A stretch of 32,000 nt of DNA from Candidatus Hermodarchaeota archaeon. GTDB taxonomy: Archaea; Asgardarchaeota; Heimdallarchaeia; Hodarchaeales; Hodarchaeaceae. The first letter of the stretch is position 1. Each line of letters begins with the position of its first letter. This document shows, piece by piece, positions 1 through 32,000 of this stretch. The position numbers and the translations under genes were made by a program. The stretch is taken from assembly GCA_048886185.1 (NCBI GenBank), contig JBHLKY010000010.1:18526-50525 (forward strand), read 5' to 3'. The notes beneath the pieces were generated by a model. That model was not told where the DNA came from. It was given only the letters and a program-made list of their open reading frames with translations, and ran no database searches.

Positions 1-852
1 ACACCTATTAATGAAGACATGGTTATTACAACTAATATTGAGGATTATACTCCACAACGCGTTGTATCTGGTTTTCAGGGACACTATGTCGGTGGAGTGG
101 GAACACCTAAGGATATAATCTTGCGAAGCCCGCTGGGCTATCTGGAAGTTGCCTGTTTTGCGTCTGGATGCCTTTATCGATGCCCAACCTGTCAGAACTG
201 GCAGATTACTTATCTCTCTCGGTCAAGTCCATTATCACCAAGTGAGGCGGCTCAAAGACTCACATTTGAAAGAAAACGTTTTCAAGTAGACCGTATGGCT
301 ATAAGTGGAGGAGAATCAACCTTGAATCGTGAATGGCTCATTCAATTTGTTAAACAGCTAAAAGAACTTAATTTAGATGAACATGCAAGAATTCATGTAG
401 ATACCAATGCTGCAATTCTGACCCCTGATTACATTGACGAATTGATAGAAGCTGGTGTTACAGATATCGGTCCTGATTTGAAGGGGATTCATTTAGATAC
501 TTTTATGAAAATTACTAATCAAATAACTAAAAAATTAGCCAGAAAATATCTTAAGACGAGTTGGAATGCCGTGAAATACATTCTGGACAATTATGGTGAA
601 AGTGTTTTCATAGGTGTTGGTATTCCTTATAATAAAGCCTTCATGAGTTTAGATGAGATCTCTGAGATTGGATCAGCTCTTGTTAAATGGGATACTGATA
701 TTCAAGTTACAGTTCTAGATTACCGATCAGAGTTCAGATCTCATACTCTGTTAAGACCCACTTTAAGGGAGATGGAGGAGGTTAAATATACACTGGAAGA
801 ATCTGGTTTAAAAAAGGTTATTTGTCAGACTTCAAGTGGGTATATTTGGTAA
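1..852 (+). CDS. Radical SAM protein, PflA/pyruvate-formate-lyase-activase-like (COG1180-type); probably 5'-truncated by the window edge
   Basis: CxxxCxxC motif (GCLYRCPTC), GGE motif (ISGGES), and HVDTN. Frame 1 is open from base 1 with no stop before the ATG at 19, so the true start probably lies upstream. Confidence 0.85.
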   Translation, partial: TPINEDMVITTNIEDYTPQRVVSGFQGHYVGGVGTPKDIILRSPLGYLEVACFASGCLYRCPTCQNWQITYLSRSSPLSPSEAAQRLTFERKRFQVDRMAISGGESTLNREWLIQFVKQLKELNLDEHARIHVDTNAAILTPDYIDELIEAGVTDIGPDLKGIHLDTFMKITNQITKKLARKYLKTSWNAVKYILDNYGESVFIGVGIPYNKAFMSLDEISEIGSALVKWDTDIQVTVLDYRSEFRSHTLLRPTLREMEEVKYTLEESGLKKVICQTSSGYIW

Positions 853-946
853 TTCGATGACTTAACAAAACATAACAGAATATGAAACGTAGAATAATTC
901 ATAAGAAATAATTGTTGATACAGATAAAATGAGTGGTTGGTAACGA

Positions 947-1786
947 ATGATCTTGCAAGAAGTAACAATAAACTTTGAAACTGTACTTATAGCTCTTATC
1001 CTTACTGGTTTTGCTGGATTTGCTACAACTATAGGGGCAGCATTTGCGTTCATAACTGATAAACCCACTATTCGCCTCCTTGCGCTTGGTTTAGGTTTTT
1101 CTGGAGGAGTGATGTTAGCTGTATCATTTGTTGAACTACTACCTAGTGCTATTGAAGAATTCTCAAATGAAGGACTACTAGAGAGGGATGCTTTTTTTTG
1201 GGGTAACTTTTGGTTTTTTCTAGGAATTTTTACTATTTTTTTTATTGATATCCTCATCCCCCACCTCTACAAAGAAGAGGACGACAGCCATTCTGATGAC
1301 TTATTTGAGGGTGATCAATCTAAAATATCAACAAGTAATATTCGAAAATTAGGGATACTATCAGCTTTAGGTATTGCAGTACATAATTTTCCCGAAGGCT
1401 TAGTCACATTCACAAGTACTTTACAATCTGTTGAGTTGGGAGTCCTATTGGCGATTGCAGTAGGATTACATAATATACCAGAGGGATTATCGATTAGTAT
1501 TCCTATAGTTACAGCAACGGGTGATAAATGGCAGGCTTTTAAGCTCGGTTTACTTTCTGGTCTTGCAGAACCTGCGGGCGCCTTGGTTGCAGCTATTATT
1601 CTATTTCCATTCTTATCTCCTGGTGTTATTGGTGCAGCTTTAGCTTTTGTTGGAGGGATAATGGTTTTCATCTCGTTTGATGAATTATTGCCTGCTGCCA
1701 AAAATGCTGATGAGTCTCATTTTATTTCTTTTGGGATTATTGTTGGAATGATTATCATGGTTCTCACTCTCTGGTTATTTACATAA
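947..1786 (+). CDS. zupT: ZIP-family divalent metal (Zn/Fe/Mn) transporter, ZupT/GufA-like
   Basis: About 8 TM segments, paired metal-site motifs HNFPEG and HNIPEG, acidic/His loop (HLYKEEDDSHSDD), SGLAEP and DELLP motifs. Confidence 0.9.
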   Translation: MILQEVTINFETVLIALILTGFAGFATTIGAAFAFITDKPTIRLLALGLGFSGGVMLAVSFVELLPSAIEEFSNEGLLERDAFFWGNFWFFLGIFTIFFIDILIPHLYKEEDDSHSDDLFEGDQSKISTSNIRKLGILSALGIAVHNFPEGLVTFTSTLQSVELGVLLAIAVGLHNIPEGLSISIPIVTATGDKWQAFKLGLLSGLAEPAGALVAAIILFPFLSPGVIGAALAFVGGIMVFISFDELLPAAKNADESHFISFGIIVGMIIMVLTLWLFT

Positions 1787-1798
1787 TTTTCTTTAGGG

Positions 1799-2734
1799 AT
1801 GCCACAAACCATGTCACTCTTACTAAATAACTTCATTATCTTAATTATCATGACAATTTACGGATTGGTAAGTGGTGGATCAGCAATCATTCTTAAGATT
1901 GGAATTTTTCGTGCTGGAGGGATTAAGATTGATAATTTTATCAGAGACATCGGACCAGCAGCTTGGCACTTATTAACTACCCCTGTTTGGCTTTTAGGTG
2001 GTATTGCTGCGCTTATTGGATTTGTGATATATACTGTGGCCTTGAATGCCTATGATGTGTCCGTTGTTAAACCATTGGTTAATACTAATCTGTTATTCAC
2101 ATTTATTTTTGCTTATTTCATCTTTAAAGAAAAATTAACAAATATAGAATGGCTAGGTGTTTGTATCTTAATAGCTGGTATACTTATGATTGCTTTCTCC
2201 CCCTTTGTTGAATCTTCAGAAGCGATGGATATTCCATTACTATTAGCTTTTTTTCCCGTTGTTTTAATCTTGATGGTCATGATGATTTTTATCATGTTTA
2301 TATCAAAATCAGGCACAGCTGAGCTTGTTTTTCCTGTGTTTGCAGGAACTTTTTATGGGTTGGGAACCTTTTTTACTAAAAGCTTTTTAATATCTTTAGG
2401 AGAGCTTTATAACGGTGACCTTCTATCTTTCTGGATGTTTTTATACTCTATTTCCATGTTGCTGTTGACCTACGCTTTTGCAACCATCGCTCAAATGTTA
2501 GCTTTTGAAGGTGGAAGATTATCTATTGTTTCTCCTATCACAAATGCCTTATCAGTGATTGTGGCGTTTATTGGTGCTTATTTTGTCTTTTATGAGGATC
2601 TGATTATCCCAATAGGAGGTCAAATACTTTTCCAATCTTTTTACAAAATACTTGGATTAATTTGTATTTTAATAGCCCTTTTTATCCTTCGAAGGGAAGT
2701 AAATCCTTTAAAACACTCTGAAAATTTATCTTAA
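1799..2734 (+). CDS. DMT/EamA-superfamily membrane transporter, possibly NIPA-like; start may be the ATG at 1811
   Basis: About 9-10 TM segments; DMT-type repeats (ALNAYDVSVVKPL...FAYFIFKEKL; LAFEGGRLSIVSPI). Starts 12 bp after the ZIP gene, suggesting an operon. Confidence 0.7.
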   Translation: MPQTMSLLLNNFIILIIMTIYGLVSGGSAIILKIGIFRAGGIKIDNFIRDIGPAAWHLLTTPVWLLGGIAALIGFVIYTVALNAYDVSVVKPLVNTNLLFTFIFAYFIFKEKLTNIEWLGVCILIAGILMIAFSPFVESSEAMDIPLLLAFFPVVLILMVMMIFIMFISKSGTAELVFPVFAGTFYGLGTFFTKSFLISLGELYNGDLLSFWMFLYSISMLLLTYAFATIAQMLAFEGGRLSIVSPITNALSVIVAFIGAYFVFYEDLIIPIGGQILFQSFYKILGLICILIALFILRREVNPLKHSENLS

Positions 2735-2758
2735 TTTTTTAATTTTCAAGAGAACAGT

Positions 2759-3685
2759 TCATCCTTCTTGAGAATTGTTTTTCGCTTGACTGACCTGGAT
2801 TATTAGGGTACTAATAACAATCAAAACTAATCCAATCCATTCTTTTAGTATAGGCGTTTCCCCAAGAAAAATAATTGAAAGAACTACAATCTGTGGAAGC
2901 ATAGTGCTGTTAATGATAGTCATATCCATTGCTCTTAGCTTCTGCATTGCTTTATGCCACAGAGTAAAGGCAAAAGCTGTATTTAAGAGAGCTAACCAGA
3001 TGATATAAAATATTGAAAGTGTTGAGAGAGAAAACACAATTTGAATCCCCTCAATTGTTATACCGAAAACTAACAAGATGATTGATCCTATAATCATGCT
3101 TGTTCCTGTTACAACTAATGGTGGAGTATCTTTTGTACGATTGATCGATCTTCCTAGGATTGAGGAAAAACCGTTTGCTAAAATCAAAATTAAAGCAACT
3201 ATTAATCCAAGAAATCCGAGTGAAAGGTCTATAGGGTAGAAATAAAAGATTACTCCAAGTAAAGCAGTTAAAAAGAAAAAAACCTGGAATAAAGATGGGA
3301 TTTCTCTTAATAATCCAATTGAGAGGAAAATTACTATGTATGGTGTAAGATTCAATATAAAGGAAACAGTAATAGCTGGAAGGAGGTCTAGAGCGATGAA
3401 TTGACCTCCCTGTGTAATCGCAATAAATAGAATGCCATATATTACAATGGAGAACCACCAATGCTTCGATTGAGTCATTAATAAATTCCGATGATCGCTA
3501 TTAGAAAGAATCAATGTTAACAAAATTATTGCACTTAGTAAATATCGTAATCCTGCAAAAATTAAAGGTGGAATTTCCTCAAGACCGAATTTTATGATCA
3601 CCCATGAGGAACTCCAAAGTACAGTCACAAAAAGAGCTTGAATCACAGTAAAAAGATGTTCTTTAGAGAAATATTCTGACAACAT
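2759..3685 (-). CDS. EamA/DMT-family transporter
   Basis: Typical EamA start (LFVTVLWSSSWVIIKFGLEEIPPLIFAGLRY), two EamA halves, C-terminal IIFLGETP...WIGLVLI. Confidence 0.9.
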   Translation of the reverse strand: MLSEYFSKEHLFTVIQALFVTVLWSSSWVIIKFGLEEIPPLIFAGLRYLLSAIILLTLILSNSDHRNLLMTQSKHWWFSIVIYGILFIAITQGGQFIALDLLPAITVSFILNLTPYIVIFLSIGLLREIPSLFQVFFFLTALLGVIFYFYPIDLSLGFLGLIVALILILANGFSSILGRSINRTKDTPPLVVTGTSMIIGSIILLVFGITIEGIQIVFSLSTLSIFYIIWLALLNTAFAFTLWHKAMQKLRAMDMTIINSTMLPQIVVLSIIFLGETPILKEWIGLVLIVISTLIIQVSQAKNNSQEG

Positions 3686-3794
3686 TTTGCATCATACTCA
3701 TTCTTTATGTATGAACCTTATCAAGCGCATTAAAATCATATTATTGAAACAAGAAAAAAACAACAACTTATTCAGATTAAGATATCTACGTCAA

Positions 3795-4463
3795 ATGACG
3801 GATGTATTTAATATGATCCAAACTTATCTTCAAATTAGTTCCAAAGATTATTATCTGTGTGAGTTAACTAAAAAAATACCTGTAAAAGTAACTATTGTTA
3901 CTATCAGGTTACCCGAGGGTTACGGCCTTATTGAGGCTCTTAGGGGAGGCGAAAAAAACATCCAATTATATGTTCAGAGTATAAAAGCTTCAAAAAGTGT
4001 AGTCGAATTTGAAGTGACCTACTCCTCTCCAAGTCTTTATTGGACACGTTCAATTCATAACCTCGATTTCCCTTCTATCTATGAAACCATCTTGGAAAGT
4101 GGTAGTATGTCACTTCTCCCCATCATTATTGTGAATGGAATTCAATATCATAATGTCTATTCTCCTTCTCGTGAAGCACTAAAAAAGTTATTAGAAATAC
4201 TAAAGTCACGATTCACAACAGTAAAAATAGTATCATTAAGTTCAACACCTTTAAGGCCTGATGTAGGTCTTCTTACAGCTAAACAACTGGAAGCTTTCAA
4301 ACTTGCTTACAATAAGGGTTACTATGAAATTCCCAGACGATCAAAGGTAAATATCGAGACCCTAGCACAACACATTAGCATTAAACGAGTTGCTATGCAA
4401 GAAAGACTGAGACGTGCTGAATCGCGGATAATAACAGATTATGCACGTAAAATCATGCTTTAA
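3795..4463 (+). CDS. Transcriptional regulator with C-terminal bacterio-opsin-activator-type HTH (HTH_10)
   Basis: C-terminus LTAKQLEAFKLAYNKGYYEIPRR...LAQHISI...ERLRRAE fits the HTH_10 pattern. The ORF-track start at 3687 abuts the divergent gene's start, so the in-frame ATG at 3795 or 3813 is more plausible. Confidence 0.8.
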   Translation: MTDVFNMIQTYLQISSKDYYLCELTKKIPVKVTIVTIRLPEGYGLIEALRGGEKNIQLYVQSIKASKSVVEFEVTYSSPSLYWTRSIHNLDFPSIYETILESGSMSLLPIIIVNGIQYHNVYSPSREALKKLLEILKSRFTTVKIVSLSSTPLRPDVGLLTAKQLEAFKLAYNKGYYEIPRRSKVNIETLAQHISIKRVAMQERLRRAESRIITDYARKIML

Positions 4464-4709
4464 AGAAATTAACTGCTTTTACATAAAAATTTAGTTCTAG
4501 AATTAGCTTTCTTTAAATGAAGAGGTAAATTAGAAATTGTTTTCTTAAATCAAATTTCTAAGTAGGAGTCAAAACTTGAATGTGACCATTCTATACGATT
4601 AAATCTTCGTTATGGATAATATAAAAGCGTTTGGTGGATTGTTTTGTTTTGAATGAGTATTTTTCTCATCAAAGCATAGAGATTGGAGAATCGATTCCAC
4701 TATCGTAGG

Positions 4710-4720
4710 TTATATAAAAA
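4710..4720 (+). promoter_or_regulatory. TATA-box candidate for the gene at 4771
   Basis: TTATATAAAAA about 55 nt upstream of the ATG; SD-like GAGG at 4756-4759; perfect 10-bp palindrome GAATCGATTC at 4688-4697 just upstream. Confidence 0.5.
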
Positions 4721-4770
4721 CACCTTAACTCCCAAAATATAGATAGCTTAATACTAGAGGAAATATACAT

Positions 4771-5937
4771 ATGTCTAAATACTGTTCCAAATGTGGAGCG
4801 AGGATCACAGAGGATTCGATTTTCTGTGAATATTGTGGAAACAAGTTAAAAGGTCAAATATCATCTTATATGAATGATACTCCTTTTCCAAAAGAATCCA
4901 CAGGAAAACCTACTTTTAGTGCAACCAGTCGAACAACACCACCACCACCCAGTTACATTAGCCATTATAGACCTTATCGTAGATCTTCTTCTTCACAAGG
5001 AATAAAGTGGATTTTTATTGGAATTTTCTTTATTCTTCTTATTGGTTTTGCAGCCATAGTCTTCTTCGGACTTATAGTTCTCCCATTTCCATTTAACCAG
5101 ATGATGAATCAACATGATTATATTGGTGATAAAACATTTTCTATTGATAAACTGGTAAATGGTTCATTAAACGTGGACTTAGAGGTATATAATTCCTTAG
5201 GATCAGTGAATATTGAGATTGCAGACATATCAAATTTGTTTGAGGCTCAAATTTCGGTATACGCACGAGAAGGACACCGTCTTCGAGATGCAAACAACTT
5301 TGAAAAGGATTCATTTGAGGACCGTCAATTTATCTTCTTTAATTCGAATTCAGGATCTGATTGGGAAAATCCATATATGTATGATTTAGAAATAACGATT
5401 TCCAATCAAGCAACTATAGCCCTTAATATTGAAGTTTCTACTGGAACTATTTCTATAGTTGTTCAGAACACTACGATTTCATCTCTATTTTTGGAAACAA
5501 GTACTGGAAATATAAATGCTGAATTCAAAGAAGTATTTTTTAATGCATCTGATTCTTATTTTCTCCATACTTCAACGGGGTCAATAACAACAACATTCAA
5601 TAATGTGAATTATTCTTCAAATGAGGTGGAATGGATATTAGATACTTCAACTGGTTCTATTGATCTAAATCTTATTCAAGAATTAGTCATTGAAAATACA
5701 CTTGTTCATTTTGATGTTGGCGCATCTACAGGAAAAATAGATTTCTATCACCTAGTTAATGTAACGATCGGCATTCAAATATACGCTGATGTGTCAACAG
5801 GGTCAATCTCAACGCCAAGTTATTCCACAGATGATGAATATAACTATAAAAGTGAAAATTACAACAATGCTCCAATGAAATTCGATATATCAATGCAAAC
5901 ATCAACAGGAAGCATAAATATCCTTTCATCCCTCTAG
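4771..5937 (+). CDS. Zinc-ribbon + single TM + extracellular beta-repeat (DUF4097/adhesin-like) membrane protein
   Basis: N-terminal CSKCG...CEYCG ribbon, Pro/Ser-rich linker, one long hydrophobic segment, then seven xSTGxI repeats. Confidence 0.75.
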   Translation: MSKYCSKCGARITEDSIFCEYCGNKLKGQISSYMNDTPFPKESTGKPTFSATSRTTPPPPSYISHYRPYRRSSSSQGIKWIFIGIFFILLIGFAAIVFFGLIVLPFPFNQMMNQHDYIGDKTFSIDKLVNGSLNVDLEVYNSLGSVNIEIADISNLFEAQISVYAREGHRLRDANNFEKDSFEDRQFIFFNSNSGSDWENPYMYDLEITISNQATIALNIEVSTGTISIVVQNTTISSLFLETSTGNINAEFKEVFFNASDSYFLHTSTGSITTTFNNVNYSSNEVEWILDTSTGSIDLNLIQELVIENTLVHFDVGASTGKIDFYHLVNVTIGIQIYADVSTGSISTPSYSTDDEYNYKSENYNNAPMKFDISMQTSTGSINILSSL

Positions 5938-5943
5938 TTCGAA

Positions 5944-5970
5944 CCCTTTTCTTCTTCTTTTTTCTTTCTT
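5944..5970 (+). terminator. Oligo-T/pyrimidine-rich archaeal terminator candidate
   Basis: CCCTTTTCTTCTTCTTTTTTCTTTCTT begins 7 nt after the stop codon. Confidence 0.6.
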
Positions 5971-6098
5971 CAAGTTTAATTATCCAAAATTTCTGGTTTT
6001 TTACCTTAGAAATCATTTTTAGAGTCAATATAACAAGAAGTTCAATACTGAATCAACATAGATCTGAAGAAAATAATTCACGGAAGAAGGTAAAAATC

Positions 6099-6974
6099 AT
6101 GTCAATTGCGCAGAATGTGTTTGACGATCCTTTAGTTCAATTTACAGTGTATGTTGTAGTAGTTTTAATCATTGTTGCATTTTTATGGTTCCTATGGGGT
6201 TTTTTACTAAGTCGAATTAAGAATAGAATTTCCCCAGAACTTTATAATGCACTGAGGACTCTTGGCCGTGCAACTATTCTAATATTGGGCCTTTTTTGGA
6301 TCGTAGGGGAAGAACTGTTCATTGGTGCTGCAGCTCTTTTAGGAACAGCAATTGGCTTTGCTTCATCGACAACTCTTGGGAATTTTCTTAGCGGTTTATA
6401 TCTTCTTGTTACTAATCCATTTAGTGTTGGTGATTATATAATGCTCCCATCATTCGAGATTGAAGGGATTGTTGAGGAAATTTCTATAAACTACACCAAG
6501 ATACTAACGCCCAAAGGAATTCATGTGAGTATCTCTAATCAGAATATGTTAGGTACGATTATTTACAATACTAGCATAAATGTTCCTAATGAAGCCATTG
6601 AGAAAGGAAAGATCACATGGCGAGACTATGAAGGTGACAAATTCGACAACATTGGAGACGTTGTGGACATTTTAAGGGGAATCCGTACCAAATATGCTGA
6701 TAAAGAAAAAGAGTACTTTCTCTATCCTCTCGTTTATAATGTTAATCCGGATAAGTATAACCATACTCTTACAAAGAAAGTGTTTGATGAAGCTGCTCAA
6801 AAATTCAATGCAAAAACTACAGAACAAATTACATGGTTCGTAAATGATAGAACATATAATCAATCAACCTATCAACTGAATTTAATTGTAGAAAATCCTT
6901 ATGTTATTTTTGATCTATCGAGTGATATATTGGGATATTTGGAAGAAAAACTTGAAAAAATACATGAAACATAA
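6099..6974 (+). CDS. mscS: Small-conductance mechanosensitive channel (MscS family)
   Basis: About 3 TM helices, GFASSTTLGNFLSGLYLL, PFSVGDYI, and GIVEEISINYTKI are characteristic of MscS. Confidence 0.85.
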   Translation: MSIAQNVFDDPLVQFTVYVVVVLIIVAFLWFLWGFLLSRIKNRISPELYNALRTLGRATILILGLFWIVGEELFIGAAALLGTAIGFASSTTLGNFLSGLYLLVTNPFSVGDYIMLPSFEIEGIVEEISINYTKILTPKGIHVSISNQNMLGTIIYNTSINVPNEAIEKGKITWRDYEGDKFDNIGDVVDILRGIRTKYADKEKEYFLYPLVYNVNPDKYNHTLTKKVFDEAAQKFNAKTTEQITWFVNDRTYNQSTYQLNLIVENPYVIFDLSSDILGYLEEKLEKIHET

Positions 6975-7019
6975 ACATTAGAGTTATCAAGGGACCATTG
7001 AAGACTAACTCGCTAGACT

Positions 7020-7787
7020 GTGATAATTATGTATGAATCAGCAATCTCTATCCTATTTTATGGGACATTAGCAGGTTTGGCTACTCTTATTGGGATCTAT
7101 GTGATGGAAAAAAACCAAGATTGGGCCCTCAAAAACTCTCACTATATTAACTCTTTTGCGGCAGGGTTGATTCTTTCTCTAGTAATTTTTCATTTGATCC
7201 CAGAAGCTGTTGAGCTCTCTAATTTAGCATCCTACCCCGCTCTTTTCGCTGGATTTTTCATGTTTTATTTACTAGAAAATTTCATTGTGATCCACTCGGG
7301 AAGTGAAATCCATTATTGCCTTGATGAAGATGATCAAAAGCAATCAAATCATCATTATGCTTCTCGATTAGGCTTGATGGCATTTTCTGGCCTAGCATTT
7401 CATTCCTTAATCGATGGAATAATAATAGGTTTAGGATTTGAATTGAGTGCTGAAATTGGATTTTTAGCTGCTATTGCAGTGATTATGCATGAAGTTCCTG
7501 AAGGTGTCACCTCCTTTGCCCTCATTAATCGATCAATGCCTAGTCAGTCAAAACTCTTGTCTGTGATTGTGGCTGTTGCAACACCCGCTGGGGCGTTGTT
7601 TTCATTAATATTTATAGGAAATTTGACTGAGGTTTTAATAGGAATCCTCCTTGCTCTGGCTGCTGGTACATTCATATATGTAGCAGCCTCAGATCTAATA
7701 CCTGAAACCCATTCGGCTAATAACCTGCAAAATTTGATAGCATTCTTGTTCGGAGCGATTTTTATATTTGGTATCTCGCTCTTTTAA
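7020..7787 (+). CDS. Second ZIP-family metal transporter; start may be the ATG at 7029
   Basis: HSLIDG and HEVPEG metal motifs, His/Cys loop (IHSGSEIHYC...NHHY), GTFIYVAASDLIPE. Confidence 0.88.
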   Translation: MIIMYESAISILFYGTLAGLATLIGIYVMEKNQDWALKNSHYINSFAAGLILSLVIFHLIPEAVELSNLASYPALFAGFFMFYLLENFIVIHSGSEIHYCLDEDDQKQSNHHYASRLGLMAFSGLAFHSLIDGIIIGLGFELSAEIGFLAAIAVIMHEVPEGVTSFALINRSMPSQSKLLSVIVAVATPAGALFSLIFIGNLTEVLIGILLALAAGTFIYVAASDLIPETHSANNLQNLIAFLFGAIFIFGISLF

Positions 7788-7921
7788 CTTGATTTGTCTT
7801 GGCAAACTCAACCAAAAAGTTTATGGCTAGGTTCATTAGGTTAAAAACAGATTCTACTACAAGTATTTTGTAAGAAAACTTCAATTTAATACTTTATAGA
7901 GGTTAATAAAGAGGTTCACCG

Positions 7922-9730
7922 TTGCATGTGCTGAAACATTTATTCTATTATGTTTTGCAGCGAAAAAAACTAGCCTTATCAGTTATAATATTCATTTTCA
8001 TTGCACAAATCGCTGAGCTAACCATTCCTTTATTGGTGGGCTTGACAATTGATCAGATTCTTGAATCAGTAACTACGGGAAGTTTTGAAATCTCGATTGT
8101 TCTAGCAGGTGTTATTCTAATTATAGTTGCGAGTTTTGTTAGGGCATTAAGTCACTTCTTAGGTAGGTGGATAGGTTATCTTCAAGGTGAAAAAATTATT
8201 TATGACATTAGAAAAGAGCTGTTTAATAAATATGAAACTTCCAGCCTCGCTTTTTTCGACGAGCATCATACAGGGGATCTCATGGCTCGAGCAACGACTG
8301 ACCTTGAGCCAATATCCGAATTTTTGGTTTGGGGTGAGCGTATTCTCCTTCAGGCCTTCTTGACGTTCACAGGAATATATCTAGTTTTATACATGATTGA
8401 CATCCGTTTGTTCATTTTGATAGGTTTTGTCTCTCCCATTTTGTTTATTCTCTCCTATATTGTATCAACAAAACTCGGTCCTCTTTATTTTGATATAAGG
8501 GAACAATATGGTAAATTAACTACAGTAATTCAAGAAAACATTTCTGGAATACAGATCGTTAAAGCATTCAATGCTGAAGAGGCTGAAAGAAGTAAATTTG
8601 ATAAGGAAAATTACTCTTATTTTAATTTACGAGCCTTCGCATTCAAGATTCGGTCAATATTTCTACCAATGATACTCTTTGTTGTGAATTTGTTAATTAC
8701 AATACTAATTTTCGCAGGTGGGTATCTAGTAATACAAGGTGAGATTAGTCCTGGATTATTGATCACTCTATTTACTTATTTCACAATGCTAGCAATGCCC
8801 ACTAGATTCCTCGCTTTTTCACTTATTATGTATCAAAGGGTATCCGCTGCAGGAGATAGAGTTTTCAAGTTATTAGAGTCTCCAACTCATCTCCCAGATG
8901 TTTCAGAGGTGAAAATAATCCCAGATATAGCTCCAACAATTATTTTCGACAATATCTCCTTCTCTTATGACAAAAAAAAGGTTATATCGGGGATTTCGTT
9001 AACTATCAATCCTGGAGAGAAAGTAGCAATCCTTGGCCCAACTGGATCAGGAAAAAGCACTCTCATTTCGCTGATCCCGCGTTTTTATGATCCGAGTGAA
9101 GGTAAAATTATGATTCAAACTGATCAACAATCATTATATGATTTAAGTGATTTGGATCTCAAGGCTTGGAGGCAGAAAGTGGGTTTTGTGCACCAAGAAC
9201 CATTCCTATTTGGACGCACTATTGCTGAAAATATAGCGTTTGGAATCTCTGAAGTAACGATGGAACAGATTAACGAAGTTGTCAACATTACTCAGCTCAC
9301 TGATTTCATCAAAAATCTTCCTGAGGGCTTAAACACAACTGTTGGAGAGCGAGGAGTCACGCTCTCAGGTGGCCAAAAACAACGAGTGGCTATTGCCCGG
9401 ATGTTATTGAGAAAATGTCCCATTATGATATTGGATGATGCAACATCAGCTTTAGATATCTCTACGGAAGCAACTTTTCAAAATGCTTTCGATACTTTCT
9501 TGAAAAAGTCAAAAACTAAACACACTGTTATCTTTATTACTCAAAGACTTAGTACGTTAAGAATGGTAAATCGAATTCTCATTTTAAACAGGGGAGAAAT
9601 TATTGAGCAAGGAACTCACAAAGAACTCTTAGAAAAAGGTCAGATTTATCCTCTTCTTTGGCAAACTCAGGAAGCGGGCATGGTCGATATCAAAATTGCC
9701 TTAGAAAAAATCATTCAGGAACGGAGTTGA
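7922..9730 (+). CDS. ABC exporter half-transporter (TMD+NBD), TM287-like subunit with degenerate catalytic residues
   Basis: TMD with TGDLMAR; Walker A GPTGSGKS; LSGGQ signature; Walker B ILDD (not DE); switch TQRL (Q for H). TTG start with GAGGT at 7911-7915. Confidence 0.92.
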   Translation: MHVLKHLFYYVLQRKKLALSVIIFIFIAQIAELTIPLLVGLTIDQILESVTTGSFEISIVLAGVILIIVASFVRALSHFLGRWIGYLQGEKIIYDIRKELFNKYETSSLAFFDEHHTGDLMARATTDLEPISEFLVWGERILLQAFLTFTGIYLVLYMIDIRLFILIGFVSPILFILSYIVSTKLGPLYFDIREQYGKLTTVIQENISGIQIVKAFNAEEAERSKFDKENYSYFNLRAFAFKIRSIFLPMILFVVNLLITILIFAGGYLVIQGEISPGLLITLFTYFTMLAMPTRFLAFSLIMYQRVSAAGDRVFKLLESPTHLPDVSEVKIIPDIAPTIIFDNISFSYDKKKVISGISLTINPGEKVAILGPTGSGKSTLISLIPRFYDPSEGKIMIQTDQQSLYDLSDLDLKAWRQKVGFVHQEPFLFGRTIAENIAFGISEVTMEQINEVVNITQLTDFIKNLPEGLNTTVGERGVTLSGGQKQRVAIARMLLRKCPIMILDDATSALDISTEATFQNAFDTFLKKSKTKHTVIFITQRLSTLRMVNRILILNRGEIIEQGTHKELLEKGQIYPLLWQTQEAGMVDIKIALEKIIQERS

Positions 9731-9735
9731 GATAA

Positions 9736-11514
9736 GTGAGTGAAGCAGATAAACGTGATCGTCTTGCTCGGGAATATTCCGATTGGGAATTATTCAAGAG
9801 ATTGATGAGTTACACTAGAGCTCATTGGGTAATCTTTTCCTTTGCTTTACTCGCTATGTTTTTCTCAACAATTCTTACCGTAATTCAACCATTAATACTT
9901 GCAATAGCCATCGATGAATATATTGTACCTGGAAATACCGAGGGACTTGGATTTGTTACTTTATTATATTTCATTGCTGCAATCATATCATTCTTGTTGA
10001 ACGTTATTGCTAGCTATTTCACAACTATAACTGGAATACAGATTATTACACAAATAAGACAAGAAGCCTTCTATCACCTTCAGGATCTAAGTATGGATTT
10101 CTATGATAAGGAAGCAACAGGAAGGATAGTTTCACGGGTCACCAACGATGTAGAGCGCCTTCTTAACTTGTTATCGACAGGTGTGATTGATACTATTGTT
10201 AATATAATGTTTTTAGGATTGTTATTTTTTATCCTTATTTATTTAGATTTGCGATTAACAATCACTATTCTTATAATTTTCCCAATATTGGCTATTTTTA
10301 CTGTTTATTTTCGTATAAAAGCACGAACTGCTTGGCAGCGAACTAGAAGAACTATCGCGAAAGTCACTGGTTATTATCAAGAAGCTATTTCAGGGATTGA
10401 GGTGTCGAAGGCGTTTGCAGCTGAAGATTTCATGACCAATGAGTTCGATTTACTAAATCTGGAAAACTATCAAGCACGTATCAAAGCTTTGATATTGTTT
10501 GCAGTAATGTTTCCTGTTATGGATATGATTCTTGCTTTAGGAACAGCTTTTGTTCTGACTGTAGGAGGGATTTCAATCGGATCTGGAACAATGAGCGTTG
10601 GGATTCTTGTCGCATTTCTTTCTTATCTTGGCAGGATCTCCCAACCCATCATGATTCTATCCAATTTTTATAATGACTTATTATCTTCAATGGCAGCTAC
10701 TGAACGTATTTTTGATATTTTGGATAGAACACCAAGCGTCATTCCTAAAAATAACAAGAAATTAAAAAATATTAAGGGCACTATCGATTTTAAAGATGTA
10801 ACTTTTGCTTATGATAATGGAACTGGACCTGTTATTTCCAATTTTAATCTTAAGATACCTTTTAATTCATCAATTGCTTTAGTAGGTCATACTGGTGCTG
10901 GAAAAACTACTATTACAAACTTATTATGTCGATTCTATGATTATAAGCAGGGTCAAATCCTTCTTGATGGTACAGACATTCGGGAGGTTGAGTTGAATAA
11001 TTACAGACATTGGCTTTCAATTATCCCTCAGGATTCTTTTCTTTTTTCAGGTACTATTCGTGAAAACCTCCTTTATGGAAAACCTGAAGCATCAGACGAA
11101 GAACTCGAGCAAGTACTCTTGAAAGTGGGTGCCTTTGATTTTGTAATGGAGAAAGGATTAGATGCAGAGGTGGGAGAACGGGGTGCACGATTATCAATGG
11201 GTGAACGACAGTTAATATGTTTTGCACGTGCTATCTTATCTGATCCAGTAATTCTTTTATTAGATGAAGCTACATCATCAATTGACGCCCACACTGAATT
11301 AGTTATCCAACAAAGTATGCATCACATTATTGAAAATAGGACTGCCATAATTATTGCTCACCGTCTAAGCACAGTCCGATCAGCAGACAAAATTATTGTT
11401 TTAGAAGATGGTGAAATCAAAGAAGAGGGAACTTTCCAAGAATTACTAGAGAAAAGGGGGATTTTTACTGATTTATATGAAAAGCAATTCGTTGACAGGA
11501 TATTTGACGAGTAA
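9736..11514 (+). CDS. ABC exporter half-transporter (TMD+NBD), TM288-like partner
   Basis: TGRIVSRVTND; Walker A GHTGAGKT; non-canonical signature LSMGE; Walker B LLLDE; AHRL. GTG start 5 bp after the partner's stop. Confidence 0.92.
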   Translation: MSEADKRDRLAREYSDWELFKRLMSYTRAHWVIFSFALLAMFFSTILTVIQPLILAIAIDEYIVPGNTEGLGFVTLLYFIAAIISFLLNVIASYFTTITGIQIITQIRQEAFYHLQDLSMDFYDKEATGRIVSRVTNDVERLLNLLSTGVIDTIVNIMFLGLLFFILIYLDLRLTITILIIFPILAIFTVYFRIKARTAWQRTRRTIAKVTGYYQEAISGIEVSKAFAAEDFMTNEFDLLNLENYQARIKALILFAVMFPVMDMILALGTAFVLTVGGISIGSGTMSVGILVAFLSYLGRISQPIMILSNFYNDLLSSMAATERIFDILDRTPSVIPKNNKKLKNIKGTIDFKDVTFAYDNGTGPVISNFNLKIPFNSSIALVGHTGAGKTTITNLLCRFYDYKQGQILLDGTDIREVELNNYRHWLSIIPQDSFLFSGTIRENLLYGKPEASDEELEQVLLKVGAFDFVMEKGLDAEVGERGARLSMGERQLICFARAILSDPVILLLDEATSSIDAHTELVIQQSMHHIIENRTAIIIAHRLSTVRSADKIIVLEDGEIKEEGTFQELLEKRGIFTDLYEKQFVDRIFDE

Positions 11515-11575
11515 AAGATATTCGGAATTCAGAATTGTATTAATTTTCATATTATCAAAGTTAAATTATCTATAT

Positions 11576-12274
11576 ATGAATGATCTAAAACTATTCGGTT
11601 ATAATACCTCTGGATTTGTTACGAAGATGAGGCTAGAAGTCAATGAACGTGATTCAGATGTGTTCAACTAGAACAGATGATAAAGCTGTTGGATTAATTC
11701 ATTTTGAAAGTTCAACAATTTATGAAAAGAATTTTATAAGTTATTTTTGCGTTTTATTAGCTTTTACTTCTATCTTAAGAGTGACGGTAGAAGAAGAACA
11801 TATTCTTAATATTGAAACAATTGCAAACAGATTAAGACCATCAGAGTTGATGAATATTATCACAAAGAATTAATCTAATTGGATTTATTTTTTTTCAGAT
11901 TACTTTATTGACGATAATGAAACTACTGATGAATGGATAGATGTTTCAATTGATGGAATAATGAAACGTGGAGGGGGTCTTCTTGAAGCGATAGACCTCG
12001 GAAATGTAACAGAAAAAAAAAGACATGGGCTTCGTTGGGCACACAATTTTGGGGTGAACATTGATGATTTTGAATTAAATTTTAACCCATATTGTTCCAA
12101 TATTGGCTCGAATTCATACATACAACAAAACCTCTTGATCGTGAGTCCTTAAATCAACAATTTTATTCGTTTCGTGATCAAATTGAGAGTGGGAATCAAA
12201 GAAATCGCCTGAAACTATCAGATTTGCTTGAACAAACCGAGAGATTGCTAAAGGAGGGTCAAAAACAGTCTTAG
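11576..12274 (+). pseudogene. Fragmented gene of unknown family (two frameshifts plus one in-frame TAA; may extend to about 12440)
   Basis: ORFs 11643-11873 and 11961-12152 are in the same frame, separated by one TAA at 11871-11873. They overlap out-of-frame ORF pieces on both sides (ATG 11576 to 11671; 12092-12274). The stitched translation reads like one globular protein. Confidence 0.55.
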
Positions 12275-12444
12275 CAAGATCTCTCAATAAATCTAGAAAT
12301 GTCATTTTCAGGGTTAGTATAAAGCTTGGCTTAAAAACTGAGAATTCAAGGATACAGACATATCAAATTTAGAGCTAGAGATCTTGAAAACATCTGGAGA
12401 TCTTCTAGTTTCAATCAGAAAGGTATACATTGGAATGAATTCGT

Positions 12445-14763
12445 ATGAAGTGTTACAAAATTATATTTTTTTCAATTGTCTTCTTGATTTTTGTTGTCCA
12501 ATTCCCATTAAATTCGGTAGTAGCTGAAATTCAGACTTCTGGGAATTTTTATGGGTTTGATTGGGAATATGGATTGACAACTCGGAATTTTTCGAAGTCT
12601 TTTAGTTATACATATGATTTTTCTGAGAGCGAGACTTGGACACAACCTCGGACATTCACTATAAATGCTCCAATACGAACTGGATTAGAAATAACTGATG
12701 TTCTCTGGCAACGCTGGATAAATAGATCGAAAGCTGCACCTACAAATACATGGCAACCACCCGGATCACCTCAAAACTGGCTCGGATATCGTGCTGATGG
12801 ATTACTAACAAATAAAACTGATGTAGGAGGAGCATGGTACCGGTATCATGGCATTCAGAATCTTAATTGGGCTAATTGGCAACAAGCCCTTAATATTTCA
12901 TGGTTTGGTCGTCAGATTGATATTGGTCTTGCAGAGTTACCTAATCAGTTGGCTACATGGAAAACAAGCTATTTAATATTGACTCCCATAAGTAATGTGA
13001 CAGTTCCAATGCAGGATTGGTTGGCTGTAAAACACGATTCTATGAATGTAAGTATCTATCATATTGCTTATATTTATGACAATGGGACTCCTGGTGTCTA
13101 TACTGACGATATTGTTGTTTTTCAGGAATTATTGGTGCCTCAATTTGTTCTCGTTAGGGTTCTTACTACTTTATATCAAGTTAGCGTAACCGAAACTAAA
13201 TCAGTTGGAGTTTCTCTCTCTGGTACCTTTAATTTTTCAGGAACTTGGGAAGAGAATCTCTATGGCCAACATGTGTCAATCAATGATGGAATGAACTATG
13301 GATTCGATTATTTTGCGCTTATTTCTGGGGATGTCACCTTCGATGCTTCTGGTGGATTTTCATTACAGGGATATCTCTCAAACAATATTACACGAGATGT
13401 AACATTTGTTGATGGTGGAGCTCCTATTCCAGAGGCTATTCGGCCTATATGGCTCCAATCATTACGAATTAGACTTGCTGGTAACTGGGATCACTCTCAT
13501 GCTGAAAGTGGTACCCTTTATGGAAAAGGTGCTGTTCAAAGTATAATTCAAGTACTCTTGACAAAGGCTTCTACAGATCAATTACCAAACCTTGCAGCGT
13601 GGGGAAACTTCAATCCTGGCAGGTTGATTGGTTATAAAGATGTTGATGGAGATGGAATCCTAACCGCATTTTTGAATGAGTCTCAAATAGCAACTTCTGA
13701 TGCAATCATGGCTATTGGATTCCCTGAAGGTGCCTATCTTGAAGGGGAATATAATGGAAAAGTTATAGCAAATGCTGATGTTTATATGTCTTTAGGTGAT
13801 TGGATAATTGCTGATAATGAATCTACCGCTACCATGATAGTTGATAAATCCGTTAGCGAGACTTGGGGCTATGATCCGCGCAATTCAGAAACAGGGCCAT
13901 CAGACGTCAGTCTAGTATGGAAAGAACCACTAGAAAGTGATGGAATAGCGACATTTGAATGGGAAACCACCTATTCAGATACTCCTGTGACTTGGTGGGC
14001 TAAAAATGATTCTACCGTGCTAATTACTCAGGATCTGGCTGATATCACTTATGGTTATTCTTTATCGATTAATCCTGAAGTAGGGGAAGCAAAACTAGAT
14101 ACTACATATAGTCAATCTGCAATTCAAGATGTTGCTTTAAAGAGCATGATCGAGTCTCAGTCAATTAGCATGGCAACTTATCATCGAGATTATTACCTCT
14201 CAATGACCCAAACGAGTGCAGATACATCTGGAGCGTTTTCAAGATTAGAATCCCAATTTACAACAACTGTTAGCGGAGAAGACCTATTCTCACAAGATTT
14301 TGGAGGTAAGAAAGAATCATATTACTTACATAACTCACCAAGTACAAAATATGAAGCAGGGACTTCAGTAATGAATCTCTTGACCGCGGAAGGTTTTTCA
14401 GGTGAACCTACGAATAGAACAGAAAGAAATCCTTTCTCATCTCCCATTTCTAAACGAATAGCAGCAGCACTTACTCAATGGTCTGCAGATAATCAAGAAC
14501 CAGGTGTTTCGTGGATTTTCAGAGAAAATATTGTGATTACAAGTTATCCAACATGGAATGGAGAAGGAATTACCCACGATCCAACTTATTCAGCTTTTTA
14601 CGCTGGCACAGGTGCTCGAGTAGCTGAGACAACTGAGACTTCAGGAGCATCAGAACTGCCAGAATCCACACCTGAAGAAGGTGTTCCTGGATTTGGCCTT
14701 GGATTCTCCATGGTAGTCTTATCTACAATCACTTTACTTATCAAAAAACAGAAACCTAGATGA
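12445..14763 (+). CDS. Large secreted surface glycoprotein candidate with PGF-CTERM-type sorting signal
   Basis: N-terminal signal peptide (MKCYKIIFFSIVFLIFVVQFPLNSVVA); at least 12 N-x-S/T sequons; DVDGDG motif; Thr/Glu/Ser linker followed by GVPGF, a TM helix and a basic tail KKQKPR. Confidence 0.8.
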   Translation: MKCYKIIFFSIVFLIFVVQFPLNSVVAEIQTSGNFYGFDWEYGLTTRNFSKSFSYTYDFSESETWTQPRTFTINAPIRTGLEITDVLWQRWINRSKAAPTNTWQPPGSPQNWLGYRADGLLTNKTDVGGAWYRYHGIQNLNWANWQQALNISWFGRQIDIGLAELPNQLATWKTSYLILTPISNVTVPMQDWLAVKHDSMNVSIYHIAYIYDNGTPGVYTDDIVVFQELLVPQFVLVRVLTTLYQVSVTETKSVGVSLSGTFNFSGTWEENLYGQHVSINDGMNYGFDYFALISGDVTFDASGGFSLQGYLSNNITRDVTFVDGGAPIPEAIRPIWLQSLRIRLAGNWDHSHAESGTLYGKGAVQSIIQVLLTKASTDQLPNLAAWGNFNPGRLIGYKDVDGDGILTAFLNESQIATSDAIMAIGFPEGAYLEGEYNGKVIANADVYMSLGDWIIADNESTATMIVDKSVSETWGYDPRNSETGPSDVSLVWKEPLESDGIATFEWETTYSDTPVTWWAKNDSTVLITQDLADITYGYSLSINPEVGEAKLDTTYSQSAIQDVALKSMIESQSISMATYHRDYYLSMTQTSADTSGAFSRLESQFTTTVSGEDLFSQDFGGKKESYYLHNSPSTKYEAGTSVMNLLTAEGFSGEPTNRTERNPFSSPISKRIAAALTQWSADNQEPGVSWIFRENIVITSYPTWNGEGITHDPTYSAFYAGTGARVAETTETSGASELPESTPEEGVPGFGLGFSMVVLSTITLLIKKQKPR

Positions 14764-14806
14764 ATATAGGTATATACACCGAAAAAACTTATTTATTCTC
14801 CAGATT

Positions 14807-14834
14807 TCCCTTTTTTTCTTTTTTTTCTATTTTT
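14807..14834 (+). terminator. Oligo-T terminator candidate
   Basis: TCCC-T7-C-T8-CTA-T5, about 45 nt after the stop. Confidence 0.65.
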
Positions 14835-14962
14835 CCTGCTAGATCTTTGAAAGTAATTATAAATAAGAACCAAATTTCTTCCTCTACAATATAAATTTTC
14901 TGGTACGACACTTAGATGCTTTTATATATATTCGGGTGACATTTCACTGAGGCACTGCTCCA

Positions 14963-16327
14963 ATGATTGAAGAAAAGACTATCAAGGAAGATGCATATAA
15001 AAAATCATGTGAATCACCTTCCTCAATAACACAATCTGGTTTGAGAGAGAAAGTCCCTATATGGGGAACGAGTATTGGTTATGCTGCTGGAAGATCATCC
15101 ATTTTTGTCTACTTATCGTATTTTGGGATAGTTCTCGGAGCAACTCCTTTAGAGCAATCTATCTTAACTTCTGTTAGAAATTTAGGTTCTAATATATTTC
15201 AAGGGATTTGGGGTTGGTTATCTGATCTCCGTGGAAGAAAATTTGTTATTGTGATTGGTCTTTCAGCGCTTGCAGTAACCTGTGTGTTATCACCTTTTGT
15301 AAGGAATCCTATGGAGCTTGTAATAATTTCCTTAGTTATGACAAGCATTGGATTCAGTATCATTCCCGCATGGAACGCTTTTTTAGGGGATTATACTTCT
15401 GAAGAGGATCGAGCTTCATTTGTCGGAAAAATCAACTCAATTGGTACTATGAGCTCGGTCTTATTGATTCTCTGCTTGGGAATTCTGATGGAATTGAGTC
15501 CATTTCCTTTTCCAAAGGTACCAAAGGATTACACATTGAGTAAACCAGTATTTTTTATACCATTTTTCTCTGCTGGATTAATTTTTCTAGGAACTATTAT
15601 TGTTTCCTACTTTTTAATAGAAAAGTATGATGCTAGACAAAGAGTAGTAATTGATGAAGAGTTTCGTCCTTCTTGGAGGATGTTAATTCAAAGAAATGAA
15701 CCTTTCAAACGTCTTTTACCTATTAGTGCTTTTTTCTCATTCGCAATGTCTACAGCTTGGCCAATTTTTCCTTTTGTTACTTTAAGGGTCGCAGAATCAT
15801 GGTTAATGGTAGCTTTAATATGGATCATGTTCAACATTCCGAGAGGTTTTGGTCAGAATTTAGGTGGTCGATTGGCTGATGAAGTGTTCAATAAAAAAAT
15901 TGTTATTTTGTATTCTAGGCTTGGGTACGTAACGGTTCCTATTGGTTATGCCATAGGACTTCTTACAGGAAATCCTTGGTATCTAGTGGTTGCCAATATT
16001 CTTGGAGGTTTTGCCTTTGGTGCCGAGGACACTAGCATCGCTACTTATTGTCTAGATTGTTCTACTGAAGAGACGAAGGGTCGTTACTATTCGATGTTAT
16101 TGACTGCAGGAGGGATTTGTGCATTCCTGGGTTCATTATCAGCAGGATTTGTAATGGATTTATGGTTACGAATTGCAGGAATTAATTATAATAGCCCTGA
16201 TTTCAATGTGATTCTCTTTTTAATGTTAATTCTAATTGCTACATTGCGAATGGTATCAGCTAGCTTGCATAAATTCATTTTTTCCAATCCTTTGGACTTT
16301 GAGTTTGATCAAATAATCTCTCCATAA
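14963..16327 (+). CDS. MFS transporter
   Basis: About 12 TM segments; MFS motif A variants GWLSDLRGRK and GRLADEVFNKK; EEDRASFVG and EETKGRYYS helix-boundary motifs. Confidence 0.9.
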   Translation: MIEEKTIKEDAYKKSCESPSSITQSGLREKVPIWGTSIGYAAGRSSIFVYLSYFGIVLGATPLEQSILTSVRNLGSNIFQGIWGWLSDLRGRKFVIVIGLSALAVTCVLSPFVRNPMELVIISLVMTSIGFSIIPAWNAFLGDYTSEEDRASFVGKINSIGTMSSVLLILCLGILMELSPFPFPKVPKDYTLSKPVFFIPFFSAGLIFLGTIIVSYFLIEKYDARQRVVIDEEFRPSWRMLIQRNEPFKRLLPISAFFSFAMSTAWPIFPFVTLRVAESWLMVALIWIMFNIPRGFGQNLGGRLADEVFNKKIVILYSRLGYVTVPIGYAIGLLTGNPWYLVVANILGGFAFGAEDTSIATYCLDCSTEETKGRYYSMLLTAGGICAFLGSLSAGFVMDLWLRIAGINYNSPDFNVILFLMLILIATLRMVSASLHKFIFSNPLDFEFDQIISP

Positions 16328-16360
16328 AGAATTTGTGAAGGAATTATCACACGATTAGAA

Positions 16361-16372
16361 ATCCCTTTTTTT
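16361..16372 (+). terminator. Oligo-T terminator candidate
   Basis: ATCCC-T7, 34 nt after the MFS stop codon. Confidence 0.5.
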
Positions 16373-16482
16373 ACCGACATATCTATTACTCACATGATAT
16401 GGGGCAATATCAATCTTGAAGGGAAGTGGAGATGTAACTAATCTACAAAATTCTGTGATTATTAATTGGAGGATATAAAAGA

Positions 16483-17097
16483 ATGAGTATCCTTTCGAGG
16501 ATTTTTGCTAGAAGTCGTAAGACTAAATTGACCATTGGGATTTTAGGGGCTCCCAATGCAGGAAAGACAACATTAGCAAATCGCATTTCTAGTGAATGTG
16601 GAAATGGAACCCCACTTGGAGATGTTAGCCCTATTCCACACGAGACTCGTGATGTGGTGGCACTAGAGCATTGTACAATTGCTGATCATAACGGATCTCT
16701 AGATTTGACTATTGTTGATACTCCAGGTATTGCTACCTCTGTGGATTATAGAGAGTTCCAAACTTACGGATTGTCGAGACAGGAGAGTATAGAACGAGCA
16801 AAAGAAGCTACGAGGGGCGTTATCAAAGCTATTCAATCTCTTGACAGATTAGATGCTGCAATCGTTGTTGTTGATGCTGCTAGAGCACCATTTGACCAAA
16901 TTAACTGGACTGTCCTTGGTAACCTAGAAGCGAGAAATATTCCTTTAATAGTTGCTGCAAATAAAACAGATTTGCCTGAGGCCGATCCTAGGCTTGTCGA
17001 AGAAACTTTCGAGAGTCAGATTATCCCAATATCAGCTAAAGAAGGGACTGGGATGAATGAGCTTTATGGGAGCATCCTTTCTGTAGCCAATACATAA
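16483..17097 (+). CDS. oapA: Archaeal Era-like small GTPase OapA/ArvA
   Basis: G1 GAPNAGKT, IPHETR, G3 DTPG, VDYREF...RAKEATRGV, G4 NKTD and G5 ISA match the haloarchaeal OapA/ArvA family as I recall it. First gene of the characteristic three-gene operon; GGAGG upstream. Confidence 0.88.
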   Translation: MSILSRIFARSRKTKLTIGILGAPNAGKTTLANRISSECGNGTPLGDVSPIPHETRDVVALEHCTIADHNGSLDLTIVDTPGIATSVDYREFQTYGLSRQESIERAKEATRGVIKAIQSLDRLDAAIVVVDAARAPFDQINWTVLGNLEARNIPLIVAANKTDLPEADPRLVEETFESQIIPISAKEGTGMNELYGSILSVANT

Positions 17098-17108
17098 GAG
17101 GGCTGAAC

Positions 17109-17426
17109 ATGGAATTAAAAATAGATTTTGTTACTGAATTTACAACTCGAAAAATGAATTCTTCACAGAAGTGTAACTTTATAATTTCGAAGCTTCGACA
17201 TGATAGAGTCATTGTGTTTGAAGGAGGTCTCGAACCCAATGAAGAGGCAATTTTGATAGAAGAAGCAATGAATCAAATTGATCATGAAAGTTTTTTGGGT
17301 TATAGAATTATTAACCCTACTCCTCTCCGTAATCCTAGTTCAGGGTTGTTTTCTAGACATAAAGACGTTAAAATGACTGTGATTGCTCCATACAACTATG
17401 AGGAATTGTCAGTAGCACTTGTCTAG
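17109..17426 (+). CDS. oapB: DUF2073-family protein OapB/ArvB
   Basis: VIVFEGGLEPNEEAILIEEAM...MTVIAP pattern; lies directly after oapA. Confidence 0.8.
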   Translation: MELKIDFVTEFTTRKMNSSQKCNFIISKLRHDRVIVFEGGLEPNEEAILIEEAMNQIDHESFLGYRIINPTPLRNPSSGLFSRHKDVKMTVIAPYNYEELSVALV

Positions 17427-17441
17427 GTTTGGCGGAAAAAA

Positions 17442-17795
17442 GTGAGCTTATCAAATAGTGAAGTTAATCTTAACAAATATCAATGCGCTGAGTGTAGAAG
17501 AACACCAGTGAAGGCACAAGAACTTTTTCAAGGGTGTATTTGTGGGCATCGGCTTTTTCGAATTGTACGAGAAAGTAAGGATTTTCTTTCTGATACAAAC
17601 AAGAGGACGAGGAACAATTCTATTAACAAAACAGAAAACATAAATTTCCTTAGTATTCAAGAGCTGGAAATTGGTGTTTATGATATTAATGTGGATAAAA
17701 TTTTTGCTAGCAAATCTAACATAAAGGGTGCTCCCCCCCTAGTTGTAGGTAATAATGGCGTATTTTCAATCTATCTAAAACATCAAAAAAAATGA
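17442..17795 (+). CDS. oapC: Zn-ribbon protein OapC/ArvC (DUF2072-like)
   Basis: CAEC...GCICGHRLF ribbon; C-terminal GVYDINVDKIF and GVFSIYL; third position in the operon. Confidence 0.78.
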   Translation: MSLSNSEVNLNKYQCAECRRTPVKAQELFQGCICGHRLFRIVRESKDFLSDTNKRTRNNSINKTENINFLSIQELEIGVYDINVDKIFASKSNIKGAPPLVVGNNGVFSIYLKHQKK

Positions 17796-17809
17796 AATCC
17801 ATCTAAGAC

Positions 17810-18784
17810 TTAATCTGTTGTTTTAATTAGCTTAATCTCTCGTGTGACCTCATTGAATTCACACACAGACAGTTCATGGAGATGGCGAAGATGTGTCCGG
17901 CAAATAATGGGAGGAATTCCTACCTCAGTCGATAATGTTCCCAAATCAAGTGATTTTTTCTTTGTATTGGCAAAATAGTCAACAAGAAAAAGTAATATTC
18001 TACCTAATTCTGTTTGTTGCAAAACGACTCTTATGTGTCTATCCCTCGTTAGGGTTCCTTCTGTTTCACGGGTTAAATCCTCTGTCATTTGTCCAGCTCG
18101 TTCTTCTGTCCTTTTGATTTCTCTTTTCAATTGATCTTGAATTTCGAGGTGACTAGTTTCAATTTCTTTGATTTCTTCTTCGGTCTGGTGTATAACATCT
18201 TGCAGCTTTGCGATTTGGGTTAATAGAGTTTCTCTCTCAGTTTGAAGATTTTCTATCATCGTTCTGGAATTCTGTAATTTTATCGAATATTCATCTTCAA
18301 TTGTTGCCAAAATGTTCTTTGTTTCTTTTAATTCCACCTCTAGGGTTATTACTTGTTCTGTTTTTTCATTTAGTTTCTTCTGAATATCTGATATGACCCG
18401 ATTTTGTCCTTTCTCAATATTAGATAGTTCTAAACTTTTGGCCTCAAGATTAGTCTTTATTGCAAGCATCATCTGAGTTTTCTCAGCTAGTTCCATGTTT
18501 GCAGCTTTAAGGGCTTGCATTTTTGTTCTTAACAATCCTTTTGTCTCTGCTAGTTCCCTTTCTATCACCTTTTCTTTTTCCTGTGCTTCAGCCTGGAATT
18601 CAGTTTTTTTTTCCTGTAATCGTCGAATCTGATTTTCTAACTCTATTATTCTTTTAGCGTAATCATTAACAGAATACATAGGTTCAGAGTGTCCAGGATT
18701 TTGTGATAGATCAGAATTAGATGCTTTGGAATTACTTAATTGATTTTTTACCCGTTGGTTTTCTCTTAATTCTTCATTTCCCAT
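17810..18784 (-). CDS. Hypothetical long coiled-coil protein with predicted C-terminal winged-helix domain
   Basis: About 200 aa of E/K/Q/L-rich heptad sequence. The last ~70 aa (ILLFLVDYF...LGTLSTEVGIPPIICRTHLRHLHELSVCEFNEVTREIKL) follow an HTH plus beta-wing pattern. Confidence 0.75.
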   Translation of the reverse strand: MGNEELRENQRVKNQLSNSKASNSDLSQNPGHSEPMYSVNDYAKRIIELENQIRRLQEKKTEFQAEAQEKEKVIERELAETKGLLRTKMQALKAANMELAEKTQMMLAIKTNLEAKSLELSNIEKGQNRVISDIQKKLNEKTEQVITLEVELKETKNILATIEDEYSIKLQNSRTMIENLQTERETLLTQIAKLQDVIHQTEEEIKEIETSHLEIQDQLKREIKRTEERAGQMTEDLTRETEGTLTRDRHIRVVLQQTELGRILLFLVDYFANTKKKSLDLGTLSTEVGIPPIICRTHLRHLHELSVCEFNEVTREIKLIKTTD

Positions 18785-19022
18785 ATGATACGCCCACGAA
18801 GAGGTTTGAATTATCTTATCATAAGCACTCTTTAAAACTATTTTTTAAATAAATGTTTTTACTCTGAATAAAAAAAAAAGTTGTAATTAAGGTTTTTCGT
18901 AAAAAAGGCATTTTTTAAAGCACAGATTCTTTCTAGAATTATTAAGAAACATTATCAGTCTAGAAATTCTTAAAAAACGAAAAAAAGGGACTTAATCACG
19001 CAAGAAAAGAGAAATAAAACAC

Positions 19023-19052
19023 TCATGGGGGAAGTTTGAAACACTTCCATGA
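19023..19052. repeat. Imperfect inverted repeat / hairpin in a divergent intergenic region
   Basis: TCATGGGGGAAGT-TTGAAAC-ACTTCCATGA: the arms pair over 10 bp with a 3-nt bulge. Confidence 0.6.
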
Positions 19053-19099
19053 ATTTTCCTTTTTCTTTAGCTCTTTAAATTAAATTAAGATGATTTTCT

Positions 19100-19297
19100 A
19101 TGATAAGTTCAGAGACAGATAAAACTGCAATTTCAATATTAGATGATGCAGAGAAAAAGTGCCTTTATTGCAATAAATCTAGTATGTGTAATAAATTCAT
19201 ATGTTATAAGAAGAAGCAAGCTGAAGCAGATTGTACCAAGTGTGAAGAACGTTTATGTAAACATCACTGGCGTATTTACTTTCGAAATAATATTTAG
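19100..19297 (+). CDS. Small Cys/His-rich zinc-finger-like protein (65 aa)
   Basis: 7 Cys and 2 His spaced C-x2-C-x5-C-x4-C-x9-C-x2-C-x4-C-x-H-H. It occupies otherwise empty intergenic space, with TTTAAAT upstream. Confidence 0.6.
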   Translation: MISSETDKTAISILDDAEKKCLYCNKSSMCNKFICYKKKQAEADCTKCEERLCKHHWRIYFRNNI

Positions 19298-19564
19298 TGT
19301 ATAGTATAGTATGATTGTTCAGAATTAGAGGTTTTCATATGAGACTCGCTTTAAAGTAAATTTATGTATTAGGATAAAAAATCTTATTTTAAATCACCTT
19401 TTTATTATTCGGTTAGTTCTACCTACTAATTATATGACGAGATTCAAGTAAAATTATTTAAGATTAATGAATGAAAATTTGACATAGTGTATCAAAATAG
19501 AGAAAGATAGAATAAAGGAGTTTTTTCTCCTTAAGTATAATTTTTTGATGGAGTACTGTATTCA

Positions 19565-20722
19565 ATGGACGATTGGAGTGCTATTGTTTTAGCAGGGGGA
19601 GTAGGATCACGACTTCAACCTCTAACTACTTATTGTCCCAAACCAATGGTTCCAGTGGCTAATAAACCAATGATTGACTATAACTTGGAACTCTTGAGGA
19701 ATGCTGGAATTAAAGGGAAAGTCATTGTAATCACGAAATATCTTCACAAACAGATTCGAGAATACTTCAACCGAATTGAACATTTTCATGATTTAGAAAT
19801 TGTTCTCCCAAAAATTGATCCCCTAGATACCGCTGATGCTGTGAGGAAGGCGTCAAATTATATTGATACCGATCAGTTCATTGTTTCAATGGCAGATATT
19901 ATTACAAATCTATCTATTAGCGATTTTATGAATTTTCATCTAAAAAAGAATGGTATTGCTAGCATTACATTGAAAGATATTTATTATCCCCGAGCATTCG
20001 GTGTTATTATGTTGAACCAAGATTCTAGGATTTTACTCTTTTTAGAAAAACCTCATCCTGAAGAATTAGGATTAGCGGTTCTGACTTTTTCAAAGAAAGA
20101 AACTATTCACTTACAATCAAATCTGGTGAATACTGGAATCTATGCTTTTAAGCATGGAGTCCTCGATATTTTAGACACTGTACATGACTTGATGGACTTT
20201 GGAAAACATGTATTTCCATATCTTACACGCGAATATGGAATTTATGGATATGTAAAGAATTATTACTGGATGGACGCAGGAAATCCACAGACCTATTTAT
20301 ATACAAATTGGGATGTTTTACGTCGTTGGGCTTTTCCTTATTTTCCCAAGGCAATTGTCGAAGAAAATGGTATATGGTGGAGTGATCAGAAAGTAGAAGT
20401 TGCTTCTGATTCACGAATTGATCCCCCATCAGCTATTGGATCACCTGTAACATTAGGTTCGAATGTAATCATTGGGCCCCAGACAGTTATAGGTAATGAT
20501 GTGATCATTGGTGACAGTACTACAATCCATTCTTCTGTTATTTGGAATAATGTGCAAATTGGTAGTAATACAAAAATCAGTGAATCAATAATTTGTAACA
20601 ATGTTATTATTCCTGATAATTCCAGATTGGCACCAGGGACAGTGATTGGTCCTAATACTCGTGCTAAAGGCCCTATTATAACGGTAAAAGATCAAATCAT
20701 CAAAGAAGACGTCCAGATTTAA
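19565..20722 (+). CDS. NDP-sugar pyrophosphorylase (mannose-1-phosphate guanylyltransferase-like) with C-terminal hexapeptide LbH domain
   Basis: LAGGVGSRLQPLT..CPKPM, FLEKP, VNTGIY, DFGKHVFP, YWMDAG, followed by hexapeptide repeats (VIIGPQTVIGNDVIIG). Confidence 0.9.
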   Translation: MDDWSAIVLAGGVGSRLQPLTTYCPKPMVPVANKPMIDYNLELLRNAGIKGKVIVITKYLHKQIREYFNRIEHFHDLEIVLPKIDPLDTADAVRKASNYIDTDQFIVSMADIITNLSISDFMNFHLKKNGIASITLKDIYYPRAFGVIMLNQDSRILLFLEKPHPEELGLAVLTFSKKETIHLQSNLVNTGIYAFKHGVLDILDTVHDLMDFGKHVFPYLTREYGIYGYVKNYYWMDAGNPQTYLYTNWDVLRRWAFPYFPKAIVEENGIWWSDQKVEVASDSRIDPPSAIGSPVTLGSNVIIGPQTVIGNDVIIGDSTTIHSSVIWNNVQIGSNTKISESIICNNVIIPDNSRLAPGTVIGPNTRAKGPIITVKDQIIKEDVQI

Positions 20723-20754
20723 AAACATGAAGATCAGCAATCAACATAAAAAGG

Positions 20755-22143
20755 GTGTATTGTAAAATGGTAACTGATAAAGTATCGTATCTGAAGTGGG
20801 GGAGAATTATGGCATTTTCAAACACCGAATTAACCCCTGAATTGGCAGCATTGCTTGGAGGAGCCATGGGTACAACTTTGGAGCCAAAATCTGTAGTTAT
20901 GGTCGGTCGGGATTATCGCCGTGATTCTAGGATGCTTAAACGGGCTTTTTCAGGTGGTTTGATGGGGAGTGGTGTAGAATTAATTGACTTACGAGCTGTT
21001 CCAACAAGTGTGCTACAGTTTTCAGTCAGACGATTTGGCGCTGATGCTGGAGTCATGGTTACTAGAAGTCACAATCTTGCGGGAATGGTATCAATTAAGC
21101 TCTTTGATTCTACAGGTATTGAATTCCAAAGGAAAGAAACTGAAAAAGTAATTGAAAATGCTATAAATCGTGAAATCAGAAGAACTAGTTCAACAGAAGT
21201 TGGTTGGATTAGTGTAACAGATGCAATGAAGATCTATGATCGCGCTCTTGCAGGATTTTTTTCAGAGAACAAAATTACGATGAAAGAAGCTAAACTACGT
21301 GTAGTTATAGATTGCGCCTGTGGACCAACATCTCTAATCATGCCTGATTTATTAAGTGAGTTCGGTTGTGAGGTTATTACTTTAAATGCACACCGTCCGC
21401 GTAATCCATTATTTTTACCGAATCCAGAATCTCTCTTTCGCTTAAAGGAGACAGTTCGAGCTATTGGAGCAGATTTAGGAATTGCTTTGGATGCTGAGGC
21501 AAGACATGCTATCATTGTTGACAGTCAAGGAAGAATACGAACCGCAGAAGAAACAGCATCAGTGAATCTTCATTCCAGATATGATCCAGACCCACATGCA
21601 ACTGTCGTAGTTGGTACTACTGTACATCCATCTGTATTTAGTGATCTCAAGAAGAACATCCTCTTTTCTGGTCATGGAGAACCTGGGTTATTAGCAAGAA
21701 AAGTGTTTGATCATAGGGCAATTTATGGATTTAACGATACAGGCCTCTTTGTACTCCCAATTTTTTCCCCTGGTTCGGATGGTATTGTCGCCTCATTAAC
21801 TGTTTTAACTCAAATGGCTCGTGAACAGATTAAATCAACAGATTTGTACCGTACACACCAAATTTTCCCTCAAAGAAAAGCAGAAGTCACTTTTCCGATT
21901 AACAGAATGCTAGACTTTTTTACTTCTACTCTCAACAATCCACCTCCAGGTTATCACACAATTGATACTTTTGTTGGTATCAAATTATTCACAGAACTCA
22001 ATGAATGGATACACTTTCACTTATCTACTGAGGTAAATACTTTACAAATTGAGATTTTTGATCCTAAATTAAATTCCGAAAAACAGGGAGAATTAATGGA
22101 GTTTGCCAGAAATTTAGTAGATCAATATCTTACTCAAGATTAG
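20755..22143 (+). CDS. Phosphoglucomutase/phosphomannomutase-fold protein with degenerate catalytic motifs; start may be the ATG at 20767
   Basis: PGM-type segments (ELTPE, VGRDYR..SRML, SHN, IDCACG). The metal loop reads DAEARH rather than DxDxDR, and the sugar-binding loop reads GFNDTG rather than GExSG. Confidence 0.85.
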   Translation: MYCKMVTDKVSYLKWGRIMAFSNTELTPELAALLGGAMGTTLEPKSVVMVGRDYRRDSRMLKRAFSGGLMGSGVELIDLRAVPTSVLQFSVRRFGADAGVMVTRSHNLAGMVSIKLFDSTGIEFQRKETEKVIENAINREIRRTSSTEVGWISVTDAMKIYDRALAGFFSENKITMKEAKLRVVIDCACGPTSLIMPDLLSEFGCEVITLNAHRPRNPLFLPNPESLFRLKETVRAIGADLGIALDAEARHAIIVDSQGRIRTAEETASVNLHSRYDPDPHATVVVGTTVHPSVFSDLKKNILFSGHGEPGLLARKVFDHRAIYGFNDTGLFVLPIFSPGSDGIVASLTVLTQMAREQIKSTDLYRTHQIFPQRKAEVTFPINRMLDFFTSTLNNPPPGYHTIDTFVGIKLFTELNEWIHFHLSTEVNTLQIEIFDPKLNSEKQGELMEFARNLVDQYLTQD

Positions 22144-22341
22144 ATCCTGATTCAATTAATATGCGGAGGAGAGACCCTTAAAGATCCTCTAAATCTATTA
22201 GATCCAAATAGTTGAAAATTTTTATTCTATCTGCTATAAGTTTTTTTAGGGTGTGATTTTTCCCCTAGTCAGCTCCTATGAATTTGGATCTTTGCTTCGA
22301 TCAAAACGGGCATTACCTTACTTTTTTAGTAAGTCCTTGAA

Positions 22342-23118
22342 TCATCTTGAATATAGCCATTCTTCTGATTCGTATTTATCTGTAGCTAGTGTTGATGACA
22401 TTTGTTTCTCTTCTAAAGTAAGCTCTCCACGAATATATTGAGACGAATAGTTTTTTGTTAAGTAATTAACTAAATAGTTTGCAATACTTTGGGGGTCTAT
22501 ATCTTCCCTCAATAAATTAGAAAACGTTGTTATATGTTGATAAACAGAATGAACCATACTCTCTTGTGTTCGTCCTAACCTAGCTTTGAGGACTGAATAC
22601 ATGATTTCAGGCCTAAATTTTACTAAAATAGTTCCATGCTGTAAAATAGTCTTCCCTTCTCGCGCTTGAGCATTTCCTGAGATTTTTTTCCCCCCACTGA
22701 ACACAGAGGGACAATGAATTTGGTCATAATCAAGAATAATGCCCAGTTTTTCGAGAGGTTGAAAAATTATTTTGGAAATTTCAAAATAAGTATCCTTGAT
22801 AGTTATTTCTTCAAGGTTCTTTACATCGGTAACAACACTGTAGGTTAATTCTCCAATTTCATCGTGAAACACAGCCCCACCTCCCGAAATCCGTCTAACA
22901 CAATCGAATCCGAATTTTCGAAGAGAATGTAGATTAACCTCATCTTTAATATGTTGATGCCTTCCAATAGAAACAGCACTAGGTTTCCAGCCATAAAGAC
23001 GTAGAACATTCTCCCCTTCATAGCAACGGAGAAGAGCCTCATCTATAGCCATATTTTCTGATGCACGATTTATAGAGAAATCTAATAATCGCCAATTCAA
23101 ATTTTTCATGGGGATCAC
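22342..23118 (-). CDS. Lipoate-protein ligase A / LipM-family protein (catalytic domain only)
   Basis: NMAIDEALL, LRLYGWKPSAVSIG, VRRISGGGAVFHD, ELTYSV, KKISGNAQ, LQHGTI. Confidence 0.9.
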   Translation of the reverse strand: MIPMKNLNWRLLDFSINRASENMAIDEALLRCYEGENVLRLYGWKPSAVSIGRHQHIKDEVNLHSLRKFGFDCVRRISGGGAVFHDEIGELTYSVVTDVKNLEEITIKDTYFEISKIIFQPLEKLGIILDYDQIHCPSVFSGGKKISGNAQAREGKTILQHGTILVKFRPEIMYSVLKARLGRTQESMVHSVYQHITTFSNLLREDIDPQSIANYLVNYLTKNYSSQYIRGELTLEEKQMSSTLATDKYESEEWLYSR

Positions 23119-23141
23119 TAGATAATCAGAAAGAAATGTTC

Positions 23142-23903
23142 TTAATCTTTGGATGAAGAACTTTCAAAAACGATTGGATTGTTAACATCAATAATAATGC
23201 CTTTTTTCGTGATATCGAACGGGTGAATCTGTTTGGAATGAGCCATCCCTCGCATTTTCAGAATCTCGATTCCTCTTTCTCTCATTGATGAGACTGTAAC
23301 ATATTGAAGATGGATTACGCCATATGCTAGAAAATCTTCAGTTGAAAATTGAGGATATCTAGTATCCTGAACAATTTCACCAGTAGATTCATATACAGCC
23401 AACGTGGTACATTTTTCCTCCCAGAGAATTCCAATAACACGATGTAGCTCTTTTCGGACTTCAAAAAGGTCTCTAAAGAGTAATGAAAAAGTGTTTAGTG
23501 GATCAATCACTAAACGATTAACTCCAATATTACGAACAGCATCAATTATTTTCTGGGTGATATAGTCTAGGGATGCTTCCCGAAGCCGACTAGCTTGTTG
23601 CATAATCCCCATTTCAGTTGAACTAAAATCCAGAATGGTTAGCTCTCCCATTTGTTGGAGACTTAGCAAATCCCATCCATAATTTCTCATAATGGCATGA
23701 AGAGCCAATAAAGGTTCATTAAAAGTTACTAATAATCCAGGTTCATGATATTTTAGAATTCCTTCTAATAAAAACTGAACACCTAATGTAGTTTTACCCA
23801 CACCTGCTCCCCCGCGCATTGCAACAAACCAACCCGCTGGAATCCCACCTCCTAGTATTTTATCAAGACCGTCAATACCTGTAGGTTTTACATTAAGCGA
23901 CAA
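23142..23903 (-). CDS. Single-domain KaiC-like / RAD55-family ATPase
   Basis: TGIDGLDKILGGG, Walker A GGAGVGKT, LVIDP, EILKMRG..H. Confidence 0.9.
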   Translation of the reverse strand: MSLNVKPTGIDGLDKILGGGIPAGWFVAMRGGAGVGKTTLGVQFLLEGILKYHEPGLLVTFNEPLLALHAIMRNYGWDLLSLQQMGELTILDFSSTEMGIMQQASRLREASLDYITQKIIDAVRNIGVNRLVIDPLNTFSLLFRDLFEVRKELHRVIGILWEEKCTTLAVYESTGEIVQDTRYPQFSTEDFLAYGVIHLQYVTVSSMRERGIEILKMRGMAHSKQIHPFDITKKGIIIDVNNPIVFESSSSKD

Positions 23904-24110
23904 TCACAACAACCCAATGCTGCATTCTATTAGGTTTAATACGGAAGATCTCTTTTTTTCAGGTTATTTTTACCGAAAAATTGTTGCTTGTATGATTGAA
24001 ACTCAAATAATATTTAAATTTAACCTTAAGAAAAACCATTTTCATGCAGGAAGAAAAAGGAAAAAATGATAAATGGTGAACGTTTTACCGTAATCAATGT
24101 AGAATACCAC

Positions 24111-24314
24111 TTAAGATGAAACCAACGCATCATATGGATCTTTTATCTCCTCCTCTTCATCTCCTGCTATTACTTTATACACTTTAATTTTTACCATTTG
24201 ACCAGCAAGATTCAGGAGCTCAACATCTTTTTTTCTGATTTTTAGGTGGTATCCATTTGCACACCTAGAGACTTTTGTTGTGAAAATTAATAATGGTTCA
24301 TCTTTATTAGACAA
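24111..24314 (-). CDS. Small AbrB/SpoVT-like (DUF2080-like) protein with an acidic tail
   Basis: TKVSRCANGYHLKIRKKDVELLNLAGQMVKIKV fits the swapped-hairpin pattern; A-rich tract at 24050-24067 reads as an oligo-T terminator on the minus strand. Confidence 0.6.
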   Translation of the reverse strand: MSNKDEPLLIFTTKVSRCANGYHLKIRKKDVELLNLAGQMVKIKVYKVIAGDEEEEIKDPYDALVSS

Positions 24315-24538
24315 GCTTCTTTACTCCTGTAATCACTATATATCGATATATACCTTTTGCATATACTATTTACACCTAGTGATTTAAATATTTTTCAATT
24401 GAAGGATTTGTTTATCAGAAATAAATGAATTGAAATCTTTTTTTCTGTTAAAGTTCAATTTACTTTAGCAACCAGAACTTTTTTCTTCAGAAATTCTTTT
24501 TAAATATAAAAGAAGGAAATATGAATACAAACAACATA

Positions 24539-25093
24539 CTATTGGATTCTTAAAGTCTTGCGTTGATCTTTGATGTGGTTTACAATTTTCCAAGCAAGTT
24601 CAAGAAATCCAGATTCAACACCAGTTCCATCAAGCGCTGATGTTTCGTAATAATTGGCATTGAATTTTCGTGCAAAGTTTTCTCCATCCTCCTTTTTAAT
24701 CGCTATATCTTCCTGAAGGTCGCACTTGTTACCGAACAGCATTAAAGGTACATTACCTACTCTTTGAGTAAAATCCTCCTGCCATTTTTCCAGTTTTTCT
24801 AATGTTGAAGGCCGTGTGAGGTCAAAGACCATTATTCCACCACGAGCATAAAGATAATATTTCTTGCGAATTGTACGAAAAGTATCTTGTCCTGAAAGAT
24901 CCCATAGCTGCATGGTCATACTTATCTTCCCCTCCTCCAGCTGAATTTTTTTTATTAAGAAATTACTACCTATTGTTGTGATATAATCATGAGTAAAAGT
25001 ATGTTGAACATACCTGCGGATAAGCGAGGTCTTCCCTACGCTTCCTTGACCAAGCATCACAACTTTAGCGCTGTAATTAACCATATTTTTCAC
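24539..25093 (-). CDS. Rab-like small GTPase (Ras superfamily)
   Basis: G1 GQGSVGKTS, effector YITTIG, G3 WDLSGQD, G4 GNKCD, G5 ETSAL. No C-terminal prenylation cysteines. Confidence 0.92.
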   Translation of the reverse strand: MKNMVNYSAKVVMLGQGSVGKTSLIRRYVQHTFTHDYITTIGSNFLIKKIQLEEGKISMTMQLWDLSGQDTFRTIRKKYYLYARGGIMVFDLTRPSTLEKLEKWQEDFTQRVGNVPLMLFGNKCDLQEDIAIKKEDGENFARKFNANYYETSALDGTGVESGFLELAWKIVNHIKDQRKTLRIQ

Positions 25094-25239
25094 TTAGATT
25101 AAAATGAAAAGGCTGTTAATGCTTTTACATTGAGTTAAATATAAATCAATTTGGACATGCTATTGATTAATAGTGAAATTTTATAATAAGCTTTTCATAA
25201 TTTCGTTCTTAATAGGATTTTCATACTAAGGTTACTTTT

Positions 25240-26076
25240 ATGTTTGTGAAATCAACCTATCAAGAATTTGAATCAGTAATCCTTTATGAAACTCTTGTCA
25301 TCATTTGGATTATTTTTACAGTTATTACTCAATTCACCTCAGAGTGGGTATCATTGGTGCAAGTCGTCCTTTTTTCATACATTGTAGCCCATTTTCTATT
25401 GAAAGATTCTCATCGCCTTATTATTCACCCCCTAACTATTGTTATCCTTCTTTATCTTGTTTTTCGGGTGGACCAAATGATCATGAACACTGTTGTTACT
25501 CAGATTTTAACTGAAATTACTACTCAAACTCTTGTTTTTTTGTTAAAGTACGGTGAAACGATTTTATTACTTGTATTTTTCGGATCTTTTTATTTTTTTC
25601 AGTTGGATTGGAAAAGTCGGTTAAGAAAAATCACCAGAAGACTCCCCTTCATCACTTTAATATTTCTTTTCTTCTTATTGATCATAATTGGTAACTTTTC
25701 ACAAAATGAAGTAATTTTGATAAATCCTACTACTATGCAAATTGAAGGATTTACTAGGATATCCATTGTTGGATCTTGTTCTGGTATTTATGGATTGATA
25801 ATATTTTTAAGTAGTTTTTTCTTTTTTATAAACGTTACAAGAACTAACCGAAGTTTTAAGAGAAAATTAGTAATTTTTCTTGGGATAGTTGGCGTCATAG
25901 GGATTTATGCAGTTAATTTGCTTAGAATCCTCATTCTAATTAACTTAAGTTTTTATTTTCCTTCAGATATCTGGAGTGAAGCACATATTTACCTTGGAGG
26001 AATATTTATTATCAGTTATCTTGTGATTTATTGGGGAATTATTTGGTCTTTGCTCCCAATTCACTCCTCTAATTAG
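25240..26076 (+). CDS. Archaeosortase/exosortase-family membrane transpeptidase
   Basis: Polytopic membrane protein with the family's ordered motifs: Cys in IVGSCSG, Arg in VNLLRI, His in SEAHIYLG. Confidence 0.82.
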   Translation: MFVKSTYQEFESVILYETLVIIWIIFTVITQFTSEWVSLVQVVLFSYIVAHFLLKDSHRLIIHPLTIVILLYLVFRVDQMIMNTVVTQILTEITTQTLVFLLKYGETILLLVFFGSFYFFQLDWKSRLRKITRRLPFITLIFLFFLLIIIGNFSQNEVILINPTTMQIEGFTRISIVGSCSGIYGLIIFLSSFFFFINVTRTNRSFKRKLVIFLGIVGVIGIYAVNLLRILILINLSFYFPSDIWSEAHIYLGGIFIISYLVIYWGIIWSLLPIHSSN

Positions 26077-26222
26077 CTGAACTCTAAAAAGGTTGAAAAC
26101 AAAATCATTTTATGAGATTCATCACCGATTATTCGGATAATACAACAAATAATGAGCTCATTTATCTTTTAATACTTCAAAAATCTAGCGATAAATACAG
26201 TATTTTACTGCGAGGTTGTCAA

Positions 26223-27527
26223 GTGAAGTATATCCCTATTAAAAAATTGCGGGAAAAAGTGGATGATGAGGTCTATATTCGAGGTTGGCTTCATCACGTT
26301 CGCCAGCAAAAACGATTGATATTTCTGGTGATTCGGGATCACACAGGTTATGTTCAAGCAGTTATTAAGGCTAAAACGATTGGTGATGCCCCTTTTAAAG
26401 CAGCAGAAAAACTCACCCGTGAAACTGCTGTTATTGCGAAAGGAATCGTAAAAGAAGATGACCGTGCTCCCTATATTGGTCTAGAGTTACAAATTAATGT
26501 TATAAATCCAGTAATTGGTTACGCTTCACCCGAACTCGAGTATGAGATTCGTCCTGATTCTGGGCCTCAAATCCTACTTGATAAAAGACATTTAGTCTTG
26601 AGAGGGGAACAAGCATCTAATATCATGCGATTTCGCGATCACATCACTCGTGCTTTTCGTGCCTTCTTTTTTCAAAGAGAATTTATTGAAGTTACTCCAT
26701 CAACTATTGTTCAGACTCAGGTTGAAGGTGGATCAACTCTTTTTTCCTTTAAGTACTTTGAACATGATGCTTATCTGACTCAATCAAGTCAACTCTATTT
26801 AGAAACAGTTTTACCGAGTCTGGGCAACGTTTTCTGTATATTGCCTTCTTTTCGGGCTGAGAAATCACGTACAAGAAGACATCTCACTGAATATACTCAC
26901 ATTGAAGCTGAAATGCCTTGGTTTGAATTCGATGATTTATTAGACTTCATGGAAGACATGATTATCTCTGTTTATTCCAAAGCTAAAGAGAATCCTATAC
27001 TAGAAAAGTTTAATCCATCAATTGAAATACCATCCAAGCCATTTAATCGCGTTACTTATGAAGAAGCTATTGAACTCCTGCGAGATTATAGAATCAAAGG
27101 AGAATCTGGAATATTTCTAAACTATGGGGATGATATAACTGAAGGACCTGAACGATTATTGGTTGATAAAATCGGGAGTCCGACATTTTTGACTCATTTT
27201 CCAACAGGTATGAAGCCATTTTACATGAAACTCAATCTAGAAAATCCAGAAGTGATGAATGCTGCTGACTTGTTAATTCCAAATGTTGGTGAAATCATTG
27301 GAGGATCTCAACGAGAAGATGATCTTGAAGTCCTCTTACAACGAATGCAGGAGGAAGGATTGGAACCTACACCTTATTATTGGTATATTGATCAACGAAA
27401 ATATGGCTCGGTTCCTCATTCAGGATTCGGTTTGGGTCTCGAAAGGCAAGTACAGGGTTTGTTAAACTTAGATCACATTCGTGAAGCCTGTTTGTATCCT
27501 CGATTGATAAATCGTGCCACCCCATGA
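26223..27527 (+). CDS. asnS: Asparagine--tRNA ligase
   Basis: OB-fold start (IRGWLHHVR...FLVIRDHTG), LTQSSQLYLE, FRAEKSRTRRHLTEY, GEIIGGSQR, PHSGFGLGLER. GTG at 26223 follows GAGGT at 26212-26216 and is preferred over ATG 26112. Confidence 0.95.
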   Translation: MKYIPIKKLREKVDDEVYIRGWLHHVRQQKRLIFLVIRDHTGYVQAVIKAKTIGDAPFKAAEKLTRETAVIAKGIVKEDDRAPYIGLELQINVINPVIGYASPELEYEIRPDSGPQILLDKRHLVLRGEQASNIMRFRDHITRAFRAFFFQREFIEVTPSTIVQTQVEGGSTLFSFKYFEHDAYLTQSSQLYLETVLPSLGNVFCILPSFRAEKSRTRRHLTEYTHIEAEMPWFEFDDLLDFMEDMIISVYSKAKENPILEKFNPSIEIPSKPFNRVTYEEAIELLRDYRIKGESGIFLNYGDDITEGPERLLVDKIGSPTFLTHFPTGMKPFYMKLNLENPEVMNAADLLIPNVGEIIGGSQREDDLEVLLQRMQEEGLEPTPYYWYIDQRKYGSVPHSGFGLGLERQVQGLLNLDHIREACLYPRLINRATP

Positions 27528-27624
27528 TTTTACAATAAAATTCGTTTGGATTCATAATCCCACTCAAATTTTCCAAGAAAAAAGTAAGAGAAATTAATGA
27601 AGACAAAAATAGAAAGGGTTTTCT

Positions 27625-27882
27625 TCACTCTCTAACGATAACCATGGTGAGGGTGGAACGTACTCCTTCTGCTTGACGAATATTATTTATTACAACATCT
27701 TTGAGATCCTTCATGGACTCTGAGGATATCTTTGCCACTAAATCGTAAACTCCATAGACCATATAGGCTTCATCAACTTCAAGCTCTTCAGTTAAGTATT
27801 TTAAAACTATTTCTTCCTTACCAATTTCTGCGTTAATCATGACAAATGCTGTTGGCCGCATTGGAGAATCAATCTCCTTCAC
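27625..27882 (-). CDS. Stand-alone Lrp/AsnC ligand-binding (RAM) domain protein
   Basis: AFVMINAEIG...VYGVYDLVAKI...IRQAEGVRSTLTM, with no N-terminal HTH. Confidence 0.88.
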   Translation of the reverse strand: MKEIDSPMRPTAFVMINAEIGKEEIVLKYLTEELEVDEAYMVYGVYDLVAKISSESMKDLKDVVINNIRQAEGVRSTLTMVIVRE

Positions 27883-27980
27883 TCTTGATTATAATGTTTA
27901 AATATCATTAATCTATACATTTTAAAAGTATAGAAAGTAATGTCTTAACGAGATTAATAAATATTCGGATTATCTATGAA

Positions 27981-28012
27981 TAACACATTAAATCCCTAAT
28001 CTTGATGTGTTA
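27981..28012. repeat. Inverted repeat in the divergent promoter region
   Basis: TAACACAT (27981-27988) and ATGTGTTA (28005-28012) are perfect complements; extends to 11 bp with one mismatch. Confidence 0.5.
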
Positions 28013-28208
28013 ATCAGCTTAACTCTCTTTAAATAGGTTTTTCGACTCTATCAATCTTATATATTAGCGTCTGCTGGTAAAAATTCACAACAAAAATAAA
28101 GGATGGGATTTTTTTTTTTACCTTGATACTTTAGTTCAACACTGATAAGGTTTTTAAACAGGGAAAATGCCTCAAATTCTCGTATGTTCAGAATGAGCAT
28201 ATCAAAAG

Positions 28209-29852
28209 GTGAAAATATTGAAACTTAAAAAAGCCAAATCACTTGTCTTTTTAGTAGCTCTTGTTGTTGGTTTCATAGCAGTAATACCTGTTTTGCCAGT
28301 TCAGGCTGCTGGTGGAACTGTTGTTATTGGAACCACTGATTCGGTTACTAAATTGGATCCAGCCGATTCTTATGACTATTTTTCGTCAAATGTTTTGGTT
28401 CAAATCACTCATGGACTAATGGAAATGCCCTTAGACTCCACCGATGCGGAAAAAGGTCCAATATTAGAATCTTATAGTGTAAGCCCAGATGCGAAAGTAT
28501 TTACTTTCAATTTGAAAACTGGTATTAAATTCAGTGATGGGTCACCATTCAATTCCACCGCTGTGAAATGGTGTTTCGATCGTGTGCTTAATCTACCTGA
28601 TGGAGAACCTGCGTTCCTCCTGACTGATGTGGTCAATAAAACGGAAGTTGTCGACGATGATACTGTGAAAGTTACCTTAGACATTGCTGATGCAACTTTT
28701 CTTCAGCGACTTACCTATACAGTTGCATGGATAATTAAACCAGATTCTTTATCATTTGATGCACTTTCAGGAAGATCAGAAGACACACTTCCAATTGGCT
28801 TAGGCCCCTATATGATTGACTCTTGGACAAAAGACGTGGAACTCATTCTTGTACCCAACCCCAACTACTTTGGAGACGCTCCTGAAAACGATAAAGTAGT
28901 TATCAAATTCTATACTGATGCCTCGGCAATGCTAACAGCATTAGAGAATGGGGACATTGATGTTGCTCATCGAGTCTTCGGTCCTGAGGAGATGGATTCA
29001 GTGATGGGTAATGATGACCTCGAATATGAAACAAAGTCATCTGCAGGAATTCGCTACTTACTCATAAATGTTGAAATGTATGACGATATAAATGTCCGTA
29101 GAGCCCTTGCAGCCGCAGTTAATCGTTCTGAGATTGTTTCTACAGTTTTCGATAATTTTAATGAACCATTATTTAGCATGGTTCCAAAAATCTTTACAAG
29201 TCAAATAGATGTGTTCATGGATGGTCCTGATCAAGATTCTGTTGAAGGTAACATGACCCTCTCTGGTTATAGTACCACAAACAAATTTGATATCGAAATG
29301 TGGTACACTCCTACTCACTATGGTGATACTGAGGATGATGTCGCGTTACTATTGGAAGAACAATTCGAGGACACTGGACTCTTCACTGTGACTGTTAAAA
29401 ATACTGAGTGGACCCAATACCTAGATCAAAGACAAACCATGGGTTTCTATTTACTTGGTTGGTGGTTCGATTATCCTGATCCAAGTAATTACGTTGATCC
29501 TTTCGTTGGTTCAGGATCTGATAGTTTCGGAGTTTTTTATGATGATGCAGATATGAATGACTATATTGATACAATGCTTACAGATCCTTCTGCTCCCGCC
29601 CGAGCAACTGCTACTAAAAATGCTCAGAAACTCATGTTTAAGGATGTTCCACTAATCCCATTGTTTACAATGCTCTCTCAGTTCACTGCTTGGCAGCCAG
29701 GAGTCACAGGGGTAGTTTTAGAACCTTCTGAGAACCTTCATTATAATTCTATTGTTGCAGCTGGTGCAGGTGTTCCTGGTTTCGAGCTAATACCCACAGT
29801 TTTAATAATAGGAGCTCTTGTTTTATTTGTTAAGAGGAAAACGAAGAACTAA
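28209..29852 (+). CDS. Peptide/nickel ABC transporter substrate-binding protein (family 5, DppA/OppA-like) with PGF-CTERM-type anchor
   Basis: Sec-type signal ending VQA-A with no lipobox; LDPA, FTFNLKTGIKFSDGSPFN, GLGPY, NPNYFG, WWFDYPDP; C-terminal GVPGF-TM-KRKTKN. Confidence 0.92.
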   Translation: MKILKLKKAKSLVFLVALVVGFIAVIPVLPVQAAGGTVVIGTTDSVTKLDPADSYDYFSSNVLVQITHGLMEMPLDSTDAEKGPILESYSVSPDAKVFTFNLKTGIKFSDGSPFNSTAVKWCFDRVLNLPDGEPAFLLTDVVNKTEVVDDDTVKVTLDIADATFLQRLTYTVAWIIKPDSLSFDALSGRSEDTLPIGLGPYMIDSWTKDVELILVPNPNYFGDAPENDKVVIKFYTDASAMLTALENGDIDVAHRVFGPEEMDSVMGNDDLEYETKSSAGIRYLLINVEMYDDINVRRALAAAVNRSEIVSTVFDNFNEPLFSMVPKIFTSQIDVFMDGPDQDSVEGNMTLSGYSTTNKFDIEMWYTPTHYGDTEDDVALLLEEQFEDTGLFTVTVKNTEWTQYLDQRQTMGFYLLGWWFDYPDPSNYVDPFVGSGSDSFGVFYDDADMNDYIDTMLTDPSAPARATATKNAQKLMFKDVPLIPLFTMLSQFTAWQPGVTGVVLEPSENLHYNSIVAAGAGVPGFELIPTVLIIGALVLFVKRKTKN

Positions 29853-29873
29853 ATGAGTAAATAGTTCTTTTCC

Positions 29874-29887
29874 ATCCCTTTTTTTTT
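29874..29887 (+). terminator. Oligo-T terminator candidate between the binding-protein and permease genes
   Basis: ATCCC-T9, 22 nt after the stop. Confidence 0.6.
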
Positions 29888-30128
29888 CCAAAAGTTATGT
29901 ATCTCCCTTTGACGAGTTTTCTTTTATCAATACATTTCAGAGTCTGTATTAATTTGAATCAGAAATTAAAGGAGAATTGACTACTTTTATTAATTTAAAT
30001 CAGCAATCGTGTTTCTTATAAGTGATATTGAATTGAGCAGTTCCAGATAGTTGTTCCAATAAATTAAATTATAATTTCTTGTAATGACTTCTTCAACCAT
30101 CAAATGAGTATTACCGAGATTCAGGAGA

Positions 30129-31166
30129 TTGGTTATTACAATGACTTCTTTACGATCATTTATAGTGATGAGGATAGCCCTTTTACTGCCAATGATGTGG
30201 TTATTAATAACTATTGTATTCTTTCTGTTACGAGTTCTTCCAGGAGCAAACCCTGCTCTTGTTATGAATCCGAAGTTGACACCAGAACAAGTTGAATTAA
30301 TGTCAGAGAGATTTGGGTTAGATCGTCCATTACATGAGCAATATTTTGATTTTCTATTTAGATCCATGGTCTTCGATTTTGGAGTGTCATTTCGGACCAA
30401 TAATTTTGTGGCAGTTGAAATAAGACAAGCTTTTGGATTGACATTAACATTAGGAACATTTGGTACTTTGATTGGTATTCCATTAGGGGTCATACTAGGT
30501 GGTATTTCTGGAGCAAACAGAAACAGTATAAAAGATCATGCAATTCGATTATACACTATAGGAATTTATTCAATTCCAATATTCTTAGTAGGGATTTTAA
30601 TGCAAATGCTGTTCTCTAAATCAGGAATTCTTATCCCACTACTACCTGCATTGTCACCAATGAGAGCAGGAGCGACTGGTGAATTTACAAAATATACAGA
30701 TATATGGTTGATCGATACATTATTATCTGGGAGACCTGATCTAACTTTTGATCTAATTCTTCATATGATAATGCCCAGTGTAGCTCTAGGCATGTTAATA
30801 GCTGGTGTAATCGCTAGACAAGTACGAACGAACATGATTTTTCAATTAGAGCAAGATTATGTCCATTTCGCAAGATCGAGAGGAATTCCAGAGAATACTG
30901 TTGTTTATCGATATACTTTGAAGAATGCAGTTGTACCAACTATTGGCTTGATAAGTTTACAATTTGCTTTATTGCTAGCTGGTGCAATATTAACAGAGAC
31001 TACATTCAATATCCCAGGATTAGGAAGATATTTGTTTCTTGCAATTCAAGAGAAAGACTTTCCAGCAGTGCAAGGAGTCATGGTAGTTTTTGTTTTAGTA
31101 GTAAGCATTGTTAGCTTAATCGGGGATGTCCTTTATGCCCTCTTAGATCCTAGAATTACGTATTAA
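30129..31166 (+). CDS. Peptide ABC transporter permease (DppB/OppB-like)
   Basis: LRVLPGANPA, FGLDRPLHEQY, FDFGVSF, EAA loop QDYVHFARSRGI, ETTFNIPGLG. Confidence 0.93.
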   Translation: MVITMTSLRSFIVMRIALLLPMMWLLITIVFFLLRVLPGANPALVMNPKLTPEQVELMSERFGLDRPLHEQYFDFLFRSMVFDFGVSFRTNNFVAVEIRQAFGLTLTLGTFGTLIGIPLGVILGGISGANRNSIKDHAIRLYTIGIYSIPIFLVGILMQMLFSKSGILIPLLPALSPMRAGATGEFTKYTDIWLIDTLLSGRPDLTFDLILHMIMPSVALGMLIAGVIARQVRTNMIFQLEQDYVHFARSRGIPENTVVYRYTLKNAVVPTIGLISLQFALLLAGAILTETTFNIPGLGRYLFLAIQEKDFPAVQGVMVVFVLVVSIVSLIGDVLYALLDPRITY

Positions 31167-31187
31167 ATCGGATTGTAGGTGAAAAAT

Positions 31188-32000
31188 TTGGTAACGCCAC
31201 CCATAACTCAAAAAGGTCAAATTGGAGAGTCTAAAGCTATTATTATCAAATTTTGGGAGTTTATTAGATATAACAAGACATTAACTTTTGGGATTATCCT
31301 CTTAAGCATTATTGTGATAGTAGCCGTCTTTGCTGACTTTATTTCCCCCTATCACTATGCTGAAAGATTTCCTCAATTACGTTATGGGCCTCCCTCCTCA
31401 GAACATCCTTTTGGAACAACATTATTGGGATTTGATGTCTTAGCGAGAGTGATATATGGTGCTCGCGTTGCATTAATAATCGCTTTTTCTGGAACGATTC
31501 TGGCTTATATAATTGGTGTTCCTCTCGGTATTCTTTCAGGATATTTTGGAGGAAAGGTAGATAGGTTATTAACCCTTATAGCTGATGCAATCTATTCATT
31601 TCCCTCATTATTATTGGCAATTACTTTTGCCATCTACCTCTCAGGATTTGGTATACTCAAAACTGTTGCTGCTGTATCCTTTGCAACAGCAGTAGTTTAC
31701 ATCCCAACCTATTTTCGGGTTGTTCGTTCACAGGTTCTGCAAGTTAAAAAAGAAGGGTATGTTAATGCAGCAAAATCAATTGGTGCTGGAAAATTAACAA
31801 TATTAATTAGATATATAACTCCCAATATATTAGCAACTACAATTGCTATAATACCATTTAATATGACTGATGCAATTCTTACCAATGCAGGTTTAGCTTT
31901 CCTTGGACTCGGTATCCAACCCCCTACAGCAGATTGGGGATATGATGTTTATGATGCTAGAGCTCTTTCAAAAGTGCGTGCATATCCTTGGTTAATCTTT
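31188..32000 (+). CDS. Peptide ABC transporter permease (DppC/OppC-like), 3'-truncated by the window end; missing from the supplied ORF track
   Basis: TTG at 31188 follows AGGTGA at 31178-31183. Translation gives PPSSEHPFGTTLLGFDVLARVIYGAR, FPSLLLAI, the EAA loop EGYVNAAKSIGA and LAFLGLGIQPPTADWG. Confidence 0.9.
   Translation, partial: MVTPPITQKGQIGESKAIIIKFWEFIRYNKTLTFGIILLSIIVIVAVFADFISPYHYAERFPQLRYGPPSSEHPFGTTLLGFDVLARVIYGARVALIIAFSGTILAYIIGVPLGILSGYFGGKVDRLLTLIADAIYSFPSLLLAITFAIYLSGFGILKTVAAVSFATAVVYIPTYFRVVRSQVLQVKKEGYVNAAKSIGAGKLTILIRYITPNILATTIAIIPFNMTDAILTNAGLAFLGLGIQPPTADWGYDVYDARALSKVRAYPWLIF

Follow-up and report, generated by a model that had tools for sequence, protein, structure and literature searches.

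To our knowledge, ArvA is the sole archaeal small GTPase with experimental evidence of driving vesicle formation. Its family was defined by Mills et al. in 2024, in a survey that located it mostly in Euryarchaeota and DPANN (PMC10927574). In Haloferax volcanii, knockout of arvA abolishes extracellular vesicles (EVs) and its overexpression increases them 3.5-fold, knockout of arvB lowers EV numbers 3.1-fold, and knockout of arvC raises them 1.65-fold; ArvA is itself enriched in the vesicles, and these are rich in RNA (PMC10927574). The Haloferax operon adjoins a replication origin, from which the name Oap derives (PMC10927574). Mills et al. took ArvA to favour an archaeal origin for membrane trafficking driven by GTPases and left open whether all GTPases of the ArvA family make vesicles (PMC10927574). 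Here, we describe the corresponding locus in an Asgard genome, within a window of 32,000 nucleotides (the whole stretch of DNA that was analysed), and compare it with the systems known from other archaea.

Table 1. Coordinates of the arvABC locus and related features in the window.
Feature	Position	Strand	Remarks
Shine-Dalgarno-like GGAGG	16469..16473	+	9 nt 5' of the arvA ATG; putative, read from the sequence
arvA (oapA)	16483..17097	+	204-aa single-domain Era-like GTPase; ATG start; Pfam MMR_HSR1 60.2 bits
arvA codons 1-14, MSILSRIFARSRKT	16483..16524	+	Short amphipathic segment, then basic cluster; candidate membrane anchor
G1/P-loop GAPNAGKT, Asn25	16546..16569	+	G22, N25, G27 and K28 invariant in 59/59 sequences
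Switch I signature S-P-I-P-H-E-T-R, G2 Thr55	16627..16650	+	S49, P52, H53, E54 and T55 invariant in 59/59 sequences
G3 DTPG, then Ile83	16717..16731	+	I/L/V at the Ile83 position in 59/59 sequences
G4 NKTD (guanine specificity)	16960..16971	+	N160, K161 and D163 invariant
arvB (oapB, DUF2073)	17109..17426	+	105-aa alpha/beta protein; ATG start; Pfam OapB PF09846 59.5 bits, cut-off 27
arvC (oapC, DUF2072)	17442..17795	+	117-aa zinc-ribbon protein; GTG start; Pfam OapC PF09845 21.7 bits, E 2.5e-4, cut-off 23
ArvC zinc ribbon C15-x2-C18-x13-C32-x-C34	17484..17543	+	C32 and C34 invariant; C15 and C18 in at least 90% of the alignment
ArvC C-terminal module (FLSIQELEIGVYDINV ... GNNGVFSIYL)	17646..17777	+	G78 and G106 invariant; consensus ETIR..G.YEINV ... 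EG.Y.I.L
Ras-family gene	24539-25093		In the same window as arvABC

A genuine arvA-arvB-arvC (oapABC) operon is present and intact: its three genes are the Hodarchaeales orthologues of the known archaeal set. They are consecutive plus-strand open reading frames of 204, 105 and 117 aa, separated by gaps of 11 nt (arvA/arvB, 17098-17108) and 15 nt (arvB/arvC, 17427-17441), and a Shine-Dalgarno-like GAGGG can be read ahead of arvB. The genes arvA and arvB adjoin in every Asgard locus examined and lie side by side in 77 of 80 named non-Asgard loci, which were those nearest to the ArvA of Methanobacterium and included no haloarchaeon; because the adjacency recurs in both groups, the arrangement is not due to chance. 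The genome itself is Asgard: its closest homologues (77-92% identity) carry the names Heimdallarchaeota or Hodarchaeales, and Heimdallarchaeota B3_Heim (Hodarchaeales) falls in the same genus. The ORF coordinates, the family assignments and these homologues agree with the original prediction, which had read from the DNA a complete operon in canonical order, with gaps of 11 and 15 bp, in a probable Asgard genome.

The GTPase, encoded by a single copy of arvA in this genome, is modelled by AF2 with a G-domain fold (mean pLDDT 88.5). Its G1-G5 motifs are all intact and conserved (G5 being SAK), and, as in the definition of Mills et al., it is a single-domain GTPase of less than 250 aa whose GTP-binding site is complete. 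The switch I signature is kept in the ArvAs of Euryarchaeota and DPANN as well, and Ile83 occupies the position at which Ras and Arf have their catalytic Gln. When 1.84 billion proteins were searched, 24 ArvA clusters were recovered among the 50%-identity representatives at E<1e-30 (120-227 bits), and the next family, Der/EngA, scored at most 66 bits. The nearest named euryarchaeal ArvA, that of Methanobacterium, shares 46-48% identity with the window ArvA. In our trees, the 67-68 ArvA rows that include the window stand several substitutions per site away from Der, Arf, Ras and FeoB; HVO_3014 of H. volcanii is absent from these trees because the 80 related loci held no haloarchaeon. The placement among the ArvA rows, with Der and Arf as outgroups, upholds the proposed membership of the GTPase in the ArvA family.

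The protein starts with MSILSRIFAR, a segment that had been flagged as potentially amphipathic. This is borne out by a hydrophobic moment of 0.64 over residues 1-10, with four K/R, no D/E and a net charge of +4, and by a family-wide pattern in which [ILF][LI]xx[ILF][FL] is followed by four to six K/R. In the AF2 model, residues 1-14 form coil and not helix, with a pLDDT of about 50, and the N-terminus of Asgard ArvAs is about 10 residues shorter than that of the aligned euryarchaeal and DPANN proteins.

By sequence and by structural model, ArvA is an Era-type and not an Arf/Sar1-type GTPase. The best PDB folds are Era 3iev (TM 0.70), MnmE 2gj8 and Der 9bsl, with Arl3 and KRas ranking lower; by sequence, Der/EngA match best in the PDB, and that search returned no close solved structure, only the G domains of Der, Arl and MnmE. 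ArvA also has the Asn of GxxNxGK[ST] and a hydrophobic residue after DxxG, as Era-like proteins do. The P-loop Asn and the hydrophobic residue at G3+1 are shared by Era, MnmE and FeoB, and are regarded as the marks of cation-dependent, hydrophobic-substituted (HAS) GTPases. ArvA carries this signature, N25 being invariant and I83 conserved.

Such a resemblance invites the reading that ArvA is an Era/Der-like GTPase associated with the ribosome or with RNA, whose effects on vesicles are indirect. Names given in databases, among them '50S ribosome-binding GTPase' and 'Era-like GTP-binding protein', point that way, as do MMR_HSR1 as the top Pfam match, Der/EngA as the best PDB sequences, Era, MnmE and Der on ribosomal particles as the best folds, the P-loop Asn with the hydrophobic G3+1 residue, and the RNA-rich vesicles of Haloferax (PMC10927574). 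However, the 204-aa protein is a G domain only, without the KH domain, the second G domain or any other accessory or RNA-binding domain of Era, Der or MnmE, and Era proper is not matched (NCBIfam Era 51 bits against a cut-off of 237). ArvA further differs from these proteins in its family-specific SxIPHETR switch I, in its linkage to ArvB and ArvC, with no ribosomal genes among the conserved partners, and in its basic amphipathic N-terminus, whose conservation a ribosomal role leaves unexplained. The link to vesicles, in addition, is experimental: the vesicles of H. volcanii are enriched in ArvA, and their output changes on knockout as well as on overexpression of arvA (PMC10927574). We therefore consider a ribosome- or RNA-associated role unlikely and keep to a vesiculation GTPase of Era type.

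The two partner proteins are also recognizable. The AF2 model of ArvB (mean pLDDT 81) finds as its best PDB fold the archaeal SepF 7al1, a weak match (E 4.9e-3, TM 0.46/0.54, rmsd about 6 Å), and further SepF structures, 6sat and 3zig, are matched as well; the Pfam scan of ArvB gave no SepF match, and its sequence search of the PDB gave only a chance-level match to RAD57. A word-indexed search with ArvB reached relatives at the level of Hodarchaeales only, and the distant ArvBs were found by searching genomes. The likeness to SepF, which Mills et al. also saw (PMC10927574), could indicate a membrane tether in which ArvB anchors a filament of the FtsZ, CetZ or tubulin-like type under the control of ArvA, in the service of division or cell shape and not of vesicles. 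This is improbable in our judgement, as the fold match is weak, ArvB lacks the membrane-targeting sequence of SepF (PMC10927574), and none of the loci examined links arvABC to an FtsZ or tubulin gene.

On its sequence, the third gene can be assigned to the OapC/ArvC family as a divergent member, even though it scores below the Pfam cut-off. It aligns with the ArvCs encoded downstream of arvB in Euryarchaeota and DPANN, both in the CxxC...CxC ribbon and in the module G-x-Y-[ED]-I-[ND]-V ... G-x-[YF]-x-I; PF09845 matches 22 of 22 aligned ArvC members (best E 1.3e-32), and a profile built on Asgard ArvCs picks up the ORF that follows arvB in most of the named non-Asgard loci. Both PF09846 and PF09845 also match in the H. 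volcanii control genome. A coiled-coil and winged-helix gene (17810-18784) that converges on arvC was considered as a fourth component and is not counted in the system; it is syntenic in 10 of 10 same-genus loci and was not detected beside arvAB in eight loci from families f3-f7 and f14.

The position of the Haloferax operon beside an origin, the basis of the name Oap (PMC10927574), raises the question of whether the operon encodes a replication-origin-associated factor. No Orc1/Cdc6 (Cdc6_C) match was found on the 208.9-kb contig (C10) that carries arvABC, the four Orc1/Cdc6 copies of the genome lying on contigs C1, C3, C13 and C36. Among five Asgard genomes that each consist of a single contig, arvB and the closest Cdc6_C match lie about 370-690 kb apart, and a Cdc6-like ORF occurs within 2.5 kb in only 1 of the 80 named non-Asgard loci. 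The Haloferax mutant likewise revealed no replication function (PMC10927574). A role as an origin factor is thus extremely improbable, and the adjacency to oriC1 noted for Haloferax in the original prediction does not carry over to Asgards, the nearest Cdc6_C match being at least 370 kb away in the five single-contig genomes. ORFs of 400 aa that follow arvC in two loci (L098 and L113) were considered as Orc1 candidates and rejected; by their N-terminal sequence, they resemble YchF/OLA1-like GTPases.

The distribution of the operon extends the published picture. In the Heimdallarchaeia, ArvA was found in 73 and ArvB in 72 of 82 other genomes (about 90%), with family counts of 20-21/21 (f1), 2/2 (f2), 1/1 (f3), 29/31 (f4, which includes Ca. 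Heimdallarchaeum aukensis and endolithica), 3/3 (f5), 11/12 (f6) and 6/12 (f7); in the same order, all 23 other genomes have ArvA. The rest of the Asgard phylum has ArvA and ArvB in 24 of 317 genomes, and arvAB is absent from three of its families (f20 0/135, f12 0/19 and f19 0/14). A count over the whole phylum gave ArvA in 98 and ArvB in 97 of 400 genomes, with the same pattern by family save for one f1 genome. The ArvAs of Jordarchaeales and Freyarchaeum (f13/f14) fall in the same tree and have arvB adjacent. In Dataset S10 of Mills et al., the eight Asgardarchaeota rows comprise three Jordarchaeia and five Baldrarchaeia (PMC10927574). Because that dataset holds no row with 'Heimdall' (PMC10927574), the class is missing from the published survey. 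The earlier view of a family mainly from Euryarchaeota and DPANN is correct in that it is most abundant there, but Asgard ArvAs were already in the published survey (PMC10927574) and about 90% of Heimdallarchaeia have one. What is new is the inheritance of arvABC across almost all of the Heimdall class, which the only published survey missed; the family itself is known. The NCBI label on the Hodarchaeales proteins already reads 'OapB/ArvB family protein', and by itself the wider range of a family that automated annotation recognizes does not amount to a new type of system.

A lateral transfer of the operon into Hodarchaeales from Euryarchaeota or DPANN, which had been raised as an alternative, has some points in its favour. 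ArvABC is commonest in these two groups (PMC10927574), its occurrence in the Asgard phylum is patchy, as the empty families show, and the tight A-B-C order of the Hodarchaeales locus is the one found in Euryarchaeota and DPANN, while the arvC of Heimdallarchaeaceae is 5-6 kb away. The phylogeny argues against it. The window ArvA belongs to a 100/100 clade with B3_Heim and Hodarchaeales, the non-Asgard ArvAs that were sampled group in a single clan (UFBoot/SH-aLRT 93/88), families f4, f7 and f14 are each monophyletic, and no Asgard ArvA is nested in any euryarchaeal or DPANN subclade in either tree. When the Hodarchaeales clade, a grouping chosen with the tree already in view, is constrained to fall with the non-Asgard clan, the resulting tree is rejected (delta lnL 40.6, p-AU 0.006). 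The GC content at 16001-18000 (0.37) is close to that of the genome (0.351), arvABC synteny is kept in the same-genus loci, and the presence of ArvA throughout the order and of the operon in most of the class also speaks against transfer, which we regard as very improbable. The rooting is a separate matter. A quick tree gives Asgard monophyly (SH-aLRT 89), in a careful tree with outgroups the root falls within the Asgards, along the long stem of Hodarchaeales, and Asgard monophyly is not rejected (p-AU 0.43); as the two trees disagree and the AU test does not separate them, outgroup rooting of ArvA is unreliable. Vertical passage of the operon within the Heimdallarchaeia, with no recent acquisition, is the reading that we favour as rather probable, when taken as one explanation with the vesiculation mechanism proposed below.

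In this mechanism, ArvA would be a small Era-type GTPase that is probably activated by cations, by dimerization or by both, since it combines the P-loop Asn with a hydrophobic residue where the catalytic Gln would be. With GTP bound, ArvA may attach to the membrane on its cytoplasmic side by means of the short basic amphipathic N-terminus and would promote budding or the release of extracellular vesicles. ArvB, with its weakly SepF-like fold, could serve as a positive co-factor or adaptor, and ArvC, with its zinc ribbon and conserved C-terminal module, as a negative regulator. The vesiculation role of the Hodarchaeales ArvABC is extrapolated from Haloferax.

Hodarchaeales are the proposed sister group of eukaryotes. 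The full operon in this order and class, beside dozens of Arf/Ras-type GTPases, places the system next to the eukaryotic stem. We can speculate further, as a tentative and rather doubtful extension, that ArvABC, as a membrane-remodelling module, is ancestral to Heimdallarchaeia and nearly universal among them, and that the archaeal ancestor of eukaryotes used vesiculation by an Era-type GTPase with an amphipathic helix beside an expanded set of Arf/Ras-type GTPases, the former being later lost or replaced in eukaryotes. If so, ArvABC would be a prokaryotic forerunner of Arf/Sar1-type budding, or a rival to it, that escaped the published survey and is open to direct test. Defined proteins are now at hand for liposome, GTPase and complementation experiments.

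Compared with the Haloferax system (HVO_3014/3013/3012), the locus shares the same-strand A-B-C operon, a GTPase of less than 250 aa with an N-terminal amphipathic segment, an OapB/DUF2073 protein and an OapC/DUF2072 zinc ribbon; it differs in its Asgard host, its divergent ArvC and the lack of an Orc1 gene or origin nearby. With Arf/Sar1, the proposed common principle is a GTP switch that would expose an N-terminal amphipathic helix, and the system may work in the same way while standing outside that family. The Pfam Arf profile (PF00025) covers only residues 2-38 of ArvA (23.5 bits), and the nearest paralogue in this genome by BLAST is an Arf-like protein (29% identity, E 2e-6); the catalytic Gln of Arf or His of Sar1 after DxxG is replaced by Ile83, and the branch that separates Arf-like outgroups from ArvA exceeds 5 substitutions per site. 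The genome has 66 matches to the Arf profile (Arf/Ras-type GTPases), and the arvA locus is not among them. The idea of a test case for a vesiculation GTPase near the eukaryotic root thus stands as far as coexistence goes, given these matches and the Ras-family gene in the same window, but kinship with Arf/Sar1 is not supported. Because ArvA is of Era type, any tie to the vesicle GTPases of eukaryotes is one of analogy and not of descent: any likeness of ArvA to Arf/Sar1 lies in mechanism, not in ancestry.

The operon stands exactly as originally described: the ORF listing returns a GTPase gene, arvA (oapA), followed by arvB (oapB) and arvC (oapC), with gaps of 11 nt between arvA and arvB and 15 nt between arvB and arvC. 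The arvA and arvB starts are preceded, at a distance of a few bases, by GGAGG and GAGGG, respectively, and a convergent gene ends 14 nt past arvC. ArvB matches Pfam OapB (PF09846) at 59.5 bits (cut-off 27), and ArvA matches MMR_HSR1 at 60.2 bits, with the Arf profile covering residues 2-38 only; none of these proteins has a dedicated NCBIfam model. ArvC scores 21.7 bits with OapC (PF09845; cut-off 23) and, despite this, is by its sequence features a full-length ArvC. In an alignment with ORFs directly 3' of arvB from Methanobacteriaceae, Archaeoglobaceae, Thermoplasmatales, Hydrothermarchaeota and Woese-, Pace-, Micr- and Aenigmatarchaeota, it shares both a C-x2-C ... C-x-C ribbon and a C-terminal module (consensus ETIR..G.YEINV ... 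EG.Y.I.L), and all 22 aligned sequences match PF09845 (best E 1.3e-32).

Features of the window around the arvABC operon
Feature	Position	Strand	Product	Remark
Secreted protein	12445-14763	+	772 aa	Hydrophobic C-terminal tail; no Pfam family
arvA	16483-17097	+	204 aa	ATG start
arvB	17109-17426	+	105 aa	ATG start
arvC	17442-17795	+	117 aa	GTG start
Coiled-coil protein	17810-18784	-	324 aa	No Pfam family
Cys-rich ORF	19100-19297	+	65 aa	CxxC ... CxxC ... C
Ras-family GTPase	24539-25093	-		159 bits; 7 kb from arvABC
Protein	25240-26076	+	278 aa	No Pfam family

The GTPase, single copy in the genome, belongs to the ArvA family, as had been claimed. In an exhaustive phmmer search of 1.84 billion representatives, 24 clusters fell below E 1e-30 and 97 below E 1e-10. 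Methanobacterium, Altiarchaeota and Thermoplasmatota are among the names found in the top clusters, and Der/EngA proteins (450 aa) start at 66 bits or less. Beyond the G motifs, the family shares the invariants S-x-[IV]-P-H-E-T-R in switch I and RAKEAT.G in the next helix, every one of which is carried by the window's protein. Among the 80 named non-Asgard loci nearest to Methanobacterium ArvA, which the ArvA alignment fetched from Methanobacteria, Archaeoglobi, Methanosarcinales, Thermoplasmata, Hydrothermarchaeota, Altiarchaeota and DPANN, arvB lies immediately downstream of arvA in 77 and arvC comes next in about two-thirds; at most of these loci, an Asgard-only ArvC profile picks up the ORF that follows arvB. 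In maximum-likelihood trees (LG+C20+F+G4), very long branches part all ArvA sequences from the outgroups (Der, own-genome Arf-like, Ras-like and FeoB G domains), and the window's protein falls among the former, grouping with B3_Heim and Hodarchaeales sequences at 100/100 support. These trees were sampled without haloarchaeal ArvA, and hence without HVO_3014, the H. volcanii protein; the link to Haloferax rests on the published survey and on Pfam OapB and OapC, both of which give matches in the H. volcanii control genome.

Several features of individual homologues were also recorded. Inteins, whose usual sites are conserved positions of important proteins, occur in several metagenomic ArvA homologues (P0163, P0167, P0181, P0182 and P0185; Intein_splicing, 49-86 bits), where their alignment position points to the P-loop region; one of these proteins also has a LAGLIDADG homing endonuclease. 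Two homologues labelled Nanohaloarchaea (P0166 and P0172) have an N-terminal extension of ~85 aa with a weak helix-hairpin-helix (HHH_5) match. An ArvA on a 6-kb MAG contig labelled Acidobacteriota bacterium (L116, DATGWN010000107.1) groups with Nanoarchaeota ArvAs and is most likely on a mis-binned archaeal contig. Many Asgard arvA genes (loci L144, L145, L151, L015, L008 and L006) seem to start with TTG (MSW..., MLDK...), and public gene calls found by exact-sequence look-ups use the same starts.

ArvA is an Era-type rather than an Arf-type GTPase. Its AlphaFold2 (AF2) model (mean pLDDT 88.5, pTM 0.85) is a classical G domain whose best PDB neighbours are Era (3iev, TM 0.70), the MnmE G domain, Der/YphC, IF2, LepA and EngB, with Arl3, Arl13B and KRas further down the list. 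The P-loop is GxxNxGKT, and in 59/59 ArvA sequences its Asn is invariant and the residue after DxPG is I, L or V. Such an Asn and hydrophobic residue are characteristic of cation-dependent, 'hydrophobic amino acid substituted' GTPases, a group including Era, MnmE, FeoB and Der that hydrolyses GTP without the catalytic Gln of Ras and Arf, often upon K+ binding and dimerization. Because ArvA carries both marks, it is predicted to work as these proteins do, with hydrolysis that is cation- and/or dimer-dependent and needs no catalytic Gln; in that case, the task of any 'GAP' such as ArvC would change.

The N-terminus of ArvA, proposed as a potentially amphipathic helix, is amphipathic by its sequence. 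M-S-I-L-S-R-I-F-A-R-S-R-K-T-K reaches a hydrophobic moment of 0.64 over ten residues, carries four K/R and lacks acidic residues. Its pattern, two hydrophobic pairs at i, i+1, i+4 and i+5 and then a K/R cluster, is conserved throughout the family, the N-terminus being longer in Euryarchaeota and DPANN than in Asgards. The AF2 model, however, shows a low-confidence coil rather than a helix, which would be compatible with a helix forming only on membranes but is no evidence for one.

The assembly (4.84 Mb, 75 contigs, 96% complete, GC 0.351) is of Asgard origin, as was supposed: the nearest ArvA homologues (77-92% identity) carry the names Candidatus Heimdallarchaeota, Hodarchaeota or Hodarchaeales, B3_Heim included. 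The alternative that the 208.9-kb contig is euryarchaeal therefore fails. The expected coexistence with Rab-like GTPases holds for the Ras/Arf type, with 66 Arf-profile matches genome-wide (best 164 bits) and a Ras-family gene in the window; several of the 66 Arf/Ras-profile matches are interrupted by stop codons. Records named 'Thorarchaeota archaeon' (G071:C13 P0043, and a 4,791-bp contig with P0002 and P0122) encode an ArvA or ArvB 79-91% identical to the window's; these NCBI labels look wrong, because genome G071 is classed in the genus of B3_Heim.

We surveyed 400 genomes of the phylum with the PF09846 profile and, independently, with the ArvA protein (E<=1e-25). Both queries gave the same per-family pattern except for one f1 genome (G075), found with ArvA only. 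Families f13 and f14 were named through exact-sequence look-ups.

Genomes with ArvB or ArvA matches in the phylum sample (f, numbered family)
Group	Positive	Remark
Whole sample	ArvB 97/400, ArvA 98/400	
Window's class, total	72-73/82	f1-f7; identified as Heimdallarchaeia through f4
f1	20-21/21	
f2	2/2	
f3	1/1	
f4	29/31	Ca. Heimdallarchaeum aukensis and endolithica; within Heimdallarchaeia
f5	3/3	
f6	11/12	
f7	6/12	
Rest of phylum, total	24/317	
f11	4/4	
f13	5/5	Jordarchaeales/Freyrarchaeum
f14	6/6	Ca. Freyarchaeum deiterrae
f24	5/7	
f30	1/1	
f32-f33	3	f33 labelled Wukongarchaeota/Hodarchaeota
f12	0/19	
f19	0/14	
f20	0/135	

Lateral transfer had been raised as a possible origin of the operon. 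In the careful tree, the 40 non-Asgard ArvA sequences group as a single clan (93/88), monophyly holds for each of f4, f7 and f14, and no Asgard ArvA is nested inside a euryarchaeal or DPANN subclade. The outgroup root lands on the long Hodarchaeales stem, and constraining the Asgards to monophyly costs only 0.7 lnL (p-AU 0.43); forcing the Hodarchaeales clade, defined post hoc with the tree already seen, into the non-Asgard clan costs 40.6 lnL (p-AU 0.006). Synteny (ABC-ABC-MFS-arvABC, the convergent coiled-coil gene, the small Cys-rich ORF, a nucleotidyltransferase and a phosphomutase) is kept in 10/10 same-genus loci, and local GC is unremarkable. Together, class-wide distribution, tree, synteny and GC argue for inheritance within Heimdallarchaeia and against recent transfer.

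The tight A-B-C order is found in the window's genus, in f14 and in f30; in Heimdallarchaeaceae arvC lies ~5-6 kb from arvAB, and in one f7 genome it is on a separate contig. In f7 (L006, L017 and L031), the place of arvC directly 3' of arvB is taken by a gene for a 170-aa P-loop protein (GTPGVGKTT) that looks like an adenylate kinase/Fap7-type kinase. The coiled-coil gene was not found beside arvAB in the eight loci fetched from other Asgard families (f3-f7 and f14). The Cys-rich ORF, which most same-genus loci have at this position (62-89 bits), is probably a real small zinc-binding protein.

The adjacency to an origin described for Haloferax was not recovered. None of the genome's four Orc1/Cdc6 genes, which lie on contigs C1, C3, C13 and C36, is on the arvABC contig (C10), and in five single-contig genomes (two Heimdallarchaeum, one Freyarchaeum and two from the window's genus) arvB and the closest Cdc6_C match lie ~370-690 kb apart. 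Among the 80 non-Asgard loci, only one has a Cdc6-like ORF within 2.5 kb.

In H. volcanii, genetics has shown that ArvA drives vesicle budding, with ArvB as a positive and ArvC as a negative factor in vesicle formation (Mills et al. 2024, PMC10927574), and by analogy the Asgard proteins may have the same roles. ArvB is modelled as a small alpha/beta domain (pLDDT 81) whose top PDB match, a weak one, is archaeal SepF, in agreement with that study; in ArvC, a zinc ribbon is joined to a beta-rich C-terminal module that is conserved. ArvA is predicted to bind membranes through its N-terminus, to hydrolyse GTP in a K+- or dimer-dependent manner and to be regulated by ArvB and ArvC.

Mills et al. 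named the family and described its N-terminal amphipathic helix, its conserved operon and the resemblance of ArvB to SepF (PMC10927574). Their count for ArvA was '8 out of 183 Asgardarchaeota genomes'; the eight Asgardarchaeota rows of their Dataset S10 are three Jordarchaeia and five Baldrarchaeia, several from one assembly, and no 'Heimdall' row appears anywhere in it. NCBI annotation already names one Hodarchaeales protein 'OapB/ArvB family protein', and a full-text search for ArvA or a vesiculating GTPase in Asgard or Heimdall returned no further relevant paper. Given that study and this annotation, ArvABC is already known and routinely recognizable; what is new here is that it is near-universal in Heimdallarchaeia and Hodarchaeales, that lateral transfer is rejected, that origin linkage is absent and that ArvA is classed as Era-type, not Arf-type. 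The operon itself is confirmed and its original interpretation partly supported: these are lineage-wide members of the known ArvABC system, which places a vesiculation GTPase that is amenable to experiment in the archaeal class nearest to eukaryotes.
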